A DNA stretch of 64,000 nt, taken from Octopus bimaculoides. Lineage: Eukaryota. Made by a program: the position numbers and the translations under genes. Location: contig NC_068984.1 of the NCBI RefSeq assembly GCF_001194135.2, positions 11,453,815-11,517,814 on the forward strand. Direction: 5' to 3'. The notes beneath the pieces were generated by a model that was not told the origin of the DNA, did not search any database, and worked only from the letters and a program-made list of their open reading frames with translations. Numbering within the stretch: position 1 is the first letter of the stretch; every line of letters begins with the position of its first letter. Shown piece by piece: positions 1 through 64,000 of the stretch.

Positions 1-54
1 ATCTGAGTTTTGAATAAAGAAAATAAGTGATCAAATTTTATAATTAATTGAAAT

Positions 55-1083
55 TTAATCATCAATGTACTTTCCTTGATTATCTATGACTTCCTTTCAT
101 CTATTTACAAGCTTTTTAATCCCATCAATGTAAAACTCTTTTGGTTTCAAAGCAAAGAACTCTGAAATGTCAGTTTCAACCTCCTCCTGGCTTGCGAAAA
201 TTATGTCCCCCAAATGATTCTGTAAACTACCAAACAAATGGTAGTCTGAAGGAGCAAGGTCAGGAGAATAAGGTGGGTGAGGAACTTTTTCCCAGCCAGG
301 CTCTTCGATCTTCTGTGATGTGATCTTTGCAGTGTATGGTCGCGCATTGTCCTGATGAAACATCACTCCTTTTCAATTCACTAAAGCGGGTTTTTTTTTT
401 TTCAAAGCTTGGTTTAAACGCTCTAATTGCTGACAGTAGACTTGAGCATTGATTGTTGCATTAGGTGGTAACAATTCAAAGTGAATTACTCCTTTCCAAT
501 CCCACCAGATAAAGAGAAGAACCTTTTTCCCATGAAGTTCCCTTCTAAGTTGTGGTTGAGCTTTTTCCCTTTTATCAAGCCATTGTTTACGATGTTTAAC
601 ATTTCGATAGAAGATCCATTTTTTTTCACCAGTCACAAGTCTATCCAAAAAGGGTGAAATGAGTTTGCAAGAATGGAGAGAAGAGCAGATGTCAACTCGG
701 GATTTGTGGTTGCTTTCAGACAATTCACGAGGCACCCATTTTCCAAGTTTAGGAACATTTCCAAGTTGTTGAAGATGACGATGAACAGTTGTATGGTTCG
801 AACTAAGCTTTATTGCCAATTCTTCAAATGATAATGCAAGAGTTTCTTCAAGTAATGCCTCAAGGAGCTTATCATCAAACTCAACTGGATGTCCTGTTCG
901 ATCTTCATCTTCAAGGCTGAAATCTCCACTTCTGAATATTGCAAACCATCTTCTGCAAGTCCTTTCATTCAAGCATTCTTTCCCATAAACTGAGTGTATA
1001 TTTCGAGTCGCTTCGGCTGCAGAGTTTCGTTTTTTATACTCATAAAGCATTATGTGCCTTAAATGATCTTTGGATACTTCCAT
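55..1083 (-). mobile_element. Mariner (Tc1/mariner, DD34D) transposase, near full length but inactivated
   Basis: ORFs 373-1104 and 97-366 share one frame, split by a TGA at 373-375 (LVN*KGVMFHQDNARP). A second TGA at 97-99 is followed by KEVIDNQGKYIDD* to 55. Motifs: HTH (RNIHSVYG..RRWF), WVPREL, HQDNARP, HPPYSPDLAPSDY. The first catalytic motif reads TGEKKW instead of TGDEKW. TIRs not recognised. Confidence 0.93.
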
Positions 1084-1420
1084 GTTAGAAAGGGTTTTAA
1101 TCAAAGAAATTTTAATTCTATTATTCTGTAAAATAATATTTAATTAGTTTAAATATACACAAATGCATAAAAATAATTTTTAATTCCATTAGACATTGTA
1201 NNNNNNNNNNNNNNNNNNNNNNNNNNNNNNNNNNNNNNNNNNNNNNNNNNNNNNNNNNNNNNNNNNNNNNNNNNNNNNNNNNNNNNNNNNNNNNNNNNNN
1301 NNNNNNNNNNNNNNNNNNNNNNNNNNNNNNNNNNNNNNNNNNNNNNNNNNNNNNNNNNNNNNNNNNNNNNNNNNNNNNNNNNNNNNNNNNNNNNNNNNNN
1401 NNNNNNNNNNNNNNNNNNNN

Positions 1421-1467
<47 letters not shown>

Positions 1468-1470
1468 ATA
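1421..1470. repeat. (TA)n/(TG)n microsatellite beside assembly gap 1201-1420
   Basis: Direct reading. Confidence 0.9.
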
Positions 1471-1983
1471 TAAATGTCTGTGTGTATTATTGTGCCTGTA
1501 CTTTTTTTCACCCCAACCACCACTTAACAAGTGCTAGTTTGTTTACATCCCTGTAATTTAGCTGTTCAGCGAAAGAGACAGATTAAGTAAATACCAAATT
1601 TAAAAAGAATAAGTACAAGGGTTGATTTGTTCAACTAAAACCTTTCAAGGCAGTACCCCAGCATGGCCACAGCCGAATGACTCAAACAAATAAAACATAT
1701 AGTGTCACTTGATAATTAGTGATTTTTCTTTTGTTTGTCAAGTTTTGTTTGGGTTTAATATGCAAAGACCGGAAACTGTCTTGTAATAATTTTTTTCTTT
1801 TTTTTTAACTTGGTTCAAAGTTCAGTTTTATAAGAGAAGAGATAAAAGATAATAAATCAGGTTTAGTCTGGGTTTTATCAGTCTTTGTGCTTTTCAATGT
1901 CAACATGTATATTTATATCTTATCTTAGGCACAAGTAATAAATAAATAAATATTAACTCGTATTTGTATATATTCTTTTTTAG

Positions 1984-2106
1984 AATGAACCATCCAGTTC
2001 TCCATGTTTCTTGGAATGATGCCGTTAAGTACTGTAAATGGGCTGGCAAAAGGTTGCCGACTGAAGCAGAATGGGAGTATGCCTGTCGAGGTGGTTTAAA
2101 ACAAAG
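1984..2106 (+). CDS. SUMF1: SUMF1 / formylglycine-generating enzyme, first exon in window (equivalent to vertebrate exon 5)
   Basis: ttttag|A ATG AAC CAT... encodes [40 protein letters not shown], donor AG|gtag. 123 nt, contains the FGE-sulfatase motif RLPTEAEWE. Upstream exons are outside the window. Confidence 0.96.
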
Positions 2107-2590
2107 GTAGCATTGAATCTTTTGTATTTTGACATTTCTCTTCAATTTTTGTTAGTTTTAAACTTCTCTGTCTGCTGAATCTGTGTATGTCCCAGTTTTA
2201 TAATAGGTACACTGTTCTTTAACTGTTGTAAAGACACAATGTACCTATTTGTAAAGTACACAGTGTACCTATTTGTAAAGACACAGTGTAACTATTTGTT
2301 GTAAAGGGCAGCAGGTAGGACATTCAGATGTAAAACTCTGCCTTAGAAAACCCTGTTCAATTCATACCAGCATGGAAAAGTGGAAGTAAAGTAATGATGC
2401 TTGTGGCAGTGGCAGCAGCAGTTGCAGTTTCAAGTCACAAAAATCTTGACACCATATTACAAATAACTGTTTGAGTGAAGTTAATAGCCTTTGTGTGTTT
2501 CTGAAAGGCTAACCTATATCTGCCATCCTATAATCACTTTAGTTTCAGCACATAATCTCAGATCAAAAATACTTGCTATGCAAGTACATC

Positions 2591-2958
2591 TGTAGTAACG
2601 CCGTGCGCATGCGTGGAATTAAACAACCAAGCGTTCCCGCTTCTATTCTATCTCTTTCTCGGTCGGCCGGCCATGAGCAGGGACGTGTCAAGCAGTGTCT
2701 CCAACATTCCAACTCTGGAGACAGTCTCTTTACGTGTTTAGCTGTCTCTCTTCATCTTTCGAACTTACGCTCAACAGCTCGCTTACATCTACATACCAAA
2801 CGTCCAAACAACAATGCTCACACACACAGAAGCTGTAACAACAAACAAGAGCTAAAGATGTATATATTTACCACCTGAATAAATGTTGTTTAAGTTGATA
2901 GTCTGGAGTTCAGCGTTCCGTTATATTCTTAATTTTATATAGGAAAGTCAGGTATACA
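2591..2958. mobile_element. Candidate solo LTR or unclassified CpG-rich insertion
   Basis: Begins TGTA and ends TACA. CpG-rich against an AT-rich intron, AATAAA at about 2878, TACATCT repeated at 2585-2591 and 2955-2961. Confidence 0.4.
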
Positions 2959-3047
2959 TCTAATGATGTATAACCTACTTTCCTATACATCTTTCTAATT
3001 TAATTAAAATCGTTTTAACAATTTATAAACATTTTATATACAATTAG

Positions 3048-3162
3048 AAAATTTCCCTGGGGTAACAAAGAAAATCCAGAGAACAAACATTGGATGAATA
3101 TATGGCATGGAGAATTTCCTAAAAAAAATACTGGAGATGATGGTTTCCTTGGTACTGCACCG
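3048..3162 (+). CDS. SUMF1: SUMF1 exon (vertebrate exon 6 equivalent)
   Basis: ttag|A AAA TTT CCC TGG... encodes [38 protein letters not shown], donor gtaagt. 115 nt, phase consistent. Confidence 0.96.
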
Positions 3163-3438
3163 GTAAGTCTTATTATAGTTATATTTGTCCTTCAAACAAT
3201 CCTCATCATTATCATCATCATTTAATGTCTGCTTTCTGTACTGGCATGGGTTGGATGGTTTGACTGAGAACTGGTAAGCTGGGAGACTGTACCATGCCCC
3301 AATGCATTAGATGTTTTATATACAGAATTCATTTGAGAATTGTTAATCAAAATGGCTAATTTTAGTCATAGTTACATTAGCAAACAAGAATTAGAAGAAA
3401 GCATTATTCTACGTACTTTGGAAACCTGTTTTTACTGT

Positions 3439-3656
3439 CTAACACTTTAGCATTTAAACTGGTCATTTTTAGCCCAAATATTTTACCTGCTTTATGTTCA
3501 AACTGACCAGATCTGGCCTCTCACACCTACCCCACAATGTCATTCTAAAAATGAACACCACATCATTGAAATTTCATCACTACAAGATACTGCATAATTA
3601 ATTCAAAACAGTGTGAATAAATAAGTATTACGTTTGACTGATTGCTAAAGGGTTAA
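3439..3656 (+). mobile_element. piggyBac-type MITE (TTAA-CCCTTTAGCATT ... TGCTAAAGGG-TTAA family)
   Basis: Ends ctaacactttagcatt / tgctaaagggttaa. Homologous to copies at 33925, 39028 and 62794. Confidence 0.7.
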
Positions 3657-3795
3657 TTAGAAGTGTTTCATATTTTAACACCTGATATTCTGAAGTAAGT
3701 TTCAGATTTTAAATAAATAACACACACACACAGAAATTCCACACACTCCACAGACACTTCACAAAGATATTACATGCACGTACAGACACACCGTT

Positions 3796-3854
<59 letters not shown>

Positions 3855-4210
3855 NNNNNNNNNNNNNNNNNNNNNNNNNNNNNNNNNNNNNNNNNNNNNN
3901 NNNNNNNNNNNNNNNNNNNNNNNNNNNNNNNNNNNNNNNNNNNNNNATCTGTAAATGTACAACCATCCAGATTTCTGAGTACCTTAATTTTTTTCTATAA
4001 TATAATTCCTGTACATCACCTCCAAACCTTCCAATATATATATATATATACATACAAGGAAAGAATGAAGGAATTAATTCCATATATAGAACAACCATGC
4101 AGTGCTCAGAATATGAATAATATAAGCTTCGATAGAAGACACAAAATTCAGGTGATCAATAAACAATTGTTTATCGATTACCTGAATTTTGCATTTTTTA
4201 TCGATGCCTC

Positions 4211-4246
<36 letters not shown>

Positions 4247-4559
4247 CTATTTGTATTTCAGCTATTTTAGAGAGAAACAACATTACCTGCTGCTGCAAGT
4301 TCTAGTCTTAGCTAGCTTTAACTGACATGACCCAGCATGGTTCCTATGCCCAGAGTTATGGACAAGGTCTTTGACAGCAGAGAAGTGAATATGACAACAA
4401 TGATTGATGACAGGCTGATAGCCAATTCAGTGGTGTCATCAAATAACACAGGACACTTAGTGGTAGTCCTCTAATACAAGCCTCACAGACCACTGCAAGT
4501 AGTGAAAGAACAATACCTCTCTAATTTATTATGCATCAATATATCTGTTCCTTTTGAGT

Positions 4560-4845
4560 GTTGGGCCTCCCGGAGGCAATAACTGAGACCTTTAGCATTA
4601 TGTTGTGCTTGAGAGGAAGACCCATCAAGCTGGGCAAAATCACAGTCGTGGAAGATACTGGTGTCATGCAAATGGCACCAGTGCCATTGGCACATAAAAG
4701 CACCCGTTGGCGTTAGGAAGAGCATCCAGTCATAGAAGACCATGCCAAATCAGGTGCAGCCTTCCAGCTTACCAGCCCCAGTCAATCCATCGAGCCCATG
4801 CCAACATGGACAACAGACGTTAAATGATGATGAGGATGATGATCT
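4560..4845 (+). mobile_element. 5'-truncated RTE-type LINE 3' end with (GAT)n tail
   Basis: gagacctttagcattatgttgtgcttgag matches the ORF end seen at 58100. Core ggcgttaggaagagcatccag, tail gacgttaaatgatgatgag. Confidence 0.75.
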
Positions 4846-5273
4846 AGAGATGCAAATCTGGTTCGCCAGTCCTCATTTAAATCGTCCAACCCATGCCAGC
4901 ATGGAAGGCGGACGTTAAATGATGATGAGGATACATATCCTTTTATTCTTTACTTGTCTCAGTCATTGGATGGCAACCATGCCAGGGCACCATCTTGAAG
5001 TGTTTAGTCAATCAAACTGACTTCAGTACTTACTTTATGAGTCTCTTTTGCCAAACTGCTAAGTTATGGAGACATGGCCAATCCAAAGCCAGTTGTCAAA
5101 GTAGTGAGAGATAAACATGTGCACCCCTCCCCCAGCACACTGTTAAGTGGTTGGCATTAGGAAGGGCATCCAGCCATAGAAACCATGCCACACGGGAACC
5201 TGCCAGCCAGTTCCATTTCAAACCCATGCCAGCATGGACAGTGGACATTAAATGGTGATGATGATGATGATCA

Positions 5274-5310
<37 letters not shown>

Positions 5311-5794
5311 CAGGCTTCTTTTAGCTTCCATATACCAGCAAGATCTACTTGTAAGATTTTGATCAAGTTGAGGCTAAAGTTAAGACACTTGCCCAAGGTG
5401 CCATGCAGTGGAACCAAGGTAAAAATCATGTGGTTGGGAAGCAAACTTCTCAACAACACAGCCCCACTTTTGTGTGTGTTTGTATGACTTTGTTAGATGG
5501 AAACTGAAAGAAGCCCATCAGCTATATATATGTGTGTATGTCCTCATAAATTAACAGTTCAGTGAAAGAGACTGACAGAATAAGAACCAAGCTTAAAATG
5601 AAAGATAGATACCAGAGTCAATTCATTTGACTAGAAATTCTTCAAGGTGGCGCCCCAGCATGGCCACAGTCCAATGACTGAAGCAAGTGAAAGATAAAAG
5701 ATATAAATTTTTGTTACCAATCTTTCTAGGCTGTTGAATTGAACATTTATTAAAAGTAACACTGACATATTTTGTTATTGCAACCTCTTTTCAG

Positions 5795-5911
5795 GTGGAT
5801 GAATTCCCAACTCAGAACAAGTTCAAACTGAAAAATATAATTGGAAATGTATGGGAATGGACACAAGACTGGTGGGATATACATCATTCGAAAGAGTTTG
5901 CTAAAAATCCA
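5795..5911 (+). CDS. SUMF1: SUMF1 exon (vertebrate exon 7 equivalent)
   Basis: tttcag|GTG GAT... encodes [39 protein letters not shown], donor gtaaga. Contains the GNVWEW motif. Confidence 0.96.
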
Positions 5912-5959
5912 GTAAGAATTTCTATTTGTTTTTTTTAGATCCATCCCCCCAATATAAGT

Positions 5960-6302
5960 GGAAGGATGGGGGCTCCGAAAGGGGTCTCAGGGAGTAGCAT
6001 CCCTGCCTTCCTGAGTTAGTTTTCCACCACATTTCTTAAAAATCGTAATAGAGGTCTTGGTCTCAGGACCACTCATGTCCAAAAACTGAGGTTGAAGATA
6101 AGCAAGGGCATACTCCCCAGAGAAAATCCAGCTCCAAAAAAAAGCCTCATGATAGCAAAGGAGAATGGGCACCAGCCAGCCCAAAGGTTGGGGTGAGCTG
6201 CACCTGCCTACTTTGGTTGCTACGGCATTAAGGTAGATCCAGCCACCCCTGTTAATGGAGACAAAACCCTGATGTAAAACACTGGATGGTGATGATGATG
6301 AT
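5960..6302 (+). mobile_element. Unclassified SINE-like retroposon with (GAT)n tail, copy 1
   Basis: Aligns over about 330 bp with 7356-7699. Confidence 0.75.
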
Positions 6303-6689
6303 AGCTGCTTATCATGATGGAAGTCTTTTAGATAACAATAACCAACTGACAGCATTGAGTAAAGAATACAACAGCCTCCTGAATGGGTTTGGTGTCAACT
6401 GATGTTGATAACATTATCCATGATTACAATAAGTGGCTTTTTCCGTATTATTTAGGTTGACTTACTGAAGCTCTGGATAATCCATGGTTTAATTAGGTAT
6501 AACCACTAACTATTAAAGATTAATATGGCACTTTAGATGTTATATTTATAAGTTATAATCTGTATATACAGATGATATATGTAGTAGTTAATTACATATA
6601 TACCCCATCACTGTCACACATACACATTCACTGCTAATTGTTGTCTGTCTGTGTGCATGTGCCAGTAGTATTCATTTGAATTGCTCCCT

Positions 6690-7060
6690 CCCAATCTCTC
6701 TCTCACACGCACACATACACACACACTTTTATCATCTCCTTAACATTTTAATATAATAGAAGATTCATAGATGGAGAGAGAGAGATGTTTGAGTGTATGT
6801 TTATGCCACTAGCATTCCTTTGCATCTCTCTTTCTCTCCCTTTTTCTTTCTCTCTCTCTCACATACACACACACACACACATGCTTTATCATCTCCTTAA
6901 CACTTTACTATAATAGAAGTAGATAGAAAGTGAGATAGAGAGAGATGCCTGAGTGTGTGTATATCCTAGTGGCATTCCTATGGCTTGTCCCCCCCTGCCC
7001 CCCCCTCTCTCACATATACTTCTTACCTTTTTACCATCCCCTTTCCACATCATGATAGAT
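6690..7060. repeat. Imperfect ~150-bp tandem duplication built on CT/CA/GA microsatellites
   Basis: ttatcatctccttaaca...tataatagaag occurs twice (about 6728 and 6885), with a partial third unit near 7010. Confidence 0.6.
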
Positions 7061-7355
7061 TAGCATGGCAGATTGTTGTTAATACTTTTAGGGAGATGCT
7101 TGTTTTTGATAACAAATATAAGGGATTCTTATCTCAAACTTGCATCTGTGGCTTTGTTGGATTATAGAGAATTTGTTTAGCTTAAAGGAGAAACTCCCAA
7201 AATGCAACAGACTTTTCAGATAATTTATGTTTGATCTAGAGCAGGGGTCCCCAAACTTTTTAGATCATTGACCCCTTCATGGAATCCTTGAACCTTCATC
7301 AACCACGAGGCTTGTACAAGAAAATAAATAAATAATAATAATTAAGTAGACATGC

Positions 7356-7699
7356 AGTTTAGGTAGCGGGACTCCAAAAAGGGTCTCAGGGAGTAGCATT
7401 CCTGCCTTCCTGAGCTAGTTTTTCCACCACATTTCTTAAAAATTGTGGTAGAGGCCTTGGTCTCAGGACCACTCATGTCTAAGAACTGAGGTTGAGGGTA
7501 AGCAAAGGCATGCTCCCTATAGAAAATCCAGCTCCAAAAAAGCTTCATGATAGCAAAGGAGAATGGGCACCAACCAGCCCAAAGGTTTGGGTAGGCAGCA
7601 TCTACCTACCTCAGTTGCTATGACATTGAGGAAGATCCAGCCACCCCCCATTAACGGGGACAAAACCTGGATTTGAAACACTGGATGATGATGATGATG
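7356..7699 (+). mobile_element. Unclassified SINE-like retroposon, copy 2, inserted in a hAT-type MITE remnant
   Basis: 12-bp TSD AAGTAGACATGC at 7344-7355 and 7700-7711, (GAT)n tail. The host element starts CAGGGGTCCCCAAACT at about 7244. Confidence 0.85.
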
Positions 7700-7949
7700 A
7701 AGTAGACATGCCGTTTCAGACATTTATCGACCCCTTAATTCCCACTTTTCCATGTTTGATTGGATTTGACACAGTTTTTTGGAGCAGATTTTTCTATGGT
7801 TGGATGTTGCCAACCATTATCTGTTTATAAGTAATATGATATTTCCCCACAGTCAGACATGTTTTGTAGAAGATTGAAAAGAGTGATGCTTGTTTACTAC
7901 TATCACACAATGTCAAGATAAGGAGACAGCAACATGCACACACATATGT

Positions 7950-8547
7950 GTCATCATCAACATCATCATTTAACATCAGTTTTCCATGCGACATGGGTTG
8001 GATGGCTTGTCAGGAGCTGGCAAGGCCAGGAGCTGGCAAGGCCAGGGGCTGCACCAGGTTCCATAGTCTGTTTTTGGTTCACTTTCTACAGCTAGAAGAC
8101 CTTTCTAACACCAGCTGCTTTACAGAGTATACTGGGTGCTTTTTTATGTGGAACCAGTATTTTGTATACAACACCAGCACCGGTGCTTTTTATGTGACAC
8201 CAGCACTTTTTATGCAGCACCTACACCAGTGCTTTGTATGTAGCACCAATATCAGTACTATTTACCAGTGCTTTTCTTGTGGAACCAGCACCAGTGCTTT
8301 TCATGTGGCACCAGTGCTTTTCATGTGACACCGGCACCAGTGCTTTTCATGTGGCACTAGCACAAGTGCTTTTCATGTGGCACCAGCACCAGTGTTTTTC
8401 ATGTGGCATCAACACAAGTGCTTTTCATGTGGCACCAGCATCAGTACTTTTCATGTGGCACCAGCACCAGTGCTTTTCATGTGGCACCAGTTCTAGCGAT
8501 TTTTATGCGACACCAGCACCAGTGCCTTTTACGTGACGCCAGCAACA
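7950..8547 (-). repeat. RTE-type 3' UTR remnant expanded into a ~26-bp minisatellite
   Basis: Tail (catcat) at about 7955, then about 15 units of AGTGCTTTTCATGTGGCACCAGCACC at 8135-8547. Confidence 0.85.
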
Positions 8548-9688
8548 TGGTACCAACAGGATTACTAAGTACCCTCAAGAAAACCACCTGTACTAAATAT
8601 GCAGAGGAGGAGTAGACAGGAAGTTCTTATGGTGCACAAAGTATGAACTATGAGTGCACAAGATCAAGGTGATAATAAATACTTTGTTTGTGCAGGTGCA
8701 CAGTTAACAAGCAGAGTATTTCTTATCAGTGCTTCTCATCAACTCTTTAAAAAATCCACAGAAGTAGTGGATAGCCTCTGTTATTAAGCAACCTAATCAC
8801 CTGTCGGGGAGGGTGATTAGAAAACATAATAGCCAGAATAAGAACAGGGTGGGAAAAGTTCAGAAAGCTGTTATTTCTGCTGGTGATGAAAGGGATTCTC
8901 TCATTGATTGAAGGGTCAGTTGTATATTGCTTGTGTACAAAGTGTAACACTACATGTTAGTGAGATGTAGACAGTGAATGTAAAGAATGTGTGACGGTTG
9001 GAGAGAAACGAAGCAAGCCTGCTTCACCAGACGTGTAACGTTAGTATGAGCTGGGAATGTCCCCTTGGCACCCAAGCTGCATTCCTAGTGCTNNNNNNNN
9101 NNNNNNNNNNNNNNATCCCTCACCATCACCACAAACACAGACCACTTTCTGCAGCACCTTTAAGACAGTTGTATTTCATAAATAAAGCTTAACCTAATTA
9201 ACTGGTTATTTTGTTGTTTTTATATTCATTGCTCTCTTTTGGGTATCAACCCATTTTTCTTCACCCCCACCCCTTATCTTTTCATAGCTCCCAGGGGGAC
9301 AGTACCACCCACTTTGGGAACCACTGGTGTAGAAACTCAGAAGATAACAAAAGATTGCAACAAATAGTGAGATGCTTTTAGAAAGGATGGTGGGGGAGGA
9401 TGTGGAAAAGAAGGTAAATAAGGAGGATATTGTCTTACTAATCTTTAATCCAAGAACTATTACATAATCCCTGAAATAGAACAGTGTCAGTGACCAAAAT
9501 AGCAATGGTGTGACAAAAATTTTGATAGTTCAAGAAATCAATAGAAAGTGAATTTAAGAGGGTTTTTTTTTTGTTTTGTGTTTTTTTACATATCTTGTGA
9601 CAACTGAAATTGTTCTTCTGCTATCTAATTGCAATATTATCTCTGTTTTGCAAGATCATGTAATGTTTTTTGAACAGTTTGCTTTTTA

Positions 9689-10119
9689 AAGTAGTTGTAT
9701 GCTGTCAACTTAATGTGACAGTCCCATGAAGGGAATAACACTACTACTATTTAGCTCTAGGAAGCAGCACCACTTCCTGTCGGCCTTGACACATTTCCTG
9801 TGTCCTTATGTTTATAAGGGGGAGACAAGCACCTCCACTTAGCTAAGCCTGCATCCAGAGACATGTTTCTGAGTCTTTGCTCATCATTAGTCTGGAGTAG
9901 CATAACCTGCTAGTCGAAGATGCCTGTCAAGCTCTTGTAAACATATAATAATTCTAGTGAAATAGCTGGGTAGAGGTACTTGTCTCCTCCTTGTAAACAT
10001 AAGGACACAGGAAATGTGTCAAGGCCGACAGGAAGCGGTGCAGCTTCCTACGTCTAACCAACAGTAGTATTATTCCCTTCAGGGGACTGTCACATTAAGT
10101 TGACAGCATACAACTACTT
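9689..10119. mobile_element. MITE / foldback element with ~155-bp terminal inverted repeats
   Basis: aagtagttgtatgctgtcaacttaatgtgacagtccc... (9689-9844) is the reverse complement of 9962-10119. An internal fragment recurs at about 16052-16096. Confidence 0.88.
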
Positions 10120-10212
10120 CATCGTATCACTACTGCATAAATCTCTCTGAGAGATTTAGAAATGTATTATTTCTAAGTTTGCTTTTAAAATTTTTTTTCT
10201 GTCTTCTTTTAG

Positions 10213-10272
10213 AAAGGGCCTTCTAAAGGAACAAGTAGAGTAAAGAAAGGAGGCTCATTCTTGTGCCATAAG
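10213..10272 (+). CDS. SUMF1: SUMF1 exon (vertebrate exon 8 equivalent)
   Basis: ttttag|AAA GGG CCT... encodes KGPSKGTSRVKKGGSFLCHK, donor gtatgt. 60 nt, carries the first catalytic Cys. Confidence 0.96.
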
Positions 10273-10299
10273 GTATGTATATTCACATTCTTATTGTTT

Positions 10300-10715
10300 T
10301 CATCATTGTCTTCATCATTATTTAACATCTGCTTTCCATGCTGGTATGTGTTGGACGGTTTGACTGAGGACTGGCAAGCTGGGAGGCTACACCAGGCTCC
10401 AGTCTGATTTGGCAAGGTTTCTGCAGCTGGATGCCCTTACTAACACCAGCCACTCTGAAAGTTTATTAGGTGCTTTTTACATGCCAGAGGCACGGTAGCC
10501 TGTCAGGCAGCATTGGCATCAACCATGCTCAAATGGTGCTTTTTACATACCACCGGCGCGGGATCCAATCAGGCAGCACTGGCATCGGCCACACTCAACT
10601 TGTGCTGTTTATGTGCCACTGGCATGGGTGCCAGTCAGGCAGCAATGACATCGGCCATGCTCAAACGGTGCTTTTTATGTGCCACCAGCATGGGTGCCAG
10701 TCAGATGGCACTAGC
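10300..10715 (-). mobile_element. RTE-type 3' UTR remnant with ~64-bp internal tandem units
   Basis: Tail at about 10300. Repeated ggtgctttt..atgtgccac..gggtgccagtcaggcagca..ggcatcggccatgctcaa units. Confidence 0.75.
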
Positions 10716-10749
10716 ATCGACCACTTAAAATGATTTATAATGATAAATC

Positions 10750-11175
10750 TTTCTAATTTGGGCTCAAGGCCAGCAATTTTGAGGGGATGGGTAAGTTGAT
10801 TACATCAACCCCAGTGCTCAACTGGCACTTATTTTATTGACACAGAAGGGATGAAAGACAAAGTTGAACTCAGAATGTAAAGTGCCAGAAGGAATGCTGC
10901 TAAGCATTTTTTTCTGGCTTGATAACGATTCTACCACCTCACTGCCCTTTCCATAATGGTAATGAAATATACAATATTGGTTTCAAATTTTGGCACAAGT
11001 TCCATAATGTCAAGGAGATGGGGCTAAGTCAATTATATCACTTCCAGTATTCACCTGGTACTTATTTTATGGATCCTGAAAAGATGGATTGCGAAGTCGA
11101 CCTTGGCAGAATTTCATCCATACGAAATGTTGCTAAGCATTTTGCTTGGTAGGCTAATGATTCTGCCAGCTTGTT
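10750..11175 (-). mobile_element. Two tandem copies of a tRNA-head SINE with a Nin/Deu-like core
   Basis: The reverse strand carries gcctttcatcc...ggtcaataaaataagtaccag twice. Further copies near 18830, 20330, 41870, 59330 and 61870. Confidence 0.65.
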
Positions 11176-11811
11176 GCATTCAATGAAACATATAATATTA
11201 AATATGCTGATCATAAATAAACCTAGAGGTTATATGACAAGTAGAAGGATTGAAGAAGAAAGCATTGTGCTGGAAATTGTTTTTCCATGAATTAAATGCT
11301 TGTAACAGTTAAAAGCTAAACTAACAAAAGTTTGATAATGTTAACTTGAGTATTATTGAGGCAAAAATCTCCCAAACTAACAAGAAGGAATAAAATAGAG
11401 CATTAAAACTGAAATATAAATGTCAGAATGTTGGTGATATTAGCAGGAGTGTAAGCAGAAATCTTTTAATTGAATTTATATTAAATAGACACAGGCGTGA
11501 TTATGTGGCAAGAAGCTTGCGAGGGGTTATCGGTCGGTGGGCGCCAGTGCCCCTCCCATTTCTATTTCATCCTTTTTGTTATCACCTTCATCTCATTAAT
11601 GTCTGTGTCCAGCCAGCAGCTTCTTTATGTTTGTCTGTCCTTGTTTGTCCCCTCTTTGTAAGGCCTTAATGGCCAATATATATGAAATAAAGAAGCTTGC
11701 TTCCTAACCACATGGTTCTGGGTTCAGTCCCACTGCGTGGCACTGAAAGAAGCCCATCGCATGTGTGTGTGTGTGTATGTGTGTGATCACTGCTTGATAA
11801 CTGGTGTTCTG

Positions 11812-12285
11812 ATAATGGACTGAACTGAACCGTAACTAATCTGCACATCCTCTGATAACTCACGGATGGTGATTCGACAATTTCCCCTCACAGCTACACA
11901 CATGTCTGCAATGTTTTCCTCAGTTCTGCTGGTTGCTGGTCTCCTAGAACATTCATCAATGTCAACATATTTTTGAAATGTCTGAACCACTCGTACACTT
12001 GTGTGTGGCTTATACACTCCTCTCCGTACACTTTCTGTAACTTGGTGTAGGCCTCTGAGCAGGTATCACCATGACAACTTTCTCTGTCATGGTCAATGCG
12101 ACAATCACACGTTACACATGTGTCTTCCAAGCACTGCTGCAAACAGCAGAAGTGAGCTAGAACATTAAAACTTCGTGTGAATGCACAGCAGGGTTCAAGG
12201 TTAATCTGTGCCAAGCGGTTTCACTGTATGTGCTTTAACTCCATTACTATAGCAACAGTCCAGATACTTATTGATCAAACTTCGT
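11812..12285 (-). mobile_element. Second mariner fragment (5' end plus HTH), frameshifted
   Basis: Two frames give EAYTKLQKVYGEECISHTQVYEWFRHFKN and DIDECSRRPATSRTEENI...RITIRELSEDVQISYGSVQSII. A TIR-like acgaagtttgatcaataagtatctggact lies on the minus strand at about 12285. Confidence 0.85.
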
Positions 12286-13286
12286 GTGTGTGTGTGTGTG
12301 TGTGTCTCCTTGTCCTGACATCGTATGAATGTTGTAAATGTATGTCATTGATTTTGCAATATTCTATGAAAATATGTCTGGCCATAATGAAATGTTACCT
12401 TGTTCAGAAACAGATAAGGGTTGGTGACGGCAAGGACATCCAACCATTGGAAAATCTGCATCAAATAACTCCATCCAACCCATACAAGGATGGAAAAGTG
12501 GACATTAAAATGATGATGAGGGCAATAATGGTGCTCTAAAATAAACACTGAAAACAATAATTCTTCAATTACTATTGCTAAACCTAATTTTCGTGACTAT
12601 TAAATGAAGAGAGGTGGGGGAGAGGAGAGCTGAGAGAGTGGTGTTGTGTTGAGTGTGCGTGAACCAGAAGATCTGAATGCTTATGTAGTAAAACTTACCA
12701 GCCCCTTATTAGTTTCTTCCTTTCCTTCTCACCCTGAATTTTTTTGGTTTTTTTTTGTTTTTATCCAATAAATGGAGTGTTTTATTTACATAAAAGACTG
12801 AATCCCAATTTGACTGCCACTCTCAAGCCAAACTGGCTGAACGATTTTTTAAACATGCATATTACAAGAAAACAAAGAAAAAAGGGGGGGAGTTAAGCTT
12901 CATCTTTCTTTTTTCGTTTTCTTTGTTTCCTTGTAATTGTAAGTCAATCTTTACATACATTTAAAAAAAAAACCCACTCAATTAAGCTTGGATTCAGAAA
13001 TCGTTAGCAATTGTATTACTGTAATATTTTAAGGGAAACTTATTGCTGAAATGTACAAAATCGCAATAAAAAAAAAGATTTTTCAGTCTCAAAGTGTTCT
13101 TGGTTTGTCACAGTGTCCTTTTGTTTTCGTTTTTTTTTGGGGGGGGGGTGAATGAGACACAGCTTNNNNNNNNNNGTGTCCTTTTGTTTTCGTTTTTTTT
13201 TGGGGGGGGGGTGAATGAGACACAGCTTTATCGTACATTATGTAAACAGTGATGTACTTGTGTTCATATGTATTTATGTTCGTTAG

Positions 13287-13690
13287 CATGTGTGTGTGTG
13301 TGTCTGTATATATGTTTGAATATATGTGTATGTACCTGTATATGTGTATATATGTATATGTATGTGTATATATGTATGTATCTATATGTGTATTTATCTG
13401 TATGTGTGTATATATGCGTATGTATATATATGTGTATCTATGTGTGTATATATGTATCTGTGTGTATATACATGTGTGTATCTATATATGTGTGTATATA
13501 TGTGTATAAATGTGTGTATCTGTGTGTATATACATGTGTGTGTATGTATCTGTATATATATGTGTATGTATGTATCTATCTATCTATATATCTATATATA
13601 TATCTATATATATATATATAAATGTATCTATGTATGTATATACGTGTGTATATCTGTATATGTGTGTGTATGTGTATCTATATATGTGTT
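13287..13690. repeat. Degenerate (TA/TG)n microsatellite, ~400 bp
   Basis: Direct reading. Explains the Cys/Val/Tyr/Ile ORFs. Confidence 0.95.
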
Positions 13691-15109
13691 CACATTTTTT
13701 TTACACACACCAGTCCTCAGTCAAATCGTCCAACCCATGCTAGCATGGAAAGCGGACGTTAAACGATGATGATGATGATGATGACACTGACACACACATA
13801 CACACACCAGTATCAGTTCCTTTGGCAGTTATTTTCCTCTGGCTTTTGCCCTTAGAGCACTTTTCTAAGATTAATATTAAATTTTGATGTGCTTGCCAAA
13901 CATTACCAGACCAAGCTAAAGACACACTAACATGAAGTTAAGTATATGTGTTGTTCCTTTGTTTAAATGGAAGCTTGGCATAACAGACCTAACTTGTTCT
14001 TAGATGCATTTACGCAGTTTTTACGGCAACGGAATTTTAGATTGGGATTTATAAACACAGCTTTGTGGTTAAGAAGCTTGATATGCAACCACATAGTTTC
14101 AGGTTCAGTCTCACTGTGTGGCACCTTGGACAAGCATCATCTACTATAGCCCTGGGCTAACCAATTCCTTATGAATGAATCTGGTAGATTGAAACTGTGT
14201 GGAAGCCCGTGTGGTGTGTATCATGACCACAGGATTGACCAAACTCTCAGATGTTGTTATACATCACTTGTCACAATGCACTTTGCATTGTTTTAGCTTT
14301 TGAATAATTCCACCTCCCTAGTTAGGCAAGCAGAGGCACAGGCATGGCTGTACTTACCAACCACATGGTTCCGGGTTCAGTTCCACTGCATGGCACCTTA
14401 GGCCGACCAAAGCATTGTGAGTGGATTTGATAGATGGAAACTGAAAGAAGCCTGTCATACATGTGTGTTTGTGTGTCTGTGTTTGTTACCACACCATCAC
14501 TTGACAACCGGTGTTGGTGTGTTTACATCCCCGTAACTTAGCGGTTCGGCAAAACAGACTGATAGAATAGAATAAGTACTAGGCTTACAAAGAATAAGTC
14601 CTGAGGTTGATTTGTTCGACTAAATGCGGTGCTCCAGCACGGTCACAGTCAAATGACTGAAACAAATAAAAGAATATATATATGTGTGTGTGTGTGTCGC
14701 CCACCACTGCTTGACTTCTGGTGTTGGTTTGTTTACATCTCCATGAGCTAGCAGTTCAGCATAAAAGATCAATAGGATAAGTGTCAAGCTTTAGAAATAT
14801 ATCAGGGTTGATTTGTTCAACTAAAGTGCTTCAGAGGGGGGGGGGCAGCATGGCTGCAGTCCAATGAGTGAAACAAGTAAAAGAATGTCTTTTACTCTGC
14901 TTATTTTTAATAAATATCAAATGTTCCCTTAACTTTTTACCTGTGCTGTGTATCACCCATAATACCCAGGACATATTTCCCTGGCATCCTTACATCACAT
15001 ATGATACACATTCCCAATATTCTATAAACCACTTGGAACTTATGACAGGAAAGTTTTATATTATTTAGGACATATGAAATAATGACTGACTAAGCATGGC
15101 GGCAAAGAG

Positions 15110-15496
15110 CGGCTGTGTGGTAAGTAGCTTTCTTACCAACCACATGGTTCCAGGTTCATTCCTACTGCGTGGCACCTTGGGTAAGTGTCTTCTACTATAG
15201 CCTCGGGCTGACCAAAGCCTTCTTAGTGGATTTGGTAGACGGAAACTGAAAGAAGCCCGTCGTATATATGTATATATATATATGTATGTGTGTTTGTGTG
15301 TCTGTGTTTGTCCCCCCACCATCGCTTGACAACCGATGCTGGTGTGTTTACGTCCCCGTAATTTAGCGGTTCGGCAAAAAGAGACCAATAGAATAAGTAC
15401 TAGGCTTACAAAAGAGTAAGTGCTGGGGTCGATTTGCTCGACTAAAGGCAGTGCTCCAGCATGGTCGCAGTCAAATGACTGAAACAAGTAAAAGAG
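15110..15496 (+). mobile_element. Near full-length tRNA-derived SINE (most abundant family in the window)
   Basis: A-box-like ggctgtgtgg, B-box-like ggttcattcct, central ggcaccttgggtaagtgtc, tail actgaaacaagtaaaagag. Many partial copies (about 1470, 5270, 14335, 20925, 22120, 35160, 61020). Confidence 0.85.
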
Positions 15497-15615
15497 TATT
15501 ATTTAGGACGTGTGAAATAAAGACTAACTAAGCATGGATGCAAAGAGTTAATGAATTATTATTTAATCAAAAATAATATTATTTATTTAAGAACTATTTT
15601 TTAATCAATTTTCAG

Positions 15616-15729
15616 GATTATTGCTATAGATATCGCTGTGCAGCTCGAAGTGAGAACACTCCTGATTCATCTGCCTCCAATTTGGGCTTCCGCTGTGCCA
15701 CTTCTAAACTCCCTGCGATGCCGCCATAA
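15616..15729 (+). CDS. SUMF1: SUMF1 terminal coding exon
   Basis: tttcag|GAT TAT TGC... encodes [37 protein letters not shown]. Carries the second catalytic Cys and the NLGFRC motif. Confidence 0.96.
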
Positions 15730-15773
15730 AATTATTTCCTGTTATTATTTCACTGTTTTAATTATTTTTCCTA

Positions 15774-15846
15774 AATAAATAAATTTCTTTATATTATTTA
15801 AAATAAAATACAACCTAATATTTTTCATCTATTTGTTGTAAATAAA
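15774..15846 (+). terminator. Cluster of AATAAA polyadenylation signals for SUMF1
   Basis: Several AATAAA within about 120 nt of the stop codon. The site actually used is unknown. Confidence 0.55.
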
Positions 15847-16429
15847 TATGTCTGTCTTTCCCATGATTCTCAGTTTTTGTATGCACAGTAATGCGGTGTG
15901 GAAAGAAGATTTGCTTGTAGAAGCAAAAACATAATTTGAGAACAAAAAAAAAGCAATGTTTTCCTTTTAATGATGGTCCAGATCATATGGGAAAGCGAAT
16001 ATATGATGATGACAATGACGACAGTGGGGGGGGGGGTAATTTTGCCCAAAATGATGCCTGTCAAGCTCTCGTTAACATATAATAATTCTAGTGAAACATG
16101 TGACAGTTGTAAACAAGCTGATGTTTATTTCCAATCTGTGAAATGTCTGACTATGCAGAAACATTACCTTACTTGGAAATAGATAAGTGTTGGCAACAGG
16201 AAGGACATCTGTCCATAGAAAATCTGCCTCGACATTTTTACCTAATCCATGCTAGCATGGAGAAATGGATGTTAAAATCATGATGATGATGAACCATTTA
16301 CATAGCACTGATAGAAAGGTTTACAAAATGATCTATTGTAACATATGTAAATATTGATCTTTGTTAAATTCAAATTACGACAAACATAAACAAACAAGCG
16401 AAGCTTGCTTTTAGAAGCGTTGAGATGTC

Positions 16430-16764
16430 TTTTTTATAGAAAGTTAAAGAAGTGATGTTTAAATTCTCAATCGCAGAATAATGCTAATAATATAGCCTGA
16501 ACAGGATAAACTATCCCTATTTTTGCAGAGAAAAGTGTAGGTGGCCAATATCTTAATTTGCAGAGGAATTTGTGGTGGTGAGTTTAGCTTAATTGGCAAA
16601 AGCATCGTCACATGTAATGACGGGGATGTGAGTTCGAGTCCACAGCTGGCCACCTACACTTTTCTCTGCAAAAATAGGGATAGTTTATCCTGTTCAGGCT
16701 ATATTATTAGCATTATTCTGCGATTGAGAATTTAGACATCACTTCTTTAACTTTCTATAAAAAA
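16430..16764. repeat. 118-bp inverted repeat (117/118 identical) with a 99-bp spacer
   Basis: 16430-16547 equals the reverse complement of 16647-16764 except one C/T. The two ORFs here share an identical C-terminus on opposite strands. Confidence 0.95.
16578..16651 (+). tRNA. tRNA-Thr(TGT)-like sequence, probably pseudo
   Basis: D-stem GCTT/AAGC, anticodon stem CGTCA/TGACG with loop CATGTAA, T-loop TTCGAGT, TTTT at 16660-16663. Defects: A at position 33, one base missing in the T-stem, G.G mismatch in the acceptor stem. Confidence 0.6.
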
Positions 16765-16889
16765 TTGATCTTTGTAATCATAGGTAAAACATAGCTGGGG
16801 AATATTTTATTAAAAAACAGTTGTTAGTAATCCTCATCATCATCATTATTTTTACTTTTATTTTTCATGCTGGCATGGATTGTATAGAT

Positions 16890-17253
16890 CAGTGGTTCTC
16901 AAACAGTATCCATGTGACCCCTGGGGTCCATATAAAATTTTATGAGATCCAGGCAGGCAAAATAGTAAAGTAAGGATCTACAATAATATTTTAAGGCTTC
17001 ATGAATAAATTTTGCTTTAGTTATATTTATTGCAAGAACCAGCTAGGTTTCTTTATTTAGTTCAACATGTTTTGGCCACTGAAATGTGTTTCTCTCGGAA
17101 AGTGCTATTGCAATCCTACATAAGTGAACATGTGAAAAATAAAATAGGAATTTTGTAGTATTTATAAAACTAGTTTTAAAACATGGATTGGCTATGGGGT
17201 TCCACCAGAGTAATCGAAGGGGTCCATAGGCAAAAAATGGTTGAGAACCTCTG
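16890..17253. mobile_element. hAT (Charlie-like) MITE
   Basis: TIRs CAGTGGTTCTCAA / TTGAGAACCTCTG. 8-bp TSD GTATAGAT (16882-16889) / GTATAAAT (17254-17261). Confidence 0.88.
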
Positions 17254-18039
17254 GTATAAATCATCATGTTTCTGAATTGTAAATAACATGGAAATGAAAA
17301 ATCAGTAGAACATAAATTCTGGATCTATTTTAGATTAGATTAAATGTATATTCAAATCCATAATTCAGTGGTAAATGTTTGCCTACCACACTAGAATAAT
17401 TATGTCAGATTTCTGGTTGATGCATTGTAAAATGAATTTTTTTTTTTTTTGTGATCTCCTTACAAGACTACGTAGGGTTTATTTTTAAAAGAACATCCTT
17501 TTCTGAATTAAGCTTACTACTATAGGAAATTAAAAGATTTGTTCGGGGAGATAAACTCTATAATGAATTATAGATAATTTTTTTAATTTCTATTTCCTTT
17601 ATATAGACCACTTCCTATAATAATACAATATGAGGTTTGTGAATATAGAATGAAATGTATGAATACAGGACAATGTTTGTGAACAGAGGGCAGAAGTGAG
17701 TCGGAATATAACCATCAAGTGGTACAATTATACTCAAGCATGGGAAGACCTTCACTGATCACAATGCATTTTGCATCAATTTACCTTTCGTATGATGCCA
17801 CTTCACTGGCTAAACAAGCAAGCTAACATTCCCCCCAATCGGAATGCTGGTCCATCAGAGGGCTACTTATTTCCAGCTGAGTAGATGGGAGCAATGTGAA
17901 ATTAAGTGTTTTGCTCGAGAACACAATACACTGCTTGGTCTGAGAATTAAACCCACAATCTTGTGATCCTGAGTGCAACACCTTAACCCACTAGGCCACA
18001 AGCCGTCATACACACATACACACACATATAAATTAGTAG

Positions 18040-18312
18040 TAGTGCCCCTGGACTGGCTCTTGTGTGGGTGGCACATAAAATACACCATTTTGAGTGTGGC
18101 CGTTGCCAGTACCGCCTGACTGGCCTCGTGCGGGTGGCACGTAAAAGCACCCACTACACTCTCTGAGTGGTTGGCGTTAGGAAGGGCATCCAGCTGTAGA
18201 AACTCTGCCAAATCAGATTGGAGCCTGGTGTTGCCATCCGGTTTCACCGGTCCTCAGTCAAATCGTCCAACCCATGCTAGCATGGAAAGCGGACGTTAAA
18301 CGATGATGATGA
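18040..18312 (+). mobile_element. Young RTE-type/SINE 3' end with (GAT)n tail
   Basis: CpGs intact. Nearly identical to the reverse complement of 52604-52880. Confidence 0.85.
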
Positions 18313-21300
18313 AGATGTGGATTCAAAGAATTGCAGCTATTACAGAGAGCTCCCCTTATGAACTCGACTATCAGTCTACATAATAATCAATTATAAAAAA
18401 AAGTAATGTAGAGTGTCCATATTACTAAAAATGCAGAAAATCCATAAAATCTAATCGATGAAATTATTTCATGAGGAATATATAAAACCATGCATATGGT
18501 TACGTGTGTGTGTGCATGCATACATACGTGCATGCGTGTGTGCGGTATCAGCTTACACTTTTCTGCTTTTATATTCTTTAACCATCAACCATAAACACAA
18601 ATTGTTTTATTCTGTGTTTATGTGAATTTGAGTATCCAGTTTAGCCCTGTTGACATCAATTCACATGAAACGGTAATTTAACCCTTTTTAATAGCAACCC
18701 ATCTGGGATCACCCTTGGTTCTATGATACTCATTCTTGTTTCAAAGTGATCTAAATTAAAGGCCTTCTATTAAGATTTCACGTTAATTTATGTTCCAAAC
18801 ACTAAATTAATGATCCTTTTCACTACAGGCACAAGGACTGAAATTTTGGGGGAAGGGATTATTTGATAACATTAACCCCAGAATTCAACTGGTACTTATT
18901 TCATTGACCCCAAAAGGATGAAAGGCAAAATCAGCATTTCGCCCATCCTGAATTGACTTTATCAGTCACTTTTCACTGAACTACTAGGTTACAGGGATGT
19001 GAACAGAAACACAAAGATACACAGACACATGCAATATGGGCTTCCATATAGTTTCCATCTACCAGATTCATTCACAAGGCATTGGTTGATCCAAGGTTCG
19101 GTTATGGCGATGAGGATTCCAGTTGATCCAATCAATGGAACACCCTGCTTGTGAAATTAATGTGCAAGTGGCTGAGTACTCCACAGACACATGTTCCCTT
19201 AATGTAGTTGTTAGGGAGATTCAGCATGACATAGAATGTGACAAGGCAGGTTCTTTGAATTGCAAGTACAACTCATTTTTGTCAGCTGGATGGGCTGCAG
19301 TAATGTGAAATAAAAAGTCTTGTTCAAGGACACAACGTGCCTCCAGGTGTTGAACTCACAACCTTATGATTATGAGCCGAATGTCCTAACCACTAAACCA
19401 CATGCCTTCACACTGTAGAGTATAACACTTGCCTAAGTTGCATGTGGTAGGACTTGGGCAAGGGAGGAGGAAGAGGAAGAGGAGGAGGAGAAGAAGAAGA
19501 AGAAGAAGAAGAAGAATCAACTGCAGTACTGGACTGTTTTATTTATCTACCATGGAAGGATGAAAGGTGAAGTTGACCTTGGCAGGATTTGAAATCAGAG
19601 CCCATATTTAATGGAGCAAATACCCCCGCCCAAACATCCTTACTGCCTGCCTCTACCAATTCACTCTGTATTCTAAGTGCCTGTCCTTGAACACATCAGT
19701 TCCTGTCAAACTATCTGACCCATGCCTGCATGGAACATGGATGTGAAATGATAGTGATAGCAGTAGAATGATTTTGTCTTTATCAAACAGATTTTCTCTT
19801 CTTTTTCTTTTTTTTTAATTAAAACCCTGAATAAATTTAGGGAAATACAAGACAAAATTCTATGGAAACTAATTTGCAAATGTCATTCACTACATTTTTG
19901 AAATCCAGTTCCTGGTGTGTTGTATACTTAACGAATGTTCATGAATATTTAACAAAGAAAAAGAAAAACTGTATCTAATTTATTGGATAAACAGCACTAA
20001 TTATATTAGATGTATTGTGTATTACAAAATTTACGAAATAAATATTAATATTTATATAAATATTTATGTGCCATAAAACTAACTAAATGTGTGTTTGAGT
20101 ATGTGAGTATTGGAGGAGACAACAAGTGAAAGATTTAAAATTATTACTACTATTTATCATCATCATCATCATCGTCATCGTCGTCATTATCATCATCATC
20201 ATCATCATTGTCATAACCATTTTAATGCCTGCTTTTCCATGCTTGCATAGATCAGCCAGAATTTGTTGATGCTCTTCCTGTCACCAACCCTCACTGTTTC
20301 TAAGTAAGGTAATATCTCTCCATGTTAAGGTGGTGAGCTGGCAGAATTGTTAGCACACTGGCAAAATGCTTAGCAACATTTCATTCCAAGTTCAAATTCC
20401 AATGAGACCAACTTGATCTTTCATCCTTTTGGGGTTGATAAAATAGTCCCACTTGAGCACTGGGGTCAATATTATAATTGACATACCCCCTCCCCTTGGA
20501 CCAAAATTTGAAATCATCAATTCTCTTTGTCTGGACAGTGGAGTTTCAGTATCCTCATCTTATTGTCTGACGATGGAAGAGTTCATAATAATATATGATG
20601 GGCTTCTTTCAGTTTCCATCGCCTGAATCCATTCACAAGGCTCTGGTTGGCCCAGAACTAAAGTAGAAGACACTTGCCCAAGATACCACACAGTGGGACT
20701 GAACCTGAAACAATATGGTTGGGAGGAAAATTTCTTAACCACACGGCTATGCTACTGTTATAGAAAATGTTTATTTCCATTTTTGTGTTTTTTACACAAT
20801 ATAAAAAGACAATAAATATATTCGGGAAAAAGGCAAAAATATGACAAGCCATTTTCAACAGTGCTTTATAAGTCTATAACTAGATTATGTAGAGATATGG
20901 GTGTGTGCTGAGAAGTTAGATGCAGGTGTAGCTGTGTGGTAAGAATCTTGCTTCCTAATCATATGGACCTAGGTTCAGTCCCAATGCACAGCACCTTGGG
21001 CAAGTGTCTTCTACTATAACTTCAGGCCAACCAAAGCCTTGTCAGTAGATTTGACAGACAGAGACTGAAAGAAGCCCATGATGTGTGTGTGTGTGTTTGT
21101 ATATTGTGCTGGTAGTTAGGATAAATCCCAGCTGTTTCCTCTTAAAGCACATCTACTTATTCCTTTATTACAATCCAGTATGTAGTATCAGTTACTGCTG
21201 CATGTTAGTTAAGAATACGTGTTAAAATTGAGTATTATGGAAATATTATTTGCAGAGCTATTGTATAACAAACAAGTAAGTTGAAAAATCTTTTTGTATT

Positions 21301-22119
21301 ATTTATTCACCATTACACATATTTCATTTGCTAATAGGAATTACTAAGTTTTACATGTTAGGTAGACATGTAAGGAATTTCCTATTAGTAATTCTACATA
21401 TATATCTATGTGTGTGACATTTTGTCTATGTTTGTCCATCCACCACCACCACCACCACCACCACTTGACAACTGGTGTTGGAGTATTTACATTCCTGTAA
21501 CTTAGCGTTTTGGCAAAAGAGACTGATACAATAAGTCCCAGTCTTAAAAAAAAAAAACAAGTACTGGAGTTGATTTAGTTGACTAAAAAAATTCTTTAAG
21601 GTGGTGCCCCAGCATGGTGCTCCAGCATGACTGAAACAAATAAAAAAATAAAACATAAATAAAACATAAATAGAAATAATGAGTTCATCAATAAAATTGT
21701 TTGTAAAAGGGCTTTTATTTATTTATAACTAAGTTGTTGATCTGGATTGTATATTGATTAAAAGGTTGGCATTTCAAATGAGAAGTACCTCTCCTATTTT
21801 ACAGTTCAATAAACAGTTGTAAGAATAGGTTGGCAATTTTAAAAGCAGCTACTTCAACTATATTTTTCTCCTTTACCATGTAATATGCAAATGTATACAA
21901 GTAATATGTCACCAAGAAGGGTAAATAAATTGTTTATTCTAAGCATGTAAATGACAAAAGTTAACCATTGACATATGTAATACAGTTCTATATTTAAGAG
22001 ATGAGGAATTATGTACATTATTCACATTATTTACATTTGACAGATATTTGTCCTCATCTTGTTTGTTGTTAACACAATATTTCGGCTGATATATCCTCCA
22101 GCTTTCATCAGGTGTCTTA

Positions 22120-22665
22120 CTCTTTTACTCTTTTACTTGTTTCAGTCATTTGACTGCAGCCATGCTGGAGCACCACCTTTAGTCGAGCAAATCCACCCCA
22201 GAACTTATTCTTTGTAAGCCTAGTACTTATTCTATCGGTCGCTTTTGCCAAACCGCTAAGTTACGGGGACATAAACACACCACCATCGGTTGTCAAGCGA
22301 TAATGGGGGGACAAACACAGACACACNNNNNNNNNNNNNNNNNNNNNNNNNNNNNNNNNNNNNNNNNNNNNNNNNNNNNNNNNNNNNNNNNNNNNNNNNN
22401 NNNNNNNNNNNNNNNNNNNNNNNNNNNNNNNNNNNNNNNNNNNNNNNNNNNNNNNNNNNNNNNNNNNNNNNNNNNATATATATATATATATATACATATG
22501 ACAGGCTTCCTTCAGTTTCCGTTTACCAAATCCACTCACAAGGCTTTGGTCGGCTTGAGGCTATAGCAGAAGACACTTGCCAAAGGTGTCACTCAGTGAG
22601 ATTGAACCCAGAGCCAAGTGGTTGAGAAACAAGTTTCTTACCACACAGCCATGCCTGCACCTATA
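22120..22665 (-). mobile_element. tRNA-derived SINE, full length, spanning gap 22327-22475
   Basis: Reverse complement of the 15110-15496 family from tail to head. Confidence 0.8.
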
Positions 22666-24479
22666 TTCAATAAAATAGTATTGATTAACATCACAAGTCA
22701 CACATTTCTTCCTATATTAAATTTAAAAGGAATTTTGACAAGCTGATTGTCTCCATACAATTCACAGTTTAGCAACTAATTCTGCTAAGAATTCAAAAGA
22801 AGTGCATCAGATTAAAACACAGACTACAAATATTTCATAATAAGCTGAAGTTTGTTATGTAATAAATAATAGACATAAAGTGGACTTAGCTAATTTTCAC
22901 TTCTTTGATACCTCACTGTAGTTTACATTGTTGTAGAAAATAACTTTAATTACCAACTGGAATTTCAGGTTATCATTCATATCGTAATGACATTTTGATC
23001 AGGATTTTAATTAATAAAAGAAAATTTAGTTCAAGGTTAATTAGCACTGCAACATTCTGCACGCTTAGAATATATGATCCTGTCAAGATATTCTTTGCAC
23101 TCAATTATCCACTTCCACACAGTAGCCTAAGATCAACTTGTGGCATAGAAACCAGTTTCTTGTGAATGGCATCCTTTTGTGTCAACTTCTTGCTAAACAT
23201 AAGTCTATAGCTCAATTTCAATTTTAAAATAATTGTTTCAGTTGCCTTGAAGGTGTCACTTTTATTTTTGCTGTATCCTATGTTAATGAAAAAAGCTACT
23301 GTAAGCATTATGATACTTTAGTTTGAGGTTTTGAGGTGTTTAGAACAGCTCCTCAATCTCTTGCTGGAATGCTTTTAATTGTTTTTGATGTGAGTCTTTT
23401 GATTAAGTTTGGGATGAAAGATTTTAGAACCAAATACTTTATCCCACCCATTTTCAGTTAAAGGAATGTACCCTTTAGATTAACTTTCTTTTGGTAGAGA
23501 TTAATCTAACAAAACATTTCGAAGATATTTTGTCATAAACCATATATTTTCCCTTAGAGTTAAACAAGTCTTTTTGGAAAATGAAGCATGAGAATTCTTC
23601 CCAAATAGTTCACATTTGGAAAAGCTGCAACCAGGAAGGCTTTTAGTATTGAAAAGGAAGAGTAGAGAGCAAACGTTGTACTCAAAGGGTACTCTTGATT
23701 TAGAATCTGTAACCTTTGGTCTTTCTCTCCTTGTCACCATTCTATGTTGTTTGTTTGGGAATCCCCTCGATTTCGTGACATTCCAATTTCATGTGTAACG
23801 TTNNNNNNNNNNNNNNNNNNNNNNNNNNNNNNNNNNNNNNNNNNNNNNNNNNNNNNNNNNNNNNNNNNNNNNNNNNNNNNNNNNNNNNNNNNNNNNNNNN
23901 NNNNNNNNNNNNNNNNNNNNNNNNNNNNNNNNNNNNNNNNNNNNNNNNNNNNNNNNNNNNNNNNNNNNNNNNNNNNNNNNNNNNNNNNNNNNNNNNNNNN
24001 NNNNNNNNNNNNNNNNNNNNNNNNNNNNNNNNNNNNNNNNNNNNNNNNNNNNNNNNNNNNNNNNNNNNNNNNNNNNNNNNNNNNNNNNNNNNNNNNNNNN
24101 NNNNNNNNNNNNNNNNNNNNNNNNNNNNNNNNNNNNNNNNNNNNNNNNNNNNNNNNNNNNNNNNNNNNNNNNNNNNNNNNNNNNNNNNNNNNNNNNNNNN
24201 NNNNNGTTGATAACCGACATGTTATTTTAATAATTCAATCATTAATCTAAGAATCGATTCAGTTTAAATGTTACTTTATTTCGTCATTAATTCATACGAT
24301 TAAACATTTATCTGTATTTCAATACATGGATCACTTGAAATTACAATTTTAACAAGCGAATAAATATTTATTTTTGAAAGAATTCCAACTCCACCCTCAA
24401 CAACAAAAATACGTATCAAAGGAAGGAAAAGAGAAATGTTCATATTATCAGCTACCATAACAGACATAACTAATTGATA

Positions 24480-24790
24480 ATCGTTTTAGAACGCCGCGCA
24501 TTTATTCTTGTCAAAATTATTGCTCTTTTTGAGAAGTTTTATTTCTTTTCTCTATTTATTTTGACAAATATTTGATAATATTTTGTCGTTGGTGACAGAA
24601 ATAATAATTTATGGCTGGAAGATGAAAGATTGACATCATAAAGCTGCGCATGTCAAGTAGACATCAACGCCATATTGCAAATGGTGAAGTCGGCTGCGTG
24701 GGAGCTGCTTACTTGTGTCGTGTAGAGAGAGAGAGAGTGAGAGAGAGAGATTTCAGTATCGTTATTAAAGGAAACAAAATTAAGAAGAAA
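24480..24790 (+). promoter_or_regulatory. ARGLU1 promoter / 5' UTR region
   Basis: CpG-retaining. NRF1-like TGCGCATG at 24645-24652, YY1-like CGCCATATT at 24668-24676, (GA)n tract before the ATG. The motif roles are inferred. Confidence 0.5.
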
Positions 24791-24975
24791 ATGGGACGAT
24801 CAAGAAGTCGTAGTCGATCAACAAGCAGGACGAGACATCGTGCAAAACACAAGAAAAGGCGCACTAGGTCACGTTCACGGTCTGCGTCCAGAGATCGCAT
24901 CCATAGTCTCAGTCGGCATCACAGTAGCAGCAGAGTCCAACGGTCTCGGTCGAAAGATAGAAAACGAGTTGCCAG
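24791..24975 (+). CDS. ARGLU1: ARGLU1 exon 1 (RS-rich N-terminus)
   Basis: MGRSRSRSRSTSRTRHRAKHKKRRTRSRSRS...KDRKRVA, donor AG|gttcgt, phase 2 matches the next exon. Confidence 0.9.
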
Positions 24976-27293
24976 GTTCGTTGCTCTTCCTTTCTTCTCC
25001 TCCTCTGCATCAGATTTATCTATGCTTCTATCTATGTGTGCTTTGTTCTACATAATTTCGCAAGCTAGCCTGCTTAGCTTACCCTAAACAGCCATTCTGT
25101 GGAGATAAACCACATGGGAATGGAATTATTTTCACAAATTGCTTCTTACAAATGTATTTGTTTCGATTTACTTTTAAAATCTTTCTTTCCCGTCAAAAGT
25201 ATATTCCTAATAATCTCTCAAACTTTTGCCATCATCCTGTATATTTTAAATATTAAATCAGTGTTTCATTAAGGTGAATGATGGTTGTATATTGAGAATC
25301 TAAAAATATAAATAGATCTCATCAATGACTGCATCAAGTTCAAATTAGAAAATTCCCTCCAAATTCTTTCCCTCGTTATTCGACCCTAAACAATGAGTGG
25401 CATTCTAACCTAGTTCGACTTGCAAGAAATAACTGTCAAATCCTTCCTCAGATCGCACCTCACCATCTTCAAACAGTAGAAGCACAAACTGGATAATGAA
25501 GTTCTTGGAGATAGCATTAAAAAAACGAAAAAAGTCAGTGTGTTCACGACTGGAATGGTTAAGCTTATGAAGAAGACCTATGAGCAAAAGTACATTCCAA
25601 CCACGAGCGTCCCACCTTATAATATTTTATAACAGATACAAGCGAGACAGCTTCTATGTGGTAGCTTGCAGGGCGAGAAACAGCAGCCAAACCTTTCACA
25701 TAACTTATCGTATTAAATAAAGTACAGTGAACAAAATAGTCTCTTAAGATACTCAGAAAAAATGGGATGGCCACGATTGGAATATATTTTGCTTATAAGT
25801 CGCTATTCAATCGGGGGGGGGGTGATATTGTAGCGATACACACCACACGCACACACACATATTTGGTTCCTTGTTAAAACTTAATTAGCTAATTATTTTG
25901 TATTGGAAATCTATTTTTCATAATGTCGAATTAATATTTGGCTTTTTAGAATCTCTTGTTCTGATGTCTGTTTATCATTTGCAACTGTTGTTCTTTGTGT
26001 GTTGTCGATTGATCGATATATCGATATATTAAAACAGTACATCCTCAAGTGTATAACATTTCTCAATTACATTAACACAGTACTGATGTTCTTCAAGATA
26101 AAGAGAATCATTGATTTCTTGGAATGGGGTCAGTAAAGCCATTAAGATCAAGGAGTTTTAATGGATTAGGCTTCGAAGATCTTTGTGTAGAACAAACTAA
26201 GACTGAAGGTGGTGGAGCTATCTTAGATTTTATTATTTTAAATTTTTACCTCAGCTTTGTCCATTGTCTCATTGAATAAAGCTAGAGTTCGTCATTAGAG
26301 AATATCTATTATCTGTGTACATATATGCATGTGTGTGTACGAAATGCATTTTCGGTTTAACCCCCTCCCCCAGTATTTCTTGTTATCCCCTCTCTTCTCT
26401 GTATGATTCCTGAAGTTAAATTCTATACGGTAGTTGTTCCTTAGCCCTAGGCATGCTCTTATCTAGCAAAATTTTAATCAAAGACACTTCATCTGTGACC
26501 ATTCGTCTTTTAGTATGTCCATGTCATTTCATTTTGTTAGGGTGGGGTATGAATTGGTGATGATTTGACTCATGTTTTTACCAGGTCAAACGACAATGTA
26601 AAACCCATTTTGACGGTGGTAACGTCGAACCAGTGATGTGTGCAACATCTTAGTCCGTGTTGTGTGTACACGTAGACATAAGTACACAGTGTTAGTGTGT
26701 TAATGTGTGAACTGAGGAGACACCAGTTATTGTTCTCCTTCAAACGATATGCAGGGACATTCATTTCGTACAAAACACAAAGCCCAATTTTGTTAATTCG
26801 ACTGTGTCAGTCATGCCCTTCCTTACAACGTTAGTGACATTGATCCGTCACGTTTCCTACATTAATACGTAAAAATTATTTGTGCATTTATGAACACTAC
26901 GCACTCAAAACAGACGCTAAATAATTACACACAAACGCACTCGTGTATAATTCGAGAAAATTGGATGGTATAATTATACGAGTGTACAAAGAGAATAAAA
27001 TTGTAACTTTTTCTTTTTTTTTTTTTGCAGATAAAAATAAAAGTTAGGCACATCGTATTCGACATAGCAATTTAGTCGAGTAAACACGGTAGTTATATTT
27101 GATCTGCGATCGATCGCATTTTTGATTATGGATCTTCAAATCGTCTGTAGCCTTAAGACTATTCTAGAGAGTCTGTCAATTTTTTATTCCCAAGTTGTAT
27201 GTAAATACGAAGTGTATTTACTTTTTCTTTGAAGAATTAGCCCATATTTATGTCTTCGTCAATTTATCTGCTACATCAGCTTCAATTTATCTA

Positions 27294-27670
27294 GGCGCAG
27301 GCGTGGCTGTTTGGTTAAGAAGTCTTGCTTCCCAACTCTGGTTTTGGCGTTAACCCGATCCGACCAAAGCCGTACGAGTGGATTTGGTATACGGAAACTG
27401 AAAGAAGCCCGCCTTGTATTTATATGTGTCTGCTTGTGTGTATCCATATCCAGATATCACGTGATAGTTGTAAATGAACATCATTGTCATACAAGTGACA
27501 TTGTTTCCATTCTGTGAAAAATATGTCAAGTAATGGGAAAATATTACGGCGATCGCCATTACTATCCTGCTTGGAAACAGGTGAAAGGCATTCGACAATA
27601 GAAAATCTGCCTCAGTAAATTCCGTCTGACCCATGCAAGCATGAAAAAGTGGACGTTAAATGATGATGAT
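27294..27670 (+). mobile_element. SINE with tRNA-like head and (GAT)n tail (composite family)
   Basis: Head ggcgcaggcgtggctgtttggttaagaag is shared with the 15110 family. The tail gacccatgcaagcatgaaaaagtggacgttaaatgatgatgat is shared with the RTE-type family. Confidence 0.75.
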
Positions 27671-30249
27671 ATAAATGTGAGAGAAAGAATGAGCAGGCCA
27701 CAATAGTACCTTTTTAATGGATATGTCTAGTATATGATAATGTAAGATAATTTTCCTCATTAAAATGTTAGCAGTGCAGTTGTTCATACAACTATCAGTT
27801 AATTAGTTAAGTAGGATTGAATGATTTTTTTTTATACACTACTTGTATTTAGAGGCTATACATATATGGTGTTGTTTATCTTTTTAGTCAAGTATAATCC
27901 TTTGTTATTGACTAATTGCTTTGTTGTGCAACTCAGAAGGTTGTCAAAACATATAAGCATGTTTGAGAATTTTCAGTAAGTTGAATTTCTATAGCCTTTC
28001 AGTAACATTTTAATTGCTGTTTATTAATAGAGACTAACCAGATGGATGATATATTAACTGCTAAATAAGATTAAATCACTCTGTAGCTGTCGTTTTAGTA
28101 TATTTGTATTAATAAATAATGTACAGGGATGATCAGGACTTCATATGTGTGCAAATACTAGTAACAGAACTGTTAATCTCACTGCCCCAGTCATTCAATT
28201 TATCCAAGTAGAAAGAAAGCCAAAGGTGCAAGTCCTTATATCAACATTTAATGTCTGTCTTCCATCCTAGAATAGATTAAACAGTTCAACAAGATCCAGT
28301 GAGCCAGAGAATTGTGTTGCATTTCAATGCCTGTTTTGGCATTGTTTCTATGGCTGGGTGGCCTTCCTAATGCTAATCACTTTACAGAGTGTATTGGGTG
28401 TTGTTTTAGTGGCAGAGGCATTAGTATTATCGCTGAGTAATTAAAGAAAAGACCATCGAGTGGGGTTGTAGTAAAAGAGGAACAAGCGGAGGTGCCTTGC
28501 TGTAGAGGAGATATGTAGCTACCTTTTATTATATAAGAGAGAATGAGGGTTGCTGGAAAGAAGGCAATGAGGGTTGTGATGAGATGTCAGCATGCTCTCA
28601 AGGTGCAAAAAGAGGAGAATATGAACAAAGAATGGGAAGTGTGGGTGGATGAGTTCATTAGAATATAGATGGAGAGTTGGTTACACCCATCTCTAACCAT
28701 TTGTCACTTTTTTCTCCTTTCTGGTACAAAGATACTCTAATTAGCAATTTGGCAGAGTCATTAGATCTTTGGATTGATTGCTCCACAGTATTTGTTTCAA
28801 CTCTTGTTCAAATCCTGCTGATGTCAACTTTGGAGGTTGAAAAAACAAATAGCCATCCTGCGTGGTGAATTGGCCAAGCCGTTGAAGTGTCGGATGGAAG
28901 AGTTGTACTTATGGTATTTGCAGTTGGTTATTTCAGAAGAGCAGGGGACATTAATGTAACTATATCGGGAAGAGGGCACAACATAACTATGATTTTGTGG
29001 ATGGAGCATATCAATGACAGTAACTTTGCTAATAAAGCTTACTGGCCTTTTTAATGTACATGGACATCTTAAGATATCTGTGTGTGTGTGACAGCAGTGC
29101 TGTCCTAAATATATGATGAACTTTACTCTGACATGGGTTTTAAGCTTTACAAAGAATCAGCAACTGATAATGGCTGAAGTACTTCTTAGCTCCAAATAAG
29201 AAACCTAGTTTTTGTGAGGCATGGTATATATGTATATATGAGGTTGTTATAAGAAGTTTTCAGCATTCACAAAACTTAGCATTTGTAGAGGTGCTAATCT
29301 AGAAAATGTGAGGCTCTTGATATGTGTGGAAACTGCAGGGTCTGTTGAAAGATAAACTTATGCTCTTGTTGAAGGATGTTTTCAAGATGGCTTATCATGG
29401 ATTCAGCTGTATATGCTTGTCATCATGGAGTATTGTACTGAAGACTAAGGAGTGTATGTTGTTAGAAGTGACAATAGGTAGGTTTATGTAGGGTGGGGTG
29501 TAACTGAACCTTGGAACATATTATCAATGGAATGTTTGTTGGAGTAAATTCTGTTGATCTATACTTACAATCCAAGAGATTGACCTGGCTCTACAGAAAT
29601 ATTTTACAGTTCATCTCCACTCTCTAAATTGCAGGATGTAAAACACTGAATGTGAAGACACATGGCGATAGACTCACACATACATATACCTATAACATGT
29701 TTCTTTGCAATTTCTGTCTTCCAAATTTTATTCAGAACGTACTGGTCAGCATGAGGCCATAGTAGTAGACATTTTCCCAAAGTGCCATGTAGGGATTGAA
29801 CCCAAAACAATGTGGTTGCAAAGTGCACACATTCACAGTAAAATATTTTTTGTTTGAGATATTAGAAAACAATTGAATTTGAGATATTGGTTTTGGCATG
29901 CAATGGTTACCTTTAGGTAGGTATATGTAAGACAGTGAATAATGTTGTGGCAGCTTATAGTGAATGTAGATGGTAGTTTTGAGGAAACTCAGACTTTTGA
30001 ATCACAGAAATTAAATGAAGAATTAGATTGTATGAAGACATACCGGTCTGTTGATTCAGCCAATTTATGATAATGTGAGGGACAAAATGTTGAAGTGTGC
30101 TGATTTTGATATTAAGTTTTTGTAGATTTCAAAGATTAGGATGAATTGTTAAAACATACAATTCTTGAAAAACATATTTCAGGAAACTTTCCAAGTGAGA
30201 AATTTAGAGAATTGAATGGGGTTAAGTTTGAGAACATGGTGTTAGTTTG

Positions 30250-30520
30250 TTCTTTGTGGAATGATCAAGACCTTTGACAATATACTGTGCTTGTGTAGAC
30301 CTGTCAAGCCAAGTGAGTGGCCAGTGTCAGATCAATGGCATCCATGCTGGTGACAATGTAAAAAACACCCACTACCCTCTCGGAATGGTTGGCATTAGGA
30401 AAGGCATCCAGCTGGAGAAACCTTACCAACTCAAATCGGAACCTGGTGCAGCTTACCAGTTTTCAGTCAAATTGTCCAACCCATGCCAGCATGGAAAACA
30501 TACATTAAATGATGATGAAG
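30250..30520 (+). mobile_element. 5'-truncated RTE-type LINE 3' end
   Basis: caagacctttgacaatatactgtgcttg ... catggaaaacatacattaaatgatgatga. Confidence 0.7.
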
Positions 30521-32717
30521 AGAACAGACATCCATTAGATGTAGCTGAGCTATTGCTAAACTAACAGTTTTATCAGTTCAATAATTTAGAATACATTGGG
30601 CCTCGTGAACAATTAATTATACATTTGTGAGATGATTTATTAAACGAAATACATTATGTTCTTAGGTAACTTACTGCTGTTAGAGCCATCATTTTGTAGC
30701 ATGAAATATTTGGAAACTAATGCTTTTTTGTTTTTGTATAAATATTAAACTATATAATGTTTTTATCAGAAAAGTTGTGATGCAACCATGCGAAGCAGTA
30801 ACACTAAAAGCTATGCTAACTGGAGAAGAAGCAGCTATTTATGACCTGTTGTCTGAGTATTAGAGGTATTAGAGAGATTATGTTATTGATATGAACCTGC
30901 CAAGATTGGAATGTGTCTATTCAATGAAACAGTACTTTCATTCATAGAGCAGTGAAGTTTCGAGGCAAGATGATTAGCTTGGAGATTAGGAAGTTAGGCC
31001 TTGTAACTAAAATGAGAATGGATAAAGATTATTGAAGATATTATCTTGCAGAATCTTTAAAAAAAAAAAATTGATATTGGCCAATATAGCATTTTCAGGT
31101 GTTGAAATAACTTTCTATTTTAAGTTGTTTTGGATATTAACTTGTAGCCTCAGTGCATAATTTTGGAATAGAAAATTAAGAACATGAAATAATCTGTAGA
31201 ATATAGGTTAGTGGTGGGTTGGGATGTCAGCACAGATTGGTTATAAATATGAATACAAGAAGAATATATTGATGTGTTGTGAGAAGTAATGATTAATGTT
31301 TTAATTTAGACTCTATATCAGTGAATATAGTGTTTACTTGAATATTAGTTTCATTTATATTTATACTTTAAAAGGTAGCTGTGTGTATATAGTGAGAAAG
31401 TGAAAGAGAGAGACTGTTATGGTTTTAACATCTATTTTTTCATGCTTGTATGAGTCTAATCAGAGTATGTTGGAGCAGAATTTTCTTTGGCTGGATGCTC
31501 TTCTTGTTGCCAACCCACACTATTTTTCAAGTGGTGTTGTAATCTCCCAGTCAATCGAGCAACAAGCAGCCCAGGCATGTTTATATGGAGAACTAGAAAC
31601 AAATGACACCATATGGACAAGCCTTTTATTTATAAAGGTGTACAACATGTCAAGAAGCTCAGACATGGTTTTAGTGTGGACTACAAGCAAACAATACCTG
31701 TTCCCCAGTCCCTATCCATCTTACATTCACCCTCTTTTTCTTTAAAGGTACACCCAGACACCTTATCACCACCATCCTTTCTCCTTTTTCAGCTTGTCTT
31801 TTAGATGTATCTCATCTACTGCAAAACACCTGTTCCTATCCTTCTATCACAGTGCTCCGCAGCTGGTATGCTGCAGCTCACTGATGTGCCATAAGATGAT
31901 GTTAGATGTGCCACAGTGTAACCTGAATATATTTTTTCCCTATACTTTTAGTTATATTTTTAACTCAGGTGTGTCACTGAACTTTGAAAACAATATTAAC
32001 TGTACTGCAAGTGAAAAAAGGTTGCAGAGCTCTGCTGTATCATACTATTGCTTCTCAACACCTGGCATAAAGCCACCTCCTTCAAAAGTACACCCCTTTC
32101 AACCAAAGGGTTTTGTCTTGTGAGCTACTTGGTGACCTCACTAGTGCTGGTAACACAAAAAAAAAAAAGCATCCAGTGCACTCTGTAAAGTGGTTGGCAT
32201 TAAGAAAGGCTTCCAACTGCAAAAACCGTGTCGAAGCAGACATGGGAGCTCAATGCAGTCCTCTGAGCTGTTGGATCCTATCAAACCATCCAAGCCTTGC
32301 CTGCATGGAATATGGTTTTCTGAATGATGACGATTATGATAATTGATAACAATTATATTTTATAGGAGCATTCATCATCATCATCATCATCATCATCATC
32401 TTCGTTTAACGTCTGCTTTCCATGCTGGCATGGGTTGGACGGTTTGACTGGGGACTGGCAAGCCAATGTTATATCAGTAATGATAATAAATGTAAGAAGT
32501 CAGTATTTTAAAAAAGTTGAGATGGAATTTGAATTATTTCTTGTTTTCTCTGCAATGTTGGATTCATGTCTTATTTGTGTTAATTACGTGTCTTCTATCT
32601 AACCATCTAAGTTTTGATCTAGTTACTACTTTTATTTTGAAATTGTCATCAATTCTACAATACTTTACATCCAACACTTCTTTTCTGATTGCTTATTATG
32701 ATAGTACATACAACATC

Positions 32718-33125
32718 CATCATCATCATTTAACATCCGTTGTCCATGCTGGCATGGGTTGGACAGTTTGACCAGGGCTGGCAAGCTGCACCAGACTCCA
32801 GTCTGATTTGGCATCGTTTCTACAGCTGGATGTCCATTCTAACGCCGACCACTCTAAGAGTGTAATGGGTGCTTTTACGAACCACCAGCACAGGTGCTAT
32901 TTGTGGGACACCAGTATCTGCCACAACTGTGATTTTACTTGGCTTGATGGGTCTTCTCAAGCATGACATAATGCCAAATGTCTCAGTCATTGTCTCTGTG
33001 AGGCCCAACGCTTGAAAGGAGGTGTTCATGTGTCACCAGCATCAGCTACTTTGCCTCCATGAGGCCCAATGCTTGGAAGGTGCTTTTTATGTCACTGTCA
33101 CAGATGTCAATTATGTGGCACCAGC
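32718..33125 (-). mobile_element. 5'-truncated RTE-type LINE 3' end
   Basis: The reverse strand retains the degraded ORF end (TETMT...LRRP..PSK) and the (GAT)n tail. Confidence 0.7.
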
Positions 33126-33924
33126 AACTATTCTAAACCGAAACATTATCTACTTCTGCATTTAAATTATCTCAAGTTATTATTCTGCATCCAGTGGAAT
33201 AATACCTTAATTTCCTAAACTCTTTAATACTCTTTCTTTGATAGCTCTATTTCATGCCTGTGCACCATCTTCTGAGACATGTTAAATAGTCTATACTTCG
33301 TAAGAGAATTCTTCAGTTTTCAACAGAGCAGTTACCAAAGCTTGTACCACTCAAATAACAACCTACCTAGACACCAAGTTTTTGCTAGCTCAACTTCAGC
33401 TCAAATTAAACTACTTGATAAATATTTTATAATTGGCAGCCAGCTGTAAAAACAATTGCTTCAAACAAAACCATTCCACTCACTGCCAGCAAAGATATGT
33501 GGGTGTAAAACAGTAGAATTCTATTATCTAAATAAATCTATCTATTTACACTTAAGAGAATGTATTTATCATCTTCAATAAATCATTTCAGATGGTGTCT
33601 ATTTGATGTCTTATCTTTCTGATTAAACTACTGCTACATTTAGTATTCTCAGCCTTATAGAAGTCTTGATATACATCTAATCACCACTGATTAGACAAAG
33701 TGATTAATGCAAGTTTTGCTTAAAAGAAAGTTGTGACAGACGTATTTAAAGTGGGAGTGACATAATTGCAGCTCCTAAGAATTGGACTGATGATATAATA
33801 AGAAAGTCAAATCTAAGCAAAGCATGTTTGTGAAATATAAATTAAAACCTTTTATGGGGTTTATGAAGCAACCTTTTTTTTTGCTTAATGTGATCTTATT
33901 AGGGAAGGCGTAGTTGAGCCCTGT

Positions 33925-34159
33925 TTAACTCAGTAGCATCAGATTAGGTTACTGTTTCAAATGTAATGTTTATTTATTCACATTTGTTTTGTATTAATCC
34001 TACATTGTCTCATAGTTTCAAGATTTTGATGATGTGATTGTTTATATTTAGATTGACATTGTAGGGTAGGTATGAGACCAGATCTGGCTGGTTTGAACAT
34101 AGAACAGGTAGAATAAATATTTGGGCTGGATATTGCTGGTTTAAATGCTGAAGAGTTAA
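33925..34159 (-). mobile_element. piggyBac-type MITE, degraded
   Basis: ttaactcagtagcat ... aatgctgaagagttaa. Interior homologous to 3439-3656. Confidence 0.65.
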
Positions 34160-37079
34160 AGATTGAAAAATCACTACCAGGTCTTGCTTGTATTAATCAT
34201 TAAATTTTCAACTGTGTATGGCCCTATATACAGTTTAGTCACAAAGCTCAACAGTATTATATTTGACTTAACTTCCTATGCTAGTAAACTGCTTTTTTAT
34301 CCTATGGATTAATCCTTTTGATACCAACCTGCCCAAAACAGCCCTTGGCTTTATGATACAAACTTTTTTTTGCAGGGATCTAAAATAAGGCCTTCCACCA
34401 AACTTTCATGTAAAATTATTCTCAAAACAACAGCTTAATAATGACAAAGTAATTTGAGTAAATTCTCCATTATGTTAAAAATTAATTAAAAGAAAGGCAG
34501 TATATTTCAACAGAAATATAACAAAATTTTAAGTCTCAAATATAAACTTGCACCAATTTCTATTTTTAGCCTTGTTAAGACAAAATTTTTATAATAACCA
34601 AGAAATATTTCAGTCTCTCACAGTTGTTTACTTCTTTAAGTTATAAATGTTTCACATTGAAATATTGCATCTCTTGACATCTTAAACTCCATTTACTTGA
34701 TCGTGAATTCTACTATCCATAAATACTTATGTGCTATAATTATTTCTGTCCCTTTATCTTACTATTGATTCTTTAATGAATTTTGCCCCTTTGAGTTTTC
34801 AGCCTGGACTGCTATTCAAACTTACCCTACTCTGTCAGTTAATATTGTCTTGTGCCAGACATTAACGAATCCCTATAAAATTCATATCTTTTTGTGATAT
34901 GGCTTTTTTCTTTTATGATACAACAAAACAAAAAGTGAGAGAGGGAGAAATTTTATTGATTATAAATATGTCATATAATATATTTAATTTCATACATATG
35001 TGGCATTAATTAATCAATTGCAAAAATGTGTTTTAAAATAGAAATTCAAAAGTATGTCAGTATTCTTGAAACCCAGTACAAATGTATGATTTAAAAATTG
35101 GGTTTTTACTGTTAGTAAAAGAAAAATAATTGATAATGCCATCAATAAAAGGTATCTTTTACCTGTTTCCGTCATTGGACATATCAGCTCCAATTGTTTT
35201 ATTTTTTAAAGTTTGGTACTTACTGTACTAGTATCTTTTGCGGAACTGCTAAGTTATAGGAGTGTAAACAAGCCATTGCTGTTGTCAAGCAATGGCTGGG
35301 AAACAGACAACACACACACACACTGCATGGTTCCTTGGGCAAGTATCTTCAGCTATAGCCTCAGGCTGGCCAAAGCTTTGTGAGTGGATCTGGTAGACAC
35401 AAGCTGAAAGTAGCCTGTTTTTGTATCTGTGTGTGTGTGTGTGTTTGTCACTCGCCACTGTTTGACAACTGGTGAAATGCTGGGATTGATTTGTATGACT
35501 AATATTCTTCAAAGTGGTACTCCAGCATGGCTGCAGTCTAATGACTGGAACAAGCAAAAAATAAAAGACACACACATGCACCAAGCTTCCATAGCTTCTG
35601 TCAACTAAATCCACCCACAAGGTATTAGTCAGCCCTGAACTATAGTAGAAGGATACTTGCCCTAGGTGCTGCATAGTGGGACTGAACCTGAAACCAGAGT
35701 TGCCAAGCAAGTTTCCTAACCACATAAGCATGCCTGAACCTGTAACCATAATTGTATGAAAATCATTTGTCAGGTACCATTTTTTGTTTAAAAAGATATT
35801 TTTCTTAATTACAGAGTAGAGATAGTTTGACGTATTTCAGTAAACTTCTTGCATGTGAAGTGTATTAGTTGCATTGTAACAAACTATATTGCATTAGATC
35901 TAAAATTGATTTGTAAGAGATGTGGAAGGATTAAAGGTGGACTTATGATGACAGTATAGAGTCACTTGATGTATAACTGACAGATGTTTCAGTATCCTGT
36001 AAATGCAACTACATTTGAAGAGGGAGAGTTGGCAATAAGCATAAGGTGTGTAGTTAAAAAGCTGCTGTTGTTTTTCATAACAAAGCCATCCTATCTTTCT
36101 CTTCACAGGAAAGAGAGTATATGGTAACACTGTTAGATTTAATTGTAATGTTAGACATGCTCAGTTGTCTCAGGAGATCTAAATTGATAGTTGTTTAACT
36201 GTTAACATATAAATAAAAGGTAAACTTATTTACATTAGTAAGGAGTAAGATGAATGATAACAAATGTTTCTGCTGATATTCAGCCTCAAGAGAGTTGTCT
36301 AACTTGCCAGAAATAGCAGTAAAATCCCCTTCAGTTAACACTCTACCATTTTCAAAAGGGAAGATCATATACCTAGGTAGTCCTAGGTATAATGTATCTG
36401 AAAATTGCTCAAAATATAAATCCCATTTATATTTTGTTCCCTGTTTCTTGCGAGTATGCCCTGGCACTTTGCCACCGTCTCTCTCCTGCTCTCTCGCTCT
36501 CTTCCATTCTCTCTCTCCCTCTGAGTGGGTAACCATGTATCTCTACAACTTACCTGTTTCTGTCCTCATACTTGATCTCTCTCTCTCTCTCTCTCTCCGG
36601 GTAACCATGTATCTTCTCTGCAGTAAAACACCTGTTTCTTTCTCTCTGTCAAACTTTAACCTTTCATCATCTGGCACAAGATCACCTCCTCCAATGCCCT
36701 TTCAAAGGGTCTTTTTTTGCAGGTTACTTAGTGACTCTGCCAGTGCTGGTGCCATGTAAAAAGCATCCAGTCCACACTGTAAAGTGGTTGGCATTTGGAA
36801 GGGCATCCAGCTATAAAAACCATGCCAAAACTGACCTTACCTGTGCTGGTGCCATGTAAAAAGTACCCAGTACATTGCTGGCTGGTTGGTGTTAGGAAGG
36901 GCATCCAGCCATAGAAACCATGCCAGACCAGACACTGAAGCCTGGTGCGGTATTCTGCCTAGCCAGCTCTTGTCAAACCATTCAACCCATGCCAGCACGG
37001 AAAGTGAATGTTATCATCCGAAGCACCTTTAAATCAGAAGTCTGTCGGACTAGCATGTAGGAAATGAGTTAGTAAAAAA

Positions 37080-37800
37080 TGTAACGACCGGTGCATGCAG
37101 TAGGTAAACACTAGGATCTCTGACAATCTGTCAGAGATACAAGGCTTAGACATACAGGTGGTAGAATGAGTACTTGTAAGGTGAATTCCTAGTATTGCTG
37201 GGCTGGCTCACTTGAGGGATTAACAGCATGTTATCTGTGTGATCTGTTTAGTGCTGGAGGTAACTTTAGTGTCAGTAAGAAATAGCTGGAAGAAAATGAC
37301 AAAAGAGGTTCCTCTCTTTTGGGAAAAGGCAGACAACAATAATAATTGGTTGTGAAATATTGGCATTGAATGTTGTGGAGCTGTAGAAGCTTGAGAGAAG
37401 TCTATTAAATATGACCTACTGCATGTACAACATTAACTTGTAAGGAATTCAAAGAACATGTGAATTGAGAGCTAGGCATGAAAGGCCTCAGCTGAATAAG
37501 TGCAGAAGACCAGTGCACTGGATATGTGTTAAGTGAGTTAGATGTACCTATAGCTGTAGGTACTTAGTACTGGAGAAAAATATGGGGAAAAATAGTGAGA
37601 TTGGGTAACTGCAGATGATAGGGCACAGGATCAAGGGGAGTGTTGATATGCCTTTCTACAGACCCCTGTCCAACCCCTATTTGTACTGGTAACCCTCCCC
37701 CCATTGAGGATCATTGATGTGATTTATAGACCTATCTCATTGGATGTAAATGTCAGTCCTAAGGTATTTCTTTTTTGCTCCAACCAAACATTCAAACCAG
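37080..37800 (-). mobile_element. Possible heavily decayed non-LTR reverse transcriptase remnant
   Basis: Only a GVGQGSV motif (GVPQGS-like) at about 37658-37678. No open frame. Confidence 0.3.
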
Positions 37801-37964
37801 AAACTATTGAAGTGTGTTGTGGTAGATACTAATTTTAGGTAAAGGTTATGTAACATTCTATTAATTACAGAATATTGTATTTAATTAAAGGTATGATATT
37901 GTGGATATTTCTAATATTTTTCACCTTTCAAAATGTTATTCTAAGTGTTTGTTTATATTTACAG

Positions 37965-38075
37965 GCGGCGATCATATTCTTCTAGTAGTTCAAGTAGTGA
38001 TGAAGATCTTATTATTCGTGCTAAACGTCGGGAAGAGGAGGAAAAGAAAGCTGAATTGGAAAAACAGAGAATTTT
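37965..38075 (+). CDS. ARGLU1: ARGLU1 exon 2
   Basis: ttacag|G CGG CGA... encodes RRSYSSSSSSDEDLIIRAKRREEEEKKAELEKQRI, donor TT|gtaagt. REEEEKKAE is an ARGLU1 hallmark. Confidence 0.92.
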
Positions 38076-39027
38076 GTAAGTTACTTTCCTTTTGATTGAT
38101 GTTTTGAATTTTCTTCACCTTTTCTATTTGCTGCAGAATCAATTTGTAAATTTTCTATGCATGTAAAAAGATACATTTCATTGATGAAATGACATCTAAG
38201 CTTGATTCATTAACCATTGATAATAGATATGTTGCAAATATAGACTTAGTCTGTTTTAAAATAGTCACAGTTCCTTAGAGGTTCTGTTAGTATTAGAAGT
38301 AGTAGTATTGTAGCAAACATTTATATATGTCCTATTTTAATTTGTTAAATTAACTGAGCAATAATCTTGTTGGGCTTTTAGTATAATTTAAAATGCAGTA
38401 TTGCCTCTCATATTGTGTTGGTTCATATTCCTGTAATTTCACACCTGTCTGTATTAGATAAATCACTAACACCAGTGCATACTCTTTATTCTTTTAGAAT
38501 AATTTATGCCTGCCAAGCTAATGCAGTTGGTGTGTCTTAGTGATATTCATATAATCTTAATATCAACAATGCTGGCAGAGCGAGTGTGAAAAAGAACTTA
38601 GTACAGTTTATTGTAACATCAGTGGAGCTGCCATCTCCTTTCTGTTAACAGATGTTTTGTCTTTTTTGTCCATGCTGGTATGGGTTAAATAGGTTCAAAA
38701 TGCAGTATGCCACAGTTTAAAGCGTGTGTTTTTTTTCAATATGATACAAAGTTCTCAAGTCTGCCCTGATTTCATTTTCTCTGGTCTACATCTGCTGCAC
38801 ACTGTGCAAACAAAACCCTGATATTTTAAACAGTGTTTCTTACTACACTATATTGCTGGATTTGTGTAACAGTGCATAAACATGTTTATTGTGGATAGCA
38901 GGACTAAAGAAACTCTTGATGTGACTTGGAGCCTTCCTCACCACAAGAATAAATACAAAAGAGCATATTGTAAAAATATGGCCAAGTTCTTGTTATTACA
39001 TAGTAAACAGGAGCAGTGTATTAAGGT

Positions 39028-39254
39028 TTAACCCTTTAGCATTCAGATTACTTTGTCAAATGTAATGCCACTTATTCACATTGTTTTCAGTTAATCATGC
39101 ATTATTCCATACCTTTGAGATTTCAATGATGTAATTGTATATTTTTAGAATGATATTGTAGGATTGGTGTGAGAGGCTGAATCTAGTCAGTTTGAACATA
39201 AACCATGTAGACTGTTTGGACCGGATGTGGTCAGTTTGAATACTAAAGGATTAA
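39028..39254 (-). mobile_element. piggyBac-type MITE
   Basis: TTAACCCTTTAGCATT ... AATACTAAAGGATTAA. Confidence 0.75.
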
Positions 39255-42200
39255 GTCAGTGACAGAAGATGGTAGCACTATGTAAAGAATAGCTATTGAT
39301 TGATATTTTAAATAACTTTTTTGATAACATCCACCATGAAGTATTAGTTTGTTTGCTTGATGTCAGTTTTTCTATGCTAACAAGGGTTAGGCAGGGAGGT
39401 ACTTGAGGTAGGATTTTTATGGCTGGATGCCCTTACCTGTTTTCCAAGTAATGGAATTTTAAATCTAGAGGAATTTGAAACAAACTTCAGTAGTTTCATA
39501 CCAACTTCAAACAGTGATATCAACATGTGTAACATAACTCACTGCAGATTGAAAACATTCGCATGAAATGACACACTTGCAAGGTATTGTTCTACCAGGG
39601 TCAGTAGTAGAAGACACTGGCCCAAGTTGCTGTACAGTGGGACTGAATCCAAACCCACGTGGTTGAGAAATGAATTTCTTAATCACACAGCCATGCCTAC
39701 ATTTAAAATTATTTCTGAAAATCCATATTGATCCAAATGCCACAATTATTGGAGTAAAATTTCTTTTTCCAATTCTAATTTTTTCCTATTTAACAAGATG
39801 TTTAAGGTATAAACACAAAATTAGTTTAGACTCAGTTGCTAGTCCATTGTCATTTGTCGTATCCCTCTTTTGTCTATTGTTATAGTATACTCTGATCTTT
39901 AGAAATTACTGACTTCTCTGTCTAAACAACTCCATCCATTGCTCTAGTCCCTACATAATATCTATATTGTTCCTTTGTACCTTAAAACTAGTTTGCAAAC
40001 TGCCACTCTGGTCCCGTTTAGTTTCCAATACACTAACCTCTAACCCAACAAGTTCCATATTAACTACACTTACCTCAACTTGACCATCTCTTGTTAGATG
40101 TGACTTTAGAAGACAGGTTTGTTTTATAAAGTTATCCCCTTATCAGTTTTACATTAAAACTTACAAAGACAACAAAGAATTTGGTTATGATTGCAGCCAT
40201 GCAATAGGGGTTGTATGGTCGATCGCAAAACCTTGGTGAAAACAAAAATTTTAGAATCATTGTCAAATATTACTTGGCATTTCATTAAAAATAGTATTAT
40301 AAGTGCATTTAATTTACTTTAAATAAACATTTCTGATTGTGAGAGCATTTTTAATTCCACATTCAATAATTTTGAAGAGTAAATATTACTATACTGTTGT
40401 TTCAATTAACATGCATGACATGTTGCATTTTTGGTGCCCATAAGCTGGATATGTTTGTTCAATCCTTGATAAGCAGTGTTTTAGAATATTTATTTTCACT
40501 GTGGTCTGTGTACGATTGACTTAGTTGACTGACTGTATGACTTCCATTGTATGATTACAACCTCAGCAACTATAACAAAACTAAATATATTTAACATAAT
40601 GTGTTTGTATTGCTATTAATGAATCTGCTAATCACTTGAAACCATAATTTTCTTTTTGCTTCATCATCTAATCCAAGATGACTAATCTATCTCAAGTTTG
40701 ATTCATCTACTCTCTAAGGTTCCTTAGTTTAACTATTCTTCGACATATCTTCCAATCATCAACTCCTTCTGTTCATCATCCATACACTTTATAGATGCAC
40801 GTAGTTGGCTCTTTATAAATTTTCATATACTCCTTCAAACTACAATAATAATGTGAAGCAAAAGAATAAAAAAAATATCATGTGTGGGAATTTATTTTCC
40901 AGCAAGTTTAATTTGCATAAGTGGTCGTAGTTGTATGACGACTTGTCATAGGAACACAATTCCTTTCTGATATTTCAAACTTCATTTGTTGAAAGTAGAT
41001 CTTAGAGACAACAGTTTCAGTTTAGTGTTTCAACATGTACTAAGCTCATCTCATCTTGCAAACTGTTTTATGGTGATGTTTTTTTTTTAACATTGTGGTT
41101 TAGCTGGTTATCTGACTTAAACCTTCTGTTAAGAATACATGATATAGTAGAGTATATAAATCTCTAGTTCCTAAATACTCCAAAAAATGTAACTTTGAAC
41201 TCCTTGAAATCAAACAGTTGTACAATTGTTTGTGTTGTCAGGTATTTTCATTAAACACTTATACTAACCTTTTGTTTATGCATTTTTAAAACTTAGTTGA
41301 TGAATAATTGAAAAGAATTTATTGCTGAATACAGCAATAAATTCTTGTTTGATAGTCTCAGTGCAATTTCCTCTCATGTAGACTCTCATGTCACAAATGA
41401 CAGATGAAGGCTCTGTGATTTCTTGCTGAACAACCTGCACAGATGATTTGTTTCTAATGATCAAATGCTTGTGTTGCACATTAGCTCACCCACTCCATCA
41501 AATCAACATTTCCTGCACAGGGGCACAGTGTGCCAGCAATGTGAGATGAAGTGTTTCACCTGGTCTGGGGATCAAGGCCATGATCCTATGATAGTGAGCA
41601 ACAACCTAACCAGTAGACCACATGCCTATGTACAACATTATTCAACAGTTTCCAGAATGTGCTACATCTTTCAAAATGCAGGAACTTGTAGAATATCATG
41701 TTCTTCTGATATCACCAAAGTAAAACTAATGTCTTGACTAAAATCTATGGGATTACATCCTTCTATACTTTTAAGAAAATTGAAGCTTGAATAAGTGCTT
41801 GTTCATGTGAACTACATTGTGGAAAATATTACCAAAGAAATGGCTTATATGATATTTGTCAGCTTTGCCTTCCACTGATCCTCATCTCTCTGGAGTCAAT
41901 AAAATAAAGCACCAGTCAAATACTGGGGTCAGTAGTAACCCCTTCCCTCAAATTTGTTGGCCTTGTGCCTAAATCAGAAACAATTAGTGAATTGAAATTT
42001 CACAATATTAGGTTAATTAAAAATAGTATTTTTATCAACACTATCATCATCATTAGCTAGTATTTACATAGATTAAAAAGAAATACAATGAAAATAATAA
42101 AATTGCAGTTGATTAATCTATTGGGTTTACTGAACAAGAATAGTTTTACTGCAATGTGTGCTGTATTGTGATGACTGAGCAAATGGAGTTTAATCTTTCT

Positions 42201-44491
42201 GATTTTCAACCAATATCGAAGTTGATTTGCAAATAGCCAATAATTGAACCTAAGGGGCTGCATACCTTCATTTTTATTTACTTTATTTCTTTTTAGTTTT
42301 CACTGATTTTATGTAAATTAGAAATATATTTATTTTTAATTTACTTTGCTATAGTTTTTAATCATTTTACATATGACCATCATAAACAATCTAAATCTAA
42401 TATTTCTATAGATTTTGGCTCGTTGATTTTTTTTTTTTAATGATGTATTAACAAACTCAACATTTTTATTTACAGTTGATATATTGAAGTACATGTTTTT
42501 TTTTTTTATTATTTTAATTTATTAACTGTTCATTACATCCTAATGAACACTGTCCTAGATTTGTAATTTAATTAATTTCATTTACATGTCTACTTTTAGC
42601 TGGCATCTTAGAAAATAAGAATACTACTTGATAAGTCTTTATTGTAGATACAGATTTAAGGATAGTCTATAATGTTTCATTGAAATTATAGATACAAGTC
42701 CTGTTTTAAAAATAACTGCTCTTAGGAATCCTTTTAAATCGAGCAAAAACAAACAAATTATTTAAGAATTTAAAAATAATTTGTGCTTTACCTGTAAACT
42801 GGTTAGGCTGTCCACACCTTTACTAAAAGGTAGCTTCTAATAATAGACAGCTGATTAGCCACATTAGAACATGTAGCATCAAGAAAATTTGTTTGACTGT
42901 AAAACTCTACATCCAAAATGTCCATGATTAGACCATAGCTGGCACACAAAGGAGAAGATATATTTCTAGTTAAATCTGTTTCCCTTTTTATTGATTCATG
43001 TATAGAGATAGACTTAAATTTTTATTTCTTCAAGATGCTGTAACTTGAAAAATTATTTGCTGCTGTTTCCCAAGACATTTTTTTGTCCTCATTAAGCATT
43101 TCATGTATTATATGAAAAATGATCCAATTATGTTTACGTTGGCTGAAAGAATTTCAGGTGTATTCAATATAAAAAGCAGTTAATGCCAAATAATTCTTTG
43201 AAGGTAAGTGTATTTCCTAATTATTTGTTCAATAGACAGCTGTTGGTATTCTTTGAATTAAAAAAAAAAATTAATAAATCACCCTTTGGATCCACCATCT
43301 GAGTAAGAACTTCTCTTCACTATAAACCCTGTATACAGTACATTGGACTGTTCACTTGATGCTTTAAAATGAAGTTTCCATTATTTGGTTTACAAGTACA
43401 ACAGCTTCAACTCCATTTACTTCCCTCTTACTTTGTTTTAGATATCTCCCAATCCTGTCAAGGCTAGGACAGTCTGTTATGTAACATGGCATACAAAATT
43501 TCTAGTTGGTCAGGAAAGTATGGATGAAAAGTAAGATACCTCTGTTCAGATTGCAAGTGTGAGATCTATTATAATCTCATGTCTTACCTTCATCTAAAGA
43601 TTACAAGTAGTTTCCTATCAAATGAATAATTACATAATTAAAAAGATTTTTCTTAAAAAGAAATGCTCTGTAGGGTTAGTATGTAACAACCCTCATAATT
43701 TTTTTAAAATGTATATTGATACTCAAATTGAAGTTTGGTAGGCCAATATACCCCATTATAAATGTTTAAATCAAACCAGTTTCATGTCTTTTCTGAAGAT
43801 TATTAAACAATTACTAAAATTTGGTCTCACTGTATCAGCCTCACCATTCAACAAGAACTTGTGAGAAGCCATAGGCATATCTCTTTCCTCCAGACCAAAC
43901 CAACAATAATTATACAAAGAAATATGTATATAGCCATTTTGACCAAATAGAACTTAACTGTTACTGAATTATTATATCTGCTGCTGCTGCTTATTATTGC
44001 ATTTTTTTAATAATCCTATTTTCTTCTCATAAAGCCATAATTTAATTAAAATTACTCTTTGTTTCACAGATTTACTTTTACAGTAGATGTTCCATATTTC
44101 TCCTTTTGAGTTTTATTTATTCAGTATTTGCACTATCTTGTTTTTGGTCCTTACTCAGCATCAAGTCTTTTTGGTTTTATTTTTATTGTTATTTATAAAT
44201 TAAGTGCTGTACTTAAACAATTTTTCAGCACTTCATCTTTGATTACTGGACCATTTACTGTACAAAAAAATATGAAGGATTACATTTTTTTTAATTATCA
44301 TCTACCTTTAGGTGTTTATGAAGAATATTATACTGTGATGGATTTTACATATCACACTTGCAGATTTGAATAAATTAGAATAAATTCAAATTTTTAAATG
44401 AAATTTTAATTTTATTTTCATTTTCTTAAGTATTTTCTTCCAGATTGTAGCACTATATCTTATGGAGAATTTTCTTTTTTACCTTCATTAG

Positions 44492-44717
44492 AAAACAAAA
44501 GGAACTGGAAGAAAAATTGATAGAAGAGGAAGTAGCTAGGCGTGTAGAAGAGCTTGTGGCTAAAAGAGTTAATGAAGAGCTTGAGAAACGTAAAGATGAA
44601 ATTGAAGCTGAGGTGATGCGACGGGTAGAAGAAGCAAAACGAATAATGGAGAAACAAATGCTTGAAGAATTAGAAAGACAACGCCAAGCTGAACTTGAAG
44701 CACAACGTCAAAAGGAG
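44492..44717 (+). CDS. ARGLU1: ARGLU1 exon 3 (Glu-rich coiled coil)
   Basis: cattag|A AAA CAA... encodes [75 protein letters not shown], donor gtattg. 226 nt. Confidence 0.97.
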
Positions 44718-45022
44718 GTATTGCAAAGTTTCAGCTTTTATTTTTCTTTGCTGTTTTCCCCTCAGTTTGGTTTACTTTTCATATTTTACTCTCCAGTTCC
44801 CTAAAGAAAAACATCAGTAACTATTGTATTGATTTTTTTTTTTGTCTTATAAATTCTAAAATTGATGATCACTTTAGGCTACATTTTGTTTTAAAATGTC
44901 TTGTCAAAGTCCTGAAGCTATGTGTGTTTTGGTAATCTTGTAAATTGCTTTTCACTTAAAATTGTTATGGCTTTGGTCCCTTCAAAATTTTCTTTTTACT
45001 ATTATATATCTACTTAAGTAAA

Positions 45023-45150
<128 letters not shown>

Positions 45151-46453
45151 AAATTAAAATTAGGTCAGCTATATTGCAGTATTTTCATAATTAATAGTTA
45201 ATTAGTTTCCCAAAGAAAGAAAGGCTTATTATTTAATTCTATATTGAAAAATGCCAAAACCATAAGTGATTAGGACTTGGTAACACATTTACTAAATTTA
45301 TGTAGGTATTTTAAATTGGGAAGGAAAAAAAAAGTTGTTTTTTTTTTTATTTATTTTTTATTACAAGGAAGAAATTAAGAGTTCTTCTATTTCTTTCTCT
45401 CTACTTCCTATGATAATTCATTTTTAGGTTGATATAGTTAAAAAGCTTTATTCTGAAAAAAAAAAAAATCATCTCTATCCTGAATGTGAACTGTTTTATT
45501 GGACATTTCTGTTCATAACTCTCTTGTTACCGTATTTCTAATAAAATACACTGCCTGTCATTTTTTTTGATTAATTTGAAGGATTTAGTAAAATATAAGT
45601 AACATTTTTATAACTTATATGTTCTACATAAAACTACATGGAGGGTTCAATTTTAAATATAAGCAACTTAAAAATGAACAGTTTTATATTAGAGACAGTT
45701 TCAGGCAATTTGGTGTCCAAAGAGTTGAACTTAAAGAAGGAATAAAAGTACTTCCTTGTTGATAGGATTGTGTAACAGTTCTTAACGCACACACATGCAA
45801 TTTGTATTTTGATCTTTTCTAAAAGGATTCTCTCAGAACTTTAAAACACAATGTAGGAATATTTTTGAAAGAAACAGTAAACATTACAAAGCAAATAGTA
45901 TTGCCATTATTAAATTGCATTTTGATTTCAAATTCACAAACCATAAACTTTTTTTCAATAGTGGAAAGAGTTTGATGTACATAATTTAAAAGAAAGAAAT
46001 TTTCTTTTAAAATAAAATCTCATCTCTTTTCACATGTATCTTATTTGCACACAGTTTTTGATTGTTCACAATTCTTGTATTATAGATGGTTTTTATCTTT
46101 TTTTTTCTCTCCCACTTCTTCAATCTGTAAAAGTTCAGTAATAGTATTGATAATTATTGACCTGTATAATTTAAAATGTCATTTATGAACAATAAATGGC
46201 TCTGGCTGACAAATTAAATGTTGGCTCTATAATTCAATGCTAGCCTAGTTGTGTAAAGTTGTAAATGGAATGAAAAATGTGAGGGGAAATAGGCAAGGAA
46301 TCTTTTAACTGGCAGTTTATCCCCTTCCTTTCTATAACATTAAATTTGTCTTAAAATATTTAATATCAATGTTGGTTTTTCTTTTCAATTCCTTCCAATA
46401 AGATGGTTGCAGTGTTCTTTTCCTCAAGGCTGTCTCAAAGATTTCAATACATG

Positions 46454-46506
<53 letters not shown>

Positions 46507-46511
46507 GTGTG

Positions 46512-46543
<32 letters not shown>

Positions 46544-48563
46544 TATATAATATCCTGGTTCCCTTTTTCTATTCAGAATGACATTTTGTTAGTTAGTTTC
46601 AAGTTTTTGATTTCCAAATTGTTTTTATATATTCTCACCCCTTTTAATGGAATTTGAAACAACACCCATTACAACTGATTACATATTTTCCTTTTTGTGG
46701 TTTTTGCTGATTTGGTCAAAATTTATCAACATTATTTTAGCAGTGAATATGAAAATAATGCCCAGAGCCCAGATTCATATCCTATTCAAATTGTTTCAAT
46801 TTTGAAATAATATTCCCACTTTTACTGTCCTTTTTTTTTTTCATTGCAAACATTTTTGTTAGCTTTTAACAGTCTTGTTCTTCGTAAACCTCAAGCATTT
46901 TATTGATAATTTCATTATAATTTTTAGTAGGCTCAGTTAACGATCTTGTCGTATTTTCTCTCACGTTTTTCAAACCAAAGTCTGTTATCTAAATTAACTT
47001 ATGTTAATGTCTTAATTATTTGTATTTGTTAGTTTTCTGGTTACTTCACTTGTGAAACTGGTTATGTACACCTTCTGGTGTTGAAGCTCTTTCTCTCTAT
47101 TTTGTATGAATGGTTGATGTAAGTATGCAAGTGGCTCTTTTTTTTTTTTTTTTTTAGTTCACAGCAAAATTAGAATCTGCATCAGTAAAGACCATTTAAT
47201 CTTTTAAGTTTCATTTTGTTTGTAAATTTAATTGAGGATAGTCTCTCTCTTTAGTTTGAATGGCTGATGTATTACACTACTTTTGCTTCACATTAGTCTT
47301 CTATCATTGGTAGCTCTATTCTGACATAATTGAGTGCTACTCTGTGAAATGAGGAATATTTGTTTTAATAATGGTTGCAATGATACAGATTCTATCTTCT
47401 TCCCAAGTAGAAAATCTTGTTCAAGAGACAGCTTTTTCCTTAAAGAAATTGTAGAAATTCCTTAAGGCTTAAATTAACGAGTTTCAATTTCTTTTTATTT
47501 TAATTTGGTAGGAAACTTTATAAACTGGAATTGTTTGATTTGTTGCAATACATATGTTGGTTTCTTAAAATTTGCTTCCTCTTTGGATTGCAGAACTCAA
47601 CTAAACTCAAGAGCTTTGCTTAACAATTTGAAGTTTCTGATAAATGATAGTTTCTGAATGGTGTCATAGGTGCAATGTCATGGTACTGTTTTTATGTCTT
47701 GAATCCATCTGCTTTTGCATTGGCTTTTTTTCTCCTCATTTTTTCATTTATTGGACTTTTGGCTGTTGAACTGTACATCCTTACCAATATTCATACAATG
47801 TGCTAAACAGTTATATTGTTGCTTTCTTTTTTTATTTTATGAAGAATAAGTTACATGCTGGAAAATATAAAAGAGCATGGAAACTGTTAATGTATTTGAA
47901 CTTCAGTTTTTATTCTGAAAGGATTAATATAGATCCTAAAATTAACAATTGAAATTTTCCATTCTCGTTTACATAACTCAAAAATTGAGTACATTTCCAG
48001 CTGAAAATGTTAGGTTTCCAATTTGTGAATGATTTCTTTAAGCAGAAAGCTGTTTCTTGACATCTCTTTGTAAGTATTGTTATTGATTGAGCAATTCTGC
48101 TCTCATGTGTACATGCTATATTTTGGCCACACATATATCGGCATAAGTTAACTGGAACAATCATTAGGTTCCTAATGCCGTCAGACCTAATGAGAACATT
48201 TTTTTACAGTATTCAATGATGCATTTCCAGTAAAATAAACCATACCATTGGATTCCTGCTGAAAAGATATAAAAGATTGGATATTCACACAGCTGAGGAA
48301 GTATGTAAAGTTTACACAGCCATAATTCCCTTCTGTCCTTGCTCCCTTAAATTGTTGTTTGCCCATTCTGATCTAAATGGTGCGTTCATCTCTTGTACTT
48401 CAGGGTTTAATATTACTCTATTTAGCTTTGAATTTTCTTGACGTTATTAATAACATCTTTTCACAGATTGTCCATTCCATTGCATTGCAAGTTCTTGGCA
48501 CTGGTACTTAGAATATACTTTAAAATACATGGAATTTCTTCATCCGATTTTCGTTCACTCTCT

Positions 48564-48566
<3 letters not shown>

Positions 48567-48612
<46 letters not shown>
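48567..48612. repeat. Poly-T run of about 46 nt
   Basis: Direct reading. Confidence 0.95.
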
Positions 48613-48615
<3 letters not shown>

Positions 48616-50623
48616 CTTCAGAATAAGTTTTGGTGTGCAATTCAAAAATCTACATGTTAAGGGCTAAAACAATTTCCAAGATGGTTATTTAATGAATGTA
48701 GTTTTGACCATTTTTCAAACAGTGTTAGGAAATTCTCTGCAAATTTCAGCTTGTCAGCCAATTTCTATTCTATTATTGTTTGTTGAGTGTTGCTTCTCTC
48801 TTTTTAGTTTCTTTTTGCTCCTGTCTTTTAATTTTATATTTACATTGTTTCTTTAATTTCCCATCAAACTAATGATAAAAGAAAATGAAGGAATTGTTTT
48901 GTATAGAGATTCATATTTAGACAAAATCTCTCTTAATAGTGTGTTAGTATTTTTTAGTAACAGGAAACCTGATTTAAGAGTGTGCAGATTGCTTCCTTCT
49001 TACACTAACCTGGGAATGTCTGTGTTTTGATATATTGGTTTATAACAAAGGCAATAATCATATGCTTGCCTGATTTATCATTTAGTATCACTAAAAGCAA
49101 CTTCTATTGTAGCCATTACCAGTTACGACATCTATTTATCAGTATAATTTCTTTTATAACAAATGTTAATTATTGAGAGGAGAATAAAAGTAAAGCACCA
49201 AGTCTTACAATATTAGGAATTCCCTTTTTTTAGAAATCAGTGGTAGTTGTAGTAGTTGTAGGAAAGTTTTGTTAATGCCGCTTCTGACACTTTCACTTTA
49301 GAAGACCTAAAGGGATTTTGTTTTGGGTCTTTGGCCAAATCCTTTTCTTCTGTACTATGTATCGACTGCTGAAACAGTTAATACAAGCGTCGTCAATTTT
49401 TCACTGGCCACCTCCTTATAATTACTTGCCCTTTATTACCTGCTGCTGCTGCTACTACCACTGACTGGTGGACAGTTTATTTGGTGTCTAGTTGGGGATT
49501 TTAATGGCTTTGTTTAAATATGAGACAACTGGCTGCTGCTGTGAAGTAAACAGTTTGAAGAGGAAGCATTCCTGGAAGGATATAATCGTGTCATGTGCTA
49601 CAGATGTGTACCTACCTACTCTTGGGTATGTAGAAAGATACTTTTCTATCAATGACGTCACATTATCTGTCAATTCTCCGTGCAATTTGTTTAAACTATT
49701 CTTGGAGTGTAGTAGAAATTACTGCCCACAATGCAATATGTTGGGCTAATCGATTCCTTATCTCTAGGAATATGCATAAAAGTTCAACCAAAATGCTAAT
49801 TCCATACTTATTTTTTTAAAAATTCATGTTTATTATAAAATGTACATTTTTTTTATGATTAATTTCAAATTCTTTAAAGTCCAACTGGTATGTATCTTTT
49901 TATTTTGACCTTTTTTTCCCTCATGACTCTAACATATAAAAAGAAAATATTTATAATAATGTTGAGGTTGAATTGCTATTAGATCTCATGCTGATTCTTG
50001 TGAAAAGGTTTGTAACATTGCTGCTTGTGTTTTTCTTAATTTCTTTCTCAATCTTTTTTTTTTTACTTCTCCCTNNNNNNNNNNNNNNNNNNNNNNNNNN
50101 NNNNNNNNNNNNNNNNNNNNNNNNNNNNNNNNNNNNNNNNAGCTCCTTTGTTTTTTTTCATCAAGAAACATATTTATAAATGAAAAGATGATCGACTCGG
50201 TCATCTGTATTTTACCAAACTATTTTTTTTTCTAGAGTGTTGTTTGAATGTTTGTCTAATGTGATGTGTAGCCTTTTGTAAATTTTTAAAAATAACATCA
50301 AAAAACAAAATTATTATCCCTTGCCTTTCTGTGCTGACAACAACAACAGTAATTTGAAACACCTTTGTTCTCACCCAGCTGTGCTGATGGCCACTGGTGG
50401 TGGTGGTGGTGGCGGCGGTGGTGGGGGGTATAGTGGTTGTGTAACTGCCGCTGGTACTACTGCTGTCGCTGCTGCTACTGCTACTCCTGCTGCTCTACGT
50501 TGAACTCATCCACGGCCTGTTACTTATTGTGTCATAGCTTACAGCTGATTATTTTATTCCTCGTGTATTATACAGTTTGTTTCCTATGCACCTTCGTATG
50601 AACATGGTTATCTGTCTTTGTAG

Positions 50624-50707
50624 GAAGAGGAGCGGAAAAAGCGAGAGGATCTTGAGCGCATAATGGAAGAAAACAATAAAAAAATTGAAGAAGCTCAAAG
50701 AAAATTG
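50624..50707 (+). CDS. ARGLU1: ARGLU1 exon 4
   Basis: ttgtag|GAA GAG GAG... encodes EEERKKREDLERIMEENNKKIEEAQRKL, donor gtaagt. 84 nt. Confidence 0.97.
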
Positions 50708-52603
50708 GTAAGTTGGGGGCTTAGATTGTTGTTTGTCTTGATTTTATTTAAGTAACATGTTAAACATAGAAGTGTGGCTTTAATTCTAATCCAAATACAA
50801 AGTTAGAAATTGCTTAATGATATTAACCTTGGATATTACTAGATGAAATATCCTGGAGTATAAGGTTAGCTCTTTGGTTTTGCAAATATGGCCTTGATGA
50901 AGCATCGTGGATTTTAGGAAAATGGAAACCATATTGATTAAGCCCTGGTTAAAAAAAGGTTTGAGAATGTATTCTCCATTAGCAATGATTTAGTGACTTT
51001 AAAAATGTAATATGGTTGTTGAATCACTTCATGACAGATTTACAGGTGACAATAAAGTATGTCCATAGTTTATATTCAATTCCCAAGAAAACCTTTCATC
51101 ACCTTGCCAACAATCTTCTTATTTCATCCATTTCCAACTCCTTGAATCTCTCTCTCTCTCTCTCTCTTCTAACATCAGTTCCCTTAGTGCCAGATCCACT
51201 GAGACTGTCCAACACGAGAATCTCTTGCTGTGGGTTCATTTCTTGGATAGGTAGCTACACTATTGCAGCTTATATTACAGCTCAATCAACTCCAAATTAC
51301 CCCCCCCCCCACCTGTGTTGTCTCTATATACTTCTATATGCCATTGATCTACTTGCTGTCATCTCCAACAACATGCACTCTTATTTGATCATTAATGGTA
51401 CAATAGCCACTTATATAGTTTTCTTCAGTCATTCATTTACTGCATTGTAATGTCTTTTTCTTAATGGGTCATCAGTACCACCAGCCCATTGCTCAATACC
51501 AACCTCATTTGCACCATGTTCCCAAGGCAAATGCATTTACTAAAAACAGTGTTATTATTAGTGCATGGCAAATTATTTTTCACGCGTTCATATAAGTACA
51601 TTCTAACATTGTGTTGAGAATTTTGTTTGTTGAGGTCTTCCACATTGTATAGGCCCAATCCATGCGGTTTCAAAATACTGTAGGAAAACTTGAGCAAGTT
51701 CTTCAAATCTTCATGTAACATCAACTAGAAGTACAAACACAAGATTTTGAAACCATTTCTTAAAAACAGTGTTTTTTGACTCTCTACTCTTCCAACTGTC
51801 ATGCTGAAATTTTATGATAACAGCACCATCCAGAAGTTGACTAAATGTTTTGTTTTGCATTAATTTTCAAGTGGAAATTCTGTTTTTATTTTCTTACAAG
51901 AATTCATCATCATCATTTACTGTCCGCCCTCCATGCTGGAATATTTAAAATTGCTTTCGGGTTATCATAAACTTGCAGCCCTGCAAGCTTTCACAGTAGC
52001 ATTCTATGTATTAGTCACTGTTTCCTATTTATATCAGAGAGGACAGATTTTATTGTGGTGTGTGACAAGCAGCTGCATCTCATTGACAAGGCCCAAGAAG
52101 GTTGAAACCCATCTGATGTTCTCAGGAGTCATGCTGCAATGATGTTTGCCTTGCTCTGCTATTATATAGTGTTCTTAACATGTCTATGAAAAGATTTCCT
52201 CACAGACAAAGTCCACTGCATCATGCCTTTCTTTGTTGTATATACATTAAGTATGATGCACAAATGGCTAATTTCAATTTAATGTTGGTTCAAGAAACAA
52301 GTGTCATAAGTGTGAAATGTTGTTCAATAAAAATTCATGCTCTACCCTTAATCCCGAGCCTCATGTTAGACCTTACTATCTCTGAGTATGTGGTCTTAGC
52401 TATGTTAGGCATATGTTTTTGCTGGGATCACATCTTATAGCCTGAACCTTCTCTTCAGGGCCAGAACATATGTTCACTTCCAGCAATGACTCTACAAAAC
52501 ACAAGTGATGGCTGACATTGAAGTATTTCTCCCACAGTTGGAGGTGTGTGCTATTGTTTGCACACACTTTTAAAATATGTATCTACACATTTTGTCAAGG
52601 AGC

Positions 52604-52880
52604 CGTCGTCGTTTAACATCCGCTTTCCATGCTAGCATGGGTTGGACGATTTGACTGAGGACTGGTGAAACCAGATGGCTACACCAGGCTCCAATCTGAT
52701 TTGGCAGAGTTTCTACAGCTGGATGCCCTTCCTAACGCCAACCACTCAGAGAGTGTAGTGGGTGCTTTTACGTGTCACCCGCACGAAGGCCAGTCAGGCG
52801 GTACTGGCAACGGCCACGCTCAAAATGGTGCATTTCATGTGCCACCCACACAAGAGCCAGTCCAGGGGCACTGGCAACGA
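52604..52880 (-). mobile_element. Young RTE-type/SINE 3' end
   Basis: Reverse complement nearly identical to 18040-18312. Confidence 0.85.
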
Positions 52881-53013
52881 TCTCACTCGAAAAAAAAAAA
52901 ATAGAGCAAACCATATGATAATTAATGATAATGTAAGAGTATTGCTTAAGGATATTTCTCATTGAAATATGCAGTTTTTTAATTTTATTTCATTTTTTTT
53001 CCTCTTTATTCAG

Positions 53014-53172
53014 GCTGAAGAGCAGTTGAAGCTGGTTGAAGAACAGCGAAAAATTTTAGAAGAGAAACAGAGAATGGAAGAGGAGGAAAGGAAACGGGTG
53101 AAACAAGAACAAGACAGAATTTTAAATAAGAAAAATGCTCGACCAAAATTATCATTCAGTTTGGGAAAATGA
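53014..53172 (+). CDS. ARGLU1: ARGLU1 terminal coding exon
   Basis: ttcag|GCT GAA... encodes AEEQLKLVEEQRKILEEKQRMEEEERKRVKQEQDRILNKKNARPKLSFSLGK*. Contains the conserved RPKLSFSL terminus. Confidence 0.97.
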   Translation, partial: AEEQLKLVEEQRKILEEKQRMEEEERKRVKQEQDRILNKKNARPKLSFSLGK

Positions 53173-55365
53173 AAGACTAACGACTGGTGTAATGTAAGAA
53201 AATCTAAAATTAGAAAGTTATTTTGTGTAGGCAATGTTGACAATAAGATACAAATTAAGGATTTGGTTATCTTTATGGAGAGCTGCTAAAGTAAAAGATT
53301 TAAAAGAGATCTGAAATAAAATTGCAGACTATACTGCAAGTTCTATTTACAGATGTCTTGGAAAAGGGAAGAAATTTTGATTGTGTTTACTGCATTGCAT
53401 TATTCATGAACTTTTTTTAAACCATAAGAACTTAATAAGGTTTTTAAAATCTGGTCTTCCTTAGAAAAAGATTCCCTTTTTCTCTTGATTATTTTTCAAG
53501 AGAAGGATTCATAATCTTATCAGGGATTAGTCGTCATGGATTAATTAAAAGAAACTTTTTTTTTTTTTATCCCTAACACCAGTTGAAAAAAAAAAAAAAG
53601 CCACAATTAGTTTAGGTTACTGGTCTGTTTTCTTTGTTGAAAGATTAAAGAACATGCATACATTTGCGTCCGTATTATGTGAAATATCAATTTCTCTTGG
53701 TCATTGATGTTTTACGAATTAGGAATGTTTTTCTGACTAATTTAAATGCCTTGTCAGAAAATTCGTTATGTAGTGAATTTGATGAGTATGTCATTGTTGA
53801 CGGTTGGTTGTTACTTTGAACAGGGGTGATTGCATTTTAATGTATTTTATTTCACTGTTGCAAATCTACTGTCTAGTTGGCACTGTAACTCCACTTGCTT
53901 TGTGGCTTTAACAACAACAATATATTCTCTTGTTATAAGGAATATAGTTGTTTACAACTAGTTCAGCTAAAAATACTTGGCTGAACTCTGTGAACAATAT
54001 CACACCAATAAGATAGGTGATGTCGCTAAAATCATCTAATGTTGAATGATGCATTGTTATAGAATAAACATTACAGCGAAATGCTGTTTTGTTTGATCAG
54101 AGTTAAAGATGCAGGGTTGGCTGGACTTTTTATTGTTAAATGGTATCGCTTGACTTGTTGCTGCTTTATAACTGCAGCCATTTCTCTCACTCCTCCATTA
54201 TAATTACTGCTCCAATTGAACAAAATGTAAAATTTCAAAATCTCTAGAAAAACGGCCATTTCTTATATTCTTTTGAATATAGATTATTGATACCTTCTTC
54301 ATTGTAAATTGTTCCTGTACATTAGTTAAACGGTACAGAACCTTTTTTTTTTTCTTAAATGTACATTTCTTGTACTTCTGGATCTCATCACCATCTTTCC
54401 TTCCCCCTACTCCCCAAACATTTTGTACAGTTTTTACATCTGTAGCAAAACTGGTTTCATTCATACATTTTGCCACTTCTCTCTCTCTCTCTCTTTCAAA
54501 AGCCCAGATGTTGTACCTTGCAGTGTTCAAATGTTGGCTTATTAAATCAGTTGAATGCTACCCAAGCTTGATCTACATTTGTACATTTTGATACTTTCAT
54601 AAATGATCTCCTTTTCATAGGAAATGCTTATTGCTTATAAGCATTTGAAAGATCTTAATTTTAATGGATATCTGATGGAAATAGATGCTGGTTCCCAAAA
54701 ATCTCTTCTATTCCTGTGCAATGAGCCATTTAATGAACAACTGGCACTGACTAATATCTGTTAGTATATACTGAACATAACGTTCTCAGGTCTACTGCTG
54801 GACCCAGCTGTATATTTCTATGCCGAGCCAAACCAAGACTTACAACATTCTGCCTACTTCAACTTTAGTGCTCTTATTTCTGAAGGTTTGGCAGTAGCTT
54901 TGAAAATTGCCTGTTTGACTACTATGTAGTCCAACTTCCCTTTGTCTTTTGTATGTACATTTTTATTTTTAAACTTGATCATTTGTCCGTTCATGCTTAA
55001 CATTATACATATAGTTAGCTTCTTTTGATACTGTCCGTTTCAGTACATTTTGATATTTAAGGACATCTGAAATTTATCTAGTTTATAACATTTTTACATT
55101 TAATTTTTCAAGAAAACAATTATAAAATAGTGATGCTTTACAAAAAGAGTGAAGTCTTGAGTCTTGGTTGTAAAATTTTTGAGCAGGTTTTTTTTTTTTT
55201 TCTTTTTTTCATCATACCATCTTCTGTAAATACACATGAAATCATTAAAGCATTTAAATGAATGTAGTTTTGCTTTTTCATTGCTTTTAAACTTATTTAA
55301 TTTGATCTTGTTTGAAAATAAAAATCAAAACATTTAATTGCAATGAAACTGTAATATAATAAAAT
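53173..55365 (+). other. Probable ARGLU1 3' UTR (~2.2 kb, repeat-free)
   Basis: No SINEs until about 55400. AATAAA at about 55317 and 55358. Confidence 0.45.
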
Positions 55366-56142
55366 GGACAATCTTAACAGTTTCTGGTAATTAACTTTCA
55401 AGCTGAGGATTTTGTATATTTCTGCTATAATTTCTTAATGTGAAAGCACATGGCCTGTAGTTAGGACATTGCCCTCATGATTTTGAGGTTGTGGTTTCAA
55501 TTTCTGGATCAGGTGTAGTGTTGATCAAAATACTTCATTTCATATTATTCTAGTCGACTCAGTTGAGATGAATTCCAGCAAAAGTTGGGGAGTTAGCCCA
55601 GGAACAGACCAGTGTTTCATTCAGGCAGGGAGTGTGATCTAAGTCACTTTATACACCATCTGACGGGCAGCCTCCCTTTGTGTTACCCACAAGACTGTGC
55701 CCTTGGCAGGGTGTCTTTATTGAGAAAACAAACAAGCACTAAGAAGAGAAGATGCTAGATAAAGGCATGCACTGGCCAAAATGATTGCAAAAGTATGGAC
55801 TGGGCACCAGAGTGTGTGGGGGTGACAAATAAAAACTAGTTGCAACCAATGATTGCACTTCACAGTTGTTCAATGAGCTAGAAATAGAAGCCAAATTCCC
55901 CTCAAAGCACACTTTATCAAATGTGTTTTAACTTTTTGTAAAATAATGTTGATGATGAATAGAATACTATATAATGGACCGTTGTGGATAGCCAGCATCT
56001 AAACCAATTTGAGAGATAATACAGTATCTGCCAGGATAACTTATCTTTTTGTAAAATAGTAATGTAGCCACAAATACACTGTATGAAGTTAAGACCGGAT
56101 GTTTACAGCTGGAATGCCTTTTGTCATTAGTCTCATCATCAT

Positions 56143-56280
56143 CATTTAACGTCCGCTTTCCATGCTAGCATGGGTTGGACGATTTGACTGAGGACTGGTG
56201 AAACCGGATGGCAACACCAGGCTCCAGTCTGATTTGGCAGAGTTTCTACAGCTGGATGCCCTTCCTAACGCCAACCACTC
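56143..56280 (-). mobile_element. Young truncated copy of the 18040/52604 subfamily
   Basis: catcatcatttaacgtccgctttccatgctagc...ccaaccactc, then an abrupt end. Confidence 0.85.
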
Positions 56281-57416
56281 AATGGAAATTGACCTAGGGT
56301 TAAATAAGTGTATATATTATATATATTGGGCAATGTTTCTTACATTCAGTGTTTCATAAGCAACTTAAGTATTTCACAAGCTCTCATCTCTAAGCAGCAA
56401 CCAGTTTCTAATTTTATCTCAAAAAAAATCAATGAAGTTGGTAATAAAAGCACAGTGATAAATGAAAGTAAAACTGGTATAACTGGTGGATTGAATCTTA
56501 ATCCTAATAACTTTTTTTTTAATTATATTTTGTTCCTTTTGAAGGGAACATGGAGGAAAAGTTTAATGTTATAATGAAGATGCAACAGATCAAAAGATCT
56601 TTCTTCGATCAGCTATTTTTAAATTGGACACAAAGAGAATATAAAATTTAATTTACAAGCGATGTTTTGGTTGTCGTGTTGTTTTCAATGTTAACAGTAA
56701 TTCAGTGAAATATCAGTAGTTTGTAATCATGCAACCCTTTTGTAACTGACAGTTTTAATACCATGACATAGCATGTTTGAAATGATTCAATAGTAGCTGT
56801 TTTGCCAACATTATTTGTAATATGCAGCTTGGATTTTTGTCCCTCAGTCGAATTGCTTAAAATCTTTAACTAAAAAAAAAAGGGGAAAAACAAGCCAAAA
56901 TATACCAGCCATGTTAGTCCAGTTGAGAAGTACTTGCTTAAGTTATAAATCCTAAAATTTCAAAAGCATACTTCTGTTGATTATCATGATGAGTGTAAAG
57001 TGACAGTGGAAGATAAAATGAGATTCCTGTTAGTTTAAAATCCTTTGCAATTTGTTATACTTTTAAGTCTTTGAACAGTTCACATCAGTAGTCGTGTTTT
57101 TTTTGTTTTGGAGTGGGGTTGTCTTTAAGATAATGCTGGAAGTTATAGGTTTGAAATTTCTATTTTATAAATATCACAGTTTTATGCTTTAGGATAAACA
57201 ACAAATATATTATGTAGCAATGTTTGATACCAAATAATTTTCAGTATATTGGTATTTAAGAATGTTGATAATGGTGCTTCAGCAGAGCTACAGCCAAGAG
57301 GTTGAAATCTGTACAAGAATTGTTCAGAAATAGGAACCCAAAGGGTTTGGGGGTCCTCAGAGATGTAAATAATTAAATATATATTTAAAGGGCTTAGATG
57401 ATTGAAGTCTTTCGTG

Positions 57417-57547
57417 TTAGGATTTTGATTGGTCTATGTGAGATTCCATCGAAGGACTTTTTTTGGGTTCTGTACAAAAAAATCTGGAAATGAAACTTTC
57501 ACTGCGACTTCGTGAAACTTGATCAGGCGGAGGCATAGAGGGAGTTT
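57417..57547 (-). CDS. HDAC11: Probable HDAC11 terminal exon (non-conserved tail)
   Basis: Acceptor ctcttctcttttccag. The phase-1 join with donor G|gtaaga at 58898 gives ETPSMPPPDQVSRSRSESFISRFFCTEPKKSPSMESHIDQSKS*. No homology support. Confidence 0.6.
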
Positions 57548-58089
57548 CTGGAAAAGAGAAGAGTAATGAGATAAATTAGAGGGATTGACTTTTGGGATTT
57601 GTAGATTAATAGTTGATTAGCAAATACTGTTACATGTTTTATTGATACTTCCAGAAAATTTGGCATTAACCAGTGAATCCTATGATAAGTGCTTGCACCA
57701 AACATCAAGATATTGAAAAAGCATCTGAAATTTCATAATGAAAAGTAATTAGTTTTTAATTAGAGAGTTTGTTTTTTCATGTATTTAATAAGTGATAGCT
57801 CTGTAAAATCCAGTTCTATAAAAACAGTATTGCACTTTACATCTTCCAGCACCACACCAAGTATGGCTGCTAGTTACATTCATCTGTAAAGTGAGTGGCA
57901 TTAGGAAGGGGATCCAACTGTAGAGACTATGTCAAAATAGATAATGGAGCTTGGTCGTGTGTTTTGACTTGGTTTCTATGGTTATGTGCTCTGCCTAATG
58001 TCAACCACTTTACAGAATGTACTGGGTGCTTTTTACATAGCACCAACAGGGTAACAGAGTAACTTGCAAAATAAAAAAAAACTAGGAAG

Positions 58090-58512
58090 GGAGTTATATA
58101 AATATAGCTATGGAAGAGGAAGACCTGGAATGAGGTGGTGAAGCATGACCTTCGAACGTTGGACATCACAGAGGCAATGACAAGTGACCGAGACCTTTGG
58201 AGATATGCTGTGCTTGAGAAGACCCGGCAAGCCAAGTGAGATCGTAGCCATGGCTGATGCCGGTGTCGCATAACCAGCCCATTTAAAAGTACCCTTCAAT
58301 CATCGGAATATACTGTGCATGGCCGATGCCAGTGGCACGTAAAAAGCACCCACTACATTCTTGGAGTGGTTGGCGTTCGGAAGGGCATCCAGCTATAGAA
58401 ACCTTACCAGATCAGATTGGAACCTGGTACAGCCTCTTGGTTTACCAGTCCTCAGTCAAACCGTCCAACCCATGCCAGCATGGAAAGTAGACATTAAACG
58501 ATGATGATGATA
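58090..58512 (+). mobile_element. 5'-truncated RTE-clade LINE retaining the ORF C-terminus
   Basis: RKTWNEVVKHDLRTLDITEAMTSDRDLWRYAVLEKTRQAK*, then 3' UTR and a (GAT)n tail. Confidence 0.85.
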
Positions 58513-58897
58513 TAGCTGAAATTTATAGAATAACAAAAGACAAAGACAGGTGTATGAACAACAATCAAGTGTATTAGTTTGATGCTCAGGAAATATATAT
58601 ATACACATACATATACACACATGTACAGGTATGGCAGTATGGTAATAAGTTTGCTTCCCAACTGCATATATATATATGGTGGGTTTCTTTGTTTTTGTTT
58701 ACCAAATCTACTCACTAGCCGCTAGGGTAGAAAACATTTGCTGAAGGTGCTGTGTAGTAGGACTGAACCCAAGACCAGATAGTTGAGAAGCTTGCTTCTC
58801 TTCTTAACCATAGAGCTACACCTGCATCTTTAAACTAATAAAATATTAGAATGGTTAGTTTTACCATTTCTTCAATGCAAAACAAAATAGTTCTTAC

Positions 58898-59078
58898 CAA
58901 GTGCTTGGTGGTGCCTTGCTTCCTGACAGTCAATGAGTTGGTTTCGATGTAGATTCAGAATAGAATTAGCAATTATACGTGCATTGTTTCTCATGTAGCC
59001 ACCACTTGTCAACATAATTATAGGAATGTTACGTGATCTCACAGCTTCAAATACAATGTAATCTCGTTTAATTACTCC
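58898..59078 (-). CDS. HDAC11: HDAC11 exon with the SGGY catalytic Tyr
   Basis: tttag|GGA GTA... encodes GVIKRDYIVFEAVRSRNIPIIMLTSGGYMRNNARIIANSILNLHRNQLIDCQEARHHQAL. Read-through would stop at 58872. Confidence 0.93.
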
Positions 59079-59515
59079 CTAAATAAATAGAACAGGGGAA
59101 AATCTCAAAACTAACACAAATTTGGTTAACATTCAATTTAACATAATAATTTAATTATAACAGATAATGGACAATTATTAAGGTCAAGTTATTATTTTAT
59201 TATAATTAAGAGAAAGTTCATAAGGTTAATGGTTTTATCTTTTACTTGTTTCTGTTATTAGACTGTAGCCATGCTGGGGCACCACTTTGAAGAATTTTTA
59301 GTCAAATGAATCAACACAAGTACTTTCAAATTTTGGCACAAGGCCAGCAATTTCAAGGAGGGGGAGTAAGTCAATTCCATCAACCTCAGTGCTCAGATGA
59401 TACTATTTTATTAACCCCAAAAGGATGGAATGTTGCTAAGCAATTTGCCTAGCATGCTAATGGTTCTGCCTGAACTAAGAGGAAAGTAGATAAGTTATGA
59501 TATTTTCCTACATAC

Positions 59516-59624
59516 CGCTGGTGAGATGGCAAGATTTCCTAGAGGATCTCCATCTAAAATGTCAGTCCCCGCATTATAAATAACAACATCTGCATCAAAC
59601 TCATTTAAGGCTCCATGGACATTT
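59516..59624 (-). CDS. HDAC11: HDAC11 exon with the Zn-ligand GTD
   Basis: Encodes NVHGALNEFDADVVIYNAGTDILDGDPLGNLAISPA, donor gtatgt. Confidence 0.95.
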
Positions 59625-60214
59625 CTAAATGAACAACAGATAAAACAAAGATTGATATTAAGTTGTTTGAAAATTAACATTTATTTATATACAATACATA
59701 CTGATGTAAAATGTATACCCCTATTTATGAGTAAAGAAGTGTTTAGTCAGATTTAGTATAATTGCTATCTAAAATACAGTGAAAACAAATTAACATATCG
59801 TAAACAAAAAGCAAATATAAAAATGATATTTAGACTTTACTATTGTGAGCTGTAAAAGTGCACCTGAAGTAAAACCAAAGTTGTAGCAATTAAGCAATCA
59901 TGTTTGCTTATATAAAATACAAAAATACAGGAACACACATGCACGGTGGCTGATTTTCCTCGTCACACTTTAGACAAGGGTCTTATATGTGCACAATGAA
60001 TGCACATACAAGATTTTTGGCAAGCAATGAGTAAAGGAACACTATAGAAAGAAGGAGAAAACGTAAATGACAGGAGTTATGATTTCTGGGAAGACTGCAA
60101 AATAACAACTGATGTTGTATGATGATGACATTTGTTTACAAGTGCAATGTCAAGATAAAGACACACACACACACATATAGTAACAGAGAAATAAAACTAC
60201 AAAACTTTACTCAC

Positions 60215-60284
60215 ACTGAAACAGAATTAAGATATTCTTCATCAGCCGTGAAAGGTTCAAGTTCTACTTTTCTCTTGATGGCTT
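60215..60284 (-). CDS. HDAC11: HDAC11 exon
   Basis: ttccag|AA GCC ATC... encodes AIKRKVELEPFTADEEYLNSVS, donor GT|gtgagt. Phases 1 and 2 fit the neighbours. Confidence 0.92.
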
Positions 60285-61215
60285 CTGGAAAGATATAAAT
60301 ATTGATAAGAAATTTAATCAGATATAAAAGCACTTCATCATTGAGCTAATTACACAGTCATATCTTTTCTTTTATCTTTCAATTGTTGCAGTCACTGGAT
60401 AGTGGCCATGCTGGGGCATCACCTTGAAGGGTTTAGCCGAACAAATTGACGCCAGTGCTTATTTTCTGAGTCTGATACTTGTTTTATCGGTCCCTTATAC
60501 TGAGTCTCTAAGTCACAGGGACTTAGTGAAACCAAATGCAGTTGTCAAGCAGTGGAGGGGGGACACAAAAGACACACCCATACGACAGGCTTCAATACAC
60601 ACACAAATGCCGGTGGTATGTAAAAGCATCCATTACACTCTCAGAGTGGTTGACTTTAGGAAAGGCATCCAGCCATAGAAACCACGCCAAAACAGGCTGG
60701 AGCCTGGTGCAGCCTTCCAGCTTGCCAGCCCTGGTCAAACCATCTGACCCAAACCAGCATGGACAATGAATGTTAAATGACAATGATGATGATGATAAAT
60801 CTACCGACAAAGCTTTTGTTGGCCTGGGGCTATAATAATAATAATAATGAAATTATTGTTTAGGTGCACTATAACTCATCAAAGGTGCATGTACAGTACA
60901 TAGAATTGTATACAAATGTCAGGAAAGCGAACAGTGTATGAGTCATGATACACATGAGTGCATGCGTATGGGGCAGGGGATATCAGGTGTAGTATTGGCG
61001 AATTTCAGGAAGCATGAAGGTGACATTTGTCCAGGTGTTGCACAGTGGGACTGAACCTGAAATTACATGGTTGAAAAGTGAGCTTCTTAACCATGCAGCT
61101 AGGCTTGCATCCTATTCAACTTTATCGCACAAAATAGACTTTGCAAATGCCAAACATAATAAGGTTTAATGAAAGTAACTCAACATCAAATCATGATTTT
61201 GCAAAATGTGCTCAC

Positions 61216-61318
61216 TTTTAGCATAGCCATCAAATGGATAGATCTTTCTGTTGTAAATATCCAAGATATAGACATCATTGTCATCAGCTTCAAGTACATC
61301 TCTCTGGTATCCATTGCC
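61216..61318 (-). CDS. HDAC11: HDAC11 exon
   Basis: Encodes GNGYQRDVLEADDNDVYILDIYNRKIYPFDGYAK, donor gtgagc. Confidence 0.94.
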
Positions 61319-61437
61319 CTGGAAAATAGGAGTAACATTTTAAGGAGAGGTTTTGATGGGAAGAAAACATATGTCTTGTGAGAGAGAGAAATCCATTGAA
61401 AGTGGGGAAAAGGGGAGAAAGAAGAAGTCATTTTTAC

Positions 61438-61617
61438 CTGATGAGCATCAAGGTCTACAATTAATATTTTTCTAATCTTATGTCTGTCTCTCATGAATTT
61501 CATTGTAAGTGTAATATCAGCATAAGCACAAAATCCACCCCCTTTCTTGGCTGAACAGTGATGGAATCCACCACCAAGATTTATTGACCAGCCACGCTTA
61601 AGAGCAAGTTCACCAGC
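61438..61617 (-). CDS. HDAC11: HDAC11 exon with the GGGFHH and DLDAHQ active-site motifs
   Basis: Encodes AGELALKRGWSINLGGGFHHCSAKKGGGFCAYADITLTMKFMRDRHKIRKILIVDLDAHQ. Confidence 0.97.
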
Positions 61618-62793
61618 CTGCAACAAGAGAACAGAGTCATTAGAAATTAAGACAATGATATATGTTAAAAGGAAAATGATAAAAAAATTTCTCACTGTAG
61701 TACAAGGCTAGACATTTGTAAGAGAGGGGAAGAGTCTATTAAATCGACTACATCATAAATACAAAGTTTATTGATTGTAGAGAAATAGAAGACAACTTTG
61801 GTAGGATCTGACTCAGAATGTGGAGCACTGAATTATTCTGCCACTCCATGTAATAATTATAGTGATATTGGTTTCAGATTTTGGCACAAAGTCAGCAATT
61901 TGGGGCAGAGGGGTAAGTTGATTATATCAACCCCAGGGCTCAACTGGTGCTTATTTTATCAACCTCAAACGGACAAAAGGCGAAATTGATCCCAGTGGTA
62001 TTTGAACTCAGAACATGAAGTGAGAAGAAATGCCACTAAGCATTCTGTCCAGTATGTTTAATGATCTGCCAACCCATTGCTTCATAATGATATTAATAAT
62101 ACATTAAAGTAATGAAAAACAGAAGGGTCTATAATTGATACTCTTGCCTAGATCATATGCAAGAAATTATCAAAAAAATGTAATGACCCAAATGGGAAAT
62201 CATACAAAGAGAATTAGACAACACTGCATCGTTTAAACTGAACAACTTGTTACAGTTAGAATATACATATATCTACAACCATGCAAACTAGTTACATCTA
62301 TTGGGATGTGTATGTGTGTGTGTAATTTATTTAGTGATCCAGTGGTTTGTTACTCTGGAGATTCCACAGCATGCCACCACTTCCTCAAGTCAAAGTGGGT
62401 CGTGTGTGTGCGTGCACGTTTGTGTACATAAACACTACTAAATTATCAAGAAATATTAAATACAAACATTTATTAAAATGCTGTCATTGAAAACAACCAA
62501 TTTACGGTTTTTCAATGAAGGAGACTCTACATGATCATTTGATCTGTTAGAAATAGCAGCCAAATCTCCCTCAAACTACATGTTAGCATCCTGTTAAGAG
62601 GCAGACACATTAGATAATGTAGTCCTAGATACTCAATGCCTGAGAGAAATATGGGACTGTCATCAGTAGAATCATAGGTCTGCTTGATCACTACTCACCT
62701 GGCACTAAGCAACAGCTCAAATATATGATTGTGCTAAGAAAAATATAAGAAAACCACAAATAAATTATTACTAAAGACTGAAAAGGTCTTTCT

Positions 62794-63023
62794 TTAACCC
62801 TTTAGCATTTAAACTGACAATATCTGACCTAAATATTCCACCTGTTTTATGTTCAGACCAGCCAGATCTAACCTCTCACACCAACCCAACAATATCACTT
62901 TAAAAATATACAATCACATCATTGAAACCTCAAAGCTGTGAGATATAGCATGATTATTTCAAAACAAAATGAAAAAAATAAGCATTACAAATTGATAGAA
63001 TAACCTAAATGCTAAAGGGTCAA
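62794..63023 (+). mobile_element. piggyBac-type MITE
   Basis: TTAA-CCCTTTAGCATTT ... AAATGCTAAAGGG-TCAA. Confidence 0.75.
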
Positions 63024-63596
63024 CATACCGATCTCCTCTGGTTTTAACAATGTGTTTGTGTGTGAAGACATTGGGAAATGGCAAAATATGTGCAGAGGAT
63101 GCAGGCAGAAACTATTATAAGTCATGTTAGAATTTGAAATATCTTAGCATAATCATCATTCAGCATCTGCTTTCTATACTGGCATAGGTTGGACGGTTTG
63201 GCAGAATCTGGCAAGCCCCAATGTCAACTTTGGTACAATTTCTATAGCTAGATGCCCTTTCTACTGCCAACCACTCCACAGTGTGTACTAGGTGCTCCTT
63301 TTGTGCCATTGGCACTAATGAGGTCACCAGGTAACTTACGAAGATTAAAAAAACTCCCTTGGTTACATGACGGAGGTGACTTTATGCCAGGTAACATTAC
63401 AACCAAAATTTTAATAACATTAATACTTTACTACATACACTAACATTGTTTGTGACAGATTGAATTAAGAAATGAAACAAGCCTTTTTCAGAAAGTGTAG
63501 TATTGTTTGGGAGACTAGTTTAATTTAATTAAAAAATTACTTTCGGACCAGCTGATTTCAACATGGAAAGATCAGAAAACAAAATTAACAGCTTAC

Positions 63597-63713
63597 CAGA
63601 ATGGTGCCACCTGTCTGATATCTGAATGGCTGAAGAACATAGCGCTGTACTAAGAAGTTTGGCATAATGGCCACAGGTGGAATTTCAACAATCCTTGCAA
63701 CATTTAATCCAGT
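63597..63713 (-). CDS. HDAC11: HDAC11 exon (vertebrate exon 4 equivalent); upstream exons lie outside the window
   Basis: tttcag|ACT GGA... encodes TGLNVARIVEIPPVAIMPNFLVQRYVLQPFRYQTGGTIL, donor gtaagc. 117 nt. Confidence 0.95.
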
Positions 63714-64000
63714 CTGAAATAAATGAAAAGACATTATTAAATTTTGTTAAAATGTAAGTTCATGAGTACAACGATTGGAGAAGTTTGTCCTGATATTTAC
63801 AAAAGCTTAAAAACACAATGGCTGGAAGAAATTTCAAGAAGCCATGAAAATCCCCAACAACAAATCTGTCCCTTTATTTTCCATTCACCCTCTAAGGTGA
63901 GGGAAATCTTTAGTCTTATGCATTTCAAGGAAACCCCACTAGTGATGGTACATCGTCATCATTTAAAATCTGTTTTCTATGCTGGCATGAGTTGCACAGT

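Follow-up and report, generated by a model that had tools for sequence, protein, structure and literature searches.

The ARGLU1 gene runs along the forward strand of the window, which here means the whole 64,000-nt stretch of Octopus bimaculoides DNA that was analysed. Exon 1, read out from the sequence, extends from an ATG at 24791 to 24975, and the position of this ATG and the phase-2 join to exon 2 (about 37965-38076) were obtained by manual base counts. Exon 3 (44492-44717, 226 nt) ends in the donor GAG/GTATTG and was placed by translation and tblastn; exon 4 (50624-50707) is 84 nt long and exon 5 lies at 53014-53173. Exons 3 and 4 enclose intron 3, which occupies 5,906 nt (44718-50623) and is the homologue of intron 2 in vertebrate ARGLU1, the one that is retained or detained. 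The homologous exons of the star-nosed mole (L004), at 70193-70418 and 72681-72764, are also 226 and 84 nt long. An earlier note on this DNA had given these exon sizes and a 5.9-kb intron between the exons, and its coordinates were reproduced in our analysis.

Pirnie et al. (2016, PMC5389617) described a nuclear retained intron in vertebrate ARGLU1, together with a poison exon embedded in an ultraconserved block of 500 nt. Several 5' splice sites compete downstream of the poison exon, and the system feeds back on the level of ARGLU1 protein (PMC5389617). The earlier note had given this background and had picked the octopus intron as the homologous one, and both points agree with that paper. 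The candidate described here lies, like the vertebrate regulatory cassette, in the intron between the 226-nt and the 84-nt coding exon. In the mole, the alternative exon was located through UniProt isoforms which include it (P0096, P0089); it measures 58 nt (72198-72255), with the acceptor ttttaaAG and the donor ACA/GTAAAT.

Within the octopus intron, the island at 49300-49600 contains 42% GC as compared with about 29% for the intron, which bears out its earlier description as less AT-rich, and it is the second most GC-rich spot of the intron after 50300-50600. Part of the GC excess is due to CTG/GGT-type repeats, which form the arms of predicted hairpins. A run of 66 N (50075-50140) interrupts the assembly between the island and exon 4, and thus the distance from one to the other is uncertain.

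A candidate pseudo-exon can be read on the forward strand of this island in versions of different length. At its largest extent it covers 134 nt (49492-49625), behind an AG ending at 49491. The 72-nt version (49554-49625) uses an AG acceptor ending at 49553 and continues the reading frame. A 65-nt version, AAG/AGGAAGC, starts at 49561, which a by-eye comparison with the mole cassette indicates as the position equivalent to the vertebrate acceptor. The donor is the octamer GGTATGTA (49625-49632), which is enriched in this intron across lineages and corresponds to the TGG/GTATGT that had been noted at 49625/49626. By inspection, seven of its eight positions agree with the consensus 5' splice site that U1 snRNA recognises. 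A second copy of GGTATGTA (49887-49894; CTG/GTATGT at 49888) lies 262 nt downstream of the first and represents a possible second decoy donor. Upstream of the first donor, the purine-rich enhancer-like motif GAAGAGGAAGC (49557-49567) contains a 10-mer common to the start of the vertebrate cassette. The positions of the donor, of both AGs, of the CTG runs and of the core sequence quoted in the earlier note were all found to be correct.

Splice sites were scored with a crude generic weight matrix, which was applied to all GTs (356) and all AGs (240) in the intron. The donor at 49625/49626 ranks 7 of 356 and scores higher than the real donor of exon 3, and the acceptors at 49491 and 49553 are weak (93 and 161 of 240, respectively). 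On this showing the internal unit appears to carry a U1-competent 5' splice site, as expected of a decoy exon. The sequence CACTGAC (49460-49466), which precedes the 49491 acceptor by 26 nt, resembles a branch point and may serve as one; it lies inside the first of two predicted stems.

The consequences for the reading frame depend on the version. Inclusion of 134 nt or of 65 nt would lead to a TAA at 50661-50663 in exon 4; for the 134-nt version this frameshift had been proposed earlier and was confirmed by translation. The 72-nt version is in frame, again as proposed, and its translation, FEEEAFLEGYNRVMCYRCVPTYSW, contains no stop. Only 44 nt separate the TAA from the last exon junction (50707). 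This is closer than the vertebrate rule for nonsense-mediated decay (NMD) demands of a poison exon, namely a stop more than 50-55 nt upstream of that junction. This vertebrate rule may not apply in invertebrates.

Several other identities of the island were rejected. The island has no second copy in the window, as would be expected of a repeat or transposon copy; it matches no Rfam family or tRNA; and the reading frames of both strands match nothing among 5.8 billion proteins. A CpG-island promoter was discarded on an observed/expected CpG ratio of 0.3-0.4. The island was likewise not accepted as a degenerate copy of exon 4 with the sequence upstream of it, as the local alignment was reached by 27 of 500 shuffles and falls within the range of other intron segments. 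The collinear parts shared by the island and the region upstream of exon 4 are the repeat arms and a 17-mer only.

The earlier note had also suggested a likeness to the vertebrate cassette. A small identity does exist, since both contain the 10-mer AAGAGGAAGC and a few identical bases beside it (mole ...CTAACAGTACAAATCATTTTAAAG/AGGAAGCTGG versus window ...GTAAACAGTTTGAAG AGGAAGCATTCCTGG). It is the sole ungapped match to the cassette, with a blastn-short E of 3, and matches as long as AAGAGGAAGC or longer are scattered across the intron. In gapped alignments to the cassette the island ranked between 3 and 41 among 1240 tiles of the window, according to the scoring scheme. The likeness is thus at chance level and does not demonstrate homology to the vertebrate ultraconserved element or its cassette, which was rejected.

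Support for the broad idea of a molluscan counterpart of the vertebrate switch comes from gastropods. An RNA-seq contig of the freshwater snail Hua sp. 3 (L013; run identity from PMC12222893) represents a full-length ARGLU1 mRNA in which exons 1-3 are joined, exons 4-5 are joined and a 3' UTR follows. It keeps only the homologous intron, whole, over 2,183 nt from GAG/GTAAAC to ...TCTACAG. Two further species, H. wujiangensis (L001) and Hua sp. 1 (L014), gave partial contigs that overlap this isoform in its 3' part. The Hua RNA-seq runs are SRR32834839, SRR32833658 and SRR32835171. The snail transcript is the vertebrate retained-intron isoform in a mollusc, and selective retention of the homologous ARGLU1 intron is not limited to vertebrates. 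The literature searched contained no report of such selective retention in molluscs.

In Hua and in two genomic, gastropod-like loci (L002 and L019), conservation within this intron is highest in a block that lies 770-1060 nt before exon 4. Its pattern is cag/C.GGAG...GGAAGG...GCAGTAACG/GTATGTAAAAC...GAG/GTA.AGTA...TTTTTTGACACATGCTC, that is, a short AG...GT unit which ends at GCAGTAACG/GTATGTAAAAC and is followed by GAG/GTA. L002 and L019 are 87% identical over 121 nt of the block; for comparison, Hua L013 and L002 show 69-81% identity across their exon matches. A tandem U1-type donor element with the core GGTATGTAAAAC is common to three gastropod lineages and a fourth, mollusc-like lineage (L003/L015). 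In this fourth lineage the arrangement is GAAGAGGAGG...TTG/GTATGTAAAACGTTAGAG/GTAAC, 460 nt upstream of exon 4, with the same 12-mer as in gastropods. The locus closest to the octopus by protein, L018, has TTTG/GTATGTAGA (GTATGTAGATTTTTTAAAG/GTAAAT) 484 nt upstream of exon 4; its counterpart of the window donor octamer is TTTGGTATGTAGA, and the corresponding contexts in the window are TTGG/GTATGTAGA and TTGG/GTATGTAGAAAG. A further clade (L006, L008, L009 and L020) has a different conserved block with similar logic, ...GCTG/GTAATTA...GG/GTGAGAAATGCTTATAATTATTTTGTC. The putative units measure 46, 39, 38 and 67 nt in other lineages, 72, 65 or 134 nt in the window and 58 nt in vertebrates, and their frames differ between lineages; the 39-nt unit of L002 is in frame. 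A CATGGCA motif was also seen in some lineages at about position +35 of the intron.

Whether the octopus site belongs to this set was assessed in several ways. First, six copies of the octamer GGTATGTA were counted on the sense strand of intron 3 in six lineages (21.7 kb in all), where 0.93 were expected (Poisson P = 4e-4). The expectation was taken from the remainder of the same loci, and eight control octamers gave 0-1 matches each. Two of the six copies are those of the window, at 49625 and 49887, and when the two lineages that had defined the motif are left out, four matches remain against about 0.75 expected. As the test was designed after the data had been seen, the enrichment represents moderate support. 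Secondly, in pairwise alignments to the Hua, L002 and L003 blocks the island ranked anywhere from 7 to 631 of 2476 tiles, and homology to the L003 intron was rejected at ranks of 150-350 of 1232 tiles. Third, with a sequence-only profile of the mollusc block the island scored 3.8 bits (E = 0.49 within the intron), less than two other sites of the intron, and the profile did not single it out. In addition, the 12-mer occurs 12 times in the window when up to two mismatches are allowed, and therefore a match to it means little when taken alone. The window does not have the closely spaced second donor found in the other lineages.

These comparisons were limited to distant loci, and what such relatives share with the island is only the octamer GGTATGTA. 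L018, which is among the nearest ARGLU1 loci, has exons 75-78% identical to those of the window at the DNA level, and at this distance the introns of the nearest loci do not align. No close relative emerged from the scan of related loci (best 85% identity), from synteny with HDAC11 (best 72-81%), from a degenerate DNA pattern run against metagenomes or from a protein search with the cassette included, and an exact look-up of a reading frame from the window gave no transcript match. The earlier proposal of a molluscan counterpart to the vertebrate switch stands in part. It is supported by the retention of the homologous intron in Hua, by the donor-bearing block of gastropods and by the enrichment of GGTATGTA; against it, neither alignment nor profile relates the island significantly to the mollusc blocks, homology to the vertebrate element was not detected, the acceptors are weak and the stop lies close to the last junction. 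That the island is a used cassette or poison exon akin to the vertebrate one is thus a candidate reading.

The reading that we tentatively favour is that the island is a decoy or poison pseudo-exon which promotes retention of a regulated ARGLU1 intron. The functional unit would possibly be 49554-49634, a placement held with the same reserve. The U1-complementary GGTATGTA at 49625, perhaps together with its twin at 49887, and the upstream GAAGAGGAAGC would attract U1 snRNP and exon-definition factors. Given the weak acceptors, the resulting complexes would be mostly unproductive and would delay removal of the 5.9-kb intron. RNA that retains the intron would meet a stop 28 codons into it. Occasional inclusion of the pseudo-exon would give a frameshifted mRNA (134 or 65 nt) or a protein with 24 additional residues (72 nt). 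ARGLU1 protein would favour the unproductive outcomes and so exert negative feedback, as in vertebrates. The fly homologue of ARGLU1 binds U1-70K (PMC5389617), and for this reason ARGLU1 could strengthen the decoy and close the feedback loop. Because the frames of the units differ and the stop lies near the last junction, retention rather than NMD may be the conserved output. For the window we infer all of these steps, namely the function of the site, retention in O. bimaculoides, the action of ARGLU1 and any gating by RNA stems.

Nearly as likely as a decoy pseudo-exon is chance intronic sequence, with its GC content raised by trinucleotide microsatellites and with any regulatory elements placed elsewhere. 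A good GT and some AGs are expected in any intron of 5.9 kb, other intronic donors score as well as or better than this one and the acceptors are weak. The CTG/GGT runs supply part of the GC excess, the CpG observed/expected ratio equals the window background, and the island resembles neither a protein or RNA family nor, to a significant degree, the vertebrate element or the mollusc blocks. On the other side, GGTATGTA is present in two exact copies and is conserved or enriched in the homologous intron elsewhere, the donor context of L018 is near-identical, and the octamer comes after a GAAGAGGA-type motif, as it does in L003/L015. Retention in Hua, moreover, makes some decoy element likely.

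Another possibility, which we consider improbable, is that RNA structure rather than an exon is what matters. Stem 1 is an inverted repeat on the forward strand, in which a GGT/AGT-rich 5' arm (49237-49265) pairs with a CTG/CTA-rich 3' arm (49436-49464) that overlaps CACTGAC; its fold has a z of -3.56 and its duplex energy is -39.4 kcal/mol. In hairpin 2 (50396-50497), which ends 126 nt upstream of the exon 4 acceptor, a (GGT)n arm is paired with a (GCT/ACT)n arm (z = -3.66). No shuffle folds as well as either stem, runs of the CTG/GCT type are confined to these two sites in 64 kb, and both modules share a collinear 17-mer beside the 5' arm. The 5' arm of hairpin 2 would pair with the 3' arm of stem 1 as stably (-47.7 kcal/mol) as it pairs locally (-47.3 kcal/mol). 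Such pairing, as modelled, could loop out the candidate exon. The arms would be interchangeable, folding either locally or across about 930 nt, and would modulate use of the exon 4 acceptor and with it retention; alternatively, they would be neutral hairpins derived from microsatellites. Set against this, low-complexity repeats easily yield low folding energies, and long-range pairing in vivo is speculative.

The remaining alternatives have very little probability. A regulatory element of the DNA (an enhancer within the intron, or an alternative promoter) marked by a cAMP response element (CRE) and a Staf/ZNF143-like site would draw on the full palindrome TGACGTCA at 49653-49660 on the forward strand, 27 nt after the donor, which is the only one in the 64-kb window (0.28 expected), and on CCCACAATGCA at 49725, one of two matches (0.28 expected), but these motifs were chosen after the sequence had been read, no signal of a downstream first exon was found, and the CpG ratio given above contrasts with about 1 at the real promoter (24500-24900). 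It is just as hard to credit that the 72-nt unit is a genuine coding cassette, lengthening the coiled-coil region of ARGLU1 by 24 residues. The frame is open, and in-frame insertions are present at this junction in gene models of a stick insect and of an amphipod. On the other hand, open frames of 24 codons often arise by chance, aaacag is an acceptor that lacks a pyrimidine tract, the peptide is Cys/Tyr-rich in a Glu/Arg/Lys-rich protein and no match of the protein searches contains a homologous peptide.

A wider and rather doubtful reading concerns the gene as a whole. Self-regulation of ARGLU1 through a U1-decoy pseudo-exon in this one intron would date back at least to the protostome-deuterostome ancestor, with its sequence almost fully replaced since, and in this genome it would be gated by competing RNA stems made of repeats. 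The recognisable remains would be the tandem 5' splice sites, the purine-rich start of the exon and, in some lineages, CATGGCA.

Vertebrate ARGLU1 provides a textbook case of an ultraconserved element, and elements of this kind are not known outside vertebrates. Should feedback prove to act in molluscs in the same intron and with unrelated sequence, the mechanism would greatly predate the ultraconserved sequence. It could then be tested why this sequence became frozen in vertebrates, and there would be an invertebrate model for intron retention driven by decoy exons.

Among known systems, the decoy pseudo-exon proposed here comes closest to vertebrate ARGLU1 itself. The gene and the intron are the same, the flanking exons are again 226 and 84 nt long, and single-intron retention in an otherwise spliced mRNA was observed here for gastropods. 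Like the vertebrate cassette, the candidate is a short pseudo-exon with a purine-rich AGGAAGC start after a poor pyrimidine tract, and the window contains more than one motif resembling a 5' splice site. The next exon follows about 1 kb downstream of it, and 425 nt downstream in the case of the mole cassette. Unlike the vertebrate exon (58 nt in the mole), which sits in a 500-nt block that is 95% conserved, it shows no detectable homology beyond the chance-level 10-mer. The candidate also resembles the decoy exons of SF3B1, OGT and other genes, which are rarely included and whose splice sites have been proposed to engage the flanking sites unproductively (PMC6097662, PMC7373989), in that it is an internal exon-like unit within an intron of more than 1 kb. 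The SF3B1 and OGT decoys are supported by reporter and antisense experiments, whereas the octopus unit is proposed from sequence features and from motif enrichment across species. Poison exons of SR and other splicing factors share with it their place in a splicing-related gene and the premature stop that comes with inclusion, although here the stop is 44 nt from the last junction and one choice of acceptor leaves the exon in frame and free of stops. Lastly, the complementary arms on either side of the candidate exon, whose pairing would compete with local hairpins, recall the looped-out exons of BRD2 and BRD3 (PMC10789245), with the difference that the arms in the octopus are trinucleotide repeats and their pairing is a prediction.

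In the ARGLU1 mRNA represented by RNA-seq contigs of three Hua snails, the only intron kept is the one between the 226-nt and 84-nt exons, and all other introns are removed. The retained intron occupies positions 544-2726 of L013 (Hua sp. 3), 1-727 of L001 (H. wujiangensis) and 1-334 of L014 (Hua sp. 1). At the homologue of this exon 3/exon 4 junction, the predicted ARGLU1 of Timema cristinae (P0002) and Hyalella azteca (P0003) carries a precisely placed insertion, which in these gene models amounts to 33 residues in Timema and to a longer intron-like stretch in Hyalella. In L012, a JGI contig that may derive from either RNA or DNA, exon 2 is joined to exon 3, and at least 583 nt of intron follow. 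The two insertions and L012 could be a sign that arthropods use this ARGLU1 intron alternatively, or could stem from artefacts of annotation.

The start of the retained intron was compared in alignment A5. CATGGCA is found at +35 to +42 in the star-nosed mole (L004:70453-70459) and in two invertebrate lineages (L020:6087-6093; L021:8248-8254), and the gastropod variant GCTGGCA stands at the same offset in L013 and in the gastropod-like genomic contigs L002 and L019. The window, its closest relative by protein (L018) and L015, of a fourth mollusc-like lineage, are without CATGGCA and have in common the intron start GTAWTG.AAA.TT. Directly downstream of the real exon 4, L018 also contains about four tandem copies (12620-12940; period near 80 nt) of a unit in which the 3' half of exon 4 is followed by the exon's donor and adjoining intron sequence, which creates a row of pseudo-donors.

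In the window, an assembly gap of 66 N (50075-50140) lies inside the ARGLU1 intron, between the candidate pseudo-exon region at 49350-49760 and exon 4. Sequence may be absent from the assembly here, so distances between this region and exon 4 are uncertain. CCCACAATGCA (49725-49735), 65 nt downstream of the window's single CRE palindrome, resembles the Staf/ZNF143 binding-site core and counts as one of two such matches across the window, versus 0.28 expected. The observed/expected CpG ratio is about 1 where ARGLU1 begins, in a CpG island (24500-24900), and 1.0-1.6 in a second CpG-rich stretch in intron 1 (26500-27400), versus a window mean of 0.29. On the minus strand are an HDAC11-like exon (61186-61695; Pfam PF00850 in homologues), tail-to-tail with ARGLU1, and a 243-residue reading frame (373-1104) that, judged by eye, is like a mariner/Tc1-type transposase fragment. 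Because the peptide ..LDALPN.. is common to them, the reading frames at 36728-36998 (minus strand) and 52665-52965 (plus strand) appear from their sequence to be copies of a single interspersed repeat; the latter lies immediately upstream of ARGLU1 exon 5.

Conserved blocks were also identified within the ARGLU1 intron of other lineages. The gastropod block (L013:1895-2030; L002:12700-12830; L019:10340-10460) contains two to three tandem motifs resembling 5' splice sites, GCA/GTAACG/GTATGTAAAAC ... GAG/GTA, and upstream of it is a separate 21-nt perfect match, ATGCCGGCAGTTGTCCCCCCT (L013:1314, L002:11977). A second invertebrate clade has a different conserved block in the same intron (L006:2056-2100; L008:2265-2309; L009:2687-2730; L020:7702-7750), which reads GCTG/GTAATTA...GG/GTGAGA..TGCT.TAATTATTTTGTC. 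In the ultraconserved vertebrate ARGLU1 element, the downstream 5' splice site SS6 (ttg/GTgaga) is identical to the 10-mer ATTGGTGAGA of L009.
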